64,000 bases of DNA from an uncultured bacterium (GTDB lineage Bacteria; Myxococcota_A; Polyangia; Polyangiales; Houyiibacteriaceae), in assembly GCA_938024995.1 (NCBI GenBank), contig CALJDU010000034.1, forward strand, positions 18,046-82,045, in the 5' to 3' direction. Below the pieces are notes generated by a model. The model searched no databases. It was not told where the DNA came from and was given only the letters and a program-made list of their open reading frames with translations. The position numbers and the translations under genes are program-made. Shown one piece after another: positions 1-64,000 of the stretch. How positions within the stretch are numbered: the first letter of the stretch is position 1; every line of letters begins with the position of its first letter.

Positions 1-326
1 CCGTCCGCGACGCACCCGACTCCGCAGCAGTAGCTGTCCCCTGCACACTCTTCGTCTCCGGTACACGATCCGCGCGGCGTGACGCAGGTGCCTCCGGCGC
101 AAGCGCCGCTCGGGCAGTCGGCGTTGCGCTCGCACGACCCATCGCCGCCGGTGTCGCCAGACGCGGTGTCGCCCCCCGTGTCCCCAGCGTCGCGACCGGT
201 GTCTCCCGAGACGTCCGTGCCGACGTCACCCGGTTCATCGCAGGGCTCGGCGATGCATTCGTCATCGCAGTTGCAAGCGGCGACGAGGAGGAAAGCGGAG
301 AAGAGGGATAAGTGAAGAGAGCGCAT
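1..326 (-). CDS. Cys-rich secreted lipoprotein, N-terminal part only (gene runs off the left edge)
   Basis: This gene is absent from the ORF track because it has no stop in the window. A reverse-strand ATG at 326-324 gives MRSLHLSLFSAFLLVAACNCDDEC (lipobox LVAAC). It continues with a D/G/T-rich linker and CERNADCPSGACAGGTCV..CTGDEECAGDSYCC, which resembles Myxococcus-type cysteine-rich repeats. The + ORF 79..315 is its Pro/Ser-rich antisense shadow. Confidence 0.55.
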   Translation of the reverse strand, partial: MRSLHLSLFSAFLLVAACNCDDECIAEPCDEPGDVGTDVSGDTGRDAGDTGGDTASGDTGGDGSCERNADCPSGACAGGTCVTPRGSCTGDEECAGDSYCCGVGCVAD

Positions 327-385
327 GCCGAGAGGGTAGCGCGAAGCGAAGCGACGAGCGAAAGCGAGCCGTTCCTCTCGCCTTG

Positions 386-2185
386 CTAGATGGAGCCGAG
401 CTCGAAGACGTGGAGCTCGCCGCGCGCGTCATCGACGATGTAGACGCGGTCTTCGTAGAACGTCAGGCCCTCGGGTTTCTCCACCGGGATCTCCCACGAC
501 GCGGTGGGGCGGACCTCGTCACGCGCCAAGCGAAAGAGCCGCTGCTCCTGGTCGCTCAGGACGTAGAGGCGTCCGTCGGCCGCGTTGTAGGCCACGGCGG
601 AGAGATCGTCAGCGAAGTCGATCTCTTCTTGTTCGACGTTACCGGACAAGGCTTCTGGGTCGTCGCCGTTTTCCTCAAGCCACGCGATGATCGCCGGGTC
701 ACGTTCCTTCACGAACACGATGGAACCGGCCCCGTCGATGGTCAGTCCTTCGAGACCGGCCATACCCTCGGCCCAGTCGAAACGCCGGCTGCCGGTTTGC
801 TCTGGACCGTTGGGGTCGTACTCCAGGAGCGCACCGCGATCTTCGTCCACCACCAAGATCCGGTCTCGCATGGAGTCGTACGCGATGCCTTCCATGCCGC
901 GGACGTCGAGGTCGAGGGTGGACTCTCCTTCGCCTTCGGCGTTCACGACGTAGAGGTCGTCGGACTCGTCGCCCACGACGAAGAGCATTCCGTCCGGGTC
1001 GATGGACAGCCCGGACGGCTCCCCGACCGGGAGGCGGAAGGTGTCGACGGCGATGAGCTGGTCGAGCGCGGAAGGGTCCACATCGTCGATCTGTTCTTCG
1101 GTGTACTCGCCATCGATGTCGGTGATCCCGTAGCGGAGCGTGAAGACCTCGTCAGGCAGCGCGAGTTCGCCGACGAAGAGGTCGAGCGCGTCGTCGAAAC
1201 GAAGCTCCACGGAATCCGCCGAGGCTCCAGCGACCAGGATGTCGGCGACGACCGATTCCACGATCGGGAAGGGCGCCGCGTACACGTTCCGAAAACGGAC
1301 GGTGAGCTGATCGTCGTTCGGTTCAAGCGAGAGGTAGGCGTCATCTCCGGTCGCCGCGTCACCCGCGCGCTCGCGGTCCACCTGGTACTGCAGCTCGGCC
1401 GCCCTCGCGTCGTCATCACCGCAGGCAGGATCGCGCAGGCATGTCGTCAGGTCTTCGAGGGTGTCGACGTAGCGCGCGTGGATGTTCGGCAGCGAGAGCG
1501 CGGCGAGGAGATCCGGCGGCGTCGTCTCGCTCACCTTGTTCGGAACGGGAACGCGACCGCTCGCGGTCAGGACCCACGTGTACGACTCGATCGGGACCGC
1601 GCGAGACGCAGCGAGGAAACGCGCGGTCCGCTTCAGCGCGAGCGCGTAGTCGAGGCCGCGGCGACCGTACTCTGCGTAGCGCGCGAGCGGCAGCACGACG
1701 CCGTCGGGCTCCAGGTCCGCGTCCACGTCAAAGTGACGCTGGGTGAACCGGTCTCCAATATGCTCGTAAAGGACGGTCTCGGGGCCCGCCGTGTCTTCGC
1801 GAAAGAACTGCACGGCGGTCGCGCGTGGAGCGACGACATCCGCGGCGGCGTAGATCCGCTCGTGGCGGCGGACCTCGTCGATGTCGTCGACCAAGAGCCA
1901 GAAGCTCCGCATCCCGGCGAGCGTGTCGCCGCGGTCGAGCCGCACGCGGACGCCAGCCGAGTAGGCGGTCACCTCCACGTCGCGATAGCGCGCGCGCCGA
2001 CCTCGGCCTTCCACCAGGAGCTCGTCCTCCCCGTCGAACGTGACGGTGAAGGGGTCGCCTTCGTCGAAGAACCCGTCGCCGTCTGCTTTGCCCGCGACGT
2101 CGACAAAAACGTCTTCGGTCGGTTCAGGCGCGCTCGTGCAACCGACCAGCGCGAGGAACACGATCGTGAGCAAAGGCCGCTTCAT
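386..2185 (-). CDS. Lipoprotein with C-terminal beta-propeller (YjiK/SdiA-regulated-like, tentative)
   Basis: I moved the start to the internal ATG at 2185, giving MKRPLLTIVFLALVGCTS (signal peptide plus lipobox). The C-terminal half has repeated blade-like strings: EPSGLSIDPDG, MEGIAYD, LEGLTIDG, LSAVAYN and PEGLTFYEDRVYIVDD. The + ORF 383..2287 is an Arg-rich antisense shadow. Confidence 0.7.
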   Translation of the reverse strand: MKRPLLTIVFLALVGCTSAPEPTEDVFVDVAGKADGDGFFDEGDPFTVTFDGEDELLVEGRGRRARYRDVEVTAYSAGVRVRLDRGDTLAGMRSFWLLVDDIDEVRRHERIYAAADVVAPRATAVQFFREDTAGPETVLYEHIGDRFTQRHFDVDADLEPDGVVLPLARYAEYGRRGLDYALALKRTARFLAASRAVPIESYTWVLTASGRVPVPNKVSETTPPDLLAALSLPNIHARYVDTLEDLTTCLRDPACGDDDARAAELQYQVDRERAGDAATGDDAYLSLEPNDDQLTVRFRNVYAAPFPIVESVVADILVAGASADSVELRFDDALDLFVGELALPDEVFTLRYGITDIDGEYTEEQIDDVDPSALDQLIAVDTFRLPVGEPSGLSIDPDGMLFVVGDESDDLYVVNAEGEGESTLDLDVRGMEGIAYDSMRDRILVVDEDRGALLEYDPNGPEQTGSRRFDWAEGMAGLEGLTIDGAGSIVFVKERDPAIIAWLEENGDDPEALSGNVEQEEIDFADDLSAVAYNAADGRLYVLSDQEQRLFRLARDEVRPTASWEIPVEKPEGLTFYEDRVYIVDDARGELHVFELGSI

Positions 2186-2234
2186 GGAACGGGCGTAACA
2201 CACCGCGCGCGGGTGAGCGATCGGCGCGAGCGGG

Positions 2235-3041
2235 TTACGCTCGCTTGCGATAGCACTGCCCCACGCCGACCGAGTATCGGCCGGTGAGGCGTTGGTCCAC
2301 GGCGTTGAGGACATCGACCGCCCAGACGAACTTCGGCACCGAGCGATCGGGTCGAAGCCGGCGAGGGGTGCTCTGTCCCGGATCTTGGTCATCCACATTC
2401 GCCGCGTTGTGCTTGAGGCGACTCTGCAGAAGCCCGGGCACGTAGCACTCGATCAGCCCGACGACCGGACCGGAGAGCGTCTCGTCTGCGGTGATCTCAA
2501 ACCCGCGCTGGATCATGTCCGCGCGGATGTCGGCGGGGTCCGGGAGCCAGTCATGACCAAAGCCGTAGGCGCCGGCGGAGATGAGCCTTTTCCCGCGCCC
2601 GAGCAGGCGGTTGATGGGATCGTAGGTGACCGGGAAGTTCGCGCTCGGGAACGACAAGATGAGCGTGGCCCCGGGCGCGCACACCCGAGCCAGCTCCGCC
2701 ATCATGAGGCGGTGGTCGGTCACGTGCTCGATCGTCTCGAGGCAGATGACGAGATCGAAGGCGTCGTCTTCGAAGGAGAGCGCGCAGGCGTTGTCGACCT
2801 GGAACGTCACGTTCGGGATGTCGTGGTTCAGCGTCCGCGCGAAGTCGACGTCAGAGGCGTTGATGTCGACCGAGACCATCGACTCGACGTAACGGGAGAA
2901 GTAGTGGTCGAGGTCGCCCTCGCCGCACCCGAGGTGAAGCGCGTTCTTCGCGCGCCCCTTTTCCTTGAGCAGCTGGTCGAGGTGCCCACCGACGAACTGG
3001 ATACGGCGGCGATAAGTCGGAACGAATTGTTTGTAGTTCAT
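2235..3041 (-). CDS. Class I SAM-dependent methyltransferase
   Basis: It carries motif I LHLGCGEGDL, post-I VSVDIN, and DLVICLETIEHV, which is typical of the Methyltransf_11/23 type. Length is 268 aa. Confidence 0.85.
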   Translation of the reverse strand: MNYKQFVPTYRRRIQFVGGHLDQLLKEKGRAKNALHLGCGEGDLDHYFSRYVESMVSVDINASDVDFARTLNHDIPNVTFQVDNACALSFEDDAFDLVICLETIEHVTDHRLMMAELARVCAPGATLILSFPSANFPVTYDPINRLLGRGKRLISAGAYGFGHDWLPDPADIRADMIQRGFEITADETLSGPVVGLIECYVPGLLQSRLKHNAANVDDQDPGQSTPRRLRPDRSVPKFVWAVDVLNAVDQRLTGRYSVGVGQCYRKRA

Positions 3042-3114
3042 AAGCGCGAGTCCGGCGCGAACGTATCACGAGGTCCGCACCGCGCTCGGCGCTCATGGTC
3101 GCTCGATCGTGAGT

Positions 3115-4248
3115 TCACGGAGGCGGGAGATGCGAGACCGTGAGCGCGTACCGCTCGGGTTCGCGCACCGAGGGGAGCGCGTCTTCTCGCAGAAGGATCG
3201 AGCGAACCGCCCAAATGTCTTTGAACACACGATAGGCGAGGGCGGTGTTGTCGAGATACTCCACGCCCGCGCTTCCGCCCGTTCCGACGCGTCGCCCGAT
3301 CACCCGCTCCACCATCCGCGCGTGGCGCTGCCGGAAGATGAGCATCGACTGCTCCATCTCGATCACCCGGTCGACGATCTCGCGCGGCCAGGCGAGCAGC
3401 GGCAGCTCGCGGTAGCTCTCGATAAAGACGGTGGCCGCGCGGATACGGCTCTTTCGGGCGCGGCGCTCTTCCGGTTCGTCATGCGCGAGCAAGAAGCGGC
3501 GGATGGACTCGCGCTCTTTTTCGTATCGCGCCTCGAGGCGCGCGCTGTCGGCCTCGGTCAACGCTTTGCGCATCGCGTCCGCCCCCGCGAGTCGACTCGC
3601 TTTGCTCGCGGCCTCGACGTAGTCGTTGATGAAGCGCGTGACGTTCTCGTGGTCGTCGGGGTCTCCGGGAACGCTCCCCTGGATCGGCGCGCGGTGCAGC
3701 CACTCTTGGATCGCGTCGCGAAGCGTCGGGAGATCTGCGCGGCGTCGCGCGACGCGGTTGGACGCCGGAGAAGCGCTGCCATCTTTGTGCTTCAACGCGT
3801 CGCGGTAGCTCGACTCGTAGCCAAGCGGGATGCGGTCCTCGTCGTCCAAGCCAAGCAATATCTCGATCTCGCGGAGCTGCGCGGACTGGAACCCGCTGGC
3901 CGGACGGAGCCCGTCGCGGAAGCCCAGGTAGTCGCGCGTGGTCATGGTCTCCATGAGCGCGAAGTGCTGCCCGATCTGCGCGAAGAGAAGCGATACCCGG
4001 CGCAGACCGCGCGCCGCGCTCGCGAGCGATTGTTCACGCACGTGTTCCTGCGCGAAGAGATCGCGGATCGAGGTCAGCTCCCGGAGCACCAGCTTGAACC
4101 AGAGCTCGTCGATCTGGTGCGTGACGATGAACATCACCTCGTCGTTCCCGAGCGCCGCCTCGTCGTCCTCGAACCCTGTCTGGAGCGCGAGGAGCTCCTC
4201 GACCTTGGTGTAGCGCCAGTACGACTTGTCCTTCTTGACGTCACTCAT
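3115..4248 (-). CDS. kynA: Tryptophan 2,3-dioxygenase
   Basis: NDEVMFIVTHQIDELWFKL (distal His region), GFRDGLRPASGFQS and FRQRHARMVERVIGRRVGTGGSAGVEYL (proximal His region) match bacterial TDO motifs as I recall them from Xanthomonas TDO. I chose the start at MSDVKK (4248), which has GGAG upstream. The ORF-track start at 4284 would leave only 15 nt to the divergent ABC gene. Compared with short bacterial TDOs there is an insertion of about 90 aa. Confidence 0.85.
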   Translation of the reverse strand: MSDVKKDKSYWRYTKVEELLALQTGFEDDEAALGNDEVMFIVTHQIDELWFKLVLRELTSIRDLFAQEHVREQSLASAARGLRRVSLLFAQIGQHFALMETMTTRDYLGFRDGLRPASGFQSAQLREIEILLGLDDEDRIPLGYESSYRDALKHKDGSASPASNRVARRRADLPTLRDAIQEWLHRAPIQGSVPGDPDDHENVTRFINDYVEAASKASRLAGADAMRKALTEADSARLEARYEKERESIRRFLLAHDEPEERRARKSRIRAATVFIESYRELPLLAWPREIVDRVIEMEQSMLIFRQRHARMVERVIGRRVGTGGSAGVEYLDNTALAYRVFKDIWAVRSILLREDALPSVREPERYALTVSHLPPP

Positions 4249-4299
4249 CGCCGGGAGACTCCGTCGCGCGCTCTTGCGCGTCAACCCGCTTCGGCGGAT

Positions 4300-4917
4300 A
4301 TGAAGCGGGTGAAGCTCATGGTCGACCAGCTCGCGATCACAATGGATGGTCGGCGCCTGTTCGCGCCGCTCACCTTCGAAGTGACGATGGGGGAGCGCGT
4401 CGCGCTGGTCGGGCCCTCAGGCGTCGGGAAGTCGACCGCGTTGCGAGCGCTCGCCGATCTCGTTCCGTTCGAGGGCGACGTTCGGCTCGACCCGCCCGTT
4501 GCGTCTCGTCCGTCGTTTCGGAGAACGGTGACGTACGTGTCACAGGCGCCGATCATGTGGAGCGGGACCGTTGAGACCAACCTCGCGCAGAGCTTCCTCT
4601 ACACTAGCGCGTCGGAGGTCTTCGACCGTTCACGGGCAACCTCCGAGCTCAGCGCGCTCGGGCTGGACATCTCGCTCGATCGCGACGCGGCGTCGCTCTC
4701 AGGCGGTGAGCAACAGCGCGTTCAACTGGTGCGAGCGCTCTTGGTGAACCCGTGCTTCTTGCTCCTCGACGAACCAACCAGCGCCCTCGATGAAGTGAGC
4801 GCGCGACGGGTGACCGACCGCGTCGAGGCGTTCGAGGGCGGGGTGGTCTTGGTCTCCCACGATCTTGCATGGGCGCGGGACATGGCTTCTCGTGTGATCA
4901 ACGTGAGCCCCGCGTGA
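4300..4917 (+). CDS. fetA: ABC transporter ATP-binding protein, FetA/YbbL-like
   Basis: Only the C-terminal 205 aa of ORF 3109..4917 are credible, since the rest is antisense to kynA. It has Walker A GPSGVGKST, signature LSGGEQQRV and Walker B FLLLDEPTSALD. It pairs with a FetB-like permease. Confidence 0.85.
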   Translation: MKRVKLMVDQLAITMDGRRLFAPLTFEVTMGERVALVGPSGVGKSTALRALADLVPFEGDVRLDPPVASRPSFRRTVTYVSQAPIMWSGTVETNLAQSFLYTSASEVFDRSRATSELSALGLDISLDRDAASLSGGEQQRVQLVRALLVNPCFLLLDEPTSALDEVSARRVTDRVEAFEGGVVLVSHDLAWARDMASRVINVSPA

Positions 4918-5708
4918 ACACGCTCCCGCTCGCCTGGTGGCAGATCGCGCTCGCGGGAACGCTCGTCTTCCTCGCGGGGACCGTGAGCGTCGGGCTTCGT
5001 CTTCGGTTGGAGAACGACCTCGTCTTGGCGACGGTGCGCGGAACGATTCAGCTCGCCCTGGTCGGTTACGTCCTCGCGTGGATCTTTGAGGTCAACACGC
5101 CCTGGGTCGTGATCAGCGCGATGGCGATCATGGTGACCGCGGCGGCCAAGGCCGCGATCGACCGACCGAGCCGCACCTTTCGCGGCGCGTTCCTCGGTTC
5201 GTTCGTCACGCTTTGCATCAGCGGAGTGACCATCGCGCTCCTCGTCTCCAACATCGTCGTGCGCGTGGAGCCTTGGTACGACCCGCGCTATGTGTTGCCG
5301 CTCCTCGGGATGATCTTGGGGAACACGCTCACGGGCATCAGCTTGTGCCTGGACTCGTTTCTGGAACGGCTAACGGTCCGCGCGCCCGAGGTGGAGCTCG
5401 CGCTCTCGCTCGGAGCTTCGCCTTGGGAGGCGACCCGCGACGCGCTCGCCGACTCGGTGCGCCGCGGGATGATCCCGATCGTGAACGCGACGATGGTGGT
5501 CGGCTTGGTATCGTTGCCGGGGATGATGACGGGGCAGATCCTGGCCGGCGCCGATCCCGTCGACGCGGTGAAGTACCAGATGGTCGTGATGTTCATGTTG
5601 TTGGCGACGACCTCGCTCGGCTGTGTCGGCATCGCCTTTTACACGTTCAAAAAGATGTTCGATGAGCGCGGCCGATTGCGACGCGAGCGCGTGTTTTCCG
5701 CCGCGTGA
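4914..5708 (+). CDS. fetB: FetB/YbbM-like (UPF0014) ABC exporter permease
   Basis: It is a multi-pass membrane protein containing the strings LLGMILGNTLTGISL and GMIPIVNATMVVGLVSLPGMMTGQILAG. The GTG at 4914 overlaps the fetA stop (GTGA), indicating translational coupling. The track start at 4869 is an alternative. Confidence 0.8.
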   Translation: MNTLPLAWWQIALAGTLVFLAGTVSVGLRLRLENDLVLATVRGTIQLALVGYVLAWIFEVNTPWVVISAMAIMVTAAAKAAIDRPSRTFRGAFLGSFVTLCISGVTIALLVSNIVVRVEPWYDPRYVLPLLGMILGNTLTGISLCLDSFLERLTVRAPEVELALSLGASPWEATRDALADSVRRGMIPIVNATMVVGLVSLPGMMTGQILAGADPVDAVKYQMVVMFMLLATTSLGCVGIAFYTFKKMFDERGRLRRERVFSAA

Positions 5709-5755
5709 AACTGAACGCGCGGCGGGATAGACTTCGTTCATGACGCGAACGACCG

Positions 5756-6325
5756 ATGCGTAAGCAGCCACGTCAGGCTCGATCACGAGAGCTGGTGCGC
5801 GCGGTTCTCGCGGCGACCGAACAGCTCTTCGAGCGCGGGACAGATCCGTCGGCGGGCGGCATCGCCAAGCGAGCCGGGGTCAGCATCGGATCGCTCTATC
5901 AGTACTTCCGTGGTCGCGACGACGTGCTCGAGAGCGTGATCTCGGATCGCGTGCGTCGAGAGTGCGATGACGTGATCGCGCGGATTCAGGAACGAGAAGG
6001 TGACGAGCCGGCGACCGCGGTGGTCGACTACCTCCTTGAGACCTACGGGAGCCGCCGAACGATGCTCCACCGACTCATGCCTCACCTGCTCCGCGTCGGC
6101 GCGAAAGACAGCGTGCTTCGGGAGCGCGCACGCGTGGCGGAAGCCATCGCCGCGACGCTCGAGGGACCGGAAGCGTTCACCCAAGCGCAGGCACTCGTGG
6201 CCGGGGTCATGGGTGTGTTCCAGACGTGGATCTTGGACCTGGAGTGGGACGCGACGCCCGCGGAGTTGCGACCGGTGCTCCTCGGGATGATCCGCGGCGT
6301 GATCCCGGTAGACGCGCCCCGGTAG
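5756..6325 (+). CDS. TetR/AcrR family transcriptional regulator
   Basis: The N-terminal HTH RSRELVRAVLAATEQLFERG..IAKRAGVSIGSLYQYF is characteristic of the family. Length is 189 aa. Confidence 0.85.
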   Translation: MRKQPRQARSRELVRAVLAATEQLFERGTDPSAGGIAKRAGVSIGSLYQYFRGRDDVLESVISDRVRRECDDVIARIQEREGDEPATAVVDYLLETYGSRRTMLHRLMPHLLRVGAKDSVLRERARVAEAIAATLEGPEAFTQAQALVAGVMGVFQTWILDLEWDATPAELRPVLLGMIRGVIPVDAPR

Positions 6326-6441
6326 CATCTCGAAAACGCGAGGGGGTGGTGTGTTGACACAGCCGTTCTTCATCCGTGAGCGGCGCTGACTCGCCCCGAA
6401 ACGCGAGTGGTTTGGGCTCAGGGCGGCGCTAGCTTGAAAAC

Positions 6442-7347
6442 ATGAAATCGACGAAGACCGTCTTGGTTCAAGTGACCTCCTTGGCCCTCTTCTTGTTGCT
6501 GAGCGCGTGCCAGACCCGTGTCGACGAGTTGGAGAGCTTTTCCGCGCCTGCCGGGACGCGGCAAATCGCCAGCTTCGAGGGGACCGTCTTTGCGCAAACC
6601 GAGGACACCGTCTTTCGTCGAAACGACGATGGCTGGTCCGTGGACCGGTCAGCGAGGTGGAACGGTCCGTTCGTCGTTGCCGAGCTCGCGGACGGTCCGC
6701 GTCTTTGTATCGTGAGCTGGCGTCTCGACACGCGAGCGCATCCCCCTGGTCTCATCCTCGCGTGCCGCGAACCGCGTGGGTGGGAGGAAGTCCACGAGGA
6801 GCCAGAGTGGACACATCCCGTGACCGAGTGGAACCGCTGGGTTCCGCGTGACGACCCCTCCGGGTCGTATTGGTACCGCCTCGCTACCCAGGATCCCTAC
6901 GCCCCTGAGGAGAGACACTTACATCGCTATCCGACGTCGCCTCCTCCTCCGGCAATTCCTCCCGAGCTCGTTCCAGAGGATGGCCAGTACGGACCCGTCG
7001 CGGTTCTGCATGAGCGAGCCGCGGTCTGGGACGAGACGGAGTGCACGGACACAACGCGCGTCGGCGGCATCTGGCATGGAGAGACGGTCTGCACGGACTA
7101 CCGTCGCGAAGTCATCGTGAACGCGATGATGCAAGGTGAGGTGACGGAGCTGAGAATGACGGGGAGCGGCGCCTTGTGGTTCACGGGGAGCGTGACCGAG
7201 ACCGATGGTGAACTCTTGATCCTCTTCGAGGAGACTCTCGCGGACGACGATGCGACGCGGATCGTGCGTCTCCCCATTGGATCCCCGTCACGTTCAGCAG
7301 CAGGTCACGCCGTTGTTCAGCAAGCTGCCGACAGCGCTCCCGATTAG
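6442..7347 (+). CDS. Hypothetical lipoprotein
   Basis: MKSTKTVLVQVTSLALFLLLSACQ gives a signal peptide plus lipobox. I recognise no domain. Its 3' end overlaps the convergent MarR gene by 54 nt. Confidence 0.6.
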   Translation: MKSTKTVLVQVTSLALFLLLSACQTRVDELESFSAPAGTRQIASFEGTVFAQTEDTVFRRNDDGWSVDRSARWNGPFVVAELADGPRLCIVSWRLDTRAHPPGLILACREPRGWEEVHEEPEWTHPVTEWNRWVPRDDPSGSYWYRLATQDPYAPEERHLHRYPTSPPPPAIPPELVPEDGQYGPVAVLHERAAVWDETECTDTTRVGGIWHGETVCTDYRREVIVNAMMQGEVTELRMTGSGALWFTGSVTETDGELLILFEETLADDDATRIVRLPIGSPSRSAAGHAVVQQAADSAPD

Positions 7348-7755
7348 CGTGAGCGACTCCATCGCGGCGGCGCGCTTGTCTTCCGGTAACCGCGTGAGCA
7401 CCGCGCGAACCACGTCTTCGGTTCCCTTGCGCAGGCGCAGCGCCTCCTCGCGACCCGTGGGCGTGAGCGCCACGATCACGCGCCTTCGGTCGTCATCGTC
7501 TCGTCCGCGCACGACGAACTCGCGCTTGACGAGACCGTCGAGGAGGCGCGTCATCGCGCTCTTACTGACGCGCGCAGAGGTCGCGAGCGAAGAGACGTCG
7601 CGCGCTCCCGGCAGGAGCTCTTGAAGCGTCGTGCACTGCGCGATCGTCACGTCGCCGCAGCAAATCGCGTCGCGCTCAAGCGCTGTGAACAATCGACAAA
7701 GCTGCACCAGTTCGGTCGCCGCGTTCTTGATCTGCGTCTCTTCGGTCACGGTCAT
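7294..7755 (-). CDS. MarR-family winged-helix regulator, Cys-rich (6 Cys)
   Basis: Only the last 153 aa of ORF 7294..8331 are credible, starting at MTVTEETQ (ATG at 7755), 2 nt after the arsM stop. The wHTH strings are LATSARVSKSAMTRLLDGLVKREFVVR and RRVIVALTPTGRE. There is a vicinal Cys pair in AICCGDVTIAQC and a C-terminal ..GVTCC. Confidence 0.8.
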   Translation of the reverse strand: MTVTEETQIKNAATELVQLCRLFTALERDAICCGDVTIAQCTTLQELLPGARDVSSLATSARVSKSAMTRLLDGLVKREFVVRGRDDDDRRRVIVALTPTGREEALRLRKGTEDVVRAVLTRLPEDKRAAAMESLTLIGSAVGSLLNNGVTCC

Positions 7756-7757
7756 TC

Positions 7758-8609
7758 TCAGGAGGGTTTCGTCGCGGTGATGGAGTAGCTGTAGACGCTC
7801 TTGCGGAGGCGAGCCCGTGTCGCCTCGGGGAGGTCGAGGTCCGGAATGACGTTCGACTGCTCCGCGATCTCGAGGAGACCTGACGCGAGCGTTCGCGTAA
7901 AGGCGACGTCCACGAAGCCCGCCTCCTCGATGGCGCCGAGGTAGTCGTCTGCGAGCTCCGCGCCCGCGACGCAACCGACCCACGCCGCGACGCTCTTCTG
8001 AACAGACTCTGGGAGCGGCTCGGTCAAGAGGATGTCGCTGACCGCGAGGCGTCCCCCCGGGGCGAGCGCGCGGAACGCTTCGTGGAACACCGTCTGCTTG
8101 TCGGGGCTCAGGTTGATCACGCAGTTGGAGATGACGACGTCGACCTCTCCGTCGCGAACCGGGAGCGCCTCGATCTTTCCTTCGCGAATGTCGACGCGAT
8201 CCGACATGTCCGCGCTGACGACATTCTTCCGCGCCTTCGCGAGCATCTCCCGCGTCATGTCGACGCCGACCACGAACCCGGTCTCGCCGACCGCGCGGGC
8301 CGCGAGCAAGGCGTCGATCCCGGCGCCACACCCGAGATCGAGCACACGCTCACCCGACTTGAGCGTCGCGAAGGCGCCAGGGTTGCCGCAGCCAAGCCCG
8401 AGGTCCGCGCCGTCCGGGAGCGCAGCGAGGTCTTCTTTGGCGTAGCCCAAGTGCGCGCTGGACGGGCCGCAGCACCCGGCGCCATTGGACGCGGCGATTT
8501 TTCCGTAGGCCGAACGGACATCTTCGTGGGTCGTGTTCTTGGTTTGAGCGTGAGCCTTGGTCTCGGTGGGACAGCAGGTGGGGGCACAGCAGGTGGGTTG
8601 TTCGCTCAT
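7758..8609 (-). CDS. arsM: Arsenite S-adenosylmethionine methyltransferase
   Basis: It has the SAM motif VLDLGCGAGID. The Cys positions typical of ArsM are present: GAGCCGPS near the N-terminus, VISNCVINL and AWVGCVAG. An additional N-terminal TCCAPTCCP is present. GGAG lies about 6 nt upstream of the ATG. Confidence 0.85.
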   Translation of the reverse strand: MSEQPTCCAPTCCPTETKAHAQTKNTTHEDVRSAYGKIAASNGAGCCGPSSAHLGYAKEDLAALPDGADLGLGCGNPGAFATLKSGERVLDLGCGAGIDALLAARAVGETGFVVGVDMTREMLAKARKNVVSADMSDRVDIREGKIEALPVRDGEVDVVISNCVINLSPDKQTVFHEAFRALAPGGRLAVSDILLTEPLPESVQKSVAAWVGCVAGAELADDYLGAIEEAGFVDVAFTRTLASGLLEIAEQSNVIPDLDLPEATRARLRKSVYSYSITATKPS

Positions 8610-8677
8610 GATTTCTCCATGGTTTTAGGGTGTTTACACTGATTTGCTTGCCAACCAATATAGTCGCGAAAGCAAAC

Positions 8678-8694
8678 AGTTGTGTTGCACAACT
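8678..8694. promoter_or_regulatory. Perfect 7-3-7 palindrome (AGTTGTG ttg CACAACT) in the AT-rich arsM upstream region; candidate operator
   Basis: The palindrome was read directly from the sequence and sits 69-85 nt upstream of the arsM ATG. It lies within the only conspicuously AT-rich stretch nearby (8610-8770). No binding data exist, and no convincing -35/-10 pair could be assigned. Confidence 0.35.
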
Positions 8695-8770
8695 AATATG
8701 GAGGCGGTCGAGACAAAGCGCAAGGCTTGGGGAGAAGAAGCGTGGTTCGTGTGGGTTTGTCTTCGCTCGG

Positions 8771-11227
8771 TTACTCGAAGAACCACTCGTCCACACCGGT
8801 ACCGAAAAACGTGCGCGGACCGGGGTCCCAGTTTTTCAAGGTGGGGTCGACCAAGACGCGCTCCGCCGCGAAGACGAGCGGTATCCGAGGCGTCGATTCA
8901 GTTGTCTTGAGCGCGATCGCGCGTCGCAGCTCACGCCGTCGCTCCGGGTAGAGCGTGTGACGCTCGCGTTCGATCATCGCGTGTACCTCGTCGGTATACG
9001 AGCTCGTCCGCAGGTCGCTGGGGTAGTCGCCGTCCACGAGCGGGAGGTTCCACAGACCGCGGGGGTCGTCAGTGGGGAGGAGCGCGTCGACGTACGTGAG
9101 GAGGCCCCCGTGCTCACGCGCGCGACGAACGCGGGCTTCACTCGCGACGATTCGGTGGTCGACGCGCCAACCGACCGCTTCGAGGTTCTCTTTGAGGATC
9201 CCGATCATCACGCGTGTGACGGGCGAGTCGTTTGAGGAGAGCGGGAGCACCTCGCCCGCCGCGCCGATGCGCTCGAAAAAAGCCCGCGCGGCTGCCGGAT
9301 CGTATGGCACGCGCGGAGCTTCGGGCGGCGCCTCGCCCATGAAGGGACCATGCGCGACACGACCGGCGTCCCCGTAGAGCTCGCGCGCGATGCGCTCTCG
9401 GTCGATCGCCATCACCAGCGCGCGGCGGACGTCCGGTCGCGCGAGCCACGGGTTGTTGTCGACATCCGGGATCAAGAGGACGAGCAAGTTTGAGCTTCGA
9501 ATATGAGCCGCTTCCGGTCGCGTCTCTGCGACCCGCCGCGCCTGTTCCAAAGTGACGCTGTTGGGCCAGGTGAGATCGACCTCGCCTGCGAGGAACGACG
9601 CGATCAGCGCCTCGCGGTCGTCGAAGTATTTTACCTCGAGCCGTTCGATGTTCGGGGCGGGTCCGAGGAAGTGCTGGTTGGGTGCCATCACGAGATGGTC
9701 ATCATCGACCCACTCGATGAGCTCGTAGGGTCCTAGGGTCGGCGCTGGGGTCACGCGGCGATACTGTCGGACGGCGTCGTAGCCGCCTTCATCGTAGATC
9801 GACTCGACGACGTGCGAGGGCCATGGGTGCGGCGCCTCGAGCGCGTCAGAGACGCGTCCATCCCACGTGATGATGAGCGTTCTGTCGTCCGGGGTCTCGA
9901 CCTTGACGACGTGCGGAGTGGGGCTCGCTTCGTAGGGAAGCGAGAGGTCCCGCGCGACGATCGGCTGCCCGTCCGACCACTTCACCCCTTCGCGAACCTT
10001 CCACGTGACCTGCAGCTCGCCGCCCGCCGGGAACGCGAGGGCGTCGTTGTCGACCGCGGGGCGCTGCTCCACGAACACCGGGATCGGCTCCGCGCGACCG
10101 TCCCGTCGCAGGCCAGGCATGAGCGACCAGACCGCTCCGCGCGACACCGGCGATGACAGCGCGCTCGGCATCCGGGTGGTTCCGATTCGGATGACGTCGC
10201 GCGACGTCTCGTGACGCAGGAGCTCGGGGAATTCGGATGGAGGCTCCGGTGGGTCGAGCAGTGGTTCTGGAATCGCCGTGAAGACCGCGAGCAGGGAAGC
10301 CGCGGGGAGCAGAACCTGGGCGGCTCGATCGAGACGCGAGGACCAGCGCGGTTTCTCTCGTCGGAAGAAGGCGTACGTCACGATGGTGGTGATCAGCGCG
10401 GATGCGCTCGTGACGTACGCGATGATGAACAGGAGGTCCGCGAGCGTGACGTACGAGACGTCGGGCAGGTTCTTGGCGACCGTGAACTGAAACGCGAAGC
10501 AAGAGAGCAGGGCGGTCACGCCGATCGATGCGCGCGGCCCGATGACGTCCGGGTGCAAGAAGAGCGCGACGATCGAGACCAGCACGATGATCGCGAGCGG
10601 CAAGAAGAGCTTGAGGGCGACCGGCGCGATCGGGCGCGTCATCTTCACGCCGTACGCCACGCGGTGAACGGTTGAGGGTTTGCCTTCGTTCGCGATCAGG
10701 CCGAGGTCGGATTGCACGATCTGCGTTCCGACTTCCGGCAAGAAGGTGTCCTCGTAGAGCCAGTCCGTGACGCTGAAGGAGTCGTTCATCCCGCTGCTCG
10801 CGAGGTCGGGGACCAGCGTCCCGTAGTGCTCCGGCAGCTCGAAGACGATCCGCACGACCTGGTCGTCATAGGGGAAGCGCTGCATCGGGAACTCGCCGCG
10901 CAAGGTCCCGCGGATCCGATAGCGGGCGCTGTGCCAACTGGAGTCCGACTCGTTCCCGAGGGCGATGCGTTCGATGCGGGAGGCGTTCGCGACTCGGAGC
11001 TGCTCCGGATCAAAGTCGCCCTGCCACTTGATCCAGACCTCCGCGTCGACGTCGAAGACCCCGTCCTTGAGTTCGAAGCGGCTGACGTCGTGGAGGTACA
11101 CCCCCACGTAGATGTTGCGGTTCGGCTCTGCGCTGGCCGGTTTGGTCGTGACGAGGAGCGCGCTGGTGATCACCAGCGCGCAGACGAAGAAGCGATAGAC
11201 GAGCCACGCCGTGCCGTCGCGCTTCAC
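8771..11227 (-). CDS. Fusion protein: pentameric ligand-gated ion channel (pLGIC) ectodomain plus 4 TM, with a C-terminal ABC-type family-5 solute-binding domain
   Basis: The signal peptide is ..[12 protein letters not shown]. The ectodomain has [32 protein letters not shown] and the Cys-loop-equivalent [20 protein letters not shown]1 is [20 protein letters not shown]2 is [16 protein letters not shown] followed by [18 protein letters not shown] (TM3), and a fourth TM is [18 protein letters not shown]_bac_5-like strings follow: [72 protein letters not shown] and [20 protein letters not shown]. The GTG start overlaps the pyrD stop. Confidence 0.8.
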
Positions 11228-12228
11228 AGTCTCGCCGCCAATCGCCGCGCGTGGAGCGGGCCCCCGTAGATGAAGCTCGTATAGACCTGGACGAGCGTCG
11301 CGCCGCCGTTGAGCCGGTCACGTACATCTTGTGCGTTCTCGATGCCGCCCGCGGCGACCAGGGTGAGCGCGCCACCCACCCGCGTGGCGAGTCGCTCGAG
11401 GACCTCTTGGGAACGCTGTTTTTGTGGGGCGCCGCTGAGCCCCCCGCGACCGATCGCGTCGACGACGTTTGCCGGGGTGGCGAGACCGGCTCGAGACGTC
11501 GTGGTGTTCGTCGCGATGATGCCGGCGAGTTTTTGTTCGAGCGCGAGGTCGGCGATCGCGTCGACGTCATCATTGGCGAGGTCGGGCGCGATCTTGACCA
11601 GGAGCGGGACCTCACGTGACGCGCTCCTGTGCGACGCGTCGCGGACCGCGGCGAGGATCGGGCGAAGCGAAGAGACCGCTTGCAGATCGCGCAGACCCGG
11701 CGTGTTCGGTGAGCTGACGTTCACAACGAGATAGTCCGCGTAGGGGGCTACCCGTTCGGCGCTGGTCACGTAGTCGGCGACCGGATCCTCCGCGAGCTTG
11801 GACTTCCCGATGTTGACGCCGACCAACGCGCGGCGCTTCTTGCTGAGGCGCGGGACCGCGTCGGCGCTCCCGCGGTTGTTGAAGCCCATGCGATTGATCA
11901 AAGCGCGGTCGCGAGGGAGGCGAAAGAGGCGCGGCGTTGGGTTGCCTTGTTGCGCGAGCGCGGTGAGCGTGCCGACCTCGATGAAGCCGAAACCGAGCGC
12001 GCCGAGCATCTCGAAGGCCTGCGCGTCTTTGTCGAAACCGGCCGCGAGCCCGATCGGGTTGTTGAACTGGAGGCCGAACGCCGAGACCGGCTTCTTCGCC
12101 GTGAGGAGCGGACGCAAGACCGACGGCAACGGCGTGAGCTGCGCACCGCGCATCGCGCTCATCGCGAGGTGATGCGCGCGCTCGGCGGGGAGCCTGAAGA
12201 GCAAGGGGCGGATCACGCGGTAGAGCAC
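11224..12228 (-). CDS. pyrD: Dihydroorotate dehydrogenase (quinone), class 2
   Basis: It has the N-terminal membrane-association helix [20 protein letters not shown]. Other matching strings are [37 protein letters not shown]-like [15 protein letters not shown] and GIIATNTT. Confidence 0.92.
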
Positions 12229-12481
12229 CAGCCGACTCTACACGGACCGCTCGCGCGGACGACGATCGAGATCGCGCCCGAGGCCGTGACGCGACGCACA
12301 CCCACCAATTTCGAGCAGACCGGCGAGTCGTTCATTCCACCTGTTGAAACGGCCGATCTCCCGGCCGAATCGTATGTCCGTGTTTTGACGAGAATTTCGG
12401 GGTCTGGCGGCGGCGCGGTCGAGGTGACTCGCCTCTCACTCTGCTGTAAAGCGCATCCGCGCGCTGCGCTGGAGAACGACC

Positions 12482-14089
12482 ATGACCGAGACGAACACTG
12501 CCTCTCTTCCCACCGCCGCTCGTCCGAGCCGCTCGCGGGACATCCCCTGCATTGATCCGGCGACGCGCGAGCCTCTGGGGACGGTCCGGGCCGATACGCC
12601 GGAAGACGTCGTGCGCAAAGTCGCGCGGGCCCGTGAGGCGCAGAAGGTGTTCCGGGAGACGAGCTTCGAGACACGTCGTCAGCTGCTCACGAACATTCTG
12701 GAGAACATCCTTAACAACATCGACGAGCTCGTGACGCTTTGCGTTCGTGATGCCGGGAAGACGCGTGAGAACGCCTTGATGGGCGAGGTCTGGCCGGTGT
12801 GCGAGAAGCTCCGCTGGACGATCGGCGCGGGTGAGGATCACTTGCTCCCCGAGACGATGAGCTCGGGCCTCTTCATGCACAAGAAGGCCACCGTTCACTT
12901 CGAGCCGAAGGGCGTCATCGGCGTCATTTGCCCGTGGAACTACCCGCTCCAGAACATCCTTGGTCCAGTCATCCCGGCGCTCTTCGCGGGCAACGCCGCG
13001 GTCGTCAAGGTCAGCGAGCAGGTCGCGTGGTCGAGCGAACGCTTCGCGCGGATCTTCGACGAGGCGCTCGACGCGCTCGGTCTCCCGCGTGAGCTCGTCA
13101 CGCTGGTGAACGGCTACGGGGACGTCGGCAAAGCATTGGTCGAGTCAGGCGTCGACCTGGTCGTCTTCACGGGCTCCGGTCCGAACGGCCAGAAGGTCAT
13201 CGAAGCCAGCGCCAAGAACATCACGCCGGTGATCTTGGAGCTCGGCGGCAAGGACCCGCTCATCGTTTGTGACGACGCGGATCTGGAGCAAGCGGCGCAC
13301 GCGGCGATGGCCGGCTGCTTCATCGCGGCGGGACAGAACTGCATGGCCGCCGAGCGCGTCATCGTCCACGACGGGATCTACGATCGCTACGTCGCGCGGA
13401 TGGTCGAGCTGGTCGGGAGCCTTCGGCAGGGACCGCCGCTCGGCGAGACTCAGGTCGATGTCGGCGCGATGGTCTCGCCGATGCAGGTCGACATCGTCGA
13501 GCGCTTGGTCGACGACGCGATCGCGAAGGGCGCCAAGGCGCTGGTCGGAGGGACGCGCGTTCTGGAAGACCAGGGTCAGTACTTCGCGCCGACGGTGCTC
13601 GTGGACGTCACCGACGACATGCTGATCATGCGCGAAGAGACCTTCGGACCGGTCATGGTGATCGCGAAGGTGACGAGCGATCAGGAGGCCATCCACCTCG
13701 CCAACTCCACCTCCTTTGGGCTCGGGAGCACCGTGCTGAGCAAGGATCACAAGCGCGCGCGGTGGATCGCGGACCAACTGGTCGCCGGGTCGACCACCAT
13801 CAACGACTTCGGGCTCACTTACATGGCGCAGGCGCTCCCGTTCGGCGGGGTCGGCGCGTCGGGCTTCGGGCGGCTTAACGGACGTGAGGGGCTCCGCGCC
13901 TGCACCAACGTAAAAGCGGTCCTCTCGGATCGACTCCCGCTTCACATGCCGACCAAGATCTACCCCGTCGGCGAGAGCGACTACACCGTCGTCCGTGGCT
14001 TGATCGAGACCATCTACCGCCCGACCGTCCGCGGACGCGTCGCGGGTGTCGCCCGGCTCCTCTCCGGCGTGAAGAAGCGCTTCTCGTGA
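12482..14089 (+). CDS. NAD(P)-dependent aldehyde dehydrogenase
   Basis: It has VICPWNYP, FTGSGPNGQKV, the catalytic Glu region ILELGGKDP and the catalytic Cys region AGQNCMAAER. Its stop overlaps the next gene's ATG (ATGA at 14086). Confidence 0.9.
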   Translation: MTETNTASLPTAARPSRSRDIPCIDPATREPLGTVRADTPEDVVRKVARAREAQKVFRETSFETRRQLLTNILENILNNIDELVTLCVRDAGKTRENALMGEVWPVCEKLRWTIGAGEDHLLPETMSSGLFMHKKATVHFEPKGVIGVICPWNYPLQNILGPVIPALFAGNAAVVKVSEQVAWSSERFARIFDEALDALGLPRELVTLVNGYGDVGKALVESGVDLVVFTGSGPNGQKVIEASAKNITPVILELGGKDPLIVCDDADLEQAAHAAMAGCFIAAGQNCMAAERVIVHDGIYDRYVARMVELVGSLRQGPPLGETQVDVGAMVSPMQVDIVERLVDDAIAKGAKALVGGTRVLEDQGQYFAPTVLVDVTDDMLIMREETFGPVMVIAKVTSDQEAIHLANSTSFGLGSTVLSKDHKRARWIADQLVAGSTTINDFGLTYMAQALPFGGVGASGFGRLNGREGLRACTNVKAVLSDRLPLHMPTKIYPVGESDYTVVRGLIETIYRPTVRGRVAGVARLLSGVKKRFS

Positions 14090-15777
14090 ACCGCGCGCGC
14101 GTCAGCTCCATCCCGCCGGCAGGCGCTCGTCACTTCGACGTGATCGTGGTCGGCGGAGGGTCCGCTGGGTGCATCCTCGCGGCGGAGCTCTCGCGTGATC
14201 CGGGGACCCGCGTCCTCTTGCTCGAGCACGGCGACTCCGCGACCGAACATCCCGAGACGCTCACCGCGGACGGCTACAAGGACGCCTTTATCAACCCCGC
14301 GTTGATGCACGACCGCTTCAGCGGCGTCGACCCGCGCTGGGGAGACCGGCGCGTCTTTCAAGGAAGCGGCCGCGGGCTCGGGGGCGGCGGATCCATCAAC
14401 GGAATGGTCTACACCCGCGGCGCCGAACAAGACTATGCCGAGTGGCCTGAGGGTTGGCGCTGGGACGACGTCCAGGAACCCTTCGAGGCACTCGAAGACG
14501 TTATCCGTCCTCACCGCCGTGCGCCCACCGAGTTTACTGAGGCTTGCATCGAGGCGGCTGAGCAGAGCGGCTTTCGGCGCGGGGAAGACCTCAACGATGG
14601 CGACCTCTCCGGCGTCCTTGGCTACGAATGGATGAGCTACGAAGGACAGGAGCGGCGCAGCTCATTCACGGCGTTCCTTCGTCCTGCGCTCTCCCGTAGC
14701 AACTTGGTCGTGAAGACGCGCGCTTCGGTCTCGACGCTGCTCTTTGATGACGCGCGCGTCTCCGGGGTCGCCTACGTCCACGATGGCGAGGCCAAGACCG
14801 CGAGCGCGCGTGAGGTCGTCCTCTGCGCTGGCGCGCTGGAGACTCCCGCGCTCCTCAAGCGATCTGGAATCGGTCCTCGCGAAGAGCTCGCGCGCCACGG
14901 GATCAAGGTGCGACGTGACCTCCCCGGGGTCGGCGAGAACCTTCACGATCATCCCAACGTCACGCTCTTCTTTCGTGGTCGACGCGACGTCGACTGCAAC
15001 TACCCTCAGCTCTACGGGTTCCACCGCGCGAACGAGCGCAGTGATCTTCCCGCGGGCCAGTCGGACACCTGTTACGTGTTCTACCCGGCGCGCTCCTCGC
15101 TGCGCGAAGGCATGATGCGCTTGCTCCCGGGCATCGTTCTTCCGGAGTCGCTCTACGAGAAGGAAGCGATCCCGAGCGCGATGCGAAGCGGGATCGGCGC
15201 GCTCTTCGGGACCGGCCAGATGAAGCGTTTCGTCGAGCGTCTCTACGGCATCGTCGTGATCCTCGGGAAGCCGAAGAGCCGCGGTCGCGTCACCTTGCGC
15301 TCCGCCGATCCGAGCGACCCTGCGGTCATCGATCCCGGCTACTTCCAAGACGAAGAAGACCTCGTCACGATGGTCCACGGTGTGAAGCGCGCCCGGGCGC
15401 TGGCCAAGACTCAAGCGCTCCAGTCCTGGGGCAACACGGAGCTCTTCCCCGGCCTGACCGCAAAGAGTGACCGCGCCATCGAGGACTACATTCGGAAGAA
15501 CGTGATGACCACGTACCACTACGCGGGATCTTGCAAGATGGGCGACGACGAGCTCGCGGTGGTCGATACCCGCCTCCGAGTACACGGCGTCGCCGGCCTG
15601 CGGGTCGCGGACTCGTCCGTCATCCCGGTGACCCCCGTCAGCGCGATGAACGCGCCGAGCATGTTGATCGGATACCGCGCAGCGCGCTTCGTGCTCGAGG
15701 ATATGCGCGCTCCCCGCGCCGCTTCACTCGAGCGCCCCGCTGAGGTCGCCGAGCAAAGGACCACTCATGACGCCTGA
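14086..15777 (+). CDS. GMC-family flavin oxidoreductase (choline/alcohol dehydrogenase-like)
   Basis: It has the FAD fold FDVIVVGGGSAGCILAAELS, GGGSINGMVYTRG, and a C-terminal HYAGSCKMG...VDTRLRVHGVAGLRVADSSVIP. It overlaps the next gene by 11 nt. Confidence 0.9.
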   Translation: MNRARVSSIPPAGARHFDVIVVGGGSAGCILAAELSRDPGTRVLLLEHGDSATEHPETLTADGYKDAFINPALMHDRFSGVDPRWGDRRVFQGSGRGLGGGGSINGMVYTRGAEQDYAEWPEGWRWDDVQEPFEALEDVIRPHRRAPTEFTEACIEAAEQSGFRRGEDLNDGDLSGVLGYEWMSYEGQERRSSFTAFLRPALSRSNLVVKTRASVSTLLFDDARVSGVAYVHDGEAKTASAREVVLCAGALETPALLKRSGIGPREELARHGIKVRRDLPGVGENLHDHPNVTLFFRGRRDVDCNYPQLYGFHRANERSDLPAGQSDTCYVFYPARSSLREGMMRLLPGIVLPESLYEKEAIPSAMRSGIGALFGTGQMKRFVERLYGIVVILGKPKSRGRVTLRSADPSDPAVIDPGYFQDEEDLVTMVHGVKRARALAKTQALQSWGNTELFPGLTAKSDRAIEDYIRKNVMTTYHYAGSCKMGDDELAVVDTRLRVHGVAGLRVADSSVIPVTPVSAMNAPSMLIGYRAARFVLEDMRAPRAASLERPAEVAEQRTTHDA

Positions 15778-16444
15778 GATGATTCGCTTCTACTCCATGA
15801 TCGCGGTTGTGCTCCTCGGGAACGCGGTCTTGATCGCGTTCCTGACCTGGGCGCACGGCGCGAAGTCGTTCGCGCGATTCCGCATCAGCCAGAAGCCCGG
15901 GATGAAGGTGCCGTGGCCCGCGCGTCTCAAGACGATGGCGATCATCTCGGTGCTCTCGCTCTGCGCGGTGATCGGCGGGACCTACGCGCTCTTCTCCGTG
16001 CTCGTCACCGCTGAGGCGACGCCCGCCTGGAAGGTGGCGCTCCAAGCGGGCGGCCTCTTGCTGATCTACGACTTCGCCTACTACTTCCTGCACCGCTTCA
16101 TGCATCACAAGAAGGTCATGCGGCACGTGCACGGCGTGCATCACAAGGCCCGCAACCCGACCGCGCTCGAGAGCTTTTACCTGCACCCGATCGAGCTCTT
16201 CGCGGGCGTCGGGTTACTCATCTCGATGAACCTTTTGATCGGTCAGATCCATATGGTGGCGTTTGTCGCGGCGTTCTTCGTCTACTCGAACTTCAACATC
16301 ATCGTGCACTCGGGGCTCGACATCCCGTATCTCCCGACGAGCTTCCTAACGCGCAAGCACCACGTGCATCACCAGGACGACTTCAAGAAGAACTTCTCCT
16401 CGCTCACGCCGCTTCCGGACTTGCTCTTCGGAACGTCGGGCTAA
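15767..16444 (+). CDS. Fatty acid hydroxylase / sterol desaturase superfamily membrane di-iron enzyme
   Basis: It is a multi-pass membrane protein with His boxes HRFMHH, HGVHH and HHVHHQ. Length is 225 aa. Confidence 0.85.
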   Translation: MTPEMIRFYSMIAVVLLGNAVLIAFLTWAHGAKSFARFRISQKPGMKVPWPARLKTMAIISVLSLCAVIGGTYALFSVLVTAEATPAWKVALQAGGLLLIYDFAYYFLHRFMHHKKVMRHVHGVHHKARNPTALESFYLHPIELFAGVGLLISMNLLIGQIHMVAFVAAFFVYSNFNIIVHSGLDIPYLPTSFLTRKHHVHHQDDFKKNFSSLTPLPDLLFGTSG

Positions 16445-16524
16445 GTCGAAACCCACGGCGTGGTCTCGGGTCGCGGTGCCGCCGGTCCTCTTTACCCGCC
16501 GCGAGGGATGGGTAGACTCCCGCC

Positions 16525-16842
16525 ATGGGCAAAGCGAAGCAGCAGGCGAAGAAGGAAGCGCGAAAGCGCGCGCAGCGGGAAGCCAAGGAGGCTCGCGAGG
16601 CTGAGCGTCTCGCGATCGAAAAGGCAGAGGCGCAGCGTCGCGCGGTCTTGATCGCGGTTCCGCTGCTCACGTTCGCGGCGGCTGCTGGGCTCTACTTTGG
16701 CATCAACCGTCCGCAGCTCGCGGGCATGGCGTTGCTGATCGGCGGTGTCATCTTCCTCATGTTCGGGCTCTCCGCGATTGGCGGAAAGGTCGAACCCAAA
16801 GATCGGCATCGCGCCGGCGCCATCGACTTCGGTAACAAGTAG
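16525..16842 (+). CDS. Small membrane protein with Lys/Arg/Glu-rich N-terminal helix
   Basis: MGKAKQQAKKEARKRAQREAKEAREAERLAIEKAE is followed by two hydrophobic segments. No family is recognised, and the coding call rests on ORF context only. Confidence 0.5.
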   Translation: MGKAKQQAKKEARKRAQREAKEAREAERLAIEKAEAQRRAVLIAVPLLTFAAAAGLYFGINRPQLAGMALLIGGVIFLMFGLSAIGGKVEPKDRHRAGAIDFGNK

Positions 16843-16879
16843 CCCGCTCGGCTCAACACACTTCGAAACCACGAGACTT

Positions 16880-17527
16880 ATGCAACGCTCATTTTTGTTC
16901 CTGCTCTTGACCACGCTCGCCGGCGCGACGCTCGCCTCGGGCTGCCTCTTGTCGACTCGTTCGCGCGTCGCCCCCAACACCCACGCGCCACGTCCGCCAG
17001 CGGTCTCCATCCCGACGGGTCAAGCCCAGCCACAGCTTGGGCAGGGCGTGCAGATCGTCGAGGCGAGCTGCATTCAGGGCGCGGCCGAGGTCTGCAACGG
17101 CATCGACGACAACTGCGACGGCCAGATCGATGAAGGCTGTGGCTACAGCTCCGGTCAGGTTCAGATCACGCTCGCGTGGAACACCGGTGCCGACCTCGAC
17201 GTCTACGTCGCGGATCCGAGCACGACGAACCAACCGATCTACTACCAGAACAACCGCTCGCCCGCGGGGGGTCACCTCGACCAGGACGCGCGCGGAGCCT
17301 GCAACCCACAGCAGCCGAACAACACGATCGAGAACGTGTACTGGGAGAACCAGGCGCCTCCCGGTCAGTACCGCGTGGAGGTTCACTACTGGGCCGATGG
17401 CGCGTGCAGCGCGAACAACGGTCCGACGACCGCGACGCTCTCCGTGTCGATCGGAGGTCGCGTGCAGACGTACAACTTGCAGCTCTCGCCCGACCAGCGT
17501 CTCCCGGTCGTGACCTTCCAGCTCTAG
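16880..17527 (+). CDS. Secreted lipoprotein with CxxxDxDCDG Cys-rich motif and YfaP/DUF2135-like C-terminal domain (tentative)
   Basis: I moved the start to the ATG at 16880, giving MQRSFLFLLLTTLAGATLASGC (lipobox). The motif CNGIDDNCDGQIDEGCG is present. The C-terminal string ITLAWNTGADLDVYVADP..YYQN..GGHLDQD...PGQYRVEVHYW resembles DUF2135. Confidence 0.65.
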   Translation: MQRSFLFLLLTTLAGATLASGCLLSTRSRVAPNTHAPRPPAVSIPTGQAQPQLGQGVQIVEASCIQGAAEVCNGIDDNCDGQIDEGCGYSSGQVQITLAWNTGADLDVYVADPSTTNQPIYYQNNRSPAGGHLDQDARGACNPQQPNNTIENVYWENQAPPGQYRVEVHYWADGACSANNGPTTATLSVSIGGRVQTYNLQLSPDQRLPVVTFQL

Positions 17528-17701
17528 ACCGCGTGCACCTCAAACTGATCGCCCTCACGGCCCCGGGACGCCGATCTCGTCACCGCCGCGTCTTGAATAT
17601 GCTTTGCGAAGTCCTCTGACTTGCCGGCACCGACCTCGGCGCCCCGGAACCGCGATCATCAACCAGTTTTAGGTGAACGCGATCTAGTCGATCCACGCTT
17701 G

Positions 17702-18157
17702 ATGAGCCGCGCCTGCCTGATCCTGATCACCGGCGTGGCTTTCTCAATTGTGGGCTGTGGATCGACCGCACCGATCGCGGCGCCGACGCTCCACGCGGAA
17801 GAGGCGAGCGCATGGGATCAGCAGCGCGCTGAGCACAACTCCCCGAGGGCGCTCCGGCGACGCGGCACGGCAACATCGCGACAACGACAACACGTCCAGC
17901 GTGAGAATAGAGCGCGGCCAGCGCGCGGACGCGGCGGCCCGGTCGACGTTCGCTTCGACCGGGCCGAGCTTGGCAACGCGCTTCGGTTCCTCGCGGATGC
18001 CGCGCGGCTTGGTCTCGTGATCGAAGAAGGCGTCCACGGCGAGGTCACCCTCACGCTCTCGCGGGTGCGCCCCCTCGACGCGCTCATCGCGCTCGCCGAA
18101 GCCCACGGCGCGCGAGCGCGGCTCCGCGACAACGTCGTCGTGGTCAGCGCGCGATGA
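17702..18157 (+). CDS. Small lipoprotein with secretin/TonB-N-terminal (STN)-like domain (tentative)
   Basis: I moved the start to the ATG at 17702, giving MSRACLILITGVAFSIVGCGS (lipobox). The C-terminal VDVRFDRAELGNALRFLADAARLGLVIEEGVHGEVTLTLSRVRPLDALIALAEAHG resembles STN/secretin N0 strings. Confidence 0.55.
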   Translation: MSRACLILITGVAFSIVGCGSTAPIAAPTLHAEEASAWDQQRAEHNSPRALRRRGTATSRQRQHVQRENRARPARGRGGPVDVRFDRAELGNALRFLADAARLGLVIEEGVHGEVTLTLSRVRPLDALIALAEAHGARARLRDNVVVVSAR

Positions 18158-18229
18158 CCGCGTGATACGACAGCATCGGACATGCGATTCGCGAACGAGG
18201 CGTGAGGACCCCGTAGCGGCTCGGTTCGT

Positions 18230-19675
18230 TCAGGCGCCGCCTTCGGGGCCGAAGTCGTGCGGCAAGCTCCCGCGAGGCGACCGCAAGTAGACGAACGGCG
18301 TCTGCACGCAGAAGTTGCTGACGCGTGACGTGTAGGCGTCGGCGTTTCGCTCCACGTGCTTCGCGAGCATGCTCTTGTCGTTGCCGGCGCGCATGAGCAG
18401 ACCCCACCGCGTGTTGGCGAGCTGTGACCCGGCCTTCGCGAGCGGAGCGATCTTGGCGTCGAGCGCCACGAGCTCGGCGCGGAGCGACTGCATGCGCTTC
18501 TTCAGCGTCTCGGCGTCTTCGGTCGGCGCCGGGCCGTAGCCCTTGTCGAGCCGCTGGAGGTCCAGACGAGCACACGAGAAGAGGTGCTCGAGCACGGTCT
18601 TCTGATCCATGAACGCGCTGAGCTTCTCTTGGTCTTGCTTGAAGCCGTCGAGCGCGGCGAGATCTTCCTCGAGCTCTCGGACGACCAGCGCGGTTCGCCA
18701 TCGGTGCATCTTCTTGCTGATCTTGACGTCCGCGAAGAGGTGGTCGCCGACGTAGAGAATGTCTTCGCCGCGAACGTCGAGGTGCTTCTCGATCACCGCC
18801 GCGGTCCCGCCGTGATAGACGCCGCCTTCTCTCAGGTCGCCCATCTCTGGCCGCATGAGGCCCTGCTCAGTGTCGACGATTTCGTAGATCGGCTTTCGGC
18901 TCGCGAAGAAGTCGGGCTTCTTCGCGGCGACCACGACCAGATCAAAGAGGTCACGCCACGTCCCATCCGGAACGAAGCGATCAAACGCATAGGTCATCAT
19001 CGCGCTGGTGTACGCCCAGCCCGAGTTCGTGATGAGCAGGACCTTCTTGCCGGCAGCGCGCAGGTCCTGGAGCGCGAGCGGGACCGCCGGGTCGAGCTCC
19101 ACGAAGCGATCCGGGTTCGCGATGATGTCCTCTTTGAGCTGACCCATCATGTGCGTCTCGTCGATGCTGGCGCGCACCGCGTTGTACACGTCGCGGTAGC
19201 TCATCGGCTGTTCGAGCTTGCCCGCATCAAGGAGGTCAACGCCCTGCGCGAAGAGGCAGGCTTCCGACATTCCGAAGAGCGTGTTGAGGAAGCGCCAGCG
19301 AGGCTCCGACAGATCGACGACCACCCGCGCATAGCTCTCGCGCTGCTCTGGGTACTCGAGCATGTGCGTGCCGTGCGCCGCGCGCTTGACGTACCCGAAG
19401 CGGTTCGCCTTCACGATGTTGCCGCGATCGATATCGAAGATCAGTCCGAGCGTCGCGAACTCTGGATCAAACTTGCAGTCCGCCATCGGCCAACCGCGCG
19501 CGATTAAGCGCTCCTTCGCGAGGTGGTAGGCATGGGACTCCCAGACCTCCACCTTGTAGTGGATGAGGGTGTAATCCATGTCGAAGCCGACCGCGCGGAG
19601 ACCGCGCAGGTTGAGCGTTCGGTTGCAGTACATGCGCTCTGTGGGCGGGATCTCACCGCGCTCAAGTTCGACCAT
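18230..19675 (-). CDS. HAD-IG family 5'-nucleotidase (cytosolic nucleotidase II-like)
   Basis: It has IYCNR-like MYCNRTLNLRGLRAVGFDMDYTLIHY (HAD motif I DMDYT) and KKVLLITNSGWAYT. The C-terminal string ILYVGDHLFADV carries the final Asp motif. Confidence 0.85.
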   Translation of the reverse strand: MVELERGEIPPTERMYCNRTLNLRGLRAVGFDMDYTLIHYKVEVWESHAYHLAKERLIARGWPMADCKFDPEFATLGLIFDIDRGNIVKANRFGYVKRAAHGTHMLEYPEQRESYARVVVDLSEPRWRFLNTLFGMSEACLFAQGVDLLDAGKLEQPMSYRDVYNAVRASIDETHMMGQLKEDIIANPDRFVELDPAVPLALQDLRAAGKKVLLITNSGWAYTSAMMTYAFDRFVPDGTWRDLFDLVVVAAKKPDFFASRKPIYEIVDTEQGLMRPEMGDLREGGVYHGGTAAVIEKHLDVRGEDILYVGDHLFADVKISKKMHRWRTALVVRELEEDLAALDGFKQDQEKLSAFMDQKTVLEHLFSCARLDLQRLDKGYGPAPTEDAETLKKRMQSLRAELVALDAKIAPLAKAGSQLANTRWGLLMRAGNDKSMLAKHVERNADAYTSRVSNFCVQTPFVYLRSPRGSLPHDFGPEGGA

Positions 19676-19922
19676 GGGACCGTCCTATCACAGACCACGA
19701 CTGACGCGCTCGCCGGTCGCACGTTCTGAGCGGGTCCTCCGCCCGCTTTGGCCTCTCAAGGTCCCCGTCGATGCGGCGGATAGAGGGTGCCTGCGCGACC
19801 GCGTCACGCGGCTTCGCTCGTCCTCCACGACGCCGCTTCGTCTGGCCAACATCGCCGGCGGTCCGCGACTTCTTCTGGAGTCCTCTTGCGAGTCACGGCC
19901 ACGCCTTCACAATGCGACCGCT

Positions 19923-20444
19923 GTGAACCAGGACCCCAACGAAGACGCCCTCAGTGAATCCGACGCCGAGAAGTGGAGCGAGGTCGAGGAAGGCATCGAG
20001 CTCTTGCAGATCGGCGAGCGCGAAGAGGCCGTGAACGAGCTGCTCAAGGTCGCGACCGCCCACCCCGCGAACGAGTACGCGCACTTCTTTCTCGGCAACG
20101 CCTACTACGAGCGCGAGACCTACCCGCAAGCGCTCAAGTGCTTCGTCACGACGCTGTCGATCGCGCCCAAACACCTCGGCGCGATGATCGGCGCGGGTCA
20201 GAGCCTCCGGATGCTCGGCGAGCACGAGAAGGCGCTCCGGATGGGTCGCCAGGTGCTCGGGCTCCGCAAAGACGATCCCGACGCGCTCTTCTTGGTCGGC
20301 GCGGTTCACTTCCAGCGCGGCGAGGAGCACGCGGCCAAGCTTCACCTGGAGCGCTTCCTCCACACCAACCCCGAGATCGAGATCGCGCTCGAGGTGGAGG
20401 GCATGCTCCAGATGCTTCGCAAGAACGAGGACCCGAAGAGCTGA
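19923..20444 (+). CDS. TPR-repeat protein (start uncertain)
   Basis: TPR strings include AHFFLGNAYYERETYPQALKCFVTTLSIAPKH and ALFLVGAVHFQRGEEHAAKLHLERFL. The ORF-track start at 19578 overlaps the divergent nucleotidase gene and encodes an Arg-rich non-protein-like leader. The GTG at 19923 is the first in-frame start near the TPR body. Confidence 0.6.
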   Translation: MNQDPNEDALSESDAEKWSEVEEGIELLQIGEREEAVNELLKVATAHPANEYAHFFLGNAYYERETYPQALKCFVTTLSIAPKHLGAMIGAGQSLRMLGEHEKALRMGRQVLGLRKDDPDALFLVGAVHFQRGEEHAAKLHLERFLHTNPEIEIALEVEGMLQMLRKNEDPKS

Positions 20445-20447
20445 CAC

Positions 20448-21644
20448 ATGGACGCCGTCTACAAGAGTGAGCTGAACGCGGACGTCCCGCTCGCGTCACC
20501 TGGTGAGTTTCAGCCCGTCTCGATCGGGCCGCTGAAGGTGTGGCCGCCAGTCGTCCTCGCGCCGATGGCGGGCGTGACGAATTGGCCGTTTCGGCAGATC
20601 TGTCGTCGCTTTGGCGCCGGGCTCTACGTCAGCGAGATGATCACGGCGCGACCGCTCGTCGAGGGGCGCGCCAAAGCGGTTAAGCTCGCTGACTTTGGCG
20701 AGGGAGAGTCGCCACGCTCTCTGCAGATCTACGGCGTCGATCCACACTTCGTCGGCGAAGCGGTGAAGCTCTTGGTCAGCGAAGGTCGCGTGGATCACGT
20801 CGACATGAACTTCGGGTGCCCGGTCCGAAAGGTCACCAGCAAAGGCGGCGGCTCCGCCATTCCGGTCAAGCCCAACTTGCTCCGGAGCATCGTGCGGGCC
20901 GCCGTGACCAACGCGGGAGACGTGCCGGTCACGATCAAGTTCCGCATGGGGATCAATGAGGAGCTGATGACCTTCGAGGAGGCCGGGCGCATCGGTGAGG
21001 GCGAGGGATGCGCGGCGGTCGCGCTACACGCCCGGACGGCCGCGCAGCTGTACGACGGCGAGGCGCGGTGGAGCTCCATCGCGAGGCTCAAAGAGGTCGT
21101 GAAGACCATCCCGGTGCTCGGTAACGGCGACATCTGGGAAGGTTATGACGCGCTCCGGATGATGCGGGAGACCGGATGCGACGGAGTCGTGGTGGGACGC
21201 GGTTGTCTCGGTCGCCCGTGGATCTTTAGAGACCTCGCGGACGTGTTCGGTGACGAAGCCGGCGGAGGACGCGAGCCGCGAGACCCGCCTCGCTTCGGCG
21301 AGATCGCGGCGATCATGTTGGAGCACGCCACACTACTGGCGAGCTGGATGGGCGAGCTGCACGCGATGCGCGCGTTCCGGCGGCACGCCAGCTGGTACAC
21401 CAAGGGCTTCCGCGGCAGCGCACAAATGCGGCGCGCGCTCATGAAGGTCGAGACGCTTGAGGTCCTCAAGGAGACGCTCGCGACGGGTGACCAGGACGAG
21501 CCCTTTCCGCCGACCGCGATGCGGGTCGCGCGCGGCAAGACCGCGGGGACGCAGCGGGTCTCGCTTCCGCACGGTTATCTGGACGACCTCGAGGACGCCA
21601 CGCCGCCGGTCGCGGGAGCCGCCGCGTGGCACTCCGGCGGGTGA
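20448..21644 (+). CDS. dus: tRNA-dihydrouridine synthase
   Basis: It has VVLAPMAGVTNWPFRQICRRFGAGLYVSEMI, DHVDMNFGCPVRKV and VTIKFRMG. The C-terminal helical domain is present. Confidence 0.9.
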   Translation: MDAVYKSELNADVPLASPGEFQPVSIGPLKVWPPVVLAPMAGVTNWPFRQICRRFGAGLYVSEMITARPLVEGRAKAVKLADFGEGESPRSLQIYGVDPHFVGEAVKLLVSEGRVDHVDMNFGCPVRKVTSKGGGSAIPVKPNLLRSIVRAAVTNAGDVPVTIKFRMGINEELMTFEEAGRIGEGEGCAAVALHARTAAQLYDGEARWSSIARLKEVVKTIPVLGNGDIWEGYDALRMMRETGCDGVVVGRGCLGRPWIFRDLADVFGDEAGGGREPRDPPRFGEIAAIMLEHATLLASWMGELHAMRAFRRHASWYTKGFRGSAQMRRALMKVETLEVLKETLATGDQDEPFPPTAMRVARGKTAGTQRVSLPHGYLDDLEDATPPVAGAAAWHSGG

Positions 21645-21704
21645 GGCACGAACAAACGGGGAACGATCCGGTTCGGCGCATCGTATGCTCCGCGAGGTGA
21701 TTCT

Positions 21705-23285
21705 TTGAACGAGGTCCGCGCGCTCTTCCCTTGGTGGGTCTCCGTCATGCCGACCGTGATGTACGGCTTGGTCTGCGCTTTGGTGTCGACCATCGCGATG
21801 AGCTGGGTCGCGAAGCAAAGCCAAGTGGAGCTCCCGGCCGGGACGCACTGGACCACGCAGCACGCCTTGCGCTTCCCGGGTCGGGTCGCCGCGGGACTGA
21901 TGGCGTTTGTCCTCCCGCTCTTCTGCGCGATGTTCGGCGCGATCATCATCGCCTCGCCGCTTCAATACGGTGGAGCGCTCGGGATGGCGCTCGTCGGCGC
22001 CGTCGTCTCGCTCGTCGCCAGCACGCCGTGGCGAGTGTCCATTGAGCGACGCTCGGTGCCGATGACGCTGGCCGAGTACGGACGCGGCGTTGTCGTCCGC
22101 TTCCTCTTTTTCTTCTGGCCGGTCTTCGTGTTGCCCGTCATGTGGGCGATTACCGGCGACGCGATCGACTACCGCATGGGAGTCGCCGCGCTCGTGGGCG
22201 TCTTGATGTGCGCGGCCTTCATCGGCGGCGTTGGTCGCCCCATCGGCCAGGCGCTCGGCGTGCTCTTGCCCGCCGACGAACGACTCGCGCGATTGGTGCG
22301 CCGCGCCGCGATCAAGAGCGGAGTGACGCCACGCGCGACGTACCTTCTTCGCTGGCCGACTCACAACGCCTTCGCGCTCCCGTTCCCGATGCACGTCGGC
22401 GTCACGGAGCGGACCATGGAGTCGTTCGAGGACCATGAGGTCAGCGCGATTCTCCATCATGAGCTGGGCCACCTCGCGGAGAGCGCGAAGAGAAAATGGT
22501 CGCGGTTGCTCCCGCTCGTGTTCTTGCTCCCGCTCGGGCTCGTTGTTCCGCTCAACGCGCGCTTCGGGCCGGGCGCGGTGCTCGGGTTCGTCTGGTCTCT
22601 TTTGATCATCCTGTTCTTCGTGAAGCGACGGAGGGTCACGACCGCGGAGGAGGAGGCCGACGCGCACGCGCACGAACACGAAGAAGACGAGGGGGTCTAC
22701 GCAAAGACGCTCGAGGCGCTCTACCAAAGGAACGGGATGCCAGCGGTCTTGGCGCAGACGCGAGCGCACCCCAACCTCTATGACCGCATGGTCGACTCTG
22801 GCGTCACGCCCGACTATCCGCGCCCGTCTCCTGCCAAGCGGCGGAAGTGGGTCCTCGAGGTGGTGCCGATCGTCTTCGTCGTCCTCTCGCTCTCGGCGTA
22901 CTGCTTGGGCGCATCGATGTTGGGATCGGTGTCAGAAGAGCTCGACGATCCCGCGTTCGCGTTCGCGGCGCCTTCGCCGAACGATATGGGTTACCTCGGC
23001 GCGAACACGCTTGAGACGGATCCCGAGCGCGCGATCGTGATGCTGGAGATGGCGGCGAAAGAGCGACCCGACTGGCAGTACTCGTTGTGGCTGGCTCACG
23101 CCAACGCGCGGGCGGGACATTGCGACGAGGCGCGTCGGGAAGCGGCGGAGGCCGCCGTGCTCCTGCAGGAGTCTCAGCCTCAGGTGATGCACGCAGAAGG
23201 GCCGCCGGAGGACTGGTGGATGCATGAGGCGTCGCAGGCCGCGTGGGACGCGATCGACCTGTGCGTCGCGGCGCGCGATCAGTAG
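21705..23285 (+). CDS. Membrane M48-like zinc metallopeptidase with C-terminal helical/TPR-like region
   Basis: Several N-terminal TM segments precede the HExxH motif in ILHHELGHLAES. The TTG start is taken from the track, and an ATG 10 codons downstream (MPTVMYG) is an alternative. The - ORF 21333..22769 is an antisense shadow. Confidence 0.7.
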   Translation: MNEVRALFPWWVSVMPTVMYGLVCALVSTIAMSWVAKQSQVELPAGTHWTTQHALRFPGRVAAGLMAFVLPLFCAMFGAIIIASPLQYGGALGMALVGAVVSLVASTPWRVSIERRSVPMTLAEYGRGVVVRFLFFFWPVFVLPVMWAITGDAIDYRMGVAALVGVLMCAAFIGGVGRPIGQALGVLLPADERLARLVRRAAIKSGVTPRATYLLRWPTHNAFALPFPMHVGVTERTMESFEDHEVSAILHHELGHLAESAKRKWSRLLPLVFLLPLGLVVPLNARFGPGAVLGFVWSLLIILFFVKRRRVTTAEEEADAHAHEHEEDEGVYAKTLEALYQRNGMPAVLAQTRAHPNLYDRMVDSGVTPDYPRPSPAKRRKWVLEVVPIVFVVLSLSAYCLGASMLGSVSEELDDPAFAFAAPSPNDMGYLGANTLETDPERAIVMLEMAAKERPDWQYSLWLAHANARAGHCDEARREAAEAAVLLQESQPQVMHAEGPPEDWWMHEASQAAWDAIDLCVAARDQ

Positions 23286-23306
23286 CGGCGCGCGATCAGT
23301 AGCGGC
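23273..23306. repeat. 17-bp tandem duplication (GCGCGATCAGTAGCGGC x2, plus a partial third) spanning the peptidase stop codon
   Basis: Read directly from the sequence: copies at 23273-23289 and 23290-23306. The TAG stop at 23283-23285 lies inside copy 1. Confidence 0.9.
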
Positions 23307-23314
23307 GCGCGACG

Positions 23315-24661
23315 CTAGTCGAAGAGCTTGCGGATCTTCGTGAGCAGGCGCTTGGGTCGCGTGTTCCTCTTTCCGATCCGCTTGCTCAGCCGCGCCACGC
23401 GTCGCGCGTCCTCGCCGAGCTCGCGCGCGGCCGCCGCGTGTTCCCACGCCTTCGAGAGGTCCTTCAGCCGGTGTTCGTAGAGCTTGCTCAGCTCGACGCG
23501 CACGAAAAGCTGACGGTCGCGGGTGTCTTCGGCCGAGGCGCAGAGCGCGTCGAGCAGAGCGCGTTCCTCTTGGTCCGCTTGAAGCGCGACGCCACCGCGG
23601 CGCGCGACCCGGGCCGCGAGGAGATGCGCGTCGACCGCGGTGTCCGCTTTGCCGGCGCCCGCCGCGGCGGCGGCGGCAAAGGCGAGGGCGCGCTTGGGAT
23701 CGCCCGCGCGTTCGGCGACTCGCGCGTATGACAAGTGATCGCGGGGATCGTCCTCGCGGTTGACGCCCTCGAAGTGATCATTGAGCCACCCGAGCAGCGC
23801 AGCGAGCGCGATGAGGTCGTTCCCGTTGTGCTCGATGACGCCTTGCATCGGTTGGGGATCGCCGCCGCGCAAGAACGTGGTGTAGACGCCGGGGATCTCG
23901 GCGCCGCCGATGTCGTCCACGCGCGTCATGCCGAGGACCTCTTCCTCCATGTTGACGAGCCGCACGGACTCCATGCGTCGCTTGAACACGCGGCGTGAAC
24001 AGTGAAGCAAATCAAGGTGCGGCGGGAGGACGGGGGCCTTAACGCGGTTCATCACGTAGCGCGATCGCAACAGCGGCCAGTCGAAGCTCTTTCCGTTGTA
24101 GCTGACGACGCACGACGCCCACTCGATCCGCTCCTTGAGCGCGTGCAGCATCGGCGGCTCTCGGCCGAGCTCGGTCAGCACGTACTGCTGGACGCGTAGG
24201 GACTCGTCCTCGAACCACGCGGCACCGATCAAAAACGGGATCGTTCCCGTGCCGCCGGAGAGCCCGGTGGTCTCGGTGTCGATGAGAAGCATTCGCTTGA
24301 AGTCGACGTTCTCGAAGACAGGGTCGATCGCGAGCGTCGCGACGGTCTGAGGATCGACGGCGAGCGCGCGGACGACGGGCGTATCACCGTGGTGGTGCGC
24401 GGGCTCAAGATAGGTGTCGACGAGGTGCATTGGCCCATGCGCGGTCTCGACGCGATCGCCAGGCAGCGCCCTGACCCGTGGCGCGCGTCGCACCGGACCG
24501 CGCGCGCGGAGCTCGCTTCGCCCGCTCGAGATGAGCTCACTGATCGCGCTGCGCATCTTTCGGATCCGCGCGTCCTTCTCGGTCCGCTCTGGTTTGACGA
24601 GCGCGCGCGAACCGGGGCCTGCGTTGCCGAGCCGCGCGAGCTTCTTTCCGATCCGGCTCAT
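23315..24661 (-). CDS. RNase H-like DEDDh exonuclease with C-terminal TPR-like region (YprB/MrfB-like)
   Basis: I moved the start to the ATG at 24661 (MSRIGKK), because the track start at 24829 overlaps the upstream helicase. Exo motifs are LLIDTETTGL, SYNGKSFDWPLL and HNGNDLIALAAL. The C-terminal half is helical and Ala-rich. It lies 43 nt downstream of the helicase gene. Confidence 0.75.
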   Translation of the reverse strand: MSRIGKKLARLGNAGPGSRALVKPERTEKDARIRKMRSAISELISSGRSELRARGPVRRAPRVRALPGDRVETAHGPMHLVDTYLEPAHHHGDTPVVRALAVDPQTVATLAIDPVFENVDFKRMLLIDTETTGLSGGTGTIPFLIGAAWFEDESLRVQQYVLTELGREPPMLHALKERIEWASCVVSYNGKSFDWPLLRSRYVMNRVKAPVLPPHLDLLHCSRRVFKRRMESVRLVNMEEEVLGMTRVDDIGGAEIPGVYTTFLRGGDPQPMQGVIEHNGNDLIALAALLGWLNDHFEGVNREDDPRDHLSYARVAERAGDPKRALAFAAAAAAGAGKADTAVDAHLLAARVARRGGVALQADQEERALLDALCASAEDTRDRQLFVRVELSKLYEHRLKDLSKAWEHAAAARELGEDARRVARLSKRIGKRNTRPKRLLTKIRKLFD

Positions 24662-24704
24662 CGCGCTTCGACTTGCGCTTCGACACGGTCGGGACGCGCG
24701 AGCA

Positions 24705-27110
24705 CTAGTGCACCGCCGGGACGCCGACTGCATCGAGGATCGCGAGCGTGAGATCGAGACGTTCGCGGGTGGGTCCACCTTCGGGTTCGACCCCGGCGTC
24801 CGGACCAATGCACGCGGGGCATCCAACACCGCAGTCGCAGCGCTCGATCACGACGCGGGTTCGGCGGAGCAGCGCGTCGCGCTCCTGAAAGAGCCGGGAG
24901 GCCAGACCGATTCCGCCCGCGACGCGATCAAAAAGAAAGAGGGTGGGGTCGAACCCGCGCGCCGAAGGTTCGCCGGCTTCGCCGTCTTGGAGCGTTCGTC
25001 CGAGGTCTCGCGGGTCGACCATCAAGCCGACGGTCGCGACCGTGTGCATCGCGTTGAGGATCCCGCGAAGCGCATCGATCACCGCGGGGCGGCGAACCGC
25101 GGCGCGCTCCAGCATCGTCGCGATGAAGTCCTCGGGGAACGTCAGCCAGAACGACGTCGTGTGCATTTGCATCTCGGGCAGGTGGACGTCGCCGTATCCC
25201 ACGTTCTCGTGGGTGTGGTACTTGATCTTCTTGTAGCCGACGACCTTCTCGACCACCGAGACCTCGCCCATCGCCGCGGGGAGCGCCACCTTCAGGTTCA
25301 GACCCGCGCCCTGATCTTGCTCCATGATCCGGACGTCGGTGTGGGTCATCGCGGTGGTGTAGTAGTCGGGCTTCACGCGGCGCACGTACGCTTTGTGGTT
25401 GTCGAAATCGAGCCGCTCGACCTGGAACTGCGCGCCCGCGTGTTGGTAGATGGCTTGCTCGTGAAGCATCGTGTGCGTACTGCGCCAGTCCATCTCCGCG
25501 ATGGTCTTGTCGGTGTCGAGATCGATCACGACGAAGTTGTCCCACCCGACGTTACGCAAAGAGACGTGATTCGCGGGATAGGCGTCGGTCGCCCAGTGAT
25601 AGGTGGAGCCGCCCGAGGCGTTCGGCGCCTCGTGGACGATTTCGTGATGCGCGAGGAACCCGAGCGCGTCCTTGAGCGAATCGATGGGGAGGTCGCCGAA
25701 GCGGTCGCCGTCTTCAAAGGGAAGCTCGAAGGCGGCGCACTTCAAGTGCTGGATCAGGATCTCGACATTGTCGGGGTCGATGCGGGCGTGCTCGATCGAG
25801 GCGTTCGTCAGCTGTTTCGGATCACGCGCGATAAACTGGTCGAGCGGGTTGCTTGAGGTCACGAGGACGCCGAGCGACTTCCCTTCACGGCGGCCGGCGC
25901 GGCCGAAACGTTGCCACGTGCCCGCGAGCGTCCCCGGGTATCCCGCGCAAATCACCGCGTCGAGTGAGCCCACATCGATACCGAGCTCAAGCGCGTTGGT
26001 CGCGACCACACAGCGGATGTCTCCCGCACGGAGGCTCCTTTCAATCGCGCGTCTCGCCTTCGGCAAGTACCCGCCGCGATACGCATGGATCATCGATGCG
26101 TCCAAGCCGTCCTGAGTGAAGCGATCGCGGAGGTACTTGAGCATGACCTCAACGCCGTTGCGGCTCTGGCCGAACACCAACGTGGGCACCTCGGCTTTTA
26201 CGAGGTCGGTGGCGAGACGAACGGTCGACTTGAGGTAGCTCGCGCGGATGCCGAGCTCGCGGTTCACGACGGGCGGGTTGTACACGAGCACTCTTCGCGC
26301 GCCGCGCGGTGCGCCGTTCTGATCGACGACCTCCACTTCGCGCCCCATGACGCGCGCGCCGTGCTCACGCGGGTTTCCAATCGTCGCGGACGCGCCGATG
26401 AAGACGGGGTCGCTCCCGTGGAAGCGCGCGACGCGGATCAAGCGCCGCATCACGTTGGCCAAGTGCGAGCCGAATACGCCGCGATAGGTGTGGAGCTCGT
26501 CGACCACGATGTAGCGCAGGTTCGCGAAGAGCCGCGCCCACGAAGCGTGATGCGGGAGAATGCCGGCGTGCAACATGTCGGGATTGGTGATGAGGACACC
26601 GGACCGCTGCCGCGCGACCCGGCGAGCGTCACCGGGGGTGTCGCCGTCGTATGTGATCGCGCCGTGGGCGAGATCCGCGTCCTGAAGAAAGCCGCGCAGC
26701 GACTCCTCCTGGTCGCGGCTCAGCGCCTTCGTGGGGAAGAGGTAGAGCGCGCGGGCGTCGTGCTCTTTCGCGAAAGCGTCGAGGACGGGGAGGTGGTAGC
26801 AGAGGCTCTTGCCGGACGCGGTCGGCGTGGCGACGACGAATGACTTCTTATCGCGGCCAAGTTCGAACGCGCGGGCCTGGTGCGAGTAGAGCTCGGAGAT
26901 GCCCCGCTTGACGAGGGCGTCTTTGACCTGGGGCGCGAGGTCGCTCGGGATCGGCGCGTACTCAGCGGGGACCGCGGGTTCCACGTGATCAAAAACGACG
27001 CTCTTCCGAACACGTCCCTTGTCCCACTTGGTCAACACGGACTCGAGGCCACGCGGAGAGGCCCACGGGAGGTCGGGCTTCGAGGTGAACGCCAGGCTCT
27101 TGTCGCTCAC
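24705..27110 (-). CDS. DEAD/DEAH-box helicase with C-terminal DUF1998/MZB zinc domain (YprA/MrfA-like)
   Basis: It has motif I ATPTASGKS, motif II VVDELHTYRG and motif VI QRFGRAGRR. The C-terminal Cys cluster is IERCDCGVGCPACIG. I chose the GTG start at 27110 (VSDKSLAF), which has GAGAGG 6 nt upstream. The track's additional 268 N-terminal residues are low-complexity Ser/Ala/Arg. Confidence 0.85.
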   Translation of the reverse strand: MSDKSLAFTSKPDLPWASPRGLESVLTKWDKGRVRKSVVFDHVEPAVPAEYAPIPSDLAPQVKDALVKRGISELYSHQARAFELGRDKKSFVVATPTASGKSLCYHLPVLDAFAKEHDARALYLFPTKALSRDQEESLRGFLQDADLAHGAITYDGDTPGDARRVARQRSGVLITNPDMLHAGILPHHASWARLFANLRYIVVDELHTYRGVFGSHLANVMRRLIRVARFHGSDPVFIGASATIGNPREHGARVMGREVEVVDQNGAPRGARRVLVYNPPVVNRELGIRASYLKSTVRLATDLVKAEVPTLVFGQSRNGVEVMLKYLRDRFTQDGLDASMIHAYRGGYLPKARRAIERSLRAGDIRCVVATNALELGIDVGSLDAVICAGYPGTLAGTWQRFGRAGRREGKSLGVLVTSSNPLDQFIARDPKQLTNASIEHARIDPDNVEILIQHLKCAAFELPFEDGDRFGDLPIDSLKDALGFLAHHEIVHEAPNASGGSTYHWATDAYPANHVSLRNVGWDNFVVIDLDTDKTIAEMDWRSTHTMLHEQAIYQHAGAQFQVERLDFDNHKAYVRRVKPDYYTTAMTHTDVRIMEQDQGAGLNLKVALPAAMGEVSVVEKVVGYKKIKYHTHENVGYGDVHLPEMQMHTTSFWLTFPEDFIATMLERAAVRRPAVIDALRGILNAMHTVATVGLMVDPRDLGRTLQDGEAGEPSARGFDPTLFLFDRVAGGIGLASRLFQERDALLRRTRVVIERCDCGVGCPACIGPDAGVEPEGGPTRERLDLTLAILDAVGVPAVH

Positions 27111-27243
27111 GAGCGACCTCTCTTCGAGCGTGCTTGAGCGATTCGGTGCGCGCCTGCCAACATGCGCAGGACTGTACGGACGCACAGGCTGGCGATCAAC
27201 AGACACTTCCGCGGAGGAGCACGATTTGCCATAACGAAGGCTG

Positions 27244-28779
27244 GTGCGCTGGTGTTGGATATGCCTGGTTTTTGCCTGCGGGACGGCTGAGGCCCCCGTC
27301 GAGGCACCCGCTGAGGAGACGCGTCCTGCGAATGTGCTCGTCGAGCAAGCCGACCCGTCGTCCGAACCAAGCGCGGTGACGGAGGTCGCTCCGGCAATCG
27401 TCGCCGCGGGAGCTCCCGAAGAAGAAGAAGCTGCCGAGGCCGGTCCTGACGGCGATGCAACGCTCGATGCAACGCTCGATGCAAGGCGCGACGCAATGGT
27501 TGAGACGCACCCGCTCGCTGCAGAGCTGACGCCGGTTCGCGTTTCACTCTCCGCCGGGAACGTGATCGCCGATGGGTTGGCGATCCGCGACGGCGAGTTC
27601 GCGCGACCCACTTGCACGTCGCCTTCTGAGCCGATCCCCGGGACTGTCTTTTTTCGTTCGTCGACCGAGGTCTGCACGACCGAGGGCGACCCCGTGGAAG
27701 TGGAACATGTCGTCGCGACAGCTGAGCGTGCCCTCCTGGTCGCGAAGGGGCGCTGGGTCACGTTGGTGACCCCTCGCGGAACGAAGCGCATTCGCACGCG
27801 ACCCCTTTGCGCACCGGACTGCGAGCGCGCCGCGGTGAGCGATGACGGGCGCTCGATCTTGATCGAGCGAGGTCGCCGCCTGGAGCTGATCGACGGGCGA
27901 CGGGGTCGACGCACGACGTTGACGAAAGCGCGCCCGGGCGTCGCGCCGCTGACCTCGTTTCAGTATCGACGCGGGACGTTCTTCGCGCGCCGGCTTGGGC
28001 TCTACGAAGTGATGACGGGTCGTAAGTTGAGCCGAACGACTCGCCAAGCGCGGCCTCGTGACGCGGACGGGATCGCGTTCTCGCCACACGGGAACTGGTT
28101 GGCGTTTGCCGCCCGAGACGATTCCAGTCGACTGGTCCGGGTACGCAACGGCGCGGACGTCCACGTCACTGAAGACCCAGTGGACCGTTTCCTGTTCTCG
28201 GAGGATGAGTCGCGCTTCGTGATGCTTCATGGAGATCGCTATCGCGCGCTCACGTTGGGCCGAGCGCGACGGCTCAGTCCGGACAGCGCAGGCTCGGTAC
28301 CGCGCCCGACCGAGCTCTTGCCCGATGGCTCCGCGTTCCTGTCGTGCGTCTCCGGTCACGTCGCGCTCACGGACGTCACGACCAGCGCGCGTACCGAGAC
28401 ATCGATCGCGTGTCAGGGGCTACCTTCGGTTTCGCGGGATGGTCGCTGGGCGCTCGTTGGGAACGTTCTCAGCGCGCTCCCTTCTGGGCCCGTCTTGCGC
28501 TTCTTCGCGGGACCGCTCCCGACCAGTGAGCCTCCGACCGAAGAGGCGGAAGCTACGGACGAATCAACGGCCGATGGGTCCGGCGACGAAGAGCGCGATG
28601 ACGAGTCGACCGAAGGCGCGGATGAAGCCGCGGAGCCCGCGCTCGTGCCGCACCTTGTTGTGGTCGACTCTCGCGATCGCGTCGCGCTGTTTCCAGAACG
28701 TTCCAGCGTTCCCGGCAGAGACGGCGCAGAGGTCACCGTGACATCGATCCGTTCGCTCTTGGGCGGCGCGGTCGACTGA
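27244..28779 (+). CDS. Lipoprotein with TolB/WD40-like beta-propeller strings and acidic C-terminal tail
   Basis: The GTG start gives MRWCWICLVFACG (lipobox). Blade-like strings are IAFSPHGNWLAFAARDDS, LFSEDESRFVMLHGD and SVSRDGRWALVGN. The tail is Glu/Asp-rich: EEAEATDESTADGSGDEERDDES. Confidence 0.6.
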   Translation: MRWCWICLVFACGTAEAPVEAPAEETRPANVLVEQADPSSEPSAVTEVAPAIVAAGAPEEEEAAEAGPDGDATLDATLDARRDAMVETHPLAAELTPVRVSLSAGNVIADGLAIRDGEFARPTCTSPSEPIPGTVFFRSSTEVCTTEGDPVEVEHVVATAERALLVAKGRWVTLVTPRGTKRIRTRPLCAPDCERAAVSDDGRSILIERGRRLELIDGRRGRRTTLTKARPGVAPLTSFQYRRGTFFARRLGLYEVMTGRKLSRTTRQARPRDADGIAFSPHGNWLAFAARDDSSRLVRVRNGADVHVTEDPVDRFLFSEDESRFVMLHGDRYRALTLGRARRLSPDSAGSVPRPTELLPDGSAFLSCVSGHVALTDVTTSARTETSIACQGLPSVSRDGRWALVGNVLSALPSGPVLRFFAGPLPTSEPPTEEAEATDESTADGSGDEERDDESTEGADEAAEPALVPHLVVVDSRDRVALFPERSSVPGRDGAEVTVTSIRSLLGGAVD

Positions 28780-28836
28780 CTGACTCACGCATCACCGGGC
28801 TTTACCGAATGTCCCTCACGGTTCTATACCCGGCGT

Positions 28837-29511
28837 ATGGAAGACATCGTCGTTCACCATCTCGACCGTTCGCGCTCTCATCGGGCGCTCTTCTTGCTGG
28901 AGGAGCTGGAGCTCCCGTACACGATCAAGGAGTACGCGCGAGACAAGGAAACGAGCCGCGCGCCGGCCGCTCTGCGCGACGTTCATCCTCTCGGAAAGTC
29001 CCCCGTCGTCACCTATGTCAGCGACGGAGAGACGATCACGTTGGCGGAGTCCGGCGCGATCTTTGAGACGCTCGCGGAGAACGCCGGAGCGCTCCTGCCT
29101 GAGCGCGGGACGGAGGCGTTTCGGCGGTGTCGCTACTTCTTGCACTACGCGGAGGGGTCGCTGATGCCGCCGCTGCTCGTCCGGCTGATCTTCGACAAGC
29201 TGCGCAACGCGCCGCTCCCCTTTTTCATCAAGCCGATCGTGAAGACCATCGTCGGGAAGGTCGACGACGCGTTCACCGATCCCGAGGTGGCGCTTCAGTT
29301 CTCGTTCTTGGAACAGGAGCTCTCGGATCGAGAGTACCTCGCCGGCGAATTCAGCGTCTGTGATGTCCAGATGAGCTACCCGGTGGTCGCGGGGCTCGCG
29401 CGCATCGGCGCGGGCGGGAAGTACCCCGCGGTCGCCCGCTACGCGGATCGTTTGAAGGCGCGTCCCGGCTATCAGCGCGCGATCGAAAAGGGCGGCGAGG
29501 TTCTGCTCTAG
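28837..29511 (+). CDS. Glutathione S-transferase
   Basis: The N-terminal thioredoxin-like string is HHLDRSRSHRALFLLEELELPY..HPLGKSPVV, with ESGAIFETLAE. The C-terminal helical domain is present. Length is 224 aa. Confidence 0.85.
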   Translation: MEDIVVHHLDRSRSHRALFLLEELELPYTIKEYARDKETSRAPAALRDVHPLGKSPVVTYVSDGETITLAESGAIFETLAENAGALLPERGTEAFRRCRYFLHYAEGSLMPPLLVRLIFDKLRNAPLPFFIKPIVKTIVGKVDDAFTDPEVALQFSFLEQELSDREYLAGEFSVCDVQMSYPVVAGLARIGAGGKYPAVARYADRLKARPGYQRAIEKGGEVLL

Positions 29512-29519
29512 CCAGCTCG

Positions 29520-30056
29520 CTAGAACGCGACACCGATCGCGGTGTGCGCGGCGGGCGCGAAACCCGACGGTCCTTTGCCGATGAGCGAGTAGGCCAAGTA
29601 CTGGATCCCCAGGCCGCCGCCGAGCACGAGCCGGCGGTGCACGAAGGTGTAGCCCACGAGCGCGGACCCGTATCCGCCGGGGCCGGCGCGTTCGCCGTCG
29701 CGAAGCGCCGCGAGGACGCCGCGAACCAAGATCCACGCGCCCTCCGGGGCATCGCCATAGAAGAACACGCGGACGCCCACCTCGAGCCCAAACCCGCGCA
29801 CCTCGTCGTCTTCCTCCGCGCCGAGGATCGGGCTGGTGAAGAGCCGCATGTTGGGGCCCGCGTACACCGAGACGCGTGGGTGGAGCGCGCGTTCCACTTG
29901 AACATGGACGAAGCCGAGCGCGACGGTCAGCGGGTCGACGACCACGTTCCACTGGTAAGGCTCGTCGGCGCGGGCGGTCGAAGTCGCGATGAGCAGGAAC
30001 ACCAGCGCGAACGCTGGTCGCACACGAGGCAAGATTGCCAAACCAGAAGAGCGCAT
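29520..30056 (-). CDS. Small outer-membrane beta-barrel protein (putative)
   Basis: The signal peptide is AFALVFLLIATSTARA/DEP. Alternating hydrophobic strands are visible, and the protein ends with the terminal aromatic ..AIGVAF. Length is 178 aa. Confidence 0.6.
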   Translation of the reverse strand: MRSSGLAILPRVRPAFALVFLLIATSTARADEPYQWNVVVDPLTVALGFVHVQVERALHPRVSVYAGPNMRLFTSPILGAEEDDEVRGFGLEVGVRVFFYGDAPEGAWILVRGVLAALRDGERAGPGGYGSALVGYTFVHRRLVLGGGLGIQYLAYSLIGKGPSGFAPAAHTAIGVAF

Positions 30057-30062
30057 GTGGGG

Positions 30063-30554
30063 CTAGCGCGCGGTGGGCGGAAGACTTGCGCGGGCGGAGA
30101 GCACGTCCTCACACGCGGCGACCGCTTCGTCCATGCTCGTCGTGACGATGTGCGGGTAGACGGGCGGCGCCATCCACAAGACCGCTGTCAGCAGTCCGCG
30201 CTGCAATGAGTTTCGCGTCACGACCGCGGACAGGGCGCAGTGGGCGCGGTCCGTGTTCTCGATCGACTTGAGATGTTCGGCGAAGCGCTTGCGCATCACC
30301 GCGTCGACCCTGCTCGGGATGAGCGCGGAGAGATCTGAAATGACCGCGAAGTGGGTGTCGACCTCGTCCGCGAAGGATCGCGCGGCGTGGATGAAGTCGT
30401 CGAGCTCGTCGAGCGTGAAGTGCGGCGGCGTCGTCTGCACGTAGAGACGCGGCGCGATCCACCGGACCCAAGGATGCGTGTGCTGCCGGAACGGCGCGAG
30501 CACGACGTTCCGCACCGCGGGGAGGGACTGTGAGGACTGAGACGAGGCGGGCAC
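30063..30554 (-). CDS. Hypothetical protein
   Basis: This is a 163-aa ORF starting 2 nt after the upstream acyl-CoA dehydrogenase stop. Its composition is ordinary and I recognise no motif. Confidence 0.5.
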   Translation of the reverse strand: MPASSQSSQSLPAVRNVVLAPFRQHTHPWVRWIAPRLYVQTTPPHFTLDELDDFIHAARSFADEVDTHFAVISDLSALIPSRVDAVMRKRFAEHLKSIENTDRAHCALSAVVTRNSLQRGLLTAVLWMAPPVYPHIVTTSMDEAVAACEDVLSARASLPPTAR

Positions 30555-30556
30555 GC

Positions 30557-31666
30557 TCAGGTAAGGATAGCGCGACTGATGACGATTCGCTGCACCTCAC
30601 TGGTGCCTTCGTAGATCATTGTCACGCGCACATCTCGCATGCACCGCGCAGCAATCGAATCAGGCCGCTCTGCGCGTTCCCCTTGAAGCTCCACACAGCT
30701 CTGGCAAACCGCCCACGCGGTCTCCGTCGCGAAGACTTTGGCCATGGATGCAGGGAGCGAAAAGCTCTCGCCACGGTCCTTTAACTCGGCGGCTCGCAAG
30801 GTCAGAAGCGAGGCCGCGTCGAGCTTCATCCGCGCGTCCGCGAGGCGCCACTGCGCGTCTTGTGAGCTGCGCAACGCAGGGCTGGCTTGAACGAAGGTGA
30901 GGGTGTCCGCGAGCGCCGCTTCTGCGATCCCGATCGCTTGTGACGCGATCCCGATGCGGCCGCCGTCGAGCGCCATCATCGCGATCCGGAACCCGCCGCC
31001 GAGCGAACCCAAGAGCGCGCTCTCGTGGACGCGGACGTTCTCGAACACGAGCGCGGCGGTGTGACTCGCGCGGAGACCAAGCTTGTCTTCATGCTTCGCG
31101 ACGCTCACGCCGTCCGCGTCGCCGTCGACCAAGAAGCAGCTGATGCCTTTGCTGCCGGCGCCGCCCGTTCGCGCCCACACGACCAAGACCCGCGCGGCAT
31201 CGCCGTGACTGATCCATTGCTTGTCGCCGGTGATGAGGTAGTGGTCGCCTTCTTTCGTCGCCGTGGTCCGCATCCCGCCCGGATCCGAACCCGCGCCCAC
31301 CTCGCTGAGCGCGAACGCGCCGAGGCCGCCGCGCGCCAACGCGGAGCAATAGGTCTCGCGTTGCGCGTCGGTGCCGAAGGCGTGGATGACTTCGCCGACC
31401 ATGTTCGTTACGGCCATCGTGACCGCGGTAGATGCGCACGCCTTCGCGACCTCGGTCATCGCGAGGCTGTAGCTGACGACGTTGCCGCCGGGGCCGCCCA
31501 GCGCTTCCTCGAGCTTGACGCTCATCAACCCTTGGTCGGCGAGGGCGCGATAGACCGACATCGGGACGAGCTCGTCACGTTCATGTGCCGCTGCGTCGAG
31601 GGTCTCCGCGATGTCGCGGGCGCGGGACTGGAAGGAGCGGTGACTGGCCGACGGCGAGAACATCAT
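30557..31666 (-). CDS. Acyl-CoA dehydrogenase
   Basis: ACAD strings present are FALSEVGAGSDPGGMRTTA, KQWISHG, GGRIGIASQAIGIAEAAL and EIYEGTSEVQRIVISR-like MIYEGTSEVQRIVISRAIL. Confidence 0.9.
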   Translation of the reverse strand: MMFSPSASHRSFQSRARDIAETLDAAAHERDELVPMSVYRALADQGLMSVKLEEALGGPGGNVVSYSLAMTEVAKACASTAVTMAVTNMVGEVIHAFGTDAQRETYCSALARGGLGAFALSEVGAGSDPGGMRTTATKEGDHYLITGDKQWISHGDAARVLVVWARTGGAGSKGISCFLVDGDADGVSVAKHEDKLGLRASHTAALVFENVRVHESALLGSLGGGFRIAMMALDGGRIGIASQAIGIAEAALADTLTFVQASPALRSSQDAQWRLADARMKLDAASLLTLRAAELKDRGESFSLPASMAKVFATETAWAVCQSCVELQGERAERPDSIAARCMRDVRVTMIYEGTSEVQRIVISRAILT

Positions 31667-31675
31667 CGGGGAACC

Positions 31676-32446
31676 TCAGAGCGTGAAGGAGACCTTGGCA
31701 GGGTAGCTCCCGGGGTCGGGCATGTTCCAGGACTTGACGGCGTCGGCGACGCAGTCGAGCACCTGCGACGAGAGCTCGGGATCATCACAGGAGACCCCCG
31801 CGGCCATCACGTCGCCGCCGCGCTTGACGTACGCCGTGACGTTGAACTGGGCGCGGCTCCCGCGAGGACGACAGCTGCTGACGACCGCTTGGCCGTTCTC
31901 CTCGAGGACGTCGGTGATGTCGCTGGAGGACCAGGATACCGGCGGGCGGACGTCTTCGGGAGTGTCGAGGTCGAGCGGGTACGCGAACTCGGCTTCGCCG
32001 CCGCGAGGACGGGAGAAGCGCGCGCGGCCGGCGACGTCGAGGAGGCAACGCTCGGTCGCGCGGTCACCGATCGTCGAGGTGCTCGGGTAGACCCAGCGCA
32101 CGGTGCCGTCGATGTGAATGCGGAAGGACATCTCGATGTGGCCGCCAAGGACGCGGACGGCGTCATAGCGATCGGTGAAGCAGCGAAGGAATCGGTCCAT
32201 CCGCGGCTCCATGGCCTGGTTGACGCGGTCGGCGCTGATGGTCCCCATGAGGCCCTCGATCTGAACCTGGCGCTCCGGCTCGCTCTCGATCGCCTCGCGG
32301 TGACGATCGACGTGGGTCTGCGCGACGGGTTCCACCGGATTCGGCGTGCTGCTCCCGCAGCCCACCACGAGCGCGCAGCTCGCGGCGACGATGATGCTGA
32401 AGGGAAGGGCGCCCCATCGCCGCAAGAGGTTCGTTCGCTTGTTCAT
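31676..32446 (-). CDS. Lipoprotein with two TonB-C / AgmX-PglI-like domains (tentative)
   Basis: The N-terminus is PFSIIVAASCALVVGCGSS (lipobox). Two repeats of a pattern with conserved Cys follow: RFLRCF..GHIEMSFRIHIDGTV..CLLDV..FSRP, and VSSCRP..AQFNVTAYV..VLDCVADAVKSWNMP. Confidence 0.65.
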   Translation of the reverse strand: MNKRTNLLRRWGALPFSIIVAASCALVVGCGSSTPNPVEPVAQTHVDRHREAIESEPERQVQIEGLMGTISADRVNQAMEPRMDRFLRCFTDRYDAVRVLGGHIEMSFRIHIDGTVRWVYPSTSTIGDRATERCLLDVAGRARFSRPRGGEAEFAYPLDLDTPEDVRPPVSWSSSDITDVLEENGQAVVSSCRPRGSRAQFNVTAYVKRGGDVMAAGVSCDDPELSSQVLDCVADAVKSWNMPDPGSYPAKVSFTL

Positions 32447-32502
32447 CAGTCTTCTTTCGCGCGTTGCGTGGGCGTTGCGTAGGCGTTGCGTAGGGGAGCG
32501 GC

Positions 32503-33660
32503 TCAGCCGCGGAGCACGTTGGCGGCGATCACGACGCGCATGATCTCGCTCGTGCCTTCGTAAATCTCGGTGATGCGAGCGTCGCGGTAGTGACGCTCCA
32601 TGTCGTACTCCGTGGAGTAGCCGTAGCCGCCAAAGACCTGGAGCGCCTGATGGGTCACGCGGGTCGCCATCTCGGAGGCGTAGAGCTTCGCGACCGCCGA
32701 CTCCTGGCTGTGCCGGAGCTTGGGGTTTTTGACGGCTTCGTCCTTGAGCGCCGCCGCGCGCCAGATGAGCAAGCGCGCGGCGTCAATCTGCGTCGCCATG
32801 TCTGCGAGCTTGAAGGCGATGGCCTGCTTCTTCGCGATCGGCTCACCGAACGCTTTGCGCTCTTTGCTGTAGGCGACCGCTTTTTCAAACGCGGCCTGGG
32901 CGATGCCGAGCGCCTGCGCGGCGATCCCGATGCGGCCACCGTCGAGCGTCGACATCGCGATCTTGAAGCCCATGCCTTCGGCGTTGAGCATCTTGGACTC
33001 GTGGACGCGGCAGTTCTCGAAGAACATCGTGCAGGAGTGCGCGGCGTGAATGCCGAGCTTGTGATCGCGGGGCTGCGGGTTGAAGCCCTCCGTGCCCTTG
33101 TCGACGATGAACGCGGTGGTGCCGCGGTTCCCGAGCTCACGGTTCGTGTTGCAGAAGACGAGGATGACGTCGGCGTGGGGGCCGTTGGTGATCCAGTTCT
33201 TGGAGCCATTGATGACCCAGTGGTCGCCGTCTTTGACCGCGGTCGTTTGCATGTCCGAAGCGTCGCTTCCGGAGCTCGGCTCGGTCAGCCCAAAGCACCC
33301 CAGCTTCTCTCCCGAGGCCAGCGGGGCGAGGTACTCTTTCTTCTGTTCGTCGTTCGCGAACTTGAGCAGCGGGTCGCAGACCAGCGAGTTGTTGACCGAC
33401 ATGATGACGCCGGTCGAGGCGCAAGCCCGCGAGACCTCTTCGATCGCGACCGCGTAGGACACGTTATCGAGACCGGCGCCGCCAAGCTCCTCCGGAACCG
33501 CGACTCCGAGGAACCCGAGCTCCGCCATTCGCGAGACGAGCTCCTTCGGCCAGCGCGCGTCCTGGTCGAGCTCCTTGGCCTTGGGGAGGACCTCACGTTC
33601 AGCAAAGTCACGGGCCAGCTTTTGGACCATCTGCTGGTCTTCGGTGAGCGAGATGTTCAT
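32503..33660 (-). CDS. Acyl-CoA dehydrogenase (short/medium-chain type)
   Basis: It has GCFGLTEPSSGSDASDMQTTA, KNWITNG, GGRIGIAAQALGIAQAA and the catalytic-Glu region ITEIYEGTSEIMRVVIA. Confidence 0.92.
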   Translation of the reverse strand: MNISLTEDQQMVQKLARDFAEREVLPKAKELDQDARWPKELVSRMAELGFLGVAVPEELGGAGLDNVSYAVAIEEVSRACASTGVIMSVNNSLVCDPLLKFANDEQKKEYLAPLASGEKLGCFGLTEPSSGSDASDMQTTAVKDGDHWVINGSKNWITNGPHADVILVFCNTNRELGNRGTTAFIVDKGTEGFNPQPRDHKLGIHAAHSCTMFFENCRVHESKMLNAEGMGFKIAMSTLDGGRIGIAAQALGIAQAAFEKAVAYSKERKAFGEPIAKKQAIAFKLADMATQIDAARLLIWRAAALKDEAVKNPKLRHSQESAVAKLYASEMATRVTHQALQVFGGYGYSTEYDMERHYRDARITEIYEGTSEIMRVVIAANVLRG

Positions 33661-33776
33661 CGCGGCGCAAGATGGCCTGTTCCCCCCGTTGGGTCAACGC
33701 CGGAGCGCTTGGCCGCGGTGAATCGCGCGTGGAATGAGCGCCTCTAAAGGCGTCGCCCAAACATCGACGACGACCT

Positions 33777-35033
33777 ATGCTCCAAGAGATGATCAATCCG
33801 ATCGCGGTCGCGATCCCGGGCTTCTTTTTGTTGCTCGCGGTCGAGTGGTGGGTCGCCCGCCGGAGACAGGTGAAGGTCTTCCGGTTCGCCGACGCGATCA
33901 CCAACCTCATGTGTGGGCTCACGTCACAGGCGGCAGGGGTGTTTACGGCCGTCCTCGGCGCGACCGCGTACCTCTACGTCTTTGAGCACGCCGCGCTCTT
34001 CGAGCTAACCGCGGAGCCGTGGCTCTGGGTCGTCACCTTCATTGTCGTCGACGTCATCTACTACGCCTGGCACCGCTTCACGCACGAGGTGGCGATCGGC
34101 TGGATCACGCACGTCGTTCACCACCAGAGCGAGGACTACAATCTCGCCGTCGCGCTGCGTCAGTCGTTCACGAGCTCGCTCTCGACGATCCCGTTCTTTC
34201 TCCCGCTCGCGCTCTTCGGTGTCCCGCCCGCGGTCGCCGCGCTCTGTATCGCGCTGAACACGCTCTACCAATTCTGGATTCACACGGAGCTGATCGGGCG
34301 CCTCGGTCCCCTGGAGTGGGTCCTCAACACGCCGAGCCATCACCGCGTGCATCACGGCATCAACCCGCAGTACCTCGATAAGAACTACGCGGGTGTCTTC
34401 ATCGTTTGGGACCGCCTCTTTGGAACGTTCGCTCGTGAAGAAGAGCAGGTCGTCTACGGAACGGTGGCGCCGCTGCGGTCGTGGAACCCGGTATGGGCAA
34501 ACGTCTGGTACGCGGTCTTGCTCGGGAAGAAGTTGTTCGGTCCGCGCGGCGCGCAGGTCGCGTTTCGTTCGCCCGCGTTTGATCCGGTCCGGGGTGAGCA
34601 CGTGACGCCGCTCCCCGTCAGTCGAGAGACGCGCGACAAGTTTCAGACGCCGGTTTCGGCTCCGCTGATCGCCTATCAGGCAGTGCACTTCCTCCTGGTG
34701 ACGACGACCCTCATCGCGCTCCTCACGCAAACGCTCTCGCTCGAGATCCGCATCGCGAGCGCGTCGTTCATCTTCGCCGCGGGCTTCGCGTTTGGTGGTT
34801 TGATTGAGCGCAAGCGGTGGGCGCTTCCTCTCGAACTGGTTCGGGTGGGCGCGATGGTGCCGCTCGGCCTCGCGCTCGTCGGGGTCTGTGCCCCGCGCGC
34901 GTCCGCGGTCGCGCCGTATGCGCTCGGCGTCGTCGCCATGGCGAGCGTCCTTGTACTGAGCAGCAGCACGACCAAGTCATCGAGTTCGAGTCGAGCGCCA
35001 CAGGCTGAGCCCGCGAGCGCGTCGGCGCGCTGA
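33777..35033 (+). CDS. Fatty acid hydroxylase superfamily enzyme, alkylglycerol monooxygenase (TMEM195/AGMO)-like, with extra C-terminal 4-TM region
   Basis: The His boxes and flanks are YYAWHRFTHEVAIGWITHVVHHQSEDYNLAVALRQ, FWIHTE, SHHRVHHG and LDKNYAGVFIVWDRLFGTF. The last roughly 140 aa are additional hydrophobic segments plus a Ser-rich tail. Confidence 0.85.
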   Translation: MLQEMINPIAVAIPGFFLLLAVEWWVARRRQVKVFRFADAITNLMCGLTSQAAGVFTAVLGATAYLYVFEHAALFELTAEPWLWVVTFIVVDVIYYAWHRFTHEVAIGWITHVVHHQSEDYNLAVALRQSFTSSLSTIPFFLPLALFGVPPAVAALCIALNTLYQFWIHTELIGRLGPLEWVLNTPSHHRVHHGINPQYLDKNYAGVFIVWDRLFGTFAREEEQVVYGTVAPLRSWNPVWANVWYAVLLGKKLFGPRGAQVAFRSPAFDPVRGEHVTPLPVSRETRDKFQTPVSAPLIAYQAVHFLLVTTTLIALLTQTLSLEIRIASASFIFAAGFAFGGLIERKRWALPLELVRVGAMVPLGLALVGVCAPRASAVAPYALGVVAMASVLVLSSSTTKSSSSSRAPQAEPASASAR

Positions 35034-35034
35034 C

Positions 35035-35697
35035 TCAGTCTGGGTCTTCGATCTTCCAGACGCTGTCTTCGCGAACGAAGCGCACTGAGAAGCGGTCCCC
35101 GTAGGCCATCGTCGCGCGGTCCCCGACCTCTTCGATGGGGTTGTCGAGGAAGCTGGTCAGGTTCGCGATAAGGCGGTCCACCTCTTCACGTCCTTCGCCT
35201 TCCCACGCCGCGCGCATCTGGTCCTCGCTCATCCCGTCGAGATCCGCGCGGGGAACGAAGCGCATCACCACATCGTAGCGTCGGCGCTGCATCGCGCGGA
35301 TAAACGAGCGGAGCGCGACCCGGGGCGACGACTGGCTGTAGAACTCGACGACGTTGCCGTGGATCCGCCAGCGGCCGTTCTCCTGAACGAGCGAGACGCG
35401 GTCGGTCTCGGTGTACTGAACCTCGGCGGTGACCTCGGCGGGACCTTCTCGGTTCGCGAGCAGCCCAGCGAGCTCTCGCGCCTCGTCGGGGTGCTCTTGC
35501 AGATGACGACGGAACTCCTCGAAGGAGACGCGGCTCCGGTACTGCACCGAGAGACGGTTGTAGGCTTCCTCATGACGCGCCTCGCGAAGGGCGTTCGCGA
35601 AACCATCCATCATGGCGTCTGGGGAACGCTCGCTCGCGCGTCCGCCGCACCCCACGCAGAGCAGGGCGATCGGCACCAAGAGCAAGAGGCTGCGCAT
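35035..35697 (-). CDS. Hypothetical lipoprotein
   Basis: I moved the start to the ATG at 35697, giving MRSLLLLVPIALLCVGCGG (lipobox). No domain is recognised. Its stop is 1 nt from the convergent hydroxylase stop. Confidence 0.6.
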   Translation of the reverse strand: MRSLLLLVPIALLCVGCGGRASERSPDAMMDGFANALREARHEEAYNRLSVQYRSRVSFEEFRRHLQEHPDEARELAGLLANREGPAEVTAEVQYTETDRVSLVQENGRWRIHGNVVEFYSQSSPRVALRSFIRAMQRRRYDVVMRFVPRADLDGMSEDQMRAAWEGEGREEVDRLIANLTSFLDNPIEEVGDRATMAYGDRFSVRFVREDSVWKIEDPD

Positions 35698-35830
35698 GCT
35701 GTTCGGTACCACACGATGTCGCCCGAAAAAACGCTGACGTGTGGATGGCTCCCACAAGGGCAAGGAAGAAGCGGGGCCGCGCGGCACGGAGAAGGAATGG
35801 TGGATCACAGATGATCCTTCGCCCTGAGGT

Positions 35831-38800
35831 GTGAAAAAAGATGTGTGGGTAAGTGCTCTTCCTCCGTTCAGTGCTGGTAGTCTACGCCGCGTGTCCGCCA
35901 ATCTTGACGCACGCCTCCTGCGGTATCGAAATGATCCTCTCTGCGAGGATCCGAAACACCTCGCCCGCGATCTTCTGAGCGACGACCGCGCGGGAGATGC
36001 CCAAGAGGTTCTTCAGACCGCGCTGAACGGAAAAGATGACCCCGAGCTCCTCGTGGAGAGCGGGAAGGTCTGGCTCCACGAGGGCGACCTTCTGCGCGCA
36101 CAGCGGGCATTTCTGCAGGCCGCGCGGGCCAGACCCGACATGACCGAGGCCTTCCGCTGGATGGGTGAGGTTCTCCTCAAGCGAGGCGACCCCAACCGAG
36201 CGAAAAAGGTGCTTGAGCGGGCCCTCTCCTTAGACGCCTCCGACCGCGACGTCGTCCGTTTGCATCAGCGCGCGCTTCGTCTGTCCCGTTCGCCGGCGAG
36301 CGATGGGGACGCGCTGAGCGAGGCCAGTCCGGCCATTCGCCAGGCGCTTGAAGAGAAACAACTCGCGGTGGGTTTTGAAGACGGCGAAGAGGACGAGGAC
36401 GAGCCGACGTCGTTGATGACGCGTGGCAAGTTCGCTGAGCTTCTGGCCGACAAGTCTTCGTACCGCATGGGCGCACCGTCTCCCTTTGCGGATCGGAGCA
36501 AGACCCGTCGTTACGAAGATCCCGTCGACGAGGAGCCAGCGGTTCGAGACCAAGGCGGCAAAGCGACGCTTCACGGCGTTCCGTTCTCCGCCGATCAGCT
36601 CGCGAAAGAAACGAGCAAGCTCAAGGACGAAGGCGAAGCGAAGAAGCCGAGCAAGCCGAGCAAGCCGAAGCGCACCGGGACGAAGCGCACGCTGTTGAGC
36701 GGACCGCCACCCCTCTCCGCAAAGAAGACTTCAGTCCCGCCGCCGCCTCCATCGTCGAAGCGCCCGCGGCTCGCGACAAAGCCGCCCACCGAACAGCGCA
36801 AGACGCGAGTCTCGAACCCGCCGCCGCCGAGCCTCCCCCCGAAGCCACCGACCAGCATTCGCAAAACCGAGCGAAGCGAGGTTCCGCCACCGAGCGTTCC
36901 TCCGAAGCAGCCGCCTCTTCGCAAGACGGCGCTCAGCGGACCTCCTCCTCCGCCGCCTCCGCCCGAGGGCGTGAAGTCGGAGAAAAAGACCGAAGAAGGG
37001 TTGCCGTCGACGCGTCTCAACTTGGGACTCGCGCCGGAAATTCCGGGCGCCTCCCGCCTCCCGTCGTCGGCCGGTGCGTTCGGATCGTCGAGCGCTTCGT
37101 CCAGCGGTGAACTGTCGTCCCCGAGCGATATTTTCGGACCGCCTCCCGAGCCTCCCGCCGGCTCGTTCTCCTCAAGCGGGGAGCAGGCGGCGCTGTCGTC
37201 TCCGGGTTCGGTTCCATCTCCGAAGTCGTCAGCGGGTTCGTTGTCGTCTCCGGGTTCGGTTCCGTCTCCGAAGTCGTCGGCGGGTTCGTTATCGTCTTCG
37301 GGTGCCCTCTCGTCTCCCTCTTCCGCTGGAGCCGTTGGCGACATCCCGGACCTCTTCTCCGATGTGCGACCGGACGATCCGTTCGCGAAGCCGCCGGGGC
37401 GCTCGCTCGATGAGATCATCACGTCCTCGGGGTTTGACTCGGTGGGAGGAACGAAGAGCGAAGCGTCAAAGAGCGACGTTCCCAAGCTCGACGTTTCCAA
37501 GCTCGACGACGAGCCCAAGATCGATGTGGAGTTTGACGTCGATCTCGAGGAGGGCGCGTTTGACCCCACCGTCCCGGGAGACGTTCCCGCCATCGACACG
37601 GTGCCCGGAGATGTCCCGGCCGACATGGACGCGGCGACGACGCCTGGCGACGTGCCGGCGATGGTCACGACCGAAGAGATGGCGCTGTCACTCGACGACG
37701 CCCTCGCGATCGAGACGGGCGACGCGAAGCGCGAGGACCCCGACCGTGTGCTCGCGTTGGTCCAAGAAGAAGGCTTCGAGGAGTCCCCGGACGACGATCC
37801 GAGCTTGGCGTCCGACGAAGAGGTTCTCGCGGAGCGCGAAAAGGCGGGGACCCAGACGGGGACCTCATGGCTCTTTCTCGCGGTGGTCGCAGCCGGAATC
37901 GCCGTGGTCGGGTTCCTCGGCTACCGCTCCTACCAGGATCACCGTCGCGCAACGGTGGGTGGACTCGTAGAGGACGCCCGAGACGCGATCTTGCGCGGTG
38001 ACCACGTGGACCTCGACGCCGCCGAAGAGTCGCTGGAGCGGGCCGCGATCATTCGTCCCGAGCAAGCTGAAGAGGCCGCGCTGAGACTCGCGCTCACGAC
38101 GCAGCGGGTGCTCGACGAGGGCATGGACGCGAGCGCGCTTCGCGTCATGTTGTCGCGGATGGAAGGGCTCTCCGTCGCGCCTGAGCTGATCGACGCGGCC
38201 GAGGCGGTGGTCGCGTACGAGGCCGGTGATCTGGAGACCGCGCGCCGTGAGCGACAGGCCAGCCTCGCCGGTTCCTTTGATGAACATGCGCTCTACGCGA
38301 TTGGTCGCGCCGAGCTCGATCACGATCCTGAGCAGGCGCGCGATCACTTGCAGATGGCGTTCACGCGGGAACCCGCACACGCGCCCGCGGCGATCGCGAA
38401 GGCGCTGTTCAAGCTGGACGCAGGACAAGAAGACGAAGCGGCCGCGGCCCTCGCGCCGGTCATGACCCGGTACGCCAACCATGTCCGCGCGAACGCGCTG
38501 TCCGCCTACCTGTCGGCGGCCGAGCAACCCGACAGCACGCTGAGCAAGGTCGACGAGATGTCCGAGGCGCTCGAGCAGGCGACGCCGACCGACCGCGCGT
38601 TCGCGATCCTCGCGCGCGCTCGCGCCAACGTCGCCAAGGGGGAGCGCGTCGCGGCGCAGCAAGCCATCGTCGCGGCGGTGGAGCTGAACCTGGAAGACCG
38701 GCGTTTGTCGCGCTTGCTCGCGGTCGAGGCGGATCGCGCGGGGCTCCCGACACGTGCGCTGGCCGCTGCGGACCGCGCGCGGATCGAGGGGCGCCCGGAT

Positions 38801-40075
38801 CGCGCCCTCTCGTTGCTCCGGGCCCGAGCCCAGCTCGCGCAAAACGATCCGCACGCCGCCATCCGGACGCTCAGCGACCTTCCCGCCGGTGACCTTTCTG
38901 CGCTGAAGCTCACCGCGGAGGCCGCGCTGCTCGCCGAAGATCGCGAGGCGATCGAACGCGCGCGTGGAGCGCTGGGGTCGGCGGTGAACGCGACCGACGA
39001 GCCGGACGCCGAGCTTCGCGCGTTGCTCGTCCGCACCCAGGTGGTGCTCGATCCGGCGGCGGCATTGCAAGACGCGCGTCAGTTGGTCGAGAGCGACGAG
39101 AGTGAAGGCGCGCTGCGCGCGTTGACCGAGGCCGCGCTCGCGGCGAGCGACGCAGAGCAGGCCATCGGCGCGGCGGCGCGTTTGGTCGCCGCGACGCCCG
39201 ACGACGCGGGTGCGCAGTGCTTGCTCGCGCGGGCGCAGCGGATGGCGGGGCGAGTCGACGAGTCGGAGGCGAACTTCCGCCGCGTGCTCTCCCTTGATGA
39301 AGGTCACGTCGACGGCATTTTGGGGCTCGGGTTGCTCCTGATCGATCGCGGTAAGCTGACCGAAGCCGACGAGGTTCTGCAGTCGCTCTCCGAGCGAGAT
39401 GACGCGGCGGGCTTGGCGGCGCGAACGGGGCGGATCACCGCGCTCTCGCTTCACGGCGACCTCGACGGTGCCCGCGCGCTCGCGGACGCTCTCACCGATC
39501 CACAAAAGGCGCAGCGAAGCGTGAAGCTCGCCATCGTGCAGTTCGCGCTCGCGGATGCGCGTCCGGCGGACGCGATCACCGTCATCACCGAGCTCGGACC
39601 GGAGGGCGACGCAGAGCTGCTCACGCTCCTCGGCCAAGCGCACTACGAGGCGGGAAGCATCGTCGAGGCGCGCGGGATCTACGAGCGCGCGATGGCGGCC
39701 GACGCGGAGTACCCAGAAGCGATGCTTGGGTACGCCGAGGTGCTCGTTCGGTCGGGACGCGCGCGCGAGGCAAAGGCGAGCCTGGACCGCGCCGAGCAGG
39801 CCCTCGAGAACCGCGCGCGACCAGCGTCGGTTCGGGGGCGCCTCTTCATGCTCCGCGGCCGAGCGTCACTTGAGCTGCGGAACCGTCGCGAAGCGCGAGG
39901 CCTGCTTGAGCGGGCGACCGGATACGAAGGCACCCCTCCCGAGACGTGGTTCTATTTGGGCGAGTCGCTCTCGGGCGTGAATTCACCGGAGGCACGGGCG
40001 GCGTACCAGCGCTACCTGGAGATCTCGCCCGCGGGTCCGCTCGCCGAGCGCGCGCGTCGCGCCATCGCTCGATGA
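35831..40075 (+). CDS. Giant TPR-repeat protein with central Pro/Ser-rich disordered region and one TM segment
   Basis: The ORF is 1414 aa. N-terminal TPRs include AFRWMGEVLLKRGDPNRAKKVLERALSLD. Residues 230-640 are low complexity (KPSKPSKPK, PPPP runs, SSPGSVPSPKSSAGSL x2, PGDVPA x3). A TM segment is WLFLAVVAAGIAVVGFLGY. A C-terminal TPR array of about 700 aa follows. The start is uncertain: GTG at 35831 or GTG at 35891. Confidence 0.75.
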   Translation: MKKDVWVSALPPFSAGSLRRVSANLDARLLRYRNDPLCEDPKHLARDLLSDDRAGDAQEVLQTALNGKDDPELLVESGKVWLHEGDLLRAQRAFLQAARARPDMTEAFRWMGEVLLKRGDPNRAKKVLERALSLDASDRDVVRLHQRALRLSRSPASDGDALSEASPAIRQALEEKQLAVGFEDGEEDEDEPTSLMTRGKFAELLADKSSYRMGAPSPFADRSKTRRYEDPVDEEPAVRDQGGKATLHGVPFSADQLAKETSKLKDEGEAKKPSKPSKPKRTGTKRTLLSGPPPLSAKKTSVPPPPPSSKRPRLATKPPTEQRKTRVSNPPPPSLPPKPPTSIRKTERSEVPPPSVPPKQPPLRKTALSGPPPPPPPPEGVKSEKKTEEGLPSTRLNLGLAPEIPGASRLPSSAGAFGSSSASSSGELSSPSDIFGPPPEPPAGSFSSSGEQAALSSPGSVPSPKSSAGSLSSPGSVPSPKSSAGSLSSSGALSSPSSAGAVGDIPDLFSDVRPDDPFAKPPGRSLDEIITSSGFDSVGGTKSEASKSDVPKLDVSKLDDEPKIDVEFDVDLEEGAFDPTVPGDVPAIDTVPGDVPADMDAATTPGDVPAMVTTEEMALSLDDALAIETGDAKREDPDRVLALVQEEGFEESPDDDPSLASDEEVLAEREKAGTQTGTSWLFLAVVAAGIAVVGFLGYRSYQDHRRATVGGLVEDARDAILRGDHVDLDAAEESLERAAIIRPEQAEEAALRLALTTQRVLDEGMDASALRVMLSRMEGLSVAPELIDAAEAVVAYEAGDLETARRERQASLAGSFDEHALYAIGRAELDHDPEQARDHLQMAFTREPAHAPAAIAKALFKLDAGQEDEAAAALAPVMTRYANHVRANALSAYLSAAEQPDSTLSKVDEMSEALEQATPTDRAFAILARARANVAKGERVAAQQAIVAAVELNLEDRRLSRLLAVEADRAGLPTRALAAADRARIEGRPDRALSLLRARAQLAQNDPHAAIRTLSDLPAGDLSALKLTAEAALLAEDREAIERARGALGSAVNATDEPDAELRALLVRTQVVLDPAAALQDARQLVESDESEGALRALTEAALAASDAEQAIGAAARLVAATPDDAGAQCLLARAQRMAGRVDESEANFRRVLSLDEGHVDGILGLGLLLIDRGKLTEADEVLQSLSERDDAAGLAARTGRITALSLHGDLDGARALADALTDPQKAQRSVKLAIVQFALADARPADAITVITELGPEGDAELLTLLGQAHYEAGSIVEARGIYERAMAADAEYPEAMLGYAEVLVRSGRAREAKASLDRAEQALENRARPASVRGRLFMLRGRASLELRNRREARGLLERATGYEGTPPETWFYLGESLSGVNSPEARAAYQRYLEISPAGPLAERARRAIAR
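37195..37290 (+). repeat. 48-bp in-frame tandem repeat x2 (2 mismatches) inside the TPR protein gene
   Basis: Copies lie at 37195-37242 and 37243-37290, each encoding SSPGSVPSPKSSAGSL. A degenerate third unit follows. Confidence 0.9.
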
Positions 40076-40800
40076 GCGGCTCGTTGGAGGGGAAGACCGC
40101 GGTCGTCACTGGCGGGACCCGCGGGATCGGCTTCGCGATCGCGGAGCGCTTCGCGGACGCCGGCGCGACCGTTGTCGTGACGTCGCGCTCATCGACCTCA
40201 TGCCAAGAAGCGGCCGCGGCGCTCGGAGCGGGCCATCGCGGCCTCCCGTGCGACGTGACCGACGAGTCGCAGCTCAGCGCGCTCTTCGCGTCGATCCCGC
40301 AGGTGGACATCTTCGTTCACTGCGCCGGCGTTTCGAGCGCGGGGTCGTCGCTCACGGTCAAGCGCGAGACGCTGCAGCATCAGCACGCTGTTCACTTTTT
40401 GGGTGGCGTCCAAGGCGCGCAGTTGGCCGCGGCGAAAATGAAGGACGCGGGCGGTGGAGCGATCTTGCTCGTGGTCAGCGTCTGGGGGCTCGGTGGACAG
40501 CCGCAGACGCTCGCGTACGGAAGCGCGAAGGCGGCGCTCGCGCACAGCGTCAAAGTCTTGGGCGTCGAATGGGCGCGCTACGGCATCCGCGTGAACGGGC
40601 TCGCTCCGGGCTTCGTGGCGACGGACATGACGAAAGACCTCGGCGACAAGGTGCTCGACAAGCTGCTGTCGAAGGTCCCGATGCGCCGCGCCGCGACGCC
40701 AAGCGAGATGGCCGGACCCGCGCTCTTTCTGTGCAGCGATGACGCCTCGTATGTCACCGGCCATGTCCTGGTCGCGGACGGCGGCGAACGCGCGCGCTGA
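40072..40800 (+). CDS. Short-chain dehydrogenase/reductase (SDR)
   Basis: It has TGGTRGIGFAIA (TGxxxGIG) and the catalytic YGSAKAAL (YxxxK). The ATG at 40072 overlaps the TPR gene stop (ATGA). Confidence 0.88.
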   Translation: MSGSLEGKTAVVTGGTRGIGFAIAERFADAGATVVVTSRSSTSCQEAAAALGAGHRGLPCDVTDESQLSALFASIPQVDIFVHCAGVSSAGSSLTVKRETLQHQHAVHFLGGVQGAQLAAAKMKDAGGGAILLVVSVWGLGGQPQTLAYGSAKAALAHSVKVLGVEWARYGIRVNGLAPGFVATDMTKDLGDKVLDKLLSKVPMRRAATPSEMAGPALFLCSDDASYVTGHVLVADGGERAR

Positions 40801-40811
40801 GGGGCTCAGTC

Positions 40812-40846
40812 GTAGTCAGGAGGCTCAGTGCCGGTAGTCAGGAGGC

Positions 40847-40855
<9 letters not shown>
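40812..40855. repeat. 22-bp tandem duplication (GTAGTCAGGAGGCTCAGTGCCG x2) covering the purH stop codon
   Basis: Read directly from the sequence: copies at 40812-40833 and 40834-40855. The purH stop (tca on the + strand, 40847-40849) lies in copy 2. Confidence 0.9.
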
Positions 40856-42400
<1,545 letters not shown>

Positions 42401-42437
42401 GCCGCCGTCTACCGCGCGGGAGCGAGCGCGACAACCG

Positions 42438-43733
42438 CTACCAGGTCAGGCGCTGACCGGCCACGGTGACGTCTCCGGTCGGCTCCGTCCCCAGAGGGAA
42501 GAACGTCCGAGTGGGCGTCGGTTCGCCGATGCAGTCGCAGTCGCCTTGCACGCAGGAGAGGACCTCCACGCGGTCGCCATCTCGGCGCGCGGCGATCGAC
42601 GGAGAGACACAGCAGAGGAACTGGGTGGCGTGAATCTCGGCCCAGTATTGCTGCGGTTGGTCGCCGCCATCACCTCGCGGCCTGAGCAGCTCGACGCGAT
42701 CGATCATCGTCGGGCGACAAGTGTCTCCGTCGACGACGTTTACCGGCAGCGTCAAGCCGCCGACCTCGACCTCGTTCATCCCAGGGGGCAGGTCTCGCGA
42801 GATCCACTGCTCGTACGTGTCATCGGCGCAAAAGCAGTCGGTGCAGCAATCGCACACCTCGAGCCGCGACCCTGACACACCGGGGGTGCATCCGCAGCCG
42901 GCGCCCGACGCGCGCAGAGTCGCGATGTAGGGTTGCCCCGCGAGCACCGTCGAGGGCGCGATGACGTTGGAGTCGATCGTGTTGCACGTGAGGTCGTCGC
43001 GGTCTTCGATCAGAACCTCACACGAGAAGTCTCCGGCGCGAATGGTGTGAAGGCCGGGCGCCCGTGCGGTGACGCTGACGCGCTCCATCCCGACCGGACT
43101 GATGCACGCGCACTCTTCGCAGCAGCTGCCGGGATCGACGTCGCAGAAACGGGTGGCGATGGTCGAGCGAGAGCCATCGGTACGTACGTCCACCTCCGCG
43201 CGTCCGCCCGAGCAGCACCCACCGTAGTAGTGCGAGAGCTCAACGTTGAAAGGCTCGCCGGCGCGCGCGGTCGCGGGGCACGAGAGCGAGTCGGTAAACG
43301 AGGTCTCACATCCGGGCGGCTCTTCTTCGACGACCTCGATGACGCACGAGCCCGAGATCGGCCACCCGGTGTCGATGGTGTAGATGCCCGGCGCGTCGAC
43401 CTCGACGCTGTGGCGACCGCTCGCGCGAGGGGAGAGCGCGAGGCACATGAGGTCCTCATCGGGACACTCGACGCCGCAGAAGGACGCGCGAACGTTGAAC
43501 GTGTCGCCGTCACGCGTGATGTCGACCCTCTCTTCACCCCCCGAACAGCAGCCGGGGTAGGCGTGCGTCAGGCTGAAGGTGATCGGGTCACCAAAGATGA
43601 CGCGCTCCGGACACACCAGCCCTTCAGTGCTGCTCATTTCACAGCCGGGTTCTTCGCCGTCGCGATCGTGGTCGCGGAAGCAACCGAGAAGGAGGATGGA
43701 GGAGAGCAGTGTCAGGGTGAGCCAGCGTGTCAT
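42438..43733 (-). CDS. Cys-rich lipoprotein built from four ~90-115 aa related modules; no family recognised
   Basis: The N-terminus is MTRWLTLTLLSSILLLGCF (lipobox). Modules 1 and 2 are clearly homologous: GCEMSSTEGLVCPERVIFGDPITFSLTHAYPGCCSGGEERVDITRDG.. aligns with GCETSFTDSLSCPATARAGEPFNVELSHYYGGCCSGGRAEVDVRTDG... Modules 3 and 4 are more divergent. There are about 40 Cys, many vicinal (CC, CDCC, CEEC, CDC). Confidence 0.7.
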   Translation of the reverse strand: MTRWLTLTLLSSILLLGCFRDHDRDGEEPGCEMSSTEGLVCPERVIFGDPITFSLTHAYPGCCSGGEERVDITRDGDTFNVRASFCGVECPDEDLMCLALSPRASGRHSVEVDAPGIYTIDTGWPISGSCVIEVVEEEPPGCETSFTDSLSCPATARAGEPFNVELSHYYGGCCSGGRAEVDVRTDGSRSTIATRFCDVDPGSCCEECACISPVGMERVSVTARAPGLHTIRAGDFSCEVLIEDRDDLTCNTIDSNVIAPSTVLAGQPYIATLRASGAGCGCTPGVSGSRLEVCDCCTDCFCADDTYEQWISRDLPPGMNEVEVGGLTLPVNVVDGDTCRPTMIDRVELLRPRGDGGDQPQQYWAEIHATQFLCCVSPSIAARRDGDRVEVLSCVQGDCDCIGEPTPTRTFFPLGTEPTGDVTVAGQRLTW

Positions 43734-43767
43734 TGCTCCCCGATATTGAGCAACGCGCGTGCCAGCG

Positions 43768-45783
43768 TTAGAGAACCACCAGGCGCCGCGTCGTCTCGCC
43801 GTTCCGAATCACCACTCTCGCACGGCGAGGAGCGTGATCGGGCGCGCGCAGGGTGAGCGTGTGGGTACCCGCGCTCAACCGAATGTTGGTGAGCGGAGTC
43901 GTGCCAAGGTGTCGGCCTCCGAGATAGACCTCGGACCACGGGGTGGAGCTGATCGTCAGCGTTCCGGACCCGCTCGTGCCTTCCCGCCGCGGACGACGAC
44001 GCATCATCGTCGTGGACGGCGGCTCTTCCGTTGCAGGAGGCGGAACGGGGGGCGGCGGAGCGATGGGCGCGAGCTGAACGGAGAGCGAGGCGACCGCGCC
44101 AGGCTCAAGTACGCGAAGCTGATCCGTTTGCTCCACGTGTCCCGCGGCCGCGATGCGAACGGCGTACTCGCCCGGCGTGACCTTCAGCTCGAGCGGGGTC
44201 CGGCCGACGAGGTCGTCGTCAATCCACACCGACGCGTCGGCCGGTGCGGAAGCGATGCGGAGCGTGCCTTCGGCTTCCGGAGTCGCGACCAGTCGAACCA
44301 CCGCGGGCTCGTTTTCACGAAGCTCGATCGCCTCGCTCGCGACGACCCGGTCGCGTCGCAAGAGCTCGACGCGATGCATCCCAGGCGCGAGGAATCGGCG
44401 AAGGGGCGCGACGCCGCTCTCCTCCCCATCGATCGCTACGGTGAGGCCGACCGGGTCGCTCTCGACCCGGAGCTCCGCTGGCTGCGCGACCAAGATCGGC
44501 GGAGGCGCGGCGCGGGGAGGCTCCGTTGGCGGGCCGTCGCTCCCGAACCAGATCATCCCCACACCAGCGCTCCCCGCGAGCAAGAACGCGAGGAGCGCGA
44601 AGAGGGCAAAGCGCCGCGATCGACCTTTGGGTTTCTTCTTCCGCACCCGCGTCTCCGCGAGCCCCTCCGTGGTGGCCATGGTCGGGATGCGCCGTTGAAT
44701 CGACGCCTCACGCGCGCCTCGCGGAGCGTCTTCTTCGACCAGCGTGGACGGACCGGAGAGCGGCGTCGCCGGTCGCGGGGCGCCTTCCGCTTGGGTCATG
44801 GGGACCGTTCCGGCGGCGCGAGGACGTGTGCGATCCGCGGCCCAAACATCTGCGAATAGGTCGCGCACGTAGGCGCCGAGCTCGACGGTGTCGGAGGCGT
44901 CCGGACACGTTCGGAGGTAAGCCTCAAGCTCGGTGCGGAGCGCCAGCGCGTCGCTGAAGCGGTCTCGCGGATCGGGAGAGAGCGCGCGCTTGACGATCCG
45001 CGCGAGGTCCTCGGGGAGCCGATCGATCCGGCCCGGTTCCGGGATGATCCCCGCCGCCGACATGATCTTCGCGTCCCGCGGTTCGTCGTGCGGGAAGAGC
45101 GTCTCGCCGCTGACCATCTCGAAGAGCAAGCTGCCGACGTTGAAGAGGTCGCTGCGCGCGTCTAGCGGCATCCCGCGCGCCTGCTCGGGAGAGAGGTAGG
45201 CGTACTTGCCTTTGACCGCACCGACGACCGTCTCATCACGTCGCGACTCGCGGGAGAGCTTCGCGATGCCGAAGTCAGTGACCTTCACCGCTCCGTCGAA
45301 GGAGACCAGAACGTTCGCCGGGGTCACGTCTCGATGCACGAGCCCAAGCTCATCGCCGTTTTTCTCGTGAAGCGAGTGCGCGCTCGCCAGGCCTTCACAA
45401 ACGAACGAGAGTATCTTCGCGGCGTGGTGGGGCGGCATCGCGTGCTTGTGCCCGCGCGCCCCCGCGTCTTCGCTCGCGCGGCGAATCAGCGCGCGGAGGT
45501 CCACGCCGCGGATCAGCTCCATCGCGAGGTAGAAGCTCCCGTCGACCTCTCCAAAGTCATGAACCTGGACGAGGTTGGGGTGGTGTAGGCGCGCCACGAT
45601 CCGCGCCTCCTCGACGAACATCTCCTTGAAGCGCGGATCTTCGGACAGATGCGGGAGGATGCGTTTGACCACGAGGTCGCGAGAGAACCCCTCTGGGCCC
45701 TCGCGCCGAGCGAGGAAAATCTCCGCCATCCCACCACGCGCGAGGCGCCGCTGAAGGACGTAGGGGCCGAAGGGGATTCCCAC
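43768..45783 (-). CDS. Membrane Ser/Thr protein kinase with three extracytoplasmic PEGA domains
   Basis: Kinase motifs are GGMAEIFLA, VVKRI, HRDVTPANVLV, DFGIAK and YLSPEQ. A TM segment is FALFALLAFLLAGSAGVGMIWF. PEGA-like strings are LRVESDPVGLTVAIDG, LRIASAPADASVWIDDDLVGRTPL and LTISSTPWSEVYLGGRHLGTTPL. Confidence 0.9.
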   Translation of the reverse strand: MGIPFGPYVLQRRLARGGMAEIFLARREGPEGFSRDLVVKRILPHLSEDPRFKEMFVEEARIVARLHHPNLVQVHDFGEVDGSFYLAMELIRGVDLRALIRRASEDAGARGHKHAMPPHHAAKILSFVCEGLASAHSLHEKNGDELGLVHRDVTPANVLVSFDGAVKVTDFGIAKLSRESRRDETVVGAVKGKYAYLSPEQARGMPLDARSDLFNVGSLLFEMVSGETLFPHDEPRDAKIMSAAGIIPEPGRIDRLPEDLARIVKRALSPDPRDRFSDALALRTELEAYLRTCPDASDTVELGAYVRDLFADVWAADRTRPRAAGTVPMTQAEGAPRPATPLSGPSTLVEEDAPRGAREASIQRRIPTMATTEGLAETRVRKKKPKGRSRRFALFALLAFLLAGSAGVGMIWFGSDGPPTEPPRAAPPPILVAQPAELRVESDPVGLTVAIDGEESGVAPLRRFLAPGMHRVELLRRDRVVASEAIELRENEPAVVRLVATPEAEGTLRIASAPADASVWIDDDLVGRTPLELKVTPGEYAVRIAAAGHVEQTDQLRVLEPGAVASLSVQLAPIAPPPPVPPPATEEPPSTTMMRRRPRREGTSGSGTLTISSTPWSEVYLGGRHLGTTPLTNIRLSAGTHTLTLRAPDHAPRRARVVIRNGETTRRLVVL

Positions 45784-45857
45784 GGCGGGAATATAGCGCC
45801 CTTCGCGGGAGGTCGACTTGCCTTTACGAGGAACGCGGTGCCGCTCATGATGCCGCC

Positions 45858-47108
45858 GTGCGCTCCCTCAAAAGCCCCCGGCGGCCGGTGATCTTGGCCT
45901 TGCTCGGCGTGATCCTCGCTTCGGGGTGTTCACCGGAGCGATCGGTATTCGTGCAGCTGATCAGCCCGGGCATCGGCGATTCGCTTTGCGTCGCGGCGTA
46001 CGGCGCCGGTCAAGAGGTCTTCCGCGAGGTCTACCCCGCCGACCGCGAAGCTGGGTCGTTGGTCTTTTTGGAGGGCGATCTCGTCGTCGATGAAGTGCGC
46101 GTGATCGCTCGTTCGAGACAGGCGGGACGGGTCGTCGCGGGCGCCGCTGGGACCGCCGACTTCGCCGCTCCTGGCGAGTCCATCCTGCGCCTCGACCTCG
46201 CTCGATGCGTTCCAGGAGATGGCGTCGCGAGCGCCGCGCGGCTGATCACCAACGTGCCGCGCGGGGGGCGACTGCACGCGGTCGACGCAGACGGCGATGG
46301 TCAGGACGAGCTCTTGGCAGGGAGTCGCCTCTTTGAGCCGGCCGATGGGAGCACCATCGCGTTGATGAGCGTGCTCGGCGACGCGCTCACGATCGTGGAC
46401 GACAACGATGACTGCCGAGACGACATCGTCACGCAGAACGTCATCGCGGATCTGGTGACCGATCGACCGACCGCGATCACGCTCGAGCCGGGCGCCGTGG
46501 TTGTCCGCGCGAACGCGGGGGACGGAGCCCGTCTCTACACCGGGAGCGCGTCAGGGTTCGGCCCGCTCGGAGGGTCCATCAACGCCGCGCCGGTGACCGC
46601 GCTGGTCGCGGGAGACCTCGACGGCGATGGAGATGACGAGCTGATCGCGAGCGGCCCAGCCGGGATCGCCGCGTGGCGCGGAACCGCGGGAGGACCGTCA
46701 CGAGAAGACGCCATCCTCCCGGCGGCGATTCGCGGTGAGCCACACCGACTCGCGATCGCAGATGTCGATGGCGATGGATCGCTCGACGTCGTCGCCCTCG
46801 GGAATGACGAGCTCAAGCTCCTGCTCAATCGCGGGGATGGGTTCCTCGAGCTTCGCCCCACCGCGACCGTGCCCGGGCTCACGGCGGTCGGCCGATTGAT
46901 CGCCGGCGACGTGGACGGAGACTGCCTCGCGGATGTCGTGGTGGTTCAGGACGTCACCGCGCGCATCTTTCTCTCCACCGGGACGACCTGGGTCGAAGGC
47001 GACCTGGGGGACGCCAGCGCGAGCGAGGTGACGCTCGCGGATGTCGACGGCGACGGAGCGAAAGAGTTAGTCGCGTGGCGCCCCAACGGAGATGTCGTCT
47101 CATGGTGA
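45858..47108 (+). CDS. FG-GAP/VCBS-repeat lipoprotein
   Basis: The GTG start gives MRSLKSPRRPVILALLGVILASGCS (lipobox). Ca-binding-type repeats are DADGDGQDELL, DLDGDGDDELI, DVDGDGSLDVV, DVDGDCLADVV and DVDGDGAKELV. Confidence 0.75.
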   Translation: MRSLKSPRRPVILALLGVILASGCSPERSVFVQLISPGIGDSLCVAAYGAGQEVFREVYPADREAGSLVFLEGDLVVDEVRVIARSRQAGRVVAGAAGTADFAAPGESILRLDLARCVPGDGVASAARLITNVPRGGRLHAVDADGDGQDELLAGSRLFEPADGSTIALMSVLGDALTIVDDNDDCRDDIVTQNVIADLVTDRPTAITLEPGAVVVRANAGDGARLYTGSASGFGPLGGSINAAPVTALVAGDLDGDGDDELIASGPAGIAAWRGTAGGPSREDAILPAAIRGEPHRLAIADVDGDGSLDVVALGNDELKLLLNRGDGFLELRPTATVPGLTAVGRLIAGDVDGDCLADVVVVQDVTARIFLSTGTTWVEGDLGDASASEVTLADVDGDGAKELVAWRPNGDVVSW

Positions 47109-47977
47109 CGTGGGCCGTGCGTTTCTGTGTGAGCATCGCCCTCGCGTGCGTGTCGCTTCACGCGACCGGGACGTCGGCACAGTCTCCAGGCTCGTCACGC
47201 GCCGAAGCCCGTCGCGCGATCGAAGAAGGTGTCCGCGCCTACGCGGAGCTCGACTTCCCGCTCTGCGTTCAGACGATGCGCGGGGTGCTCGCGCTCTCGG
47301 GTCTGAGTGATCCGGATCGCCTCGAAGCGCTGGAGTACCTCGGCTCTGCGTTGGTCGTCTTGGAACGTGAGGAAGCGGCGCGAGACGCCTTCACGCGAAT
47401 GCTCGCGCTTGACCCGTACCACGTGGTCCGTGAGCCGACGGGGTCGCCGAAGATTTCGCGCTTCGTCGCCGAGCTTCGCGCGGAGCAGGTCCCCGACGCC
47501 GCGCTCGACCCCCGAGTTGCCCTCGAGCTTCAGCTCCCCGCGCGGGCGCAGGTCGGAGAGGACGTGGTCGCGCGGGTGGACGCCTCGCGCGTATCCGACG
47601 ACGCCGCGGAGATCACCACGGTCACGCTCTTTGTGCGCGAGCCGGAGGCGTCGGGCTTCGCTGCATCGGAAACGGAACGACAAGGGGGCGGTCGTTTCGA
47701 GGTCACGCTCTCTCCTCGCGACGTCGGCGAGCTCGCGATCTACGCGGAGGGCCGCGACGACGAGGGCAGGGTGGTCGCGCGCGCCGCGGAGCCGCTCGCG
47801 CCACGGGTGCTCTCGGTGGAAGCCGAGGCCGTGACGCCTCGGAAGAGCAAGTGGTGGGTCGGCGTCATCGTCGGTGTCGTGGTGGTCGGCGCGGCCGCCG
47901 CGGTCGCGGTCACCCTTTCGCGCCGTGAGCGGATCGCGCCCGGAACGCTCCCGCCGGGCCGCGTTCAACTGCCGTAA
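47102..47977 (+). CDS. Secreted protein with TPR-like N-terminal region and C-terminal TM anchor
   Basis: The ATG at 47102 overlaps the upstream stop (ATGGTGA). The signal peptide is VSIALACVSLHATGTSAQ. The C-terminal anchor is WWVGVIVGVVVVGAAAAVAVTL followed by RRER. Confidence 0.6.
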   Translation: MVTWAVRFCVSIALACVSLHATGTSAQSPGSSRAEARRAIEEGVRAYAELDFPLCVQTMRGVLALSGLSDPDRLEALEYLGSALVVLEREEAARDAFTRMLALDPYHVVREPTGSPKISRFVAELRAEQVPDAALDPRVALELQLPARAQVGEDVVARVDASRVSDDAAEITTVTLFVREPEASGFAASETERQGGGRFEVTLSPRDVGELAIYAEGRDDEGRVVARAAEPLAPRVLSVEAEAVTPRKSKWWVGVIVGVVVVGAAAAVAVTLSRRERIAPGTLPPGRVQLP

Positions 47978-48056
47978 CAGTGTGCGGACTCATTGTACTC
48001 GCTCTTACGCGCCGCGATGGGCCCCCTCGAGTGAGACGCGAGCAGGACGCATCTAG

Positions 48057-50258
48057 CTAGAGCGTGCGGAGATAGGCGACGAGGTCTTGTCGTTCACTCG
48101 CGCTCAGTCCGCTCGTCGCGCCGTGCCGGTCTTCGGTGTCGCGATCGACGACATCACGAAGACTCGCGGCGGAGCCGTCGTGGAAGAACCGGGACGCGCG
48201 GTGCAGCCCCACGAGCGTTGGCGTGTCGAGCCCACTGAGCGTTTCACCGAGGCGCTGCCCGCTCCCGGACGAAAGCGTCCCGACGTCATAGAGCGAAGCG
48301 CCGCTGTCTGTGAAGCGGGGACCCGAGTGGCAGGTCGCGCAGCCGGCATCGCGAAAGACGACGGCGCCGCGGGCGCTCGCGTCGTCTGGGGCGTGAGGGT
48401 TGTCGGGGAGCGCGGTCAGGGACTCCACGTATTGCGCGAGCGCGTCGAGGTCGGGGCTGCGCCCCGCTTTGGTCTCGCCCAAGGTCTCTTCGGTCGCGCG
48501 GAAGTCCTCCGGGGACATCAAGCCGAGGCCGCCGCCGTGCGCGCGAATGTCATTTTCGAAATCCTGCACCTCGTCGAAGTTCGCGGTCCAGTGCAGCGGT
48601 CCGTCCCCTCCGCCAAAAAGAGAGGGGGTGCGCCGGAGCCCTTCGCCGCGAGACGTGAAGTCCCAGACGCGGTGGTCGCTGTCGCCGTCGAGATGACAAT
48701 GGGCGCACGCGAGGTAGCCGTCGCGGGACAGGCGCGGGTCGAGGCTGTCGTTGAAGAGCTGCTTGCCGCGGAGCATCGTCTCCGAGAGCGGCTCGCGGGA
48801 GACCGTGCTCGCCATCGCGACCAGCGGAGGCAACGAAGCGAAGCTCGAGACGTCATAGACCCGCAGCTCGCGAGAGAGCGAGGCCCGGACGAAAAGGAAG
48901 CGGTCGTCTGCGCTGAGGCCAAGGCCATCCGGCGCGAAGCCCGCGCTCAAGATCGAGCCGGAGGAACCGTTTCCGCGGAGCGTGTCGACCCGGTCGATCG
49001 CGCGGGAGCCCCGCATCGCGACGTACAGAAAGTCTCCGTGACGAGAGTAGATCGCGGCCGACGCGAAGCCCCGGTCGTCAAACTGTTTTCGCGCGGGGAA
49101 GTCCTCGACGAATTGTTCGCCGTCGAGCCGCGCGAACGACACGACCGCGCGGAGGGTGGTGTCGAGCCGCAGGTCCACCCCCGCGCGAAACCGGCCCTCG
49201 CCGATGTTCGCTTGCAACGAGGGAACCGCCAGCGCGCGGCCGTCAGGCGAAAACAGGAGCTGGGCGAGGTAGCTCGGGACCCCGCCGCTCTCCGTGTCGC
49301 TGCTCGCTTGGGGATCGAAGGCGAGCGCGAGGTCGGTTCGCTCACCCGACGCGGGGTCGAGGAACGTGATCGCGGCGCGGTCGTCGCCCGAACGGAACCG
49401 CGCGACCGCAAGGCGCGCATCGGGGGCGAGCGCAATGGCGCGGGGATCGTCGACAGGGATCTCGCCGGCGACCGCGTCGCCTTCGATCACGGCGAGCGCG
49501 TGTCGTCCGGGCATCGTGACGAAGAGGTCGCCGGCGCGCTCAACCGCGCCGTACGCGTCTGCGCCGAGCGGCAAGGGGATCACGGTTTCGTCAGCGAGGG
49601 TCTCTCCAAAGCGCGAGACGTGCCGCGCGCAGACCACTGCGTACCCCGTCGTCGTTTTCGTGAGGGAGCGCGGCGGACTGGTGACGGTGATCCGTTCCAC
49701 GACCTCAAGCGAGCGCCGCACCGGATCGAAGCGTAGACGCGATACTTCGCTGGCGTCCTCATCGATGGTGACGATCTCTTCCGCGTCTCCTATCCGCGTG
49801 ACGAGCAGGGTGCCGCTCTGACGCGGGGTGTGGGTGAGCGGATGCGTCACCACCACGGTCGTCGCGTCGGTCTGTCTCGCACCGCCTGCGTCCTTTACGG
49901 TCAAGACCACCACGTATCGCCCCTCGGCGTCGTACGTGATCCCCTCCGCGACCGGGTTCTCGCTCTCTGCGATCTCTTCGCCGTTGCCGAGGTTCCAAGC
50001 GAAACGAGCGGCGCCGGTGCTCCGGCTTCCGTCGAGCGTGATCGGTTCGCCGATCAGCGCGTAGACCACGTCGCCCGCGTCGGCGGAGAGCGTGATGTTG
50101 GAGTCAACGCGCGCGTCGGCGCCGGGATCCCCGTCGCCGTCGACGTTGCTGTCGATGTGGGCATCAACGTTGGCATCGACGCTGGCATCGTCGTCTCCGC
50201 ACGCCGCCGCGCTGACCATCGCGACGAGGAGCGCGTACCGCACCGCGGAACGTGTCAC
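48057..50258 (-). CDS. Lipoprotein: PKD domain + beta-propeller + di-haem cytochrome c peroxidase-like domain
   Basis: The N-terminus is MTRSAVRYALLVAMVSAAACG (lipobox). The PKD-like string is ITLDGSRSTGAARFAWNLGNGE..YDAEGRYVVVLTVKDAGG. Two haem-c motifs are present, CAHCH and CATCH, with CCP-like context (LRRTPSLFG, GLDTPTLVGL, FFHDGSA). Confidence 0.8.
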   Translation of the reverse strand: MTRSAVRYALLVAMVSAAACGDDDASVDANVDAHIDSNVDGDGDPGADARVDSNITLSADAGDVVYALIGEPITLDGSRSTGAARFAWNLGNGEEIAESENPVAEGITYDAEGRYVVVLTVKDAGGARQTDATTVVVTHPLTHTPRQSGTLLVTRIGDAEEIVTIDEDASEVSRLRFDPVRRSLEVVERITVTSPPRSLTKTTTGYAVVCARHVSRFGETLADETVIPLPLGADAYGAVERAGDLFVTMPGRHALAVIEGDAVAGEIPVDDPRAIALAPDARLAVARFRSGDDRAAITFLDPASGERTDLALAFDPQASSDTESGGVPSYLAQLLFSPDGRALAVPSLQANIGEGRFRAGVDLRLDTTLRAVVSFARLDGEQFVEDFPARKQFDDRGFASAAIYSRHGDFLYVAMRGSRAIDRVDTLRGNGSSGSILSAGFAPDGLGLSADDRFLFVRASLSRELRVYDVSSFASLPPLVAMASTVSREPLSETMLRGKQLFNDSLDPRLSRDGYLACAHCHLDGDSDHRVWDFTSRGEGLRRTPSLFGGGDGPLHWTANFDEVQDFENDIRAHGGGLGLMSPEDFRATEETLGETKAGRSPDLDALAQYVESLTALPDNPHAPDDASARGAVVFRDAGCATCHSGPRFTDSGASLYDVGTLSSGSGQRLGETLSGLDTPTLVGLHRASRFFHDGSAASLRDVVDRDTEDRHGATSGLSASERQDLVAYLRTL

Positions 50259-51904
50259 TGCGCGATGAACTCCATGCGGAACGGCTCCGCGAGGGGGTTC
50301 CCGCTGAAGTCGCGTACGCCGCCAGTCGGGACCTCGAGCACATAGCGGGTCCCCGCGGTAAGCGGGCAGAAGGGGTGGAAGTTCACGAGGACCTCTTGGG
50401 CGCTCACGACGCCTCCAACTCGGCTCGCGTCGGGATCTTCGCCCGCGCGGTAGACCCGCACCGATCCAGCGTGAGCGCTCTTGGGATCGATGAGCTCGGA
50501 GAAAGCCAACCCCACGCGGGAGGTCGTCGTGACCTCACCGTCCGGGCGGGGCCAGGTGAAGTCGACGACCGGCGCGACGCGGTCGGGCTCTTGTTGGTGG
50601 GGCGCGATCGCGCTGCCTTCGTTGTCGATCGCGTCGTCGTCCACGCTGAGCACCGCGACGTTCCCGATCGGCGTAACCGTGTCGAGGTCACCCTCCAGAT
50701 CAAGCTCCGCGATCGGTTCGGGAGCCGTCAGGTCCGAGATGTCGTAGATGCGCGCGACGCTCGACTCTCCGACGAACGCGAGGTCCTCGTGGACGAAGAC
50801 GTAACCGCCGTTCCCGCCGCTCCGAAAGCGACCGGCGTAGGCGGGGTTTTCCGGATCGCGGACGTCCCAGATGAGCAAGCCGCCGCCGTCGCTCTTCACC
50901 GCGTAGAAGATATAGCCGCGCGCGAAGTTGCTGAAGTAGGCCTCGAGCGGTTCGCCTTCGGCGTTGGTCGCGAGGAAGTCGCCGCCTGGGATCGGCATCG
51001 GGCGGTCGGGGGTGCTCACGTCGAGAAGCACGGTGCGCGGGCCCTCTGCTTGCGTGGCGATCAAGAGGTCGCCGATGACCTGAACCTGTCCGACTCGCAT
51101 GGTCGGCTCGATGGGATAGCTTCCGACGATGCGCGCGTTGAAGGGGTCGGCCGCGTAGACGATGTCGATGCCGTTGTCGGCCGAGCCCGCGTAGACGTAT
51201 GGGACCTGCCAGAACACGCTCAGCGTTACGCGCGCGTAGGCGTCGGGGTAGAAGAAGCCTGGGAACTCGATGTCACGGACGGCGACGGGGGCAGATGTGT
51301 CGCTGACGTCCCAGAACTGAATGCCGCCCGCGCCGGTCGCGATGAGCGCGCTCATGCTGTCGACCACGGCCCAGTCTCCGCGGAGCGAAGAGAACCCAAC
51401 GCTGTGGGTCTCGCGCATCGTGGTCGAGGTACCCACGCCACGGACCGAAGGCGCGCATGGCGTCGAGATGTCGAAGAACGTGAGCCCGCCCCCGCTCCAC
51501 TCGGGCGCCCAGGGCAGCAGCAGGTAACCGTCGTACATCGTGACCAAGTTGTGATGGTCTGAGATGTCGCGTTCGCCGCCGTCGAGGGTCGCGCAGTTCA
51601 CCAGCAACTCGTCTTCCGTGAAGCGCGTCGTCGGACCGCCGGGTCCGTGGTTCTCAAAAGCGTCCGGGGCGGGGAACGGTCCCGGGGGAGGCATCTCTGC
51701 GCAGAGATCGATCGGGGGGGGGACGTCGACGTCGGGCGCGTCTGCCGCGTCATCGTTGTTCGCGTCTTCGGCGTCCGTCGCATCCAACGCATCCGACGCG
51801 TCCGCGGTGTCTGGCGCGCCAGTGTCGGCGGGCGCGTCATCGTCGCCGCAGCCGAGCGCGAACGAAAGGGAGAGGATCAGGGCAAAGGTGACGAGGCGGA
51901 TCAC
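50255..51904 (-). CDS. Lipoprotein with LVIVD-type beta-propeller repeats and C-terminal SbsA-type Ig-like domain
   Basis: The N-terminus is MIRLVTFALILSLSFALGCG (lipobox). LVIVD-like blades are GGLTFFDISTPCAPS, GGIQFWDVSDTSAPVAV, TVLLDVSTPDRPMP, GGLLIWDVRDPENPAYAG and ARIYDISDLTAPEPIA. The C-terminal string is VGLAFSELIDPKS..VRVY...YVLEVPTGGVRDFSGNPL. Its stop overlaps the downstream start by 4 nt. Confidence 0.7.
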   Translation of the reverse strand: MIRLVTFALILSLSFALGCGDDDAPADTGAPDTADASDALDATDAEDANNDDAADAPDVDVPPPIDLCAEMPPPGPFPAPDAFENHGPGGPTTRFTEDELLVNCATLDGGERDISDHHNLVTMYDGYLLLPWAPEWSGGGLTFFDISTPCAPSVRGVGTSTTMRETHSVGFSSLRGDWAVVDSMSALIATGAGGIQFWDVSDTSAPVAVRDIEFPGFFYPDAYARVTLSVFWQVPYVYAGSADNGIDIVYAADPFNARIVGSYPIEPTMRVGQVQVIGDLLIATQAEGPRTVLLDVSTPDRPMPIPGGDFLATNAEGEPLEAYFSNFARGYIFYAVKSDGGGLLIWDVRDPENPAYAGRFRSGGNGGYVFVHEDLAFVGESSVARIYDISDLTAPEPIAELDLEGDLDTVTPIGNVAVLSVDDDAIDNEGSAIAPHQQEPDRVAPVVDFTWPRPDGEVTTTSRVGLAFSELIDPKSAHAGSVRVYRAGEDPDASRVGGVVSAQEVLVNFHPFCPLTAGTRYVLEVPTGGVRDFSGNPLAEPFRMEFIAQ

Positions 51905-51913
51905 CGAGCGACG

Positions 51914-52477
51914 TTACGTGACGGGTTCAGGATCGGAAAGCGGGATGTCGACCGTGACGGGCTCGCGCCCGGAGACGACCGCGCGAACGTAGATCACGAG
52001 GAGCGAGAGGATGCCCCAGCCGAGCCCTATCACGACGCCGCCATCGATGATCCCGCGCCACGGCTGCGGCAGCGAGCGGACCGCGATGACGACCAAGACG
52101 ATCACGATCACGAATGTCCAGGACACGATTTTCTGTCGGCGCGTGCTGTGAAAGAGCGACATGCAAAAGGGCAAGGCGAGGATCAGCCACAGCGCGCGTG
52201 GGTGTCGCCCGAGGTAAAGCGCGCGGCTCACGACCCGCGGGCAGAAACGGAGCTGAAACGCGCGATAGCCTTCGGCGTACGCATTGAACACAACCCACGC
52301 CACGTACAGGCCGAGCTGCCATAGCGGGAGCTCGGCCGTCAGCGGCTCGAGCGCGAGGGGGGTCAGCCGAACGACCGCTTGCGCGAGCAGCCCACAGACG
52401 CAGAGCACCCCGAAAGCAGAGAGCGCGAGCGCCATGCCTCGGACGGGTTCTGAATCGCGGTACTCGTGGCGCTTCAT
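51914..52477 (-). CDS. Hypothetical multi-pass membrane protein
   Basis: I chose the start at the ATG at 52477 (MKRHEY). About 5 hydrophobic segments are present. The stop is 9 nt upstream of the LVIVD gene start. No family is recognised. Confidence 0.55.
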   Translation of the reverse strand: MKRHEYRDSEPVRGMALALSAFGVLCVCGLLAQAVVRLTPLALEPLTAELPLWQLGLYVAWVVFNAYAEGYRAFQLRFCPRVVSRALYLGRHPRALWLILALPFCMSLFHSTRRQKIVSWTFVIVIVLVVIAVRSLPQPWRGIIDGGVVIGLGWGILSLLVIYVRAVVSGREPVTVDIPLSDPEPVT

Positions 52478-52528
52478 CGCGACGTGGCGTCTACCGCGCC
52501 GCAAGGCTTTGGGGAAGCGCAACGTGTT

Positions 52529-54085
52529 ATGAGTAAGTTGTTGCTAGGGCGTGTCTACTTCCGATCTCTGCCGGTCGCTGTTCTCTCGGTCTTCGGGATG
52601 TGGCTGTCGATGGCGCTCTGCGTGTTCGGTCTTCCGGTCGTCGCGATCTCGCTCAACGCGATGGTGAAGCGTCAGCTCCGCGTGGTGTGGGGGATGGAAC
52701 TCCGTAACTCGGTCCGCGCAGGCGTTTTCTACCTCTGCGGGTTCGGTCTAATCGGGACCGCGATGATCGCCGGTGCCGCGGTCGTTCATGATCTCGTTCG
52801 GGGCGCGCCGCTCCCGGTCGCCATCGGGCTCTATGGCTCCGTACTCTTAATCGTCACGATCGGGCTCTCGTTGATCTATGTACCGCTCATCCTCACCGAT
52901 CCCCGCGGCGAGGAGAGCTACCTCGGCGCCATCCATCAATCGACCATCTTGGTGTCGCGGCTTCCGGCGTCACGGCAACTCGCGTTGGTCCTTGGGGTGA
53001 CGCTTCCGTTCGCGCTGCCTGGGATGCTCCTCATCCCCGCGTTCTCGGTCAACGCGCGCTTCCTCATCGGGTTCGCGTCGACGTTCTTCGCGCTGCCGTT
53101 CGCGTCGGCCTGCGTCGTGACGAGTTATGTCGACGTCGCCGACGAGCTCCCCGACCAGCGCAGTCATGCGTTAGGGCTCACGAGGTACCTCAGCCTGGCG
53201 GCGGGCGGGGTGTTCGTCTTGGCGGTCGTCGCGGCCGCCTTGTTGACGCCGCTCGTCCCCGAGCACGCGGCGTACACCGAGGACCAGACGGGCGTCGAGA
53301 TGCACCCCCGCGTGACGATCGGCGACGTCACGACAACGGTGGTCCCCGACGGAGTCGTGGTCTCCACGAGCGACGGCGGTGGCGCGGGCCTGATCACGTT
53401 CGGCTCGGAAGAGATCCGCGGGGTCCGCGTTGAACGCGGCAACGCGGTCGCGTGCTCCGCCGACAGGCTCTTCCTCCTGCGCCTGTCACCGCGCGGTGTT
53501 CGTCTCGACGACTCGCTCTCGGACCGCATCGACGCGCGGATCGGGAAAGTGGGAGGCGGGCTGCTCGCGCTCTGTCTCCTCCTCATCACGCTCTACCTCT
53601 CCGTCGGGGTTCGTTGGCTCGCGCGCACCGCGTCGCTCCGCGTCCTGACCGAAAAGGAGCAAGGCACCCGCCAGGACGTGCGCGCGCTGACCGGCACGGT
53701 TCGCGATGACGAAGCGCTCGCGTCCGCCAGTGACAACGGTCGTGCGGTGCGCGCTCCTGGGGTCCTCCTTCGGTCGCGCGATGGGCTCGCGACCCAGTTC
53801 CCTGATGCCCACGTACGCCGGATCGGGAGCCGCGCGTTTTCCCGAGAGAACGCGGCGGGGCGCATCGTCACGCTCGTCGGCGTCTTCTCACGTCTTGTCC
53901 CGGACGCCCGTGGACAGACGATCCCGTGGCCGTCCCGCGCTCGCGTCATCGTCGGCACGCTGGAGGAAGCGGTCGCCGAAATCACGCTGGTGGCGCGACG
54001 GCGCGCGGACATTCTCCTGGTGATCACCTGTCTCGTCCTCGTCACGACGGGGCTCTTTCTCGGGCTTCAGCTCTCTTCGCGCTGA
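52529..54085 (+). CDS. Hypothetical polytopic membrane protein
   Basis: I chose the start at the ATG at 52529 (MSKLLLG). There are about 6 N-terminal TM segments, a soluble middle region, and two further TM segments. No family is recognised. Confidence 0.55.
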   Translation: MSKLLLGRVYFRSLPVAVLSVFGMWLSMALCVFGLPVVAISLNAMVKRQLRVVWGMELRNSVRAGVFYLCGFGLIGTAMIAGAAVVHDLVRGAPLPVAIGLYGSVLLIVTIGLSLIYVPLILTDPRGEESYLGAIHQSTILVSRLPASRQLALVLGVTLPFALPGMLLIPAFSVNARFLIGFASTFFALPFASACVVTSYVDVADELPDQRSHALGLTRYLSLAAGGVFVLAVVAAALLTPLVPEHAAYTEDQTGVEMHPRVTIGDVTTTVVPDGVVVSTSDGGGAGLITFGSEEIRGVRVERGNAVACSADRLFLLRLSPRGVRLDDSLSDRIDARIGKVGGGLLALCLLLITLYLSVGVRWLARTASLRVLTEKEQGTRQDVRALTGTVRDDEALASASDNGRAVRAPGVLLRSRDGLATQFPDAHVRRIGSRAFSRENAAGRIVTLVGVFSRLVPDARGQTIPWPSRARVIVGTLEEAVAEITLVARRRADILLVITCLVLVTTGLFLGLQLSSR

Positions 54086-54129
54086 ATGCGCGTCGACCTG
54101 ACTCGCGGGATGGTCTGCAAGTAAACTGA

Positions 54130-55413
54130 ATGAAGCGGGGGCTCCGGGTGTTGGGGCGTCGGCAGAGGGTCATGAAGCAGAGGTCTCAGGGAGCATGGGT
54201 CGCGCTTGGTCTCTCGCTCGGCGTGCATGCCGCGCTGGTCGGGGCCGCCGTTCCGCGTGCGCTGGATCCCATCGATCTGCCCGAGCCTGAGTTCGTGGAG
54301 CTCACGATGATCGACGGGTCCCAAGAGGTCTCGCCGGATCCCGCGCCAGCTCCGGTCCAGAGCGCTCCACCTTCGTCGACGGACGCGGTGAACGTCGCGG
54401 AGCCGAGCCCGACGGTCGCCTCGGCGGGACGGACCGTGCCGCGTCGCGTCCGAACGGTGACACAAGATCAGACGACGAGCGCGCCGACGATCGCTTCGGT
54501 CGCGACCGTGGTGACCGCGACCGGAACGTCCGTGCTTGGACCGGAGCCTTCCGAAGGCGCGGGGGCGGTGCTCTTCCCCGACGGCGCGGCGCCGGGAGAG
54601 GGCGGCGACCCCACAGGCCTCACAGCGGAAGAGGTCGCGCGCGATGCGGTCCTCGGCGAGGCGACGGACACGCTCGAGCCGGCGGTCGATCGGTACGCGC
54701 GGATCAATGACGAGCTCGAGACGTCTCTGCGGGAGGCGGGTCAGGCGCGACCGCACGTGACGACGCGACCGGCACCTGAGCTGACGCATCGCAGTGACGG
54801 CAGCTACCACTGGCAAGGACCGGCGTTCGCGGCGACGATCACGCGAAACGGCGAGGTCAGCTTTTCGGATCGGACGATTGAGTTCATCCGTCCCGGACCC
54901 CTCGGCGATCCGTACCTCGACGCGGAGCTCGCAGAAGACCGTGAGCACCTCGCCGACATCAATGACAATCCCTACGTCTCACCTCACGTCGCCGACGCGC
55001 TCAATCGTCCAGCGCAGACCGCGAACGTGACCTTTCGCGTCGATATCGGCGACGCCATCGCGCGGGCCCGCGGCGAGGACCCCTATTACGCCGAGCGCCG
55101 CTGGTTCATGCGCGAGACCGGGACGCTTCGAAGACGCCTGCAGCGACGAGCCCACGAGCGGCGTTACCAGCGCGCGGACCGACGCTTACGAGGGCGACTG
55201 ATTCGGCTCTGGGAGGACGACTCGAGGACGGCGGTCGCGCGGCGAGCGGCGGTGGTCGCCATGTGGAACCGCTTTGACGGCAGCGGGGCGGGAACCCGCG
55301 CTCGTGGCGTCATTGAACAGTTTGTGCGGGACTATCTCCCCGCGGGCTCCGAGCATGCGTTCCCGAGCGGCGAGCTTCAGCGCGCAGGCGCGTTTCGACC
55401 CTACAACGACTGA
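54130..55413 (+). CDS. Hypothetical membrane-anchored protein (TonB-like N-terminal anchor plus Pro-rich spacer)
   Basis: The anchor is AWVALGLSLGVHAALVGAAV, followed by the Pro/Ala-rich PDPAPAPVQSAPP and a C-terminal Arg-rich helical region. No family is recognised. Confidence 0.55.
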   Translation: MKRGLRVLGRRQRVMKQRSQGAWVALGLSLGVHAALVGAAVPRALDPIDLPEPEFVELTMIDGSQEVSPDPAPAPVQSAPPSSTDAVNVAEPSPTVASAGRTVPRRVRTVTQDQTTSAPTIASVATVVTATGTSVLGPEPSEGAGAVLFPDGAAPGEGGDPTGLTAEEVARDAVLGEATDTLEPAVDRYARINDELETSLREAGQARPHVTTRPAPELTHRSDGSYHWQGPAFAATITRNGEVSFSDRTIEFIRPGPLGDPYLDAELAEDREHLADINDNPYVSPHVADALNRPAQTANVTFRVDIGDAIARARGEDPYYAERRWFMRETGTLRRRLQRRAHERRYQRADRRLRGRLIRLWEDDSRTAVARRAAVVAMWNRFDGSGAGTRARGVIEQFVRDYLPAGSEHAFPSGELQRAGAFRPYND

Positions 55414-55480
55414 GCGCCCGTTTAGTCGAGCTCCAAACGCTCTGTTGCCGTATCAGTGAGGGTCGACTATCACCGAATCA

Positions 55481-57486
55481 GTGGAAGGTCCCCTCGACAT
55501 CCGCGACGTTTTTCCGCCTATCGGCGGTGCGGAGTGGCGCGCCCGGGTCGATGACCTCGACGCGATGACGACGGTCGTCGACGAGGGCGTAGAGCACCGC
55601 CCGATCTATTTCCGTGAGGACGCGGAAGGCGGCGCCGCCGTTGGGGTGCCCGGAGTCGCGCCCTATGTACGCGGTACACGTGCCGACGCTGCCGCGTGGA
55701 CCGTTCAGCAGCGCTACCGTCACCCCTGCGCTGAGCACGCGGGCGACGCCGCGGTCGATGATCTGGAAGGCGGAGCCGACGCCGTCTGGCTTGAGTTGGG
55801 CGCCGGCGCCGTGCAGGTCGCCACCTTGGAAGACGTCGCCGCCTTGGTCTCCAAGATCGATCGCGCCCACGTCGACGTTCAGCTCGAAACCGGGGCCGAC
55901 TTCCTCGCGATGGCCGGCGCGTATCTCGCGGTCGCGCGACGTGACGGAGTTCCGCTCGCGGATCTTCAAGGAGGGTACGGCGCAGACCCGATCACGACTT
56001 TGCTCCGGGAAGGGTCGCTGCCGCAGGGGCTCCGCGGCGCGCGTCTCGAGCTCGTCGACCTCGCGGCGCTCTCGAGTCAGCGAACACCGAAGATGCGGGC
56101 GTGCCTGGTGTCTGGCGTGACCTACGCAGACGCGCGACTCGGCCCGGTCAAACAGATCGCGTACTCGGTCGCGACCGCGTTGACCTACTTGCGCTGGATC
56201 GTCGCGCACACGAATCTCGACATGGCCGCGGCGGCGCGACAGCTCCGCTTCGCGATGGGTGTGGACAGCTCGTTCTTCTCGGAGATCGCGAAGCTCCGCG
56301 CGCTCCGCTGGGTCTACGCCAAGATGCTCGCGGCCCACGACGTCGATGAGCCGATGGATCTCCACGTGACCACGGCAGCGCGCGCCGTATCCGCACGGGA
56401 CCCCTACGGGAATTTGGTGCGAGGCTCGTCCGCGACGGTCTCCGCGGTGTTCGGCGGTGCCAATCGAATCGCCGTACGTCGCTTCGATGAGCGCGTTCGC
56501 CAAGCGGATGAGCCGGCGCGTCGATTCGCGCGGAACACCCAGCTGGTCTTGCGAGAGGAAGCGTCGCTGCACCGCGTCGTCGACCCCGCCGGCGGGAGCT
56601 GGTTCGTCGAGCGGTTGACTGAGTCCCTCGCGCGCGCCGCCTGGGAAGAGCTTCGGGAGATCGAGCGCTCTGGCGGGCTCATCGAGGCCATACGCACGGG
56701 TCGCGTCGCGGGTGCCGGGCGCGCCGCCGTTCTCGATCAAGAGAAGCGCGAGGCGATCCGGCAGGTGCGCGTCGTCGGCGTCACCGACTTCGCCTCGCTG
56801 GACGAAGAGCCGCTCCCGCGCGACAAAGACGTTTCACGCGCGGAAGCCGAGTCCCGTCTTGGCCGAAACACGAACCCGATCGATCCAGAAGCGGTTCACC
56901 GCGCGCTGGTGATGTTGGCTTCCTCGATGCGCGCGCCGGTCGGCGGCGGGGCGGTTTCCGAAGCGGCGATCGAAGTGATCGCCGCTGGCGGAGACGTAGC
57001 GAGCGTGTCCGACGTCTTGCGGATTCACCGCGCCGCTCTCTACACCGTCCCGCTCGCGCCGGTCCGACCCGCTGCCGCGTGGGAGGCGCTCCGGACCGCC
57101 AGTGATCGCTTCTTCACGTCACGAGAGGCGCGCCCGCGAGTGTTCGTGGGTGGCGTGGGCCCGCGACGAGAGTGGGCTGGCCGCGCTACGTACCTCGCGT
57201 CGCTGCTCAACGCGGCGGGCATTGAAGCGCGCTTCTCAGAGCATGATGATCTGGACGAGACCGTCGCCAGCGCCGAAGGGGATCGGGTCGCGTTCGCGCT
57301 CTCGAGCGATGCGCGCGCGAGCGAAGCCGGCGGGCTCGCCGGGCGACTCAAGAACGTCGGCGTCAACATGGTCTTCGCGCTTGGGTCACCTGACGAACCT
57401 GCTGACGCGATCGACGGATACGTCAAAGAGGGAGACGACGTCCTCACGCTCATGCGTCGACTGCACCGTCTCCTCGGGGTGACCGC

Positions 57487-57490
<4 letters not shown>
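55481..57490 (+). CDS. mutA: Methylmalonyl-CoA mutase, small (beta) subunit
   Basis: It has [44 protein letters not shown] and [11 protein letters not shown] did not see the B12 DxHxxG motif in the C-terminal domain. The start is GTG, and the stop overlaps the mutB start (GTGA). Confidence 0.85.
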
Positions 57491-59721
<2,231 letters not shown>

Positions 59722-59722
59722 C

Positions 59723-60685
59723 GTGCGGACCGCGGCGGAGTACGTCGACGGAGTCCGGTCCGGCCGTCGCGGCGGACTCGCCCGCGCCATCACGTTGATC
59801 GAGAGCGAGCGCAGTGATCATCGCGCGCTGGCCGCGGAGGTGATCGGCGAGCTCTTACGCGAACCCAAAGAGGCGATGCGGCTCGGCGTGAGCGGCGTTC
59901 CTGGGGTGGGGAAGAGCACCTTCATCGACACGCTCGGCGCGACGCTCTGTGAACAAGCGCGGCGCGTCGCGGTCCTCGCGGTCGACCCCTCGAGCGCGCT
60001 GTCGGGCGGCAGTATCCTCGGCGACAAGACCCGGATGGGACGCTTGAGCGCGCACCCGAACGCCTTCGTTCGACCCTCGCCGACCTCCGGGAAGCTGGGC
60101 GGGGTAGCACGTAAAACGCGTGAGACGATCACGCTCTGCGAAGCGGCTGGCTACGATATCGTGATCGTCGAGACGGTTGGCGTGGGACAGTCTGAGACGC
60201 TCGTCGCGGAGATGGTGGACCTCTACCTCGTGCTGATGCTGGCGGGGGCGGGCGACTCGCTACAAGGGATCAAGCGGGGCATCCTTGAGCTCGCGGACCT
60301 CGTCGCGATCAACAAAGCAGACGGGGACAACGTCGAGCCCGCGAAGTCCGCGGCGGCTGCGTACAGCAACGCGCTGCACTTGATGCGCGGCGAAGACGTC
60401 CCGGTGACGACGGTGAGCGCGCTGACCGGTGACGGAATCGCGGAGCTCTTCGCGATGATCGAGGGACACTACGCCACGTTCCAGATCGACGGGACCCTCG
60501 CCGCGAGACGGAAGGCGCAGTCCGTTCGATGGATGTGGCAGCTCGTTGAGCAGACCCTGCTCGGACGGCTACGGAGCGAACCTTCGCTCCGCGCGCTGGG
60601 TGAACGCCTGGAAGCCGCGGTGGGCGACCGCAGCGAGACCGCGTGGCGCGCCGCGAAAGAAATCGTCGACGCCTACCTCGAGTAA
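59723..60685 (+). CDS. meaB: Methylmalonyl-CoA mutase-associated G-protein chaperone (MeaB/ArgK)
   Basis: It has the P-loop GVPGVGKST, IVIVETVGVGQSE and the NKxD motif INKADG. The GTG start at 59723 lies 1 nt after the mutB stop. The track start at 59648 overlaps mutB. Confidence 0.9.
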   Translation: MRTAAEYVDGVRSGRRGGLARAITLIESERSDHRALAAEVIGELLREPKEAMRLGVSGVPGVGKSTFIDTLGATLCEQARRVAVLAVDPSSALSGGSILGDKTRMGRLSAHPNAFVRPSPTSGKLGGVARKTRETITLCEAAGYDIVIVETVGVGQSETLVAEMVDLYLVLMLAGAGDSLQGIKRGILELADLVAINKADGDNVEPAKSAAAAYSNALHLMRGEDVPVTTVSALTGDGIAELFAMIEGHYATFQIDGTLAARRKAQSVRWMWQLVEQTLLGRLRSEPSLRALGERLEAAVGDRSETAWRAAKEIVDAYLE

Positions 60686-60686
60686 G

Positions 60687-60753
60687 CGCGAAGCGAACTC
60701 ACGGGAGCGAGCTCAGAGCGAAGCGAACGTTTGGGTGAATCGCCGCAGGCGAG
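60687..60753. repeat. Intergenic repeat copy A: cgc + 30-bp unit (GAAGCGAACTCACGGGAGCGAGCTCAGAGC) + 34-bp tail (GAAGCGAACGTTTGGGTGAATCGCCGCAGGCGAG)
   Basis: Read directly from the sequence. It begins 2 nt after the meaB stop and is identical to copy B except that it has one 30-bp unit rather than two. Confidence 0.9.
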
Positions 60754-60847
60754 GCTCGTTGTCAAAGCGCCGGCCAGAACCCCTGAAGACGAAGTCTTCG
60801 GAACCGAGTTCCCGGGAGTTCGCAAAGGCGCGTGCGCCGAAGGCAAA

Positions 60848-60944
60848 CGCGAAGCGAACTCACGGGAGCGAGCTCAGAGCGAAGCGAACTCACGGGAGCG
60901 AGCTCAGAGCGAAGCGAACGTTTGGGTGAATCGCCGCAGGCGAG
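60848..60944. repeat. Intergenic repeat copy B: cgc + 30-bp unit x2 + 34-bp tail
   Basis: Read directly from the sequence. With copy A this gives five GAAGCGAAC cores, at 60690, 60720, 60851, 60881 and 60911. Cores within each copy are 30 bp apart. Confidence 0.9.
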
Positions 60945-60945
60945 A

Positions 60946-60964
60946 GGGTCTTCGAAAAAGACCC
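60946..60964. terminator. Stem-loop GGGTCTT-cgaaa-AAGACCC between convergent genes (possible bidirectional terminator)
   Basis: It has a 7-bp perfect stem and a 5-nt loop. It is followed on the + strand by TTATAAAAATAT and preceded on the - strand by TATTTTTATAA. It lies 11 nt from the stop of the - strand gene at 60976. The U-tract is imperfect. Confidence 0.45.
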
Positions 60965-60975
60965 TTATAAAAATA

Positions 60976-62190
60976 TCAGCCGCCCAGTCGACGGTTGAAC
61001 TCGTCCCGAATCTCTCCATCCGACGCGAACACCTCTTCGATGTTGTCGGAGTTCACGAGGCACTTGGTCAGCTTCTTGAGCATGTGCTTCGGCGAGCGCG
61101 CATCCGCGGCGGCTTCCATGAGCTCGGTCAGGAGATGCTCGGTCATCCGCTCTTCGACCTCGAGCAGCTCTTTCTGCGTGAGCGTCGCGACCGTGTCGGT
61201 GATCGCTTGCCGGAGCATCCGCGTGAACGGCGTGTCGGGGATCGCGTCTTCTTCTTCTTCTTCCTCGTCGTCGCCATCGAGGGCCATCCCGAGCAGCGCG
61301 GCGAGCGGGTCGGGCTTCTTCTCACGAGGTGCCGCGCTGGCGCGCTTCTTTTTGTCCGCTTCTTCCCGCCACGAGTCGTGGAGCTGGATCCACATCGCGG
61401 CTTCTTCCGCGAGTTCGCCGTCTTGCTGCGCGGTCTCGATCGCGAGCTCGGGCGCGGTCTTGCTCAAGATGCCGAGCGAGAGGTCATCGAGGTGATCGAA
61501 GAGCAGCTTGAACGCCCCGACCAAATCGTTTTCGCCGAAGCCGTTCGGGAGCTCTACCGTTCGCTGCTCGACGAAGCTCGCCAAGAGGTAGAGCGCGAGC
61601 TCCTCAAACTGATAGGGGTTCTGCTCATCGGGAATGGGCGCGGGCGGAACGGGATCGCCGACCGGCCACTGACCGCGCGAGAGTCCGTCCCAAACCTCCG
61701 GGAGCGGCGCGTCGTAGAACGCCTCGAAGAGGTCAAAGCGCTCGCTTGGATCCACGGCGGACTGCTCTGCCGCGAGCGCCGCCTCCAGCTCGTCATCGGC
61801 GAGCGGGCTGGTGCCGCTCCGTGAGGCGTCCATCAGTTGCGTGAACCGAAGCATGGCGGGGAGGGTCGCCGTGTGAGGCATCGACGGCTGACCTTCGAAG
61901 GTCGACCGCACGCTCTTGGTGTCCGGGTCGATCACGTAGACCCAGGGCGTCCCGTTCTGCCTCACCGCGACGCAACCGGCGAGCCCCGCGGACGTCACCG
62001 CGCGAGCGATGTCGCGGTCTTGGGCGAACGCCAGCTCAGCGAACGTTTCGCGCGTGAGGTCGGCGACCTCGAAGTGCGCGAACCGTTCGAACAACAGCTC
62101 GAACGCTGCGGGATCCGCTGGAAGCGCAGTATCATCGCGACCCGCCAGGGCGGCCTCGACGTATGCGTTGCACACCTCGTGTAGCTCCAC
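60976..62190 (-). CDS. Hypothetical acidic protein
   Basis: This is a 404-aa ORF with a GTG start and ordinary acidic composition, including a DGDDEEEEEED run. The opposite-strand ORFs 60832..61824 and 61995..62837 are Arg-rich shadows. No family is recognised. Confidence 0.6.
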   Translation of the reverse strand: MELHEVCNAYVEAALAGRDDTALPADPAAFELLFERFAHFEVADLTRETFAELAFAQDRDIARAVTSAGLAGCVAVRQNGTPWVYVIDPDTKSVRSTFEGQPSMPHTATLPAMLRFTQLMDASRSGTSPLADDELEAALAAEQSAVDPSERFDLFEAFYDAPLPEVWDGLSRGQWPVGDPVPPAPIPDEQNPYQFEELALYLLASFVEQRTVELPNGFGENDLVGAFKLLFDHLDDLSLGILSKTAPELAIETAQQDGELAEEAAMWIQLHDSWREEADKKKRASAAPREKKPDPLAALLGMALDGDDEEEEEEDAIPDTPFTRMLRQAITDTVATLTQKELLEVEERMTEHLLTELMEAAADARSPKHMLKKLTKCLVNSDNIEEVFASDGEIRDEFNRRLGG

Positions 62191-62333
62191 GCGGCCTGTC
62201 TAACACCTCGTCGAGAACTTGGCGACGCGAACGCGCCATCAGAATGGTCTCCGCGTGCACGGAAACAACATGCCAAAAGTGCGCCACTTGATGGGGAGTT
62301 CTCTGCGTCCGGCGCGCTGGTGGTCGCGTTCGG

Positions 62334-63500
62334 ATGCGTTCTACACTTCGCGCCGTGGACGTCCCGATGATCACGACCGAAGAAGAACTGGCCGACGTAC
62401 TGGCCCATCTGATGAAGGTGGACCGATATGGGCTCGACACGGAGTTCATCCGGGAGCGGACCTATTATCCAAAGCTGGCGCTCATTCAGATCGCGTGGGC
62501 GGATGGGCTCGTCCTGATCGATCCCCTCGCGGTCAACGTGGCGCCGCTCGCTGCGCTTTTTCGGCGGGAGGACGCGCTGGCGATCGTCCACGCCGCCTCG
62601 CAGGACCTCGAGATCCTCCTGCAGGAGGTCGACGCGATCCCGGCGAAGATGTTCGACCCGCAGATCGCGGCCTCGTTCTTGGGGATGTCCTCGCCGTCGC
62701 TGGCCAAGATCCTCGCCGAGATGCTCGAGGTGCAGATCGACAAAGGTGCGCAGCTCACGGATTGGACGCGACGACCGCTCCCGAAGGACGCCCTGCGGTA
62801 CGCCGCGAGCGACGTGGAGTATCTCCTCGCGCTTCACGACGAGCTCGAGGCTCGTCTCCGAAACGAAGGTCGGCTCGGCTGGGCGCTTGAGGAGAGCGAG
62901 CGCTTCCGTGCCGTCGACCGCGGGCCCAAGGATCCACTCCGCGCATGGTGGCGGCTCAAGGGACGCGCGCGCCTACGACGACGGGGACAAGGCGTCGCCC
63001 AAGCGCTCTGCGAGTGGCGCTTGCTCACCGCTCGGGAAGAAGACCGACCGGTGAAGTGGATCTTGAAGGACGTCGCGATCCTCGGGATGGCCCAGCGCCC
63101 ACCCAAAGACGCGCGCGCGCTCACGAAGCTCCGTGGTGTCGACGCTGGTCAGGTGAAGCGGCGCAGCAACGGGATCCTCGGCGCGGTGGAGCGCGGCCTG
63201 TCGATGAGCGACGAGGACCTCTGCCTCCCGGCGCCCAAGCCCGACCGTGCGTCCGGTGATATCGCCTCCATCGCGCTCCTGGCGATGGCCTGGGTTTCCG
63301 CCCGCTCGGAAGAGACCGGCGTCGACGGCGCGATCTTGGCGACCCGCGACGAAGTGCAGCGATGGCTCCGAGACGATCACGATGTCCGCTTTCTGTCGGG
63401 ATGGCGCCGTGAGCTGCTGGGAGCCGACCTCGAGGCGATCAAGAGCGGTGAACGCGCGGTCACGGTGGCCGCCGATGGGCTCGCGTTGGTCGCCCCGTAG
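62334..63500 (+). CDS. rnd: Ribonuclease D (DEDDy 3'-5' exonuclease with HRDC)
   Basis: It has exo I YGLDTEF, exo II VHAASQDLEIL and exo III YAASDVEYLLALHDEL. A downstream HRDC-like region is present. An alternative start is the ATG at 62367 (MITTEEEL). Confidence 0.85.
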   Translation: MRSTLRAVDVPMITTEEELADVLAHLMKVDRYGLDTEFIRERTYYPKLALIQIAWADGLVLIDPLAVNVAPLAALFRREDALAIVHAASQDLEILLQEVDAIPAKMFDPQIAASFLGMSSPSLAKILAEMLEVQIDKGAQLTDWTRRPLPKDALRYAASDVEYLLALHDELEARLRNEGRLGWALEESERFRAVDRGPKDPLRAWWRLKGRARLRRRGQGVAQALCEWRLLTAREEDRPVKWILKDVAILGMAQRPPKDARALTKLRGVDAGQVKRRSNGILGAVERGLSMSDEDLCLPAPKPDRASGDIASIALLAMAWVSARSEETGVDGAILATRDEVQRWLRDDHDVRFLSGWRRELLGADLEAIKSGERAVTVAADGLALVAP

Positions 63501-63552
63501 CCGGCGACGTCGGTCCTTGAGGAACCCCAAATCATGTCATAGTGCCGCCGCT

Positions 63553-64000
63553 ATGGATGGATTCGCGTCAGTCGAGAACTGGGTCAACCTCGGGATTCTC
63601 ATTTTCCTTCAGGCGGTGCTTGGGTTCGATAACCTGCTCTACGTCTCGATCGAGTCGAAGCGAGCGCCCGCCGACCAACAGCAGAAGGTTCGCCGGATCG
63701 GTATCTTGCTCGCGATCGCGCTCCGGATGATTCTGCTCTTCGTGGTGGTGGGCTTGCTCGATACGTTCGAGGCACCGTTCTTCGAACTCCACAACGGGTT
63801 TATCGACGGCAAGTTCAACTTCGCGACCATCGTTTTCTTGGTCGGCGGCGTCTTCATTATCTACACGGCGGTCAAAGAGATCCGACACATGATCTCGGTG
63901 GACGATCTTCAGGGCGAAGAGTCGGACAAAGGGAGCAAGAGCGCCGGCGCGGTCATCGGGATGATCGTTGTCATGAACTTGGTGTTCTCGTTCGACTCGA
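63553..64000 (+). CDS. TerC-family integral membrane protein, N-terminal part (runs off the right edge)
   Basis: This gene is absent from the ORF track because it has no stop in the window. Manual translation from the ATG at 63553 gives MDGFASVENWVNLGILIFLQAVLGFDNLLYVSIESKR..RRIGILLAIALRMILLF...IVFLVGGVFIIYTAVKEI. The GFDN motif and the TM pattern are typical of the TerC/YkoY family. Confidence 0.8.
   Translation, partial: MDGFASVENWVNLGILIFLQAVLGFDNLLYVSIESKRAPADQQQKVRRIGILLAIALRMILLFVVVGLLDTFEAPFFELHNGFIDGKFNFATIVFLVGGVFIIYTAVKEIRHMISVDDLQGEESDKGSKSAGAVIGMIVVMNLVFSFDS

What the first reader, a model, noticed from the sequence alone, without database searches (positions are those of the whole stretch)
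8771..11227. Pentameric ligand-gated ion-channel body fused to a C-terminal family-5 solute-binding domain
A single uninterrupted 818-aa ORF combines two modules. The first is a signal peptide, a pLGIC-type beta-sandwich ectodomain ([13 protein letters not shown] loop) and four TM helices, including the LP.VSY.T..D TM2-TM3 signature. The second is a complete-looking SBP_bac_5 (Opp/Dpp/Nik-type) periplasmic binding domain. In pLGICs the end of TM4 faces outward, so both ligand-binding modules would be periplasmic, and the fusion is topologically coherent. As I recall, the prokaryotic pLGIC accessory domains described so far are N-terminal additions. A C-terminal family-5 SBP suggests a channel gated or tuned by a captured peptide, opine or metal ligand. 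That would be an unexplored signal-to-ion-flux coupling in bacteria.
Basis: partly seen in the sequence, partly recalled or inferred. Interest (0 to 1): 0.7.

Follow-up and report, generated by a model that had tools for sequence, protein, structure and literature searches.

The report
Ion channel fused to solute-binding domain
This gene encodes a complete bacterial relative of nerve-cell receptor channels with a full nutrient-capturing "binding protein" attached to its outer C-terminal end, a conserved but unstudied design in uncultured Myxococcota that probably lets a captured molecule control ion flow.

Summary
ORF 8771-11227 (-) encodes 818 aa in five parts: a signal peptide; a complete pLGIC body (β-sandwich ectodomain plus four TM helices; profile match to GLIC residues 6-311 of 317, E~1e-41 to 5e-44; model TM 0.81-0.82 to GLIC); a 26-residue Pro-rich linker; and a complete cluster-C (family 5) solute-binding fold (Pfam E=7e-39; TM ~0.7 to NikA, AppA, OppA and DppA). 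It is not an assembly artefact. At least 174 proteins carry both modules, always channel then SBP, and 42 independent loci have intact ORFs. Nearly all come from uncultured Myxococcota. The fused forms make one clade in a channel-domain tree. The channel half is the best-conserved part. Linker length is fixed at 24-28 residues. The SBP half has no close stand-alone relatives, and no ABC-transporter gene is a conserved neighbour. In the literature I could search, accessory domains of prokaryotic pLGICs are N-terminal only; databases call these proteins "hypothetical" or "ABC transporter substrate-binding protein". Most likely this is a homopentameric channel gated or modulated by its tethered SBP. 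The ligand, ion selectivity and coupling route are untested. The window protein lacks the acidic pore rings that most of its relatives have. Verdict: new variant of a known kind, interest 0.6.

The parts
8771..11227 (-). Whole fused gene, 818 aa plus stop codon, GTG start
   Evidence: ORF list. Identical protein P0001 is present in public assemblies. GC3 0.84.
11129..11227 (-). Predicted signal peptide, residues 1-33 (basic K2/R3, hydrophobic helix 5-26, A-S-A before E34)
   Evidence: Read from the sequence. AF2 predicts a helix at 5-26. This is the least conserved region (0.28), as expected for a signal peptide. Cleavage is inferred.
10634..11128 (-). pLGIC ectodomain (β-sandwich), residues 34-198. 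Includes W65/W68, the Pro-loop F118-P119-Y120-D121, loop B E130-L131-P132..G136, an extended near-invariant loop C S173-D174-L175-G176..E181-G182, and pre-M1 R198-P199
   Evidence: Profile match to the GLIC ectodomain. Fold match at TM 0.81-0.82. Strands at 38-197. Column conservation.
10274..10633 (-). Four-helix channel domain M1-M4, residues 199-318 (helices 200-223, 229-253, 259-289, 293-318) with a short basic M3-M4 loop
   Evidence: PF02932 above its cutoff. phmmer matches to GABA-A, GlyR and GLIC TMDs at E~1e-11. AF2 helices.
10469..10543 (-). Pore helix M2, residues 229-253: G230 (-2'), P231 (-1'), R232 (0'), T238 (6'), L241 (9'), A245 (13'), K252 (20')
   Evidence: Register fixed by the alignment to GLIC E222...P247. 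Family column counts.
10196..10273 (-). Post-M4 linker, residues 319-344. Pro/Ala/acid-rich coil of conserved length
   Evidence: Length is 24-28 residues in 116 of 116 homologues, and 25-26 in 107 of them. Sequence conservation is low at 0.44. Coil with pLDDT 84-95 in the full-length model.
8774..10195 (-). Complete cluster-C (SBP_bac_5) solute-binding module, residues 345-818
   Evidence: Pfam E=7.2e-39. Foldseek target-normalised TM 0.62-0.74 to whole OppA, AppA, NikA, NikZ and DppA chains. The nearest stand-alone SBPs are only 23-29% identical.
11224..12228 (-). Upstream pyrD (dihydroorotate dehydrogenase). Its TGA stop overlaps the GTG start by 4 bp (GTGA). This is genomic context, not part of the system
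   Evidence: Pfam DHO_dh E=1.7e-79. Sequence of the junction. pyrD is adjacent in only 6 of 42 loci.
8677..8695 (-). Terminator-like hairpin followed by a T-rich tail, 76 nt after the stop codon (weak evidence)
   Evidence: Consensus scan found 1 site against 2.9 expected by chance in the region. Only its position is suggestive.

Best explanation
The gene encodes one subunit of a (probably homo-)pentameric ligand-gated ion channel of the bacterial Pro-loop type. After the signal peptide, the GLIC-like ectodomain and the M1-M4 pore domain are all intact.

M4 ends on the periplasmic side. There it continues into a stiff, length-conserved Pro-rich linker of about 26 residues and then a complete Venus-flytrap solute-binding module of family 5 (cluster C). 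The assembled channel would therefore carry five tethered SBPs around its periplasmic ectodomain.

Proposed mechanism (inferred). A periplasmic small molecule is captured by the SBP; candidates by family are a peptide, a metal chelate, an opine or an oligosaccharide. The open-to-closed movement of the SBP is passed to the channel, either by contact with the ectodomain (the near-invariant, extended loop C is a candidate docking site) or through the post-M4 linker at the ECD-TMD interface. That shifts the gating equilibrium, so ligand occupancy is converted into ion flux and a change in membrane potential.

What is shown: both folds, their order, the topology by homology, conservation of the gating and pore elements, a single origin for the fusion, and the absence of ABC-transporter partners nearby.

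What is inferred: pentamer formation, ligand binding by the SBP, coupling to gating, and ion selectivity. The window protein has G at -2', P at -1', R at 0' and K at 20', which looks anion-channel-like. Most relatives have E/D at -2' and D at 20', which looks cation-channel-like.
For: Complete channel body:
- Profile match to GLIC residues 6-311 of 317, E 1e-41 to 4.5e-44.
- Fold TM 0.81-0.82 to GLIC.
- 2958 pLGIC relatives found by exhaustive phmmer with residues 1-335, aligned across the ECD and TMD.

Gating and pore elements are invariant or nearly so among 116 homologues at 41-54% identity: P119, D121, R198, P199, P210, R232 (0'), T238 (6'), L241 (9'), A245 (13'), P255, Y259.

The channel half is more conserved than the SBP half: ECD 0.73 and TM2 0.75 against SBP 0.60.

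Complete SBP fold.

The fusion is ancient and maintained:
- 174 of 174 two-module proteins have the order channel then SBP.
- All fused forms make one clade in the channel tree.
- Members only 26-31% identical in the channel half still carry SBP_bac_5.
- Intact ORFs in 42 loci.

Linker length is fixed at 24-28 residues while its sequence drifts.

The full-length AF2 model has pTM 0.86 at pLDDT 93. By the definition of pTM, two confidently folded modules of 475 and 343 residues with an undefined mutual orientation would give only about 0.6. The model therefore places the modules in a defined arrangement (my inference).

The SBP lineage has no close stand-alone relatives; the next hits are 23-29% identical. 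No ABC permease or ATPase, nor any other gene, is a conserved neighbour in 42 loci; the best is pyrD in 6 of 42.

Precedent: related pLGICs carry N-terminal SBP-type domains, namely Peripla_BP_6 and NMT1_3 (Tasneem 2005, PMC549065). Post-M4 can contact the ectodomain and matters for function in some pLGICs (PMC9260303).
Against: There is no functional data of any kind. No ligand can be assigned: the best NCBIfam SBP hits (NikA/Opp-like) are far below their curated cutoffs, and structural neighbours are only 15-20% identical and spread over many specificities.

The pentamer was not modelled, and a monomer model may dock the SBP onto a surface that is really a subunit interface. I had no coordinates or PAE, so the SBP-channel contact site is unknown.

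The covariation analysis gave no inter-module signal: 45% of the top pairs are inter-module against a 45% background.

Post-M4 is dispensable in muscle nAChR (PMC9260303), so coupling through M4 is not guaranteed.

The ectodomain's own loops B and C are highly conserved. The ECD may therefore bind the true agonist itself, with the SBP only modulatory.
Confidence: 0.6

Rival explanations
1. Hand-off or concentrator model. The tethered SBP does not gate the channel allosterically. It captures a dilute periplasmic ligand and raises its local concentration, or passes it on, and the canonical orthosteric site between ectodomains is the real agonist site. Tasneem et al. proposed this idea for PBP domains fused to or operonic with bacterial pLGICs.
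For: The ectodomain is the most conserved region (0.73). It has near-invariant loop B (E130-L131-P132..G136) and loop C (S173-D174-L175-G176..E181-G182), as expected if it still binds something. The proposal is made explicitly in PMC549065.
Against: SBPs of this class typically engulf ligands with high affinity and release them only when a partner pries them open. A family-5 pocket (peptides, chelates, oligosaccharides) and a pLGIC orthosteric pocket (small amines or acids) would have to recognise the same molecule. The fixed linker length and the confident inter-module placement (pTM 0.86) suggest a defined complex, not a freely swinging collector.
Confidence: 0.17
2. Anchor model. The protein is functionally an ABC-transporter substrate-binding protein, as databases annotate it. 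The pLGIC body serves merely as a pentameric membrane anchor, comparable to lipid-anchored or TM-fused SBPs such as those of OpuA and GlnPQ, and delivers substrate to an importer encoded elsewhere.
For: Source annotations read 'ABC-type transport system substrate-binding protein' or 'peptide/nickel transport system substrate-binding protein'. The SBP fold is complete.
Against: The pore-lining and gating residues (0' R, 6' T, 9' L, 13' A, Pro-loop P-x-D, pre-M1 R-P, M2-M3 P) are invariant, and the channel half is more conserved than the SBP half. That is not expected of a mere anchor. No ABC permease or ATPase gene appears as a conserved neighbour in 42 loci or anywhere near the gene in this window. 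The SBP lineage is only 23-29% identical to the nearest stand-alone SBPs. The database names are automatic transfers from the Pfam or COG hit.
Confidence: 0.1
3. Structural or adhesive accessory. The SBP module has lost small-molecule binding and acts as a protein-protein or cell-envelope interaction domain. It could, for example, bind peptidoglycan fragments or hold the channel at a particular site. Alternatively it acts as a constitutive modulatory domain comparable to the Ca2+-sensitive NTD of DeCLIC.
For: The SBP half is very divergent from all stand-alone SBPs. DeCLIC shows that accessory periplasmic domains can modulate gating without being classical agonist sensors (PMC9897478, PMC12664993). 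MppA, a murein-tripeptide binder, is among the structural neighbours.
Against: The complete two-lobe fold matches both liganded and unliganded SBP structures at TM ~0.7. Conservation of 0.60 across about 475 residues indicates that the whole clamshell is maintained.
Confidence: 0.1
4. Artefact. A sequencing or assembly frameshift joined two neighbouring genes, a pLGIC and an SBP.
For: One relative (L051, a 2x-coverage contig) is called as two genes, P0127 and P0266. This shows that frameshifts do occur in such data, but there the error split a fused gene; it did not join two genes.
Against: There are 174 two-module proteins from many independent assemblies and 42 intact ORFs at DNA level, including a closed 9.07-Mb chromosome (L007). 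Linker length is conserved, and the identical protein occurs on two contigs.
Confidence: 0.01

Closest known systems
GLIC (Gloeobacter violaceus proton-gated pLGIC) and other stand-alone bacterial Pro-loop receptors (ELIC, sTeLIC)
   Same: The channel body has the same complete subunit fold and length: an ECD β-sandwich without an N-terminal helix, a Pro-loop F/Y-P-x-D, a pre-M1 Arg, four TM helices, a short M3-M4 loop, and the 6' T / 9' L / 13' A pore. The profile match to GLIC residues 6-311 has E~1e-41, and the fold TM is 0.81-0.82.
   Different: Only about 20% identical. GLIC ends a few residues after M4, whereas this protein continues for 500 residues. Loop C is 9 residues longer and nearly invariant. 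The window protein has G where GLIC has its selectivity-filter E222 (-2').
Prokaryotic pLGICs with N-terminal periplasmic-binding-protein domains (PBP-I fusions of Tasneem, Iyer, Jakobsson & Aravind 2005)
   Same: The concept is the same: a bacterial pLGIC covalently joined to an SBP-type clamshell in the periplasm. Such proteins are among the nearest non-fused-clade relatives found here: P0187 (Peripla_BP_6 plus channel) and P0192 (NMT1_3 plus channel) (PMC549065).
   Different: In those proteins the SBP lies between the signal peptide and the ectodomain, so it sits on top of the ECD. It belongs to other SBP classes (type I Peripla_BP_6, or type II NMT1-like). Here the SBP is family 5 (cluster C), follows M4, and is attached at the membrane-proximal periphery of the TMD.
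DeCLIC (Desulfofustis pLGIC with a two-lobed N-terminal domain)
   Same: A bacterial pLGIC with a large extra periplasmic domain that modulates gating. It is the only accessory-domain pLGIC with solved structures (PMC9897478, PMC12664993).
   Different: The DeCLIC accessory domain is N-terminal, is a β-jelly-roll-like fold and not an SBP, and senses Ca2+.
Ionotropic glutamate receptors (AMPA/NMDA/kainate; bacterial GluR0)
   Same: The functional logic is the same: closure of an SBP-type clamshell around a ligand is mechanically coupled to opening of an ion pore.
   Different: There is no relationship in the pore. iGluRs are tetrameric with a K-channel-like pore inserted within a type-II SBP. 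Here the SBP class differs and the assembly would be pentameric. This is an analogy only, not membership.
SBP-fused ABC importers (OpuA, GlnPQ) and SBP-dependent sensors (for example the family-5 chitin-binding protein CBP acting on the kinase ChiS)
   Same: These are precedents for covalent tethering of an SBP to a membrane protein, and for family-5 SBPs acting in signalling as opposed to transport (bioRxiv 10.1101/2025.04.22.650076, listed; OpuA and GlnPQ from my own knowledge).
   Different: The partner is an ABC translocator or a histidine kinase, not an ion channel.

Membership tests
Pentameric ligand-gated ion channels (Pro-loop/Cys-loop superfamily) | Extracellular ten-stranded β-sandwich ligand-binding domain preceding the TMD | tested here: met
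   Strands at 38-197 in the AF2 models. The profile aligns to the GLIC ectodomain from residue 6. Whole-subunit TM is 0.81-0.82. Pfam PF02931 itself did not hit.
Pentameric ligand-gated ion channels (Pro-loop/Cys-loop superfamily) | Pro-loop motif (F/Y-P-x-D) and pre-M1 Arg at the ECD-TMD interface | tested here: met
   F118-P119-Y120-D121 and R198-P199 are present. P119 and D121 are invariant even when outgroup pLGICs are included. R198 is invariant in the family. They align with GLIC P120-F121-D122 and R192.
Pentameric ligand-gated ion channels (Pro-loop/Cys-loop superfamily) | Four TM helices with an M2 pore helix carrying 6' Thr/Ser and 9' Leu and the M2-M3 loop Pro | tested here: met
   PF02932 scores 36.3 bits, above its cutoff of 28.1. 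T238 is present in 115 of 116 sequences, L241 in 105 of 116 and P255 in 116 of 116. Helices at 200-223, 229-253, 259-289 and 293-318.
Pentameric ligand-gated ion channels (Pro-loop/Cys-loop superfamily) | Assembly as a pentamer with a central pore, and ligand-gated conductance | not testable with these tools
   Only monomer prediction was available. This needs AF-Multimer or cryo-EM together with electrophysiology or flux assays.
NCBIfam NF033918 LGIC_1 / TIGR00860 LIC (named pLGIC subfamilies) | Score above the curated whole-protein cutoff | tested here: not met
   LGIC_1 scores 54.7 bits against a cutoff of 500. LIC scores 48.6 bits against a cutoff of 280. The protein is a superfamily member but belongs to no named subfamily.
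Bacterial extracellular solute-binding proteins, family 5 (cluster C; Opp/Dpp/Nik type) | Match to PF00496 above the gathering score | tested here: met
   134.4 bits against a cutoff of 32.4, E=7.2e-39, residues 405-703.
Bacterial extracellular solute-binding proteins, family 5 (cluster C; Opp/Dpp/Nik type) | Complete bilobed fold of about 480-520 residues with the extra domain typical of cluster C | tested here: met
   Foldseek target-normalised TM is 0.62-0.74 over whole chains of OppA, AppA, NikA, NikZ, DppA, GbpA and others, with 502-589 alignment columns.
Bacterial extracellular solute-binding proteins, family 5 (cluster C; Opp/Dpp/Nik type) | Encoded with, and serving, an ABC importer (permease and ATPase genes in the operon) | tested here: not met
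   No conserved neighbour of any kind appears in 42 loci within ±8 kb. No ABC components lie near the gene in the window. A distant partner cannot be excluded.
Bacterial extracellular solute-binding proteins, family 5 (cluster C; Opp/Dpp/Nik type) | Membership of a specificity-defined equivalog (NikA, OppA, DppA, CntA, SapA and others) | tested here: not met
   The best is Opp5A_nikA at 46 bits against a cutoff of 600. All others are lower.
Accessory-domain prokaryotic pLGICs as described so far (Tasneem 2005 class; DeCLIC) | Extra sensor domain located between the signal peptide and the ectodomain (N-terminal) | tested here: not met
   The ectodomain starts directly after the signal peptide, at about residue 34. 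The extra domain follows M4, at residues 345-818. This is the same idea with a different attachment point and a different SBP class.
Ionotropic glutamate receptors | Tetrameric P-loop pore inserted into a type-II SBP clamshell | tested here: not met
   The pore domain is a pLGIC four-helix bundle. The resemblance is functional analogy only.

The most novel reading that the evidence does not exclude
The tethered family-5 SBP is the primary agonist sensor of the channel. Clamshell closure on a periplasmic ligand opens a pentameric Pro-loop channel through a route never described for this superfamily, acting from the C-terminal, post-M4 side onto loop C or the ECD-TMD interface. That would be a bacterial, pentameric counterpart of the iGluR principle. 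Within the same family, the pore charge rings have switched between cation-type (E/D at -2', D at 20') and anion-type (G-P-R, K at 20', as in the window protein). The same sensor would then drive depolarising or hyperpolarising outputs in different Myxococcota.
Probability: 0.35. Interest if true: 0.8.

Novelty: new variant of a known kind. Interest (0 to 1): 0.6.

Why it matters
pLGICs are among the best-studied allosteric membrane proteins, yet all known regulation enters through the ectodomain, the TMD lipid face, the intracellular loop or N-terminal add-ons. A conserved clade with a 475-residue ligand-binding clamshell attached after M4 would matter in three ways.

1. It offers a natural system for asking whether and how the M4/post-M4 periphery can drive gating. 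The role of post-M4 is a debated point in the field (PMC9260303).
2. It is a modular, possibly re-engineerable ligand-to-ion-flux biosensor, because family-5 SBPs recognise peptides, metal chelates, opines and sugars.
3. It hints at fast electrical or ionic signalling in Myxococcota, which are social, predatory bacteria.

It also corrects a systematic mis-annotation: these proteins are labelled "ABC transporter substrate-binding protein". The within-family difference in pore charge rings gives a directly testable prediction about ion selectivity.

Tried and rejected
- Pfam PF02931 (Neur_chan_LBD) gave no hit even at E<=10. The ectodomain was instead established by a family profile against the PDB and by fold comparison.
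- The search for related loci with the single protein found nothing in genome contigs. The alignment-based scan then worked.
- Neighbourhood clustering of ORFs in 42 loci looked for an ABC permease or ATPase, a kinase or any other conserved partner. None emerged. The top clusters were spurious antisense or overlapping ORFs inside the gene itself, and the best real neighbour was pyrD in 6 of 42 loci.
- MI-APC covariation between the channel and SBP halves on 164 sequences (Neff about 131) was uninformative. Inter-module pairs were not enriched, and the top pairs were near-invariant columns driven by a few divergent sequences.
- The afdb50 fold library was unavailable, so I could not survey AFDB for the architecture.
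- P0266, an apparent stand-alone close relative of the SBP half, turned out to be the 3' part of a frameshift-split fused gene. P0121 and P0127, apparent stand-alone channels inside the fused clade, are fragments.
- Ligand assignment from NCBIfam equivalogs and structural neighbours was rejected as unsupported. All hits are far below cutoff or only 15-20% identical.
- Eight literature searches found no description of a pLGIC with a C-terminal SBP. Hu et al. 2020 (PMC7306758) is not held.
- The promoter and terminator scan gave only one weak terminator-like hairpin, fewer than expected by chance in the region.
Full report
OBSERVATION

The window carries an uninterrupted ORF at 8771..11227 on the minus strand, 818 aa with a GTG start. 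Its GC3 is 0.84, like the other real genes of this 65-67% GC window. The GTG overlaps the TGA stop of an upstream pyrD gene by 4 bp (GTGA).

Pfam finds SBP_bac_5 at residues 405-703 (E=7.2e-39) and the pLGIC transmembrane family PF02932 at 209-302 (36.3 bits against a gathering score of 28.1). NCBIfam LGIC_1 covers residues 108-309 (E=1e-14). A series of Nik/Opp/Dpp-type SBP models hit the C-terminal half, and all of these are far below their curated cutoffs. phmmer against PDB sequences finds GABA-A, GlyR and GLIC chains over residues ~93-318 (E down to 3e-12) and an SBP (4wed) over 499-675.

IS THE CHANNEL BODY COMPLETE?

Pfam's ectodomain model did not hit, so I tested the ectodomain separately.

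- An exhaustive phmmer search with residues 1-335 against 1.84 billion representatives gave 2958 hits (752 at E<=1e-10). Many are stand-alone proteins of 305-350 aa aligned over query ~13-320.
- A profile built from N-terminal halves plus such stand-alone relatives (A2) matches GLIC from residue 6 to 311 of 317 at E=1e-41 to 4.5e-44.
- An AF2 model of residues 1-335 (pLDDT 93.1) superposes on whole GLIC subunits with TM 0.81-0.82 and rmsd ~3.0 A over 314 columns.

The GLIC alignment fixes the landmarks:
- Pro-loop F118-P119-Y120-D121, equivalent to GLIC Y119-P120-F121-D122.
- Pre-M1 R198, equivalent to GLIC R192.
- M1 P210.
- M2 residues R232 (0'), T238 (6'), L241 (9') and A245 (13').
- M2-M3 P255 (23') and Y259.

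All of these are invariant or nearly so in 116 homologues.

IS THE SBP COMPLETE?

The full-length AF2 model (116-sequence alignment A1) has pLDDT 93.2 and pTM 0.86. After a coil at 319-344 it shows an alpha/beta fold spanning 345-818. Foldseek against the PDB returns whole cluster-C SBPs at target-normalised TM 0.62-0.74 and only 15-20% identity. These include T. thermophilus OppA, YliB, AppA, NikZ, NikA, DppA, GbpA, AgaA and MppA. The fold is complete, but the specificity cannot be read off.

IS THE FUSION REAL AND MAINTAINED?

A word-indexed search with the whole protein found 178 relatives. At least 120 are 780-850 aa long at 41-54% identity and 95-99% coverage, from NCBI, ENA, JGI and Logan assemblies. 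A scan of one genome per GTDB species found 49 loci. All are MAGs and nearly all are Myxococcota: Polyangiales, Polyangiaceae, Sandaracinaceae and Myxococcaceae. They include a closed 9.07-Mb chromosome. A few carry labels such as Rickettsiales or Verrucomicrobiales, which are probably binning errors. In 42 of 42 loci with enough sequence the ORF is intact, with a median of 822 aa.

Members only 26-31% identical in the channel half (P0194, P0198, P0204) still carry SBP_bac_5. In a neighbour-joining tree of the channel domain all fused proteins form one clade. The only "unfused" members inside it are P0121 and P0127. P0121 is a fragment. P0127 is the 5' piece of a gene split by a frameshift on a 2x-coverage contig, and its 3' piece is P0266. 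A single old fusion, kept ever since, is the simplest reading.

SIGNS OF FUNCTIONAL INTEGRATION

- The channel half is the better conserved half. Mean top-residue frequency is 0.73 for the ECD, 0.71 for TM1 and 0.75 for TM2, against 0.60 for the SBP. That is hard to reconcile with a mere membrane anchor.
- The post-M4 linker is Pro/Ala/acid-rich and poorly conserved in sequence (0.44). Its length is nevertheless 24-28 residues in all 116 sequences and 25-26 in 107 of them. It behaves like a spacer of defined length.
- The SBP half has no close stand-alone relatives. In a search with residues 345-818 everything above ~37% identity belongs to the fused family, and the next hits are 23-29% identical (this search is word-index limited).
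- No neighbouring gene is conserved. In ±8 kb of 42 loci the best is pyrD in 6 loci, and no ABC permease or ATPase cluster appears.
- In the window itself the neighbours are pyrD, an ArsM-like methyltransferase, MarR, TetR, UPF0014, an aldehyde dehydrogenase, a GMC oxidoreductase and a fatty-acid hydroxylase. None of the other ORFs I sampled is an ABC-transporter component.
- pTM 0.86 for a two-module chain implies a confidently predicted mutual arrangement. With d0 of about 9.7 A for 818 residues, two well-folded but mutually undefined modules of 475 and 343 residues would give about 0.6. This is my inference from the definition of pTM. I had no coordinates or PAE, and a monomer model may use surfaces that are buried in the pentamer.
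- The ectodomain's loop B (E130-L131-P132..G136) and loop C (S173-D174-L175-G176..E181-G182) are nearly invariant. Loop C is also 9 residues longer than in GLIC. It is a candidate ligand site or SBP docking site.

TOPOLOGY

By homology with GLIC, the ectodomain and the end of M4 are on the outer side.

PORE CHARGE RINGS

Position 230 aligns with GLIC E222, the -2' selectivity-filter glutamate. It is E/D in 94 of 116 family members, and position 252 (20') is D in 94 of 116. That is a cation-channel-like pattern. PMC9897478 notes that acidic rings at the cytoplasmic mouth mark all known cation-selective pLGICs. The window protein instead has G230-P231-R232 and K252, which resembles the P-A-R arrangement of anion-selective GlyR and GABA-A channels. 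K or R at 20' occurs in only three sequences, and all three have G or Q at -2'. An acidic D227 at -5' remains. Anion preference for this particular protein is therefore a low-confidence, testable inference.

MECHANISM

Best supported (about 0.6): a homopentameric pLGIC whose five tethered SBPs act as ligand sensors or modulators. Clamshell closure would be relayed to the gating machinery through an SBP-ectodomain contact, through the post-M4 linker at the ECD-TMD interface, or both. Post-M4 can contact the ectodomain and is important in some pLGICs but dispensable in muscle nAChR (PMC9260303), so this route is plausible but not assured.

Rivals:
- The SBP concentrates or hands off ligand to the orthosteric site (about 0.17). 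This is the idea of Tasneem et al. 2005 (PMC549065).
- The channel body is only an anchor for an ABC-transporter SBP (about 0.1). Conservation and gene context argue against it.
- The SBP is a non-ligand structural or modulatory module (about 0.1).
- The fusion is an artefact (about 0.01). The comparative data refute it.

COMPARISON WITH WHAT IS KNOWN

The channel body is a bona fide Pro-loop pLGIC, and GLIC is its closest solved relative. It reaches no curated NCBIfam subfamily cutoff. The SBP is a bona fide family-5 (cluster C) fold, but it fails the "serves an adjacent ABC importer" criterion and every specificity equivalog.

The idea of an SBP fused to a bacterial pLGIC is not new. Tasneem et al. 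described N-terminal PBP-I fusions and operonic PBP-II proteins, and such N-terminal fusions (Peripla_BP_6, NMT1_3) are among the nearest outgroup relatives here. What is new is the attachment point (after M4), the SBP class, and a distinct, sizeable, Myxococcota-restricted clade.

Papers from the DeCLIC groups state that prokaryotic pLGIC diversity involves N-terminal domains. Eight full-text searches found nothing on a C-terminal SBP. This library lacks many subscription-journal papers, and Hu et al. 2020 was not readable. Public annotations read "hypothetical protein" or "ABC transporter substrate-binding protein".

VERDICT

The architecture is real, ancient and under selection as a unit. 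Its function as an SBP-controlled channel is a well-motivated inference awaiting a pentamer model, ligand screening and electrophysiology. Novelty: a new variant of a known kind. Interest: 0.6.

Noticed in passing
window 10469-10543 (-), residues 230, 231 and 252; family alignment A1: The pore charge rings differ within the family. 94 of 116 members have E/D at -2' (the position of GLIC E222) and 94 of 116 have D at 20'. The window protein has G at -2', P at -1' and K at 20'. K or R at 20' occurs in only 3 sequences, all with G or Q at -2'. This suggests a cation-to-anion selectivity switch in a minority lineage.
   Followed up: partly
window 11224-11227 (-): The GTG start of the fused gene overlaps the TGA stop of pyrD by 4 bp (GTGA), which implies co-transcription and translational coupling with a pyrimidine-biosynthesis gene in this genome. 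pyrD is adjacent in only 6 of 42 related loci, so the linkage is probably incidental.
   Followed up: partly
full-length model m992795aecf83 compared with N-half model m8761aea18d6e, residues 111-120 and 251-260: In the full-length AF2 model, confidence dips to pLDDT 65 and 69 exactly at the Pro-loop and the M2-M3 loop, which form the gating interface. The same blocks score 93 and 91 when the channel half is modelled alone. This may reflect placement of the post-M4 linker or SBP near that interface, or merely the different alignments used.
   Followed up: no
L051 2967-4043 and 4001-5650 (ena:ERZ25072999 ctg238657_2x): A relative is called as two overlapping genes: P0127 (358 aa, a channel with a junk tail) and P0266 (549 aa, starting inside M4). 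This is a frameshift on a 2x-coverage contig that mimics a stand-alone channel plus a stand-alone SBP.
   Followed up: yes
P0187, P0192 and about 13 other representatives: Among the nearest pLGIC relatives outside the fused clade are proteins of 600-730 aa with N-terminal SBP-type domains (Peripla_BP_6/ANF_receptor; NMT1_3) in front of the channel. SBP-channel fusion has therefore arisen at both ends of the channel in related lineages.
   Followed up: partly
loci L004, L005, L017 (labelled Rickettsiales) and L039, L047 (labelled Verrucomicrobiales): A few MAGs carrying the gene have taxonomic labels far from Myxococcota, although the protein is 38-50% identical to the window protein, within the range of the Myxococcota-labelled loci. 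These are probably mis-binned or mislabelled contigs and not horizontal transfer.
   Followed up: no
window 7294-8609 (-): Directly downstream on the same strand lies a SAM-dependent methyltransferase with a Cys-rich N-terminus (MSEQPTCCAPTCCP...), which is ArsM-like. It is followed by a MarR-family regulator. Neither is conserved next to the fused gene in other loci.
   Followed up: partly
window 23315-27914 (-): A 1069-aa DEAD/Helicase_C protein with a C-terminal MrfA Zn-binding (MZB) domain is followed by a 504-aa RNase_H_2-superfamily protein. This pair resembles the MrfA/MrfB DNA-repair helicase-exonuclease system.
   Followed up: no
window 8677-8695 (-): The only terminator-like hairpin in the 4.3-kb region scanned lies 76 nt after the stop codon of the fused gene. 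The scan found fewer sites than expected by chance, so this is weak evidence.
   Followed up: partly
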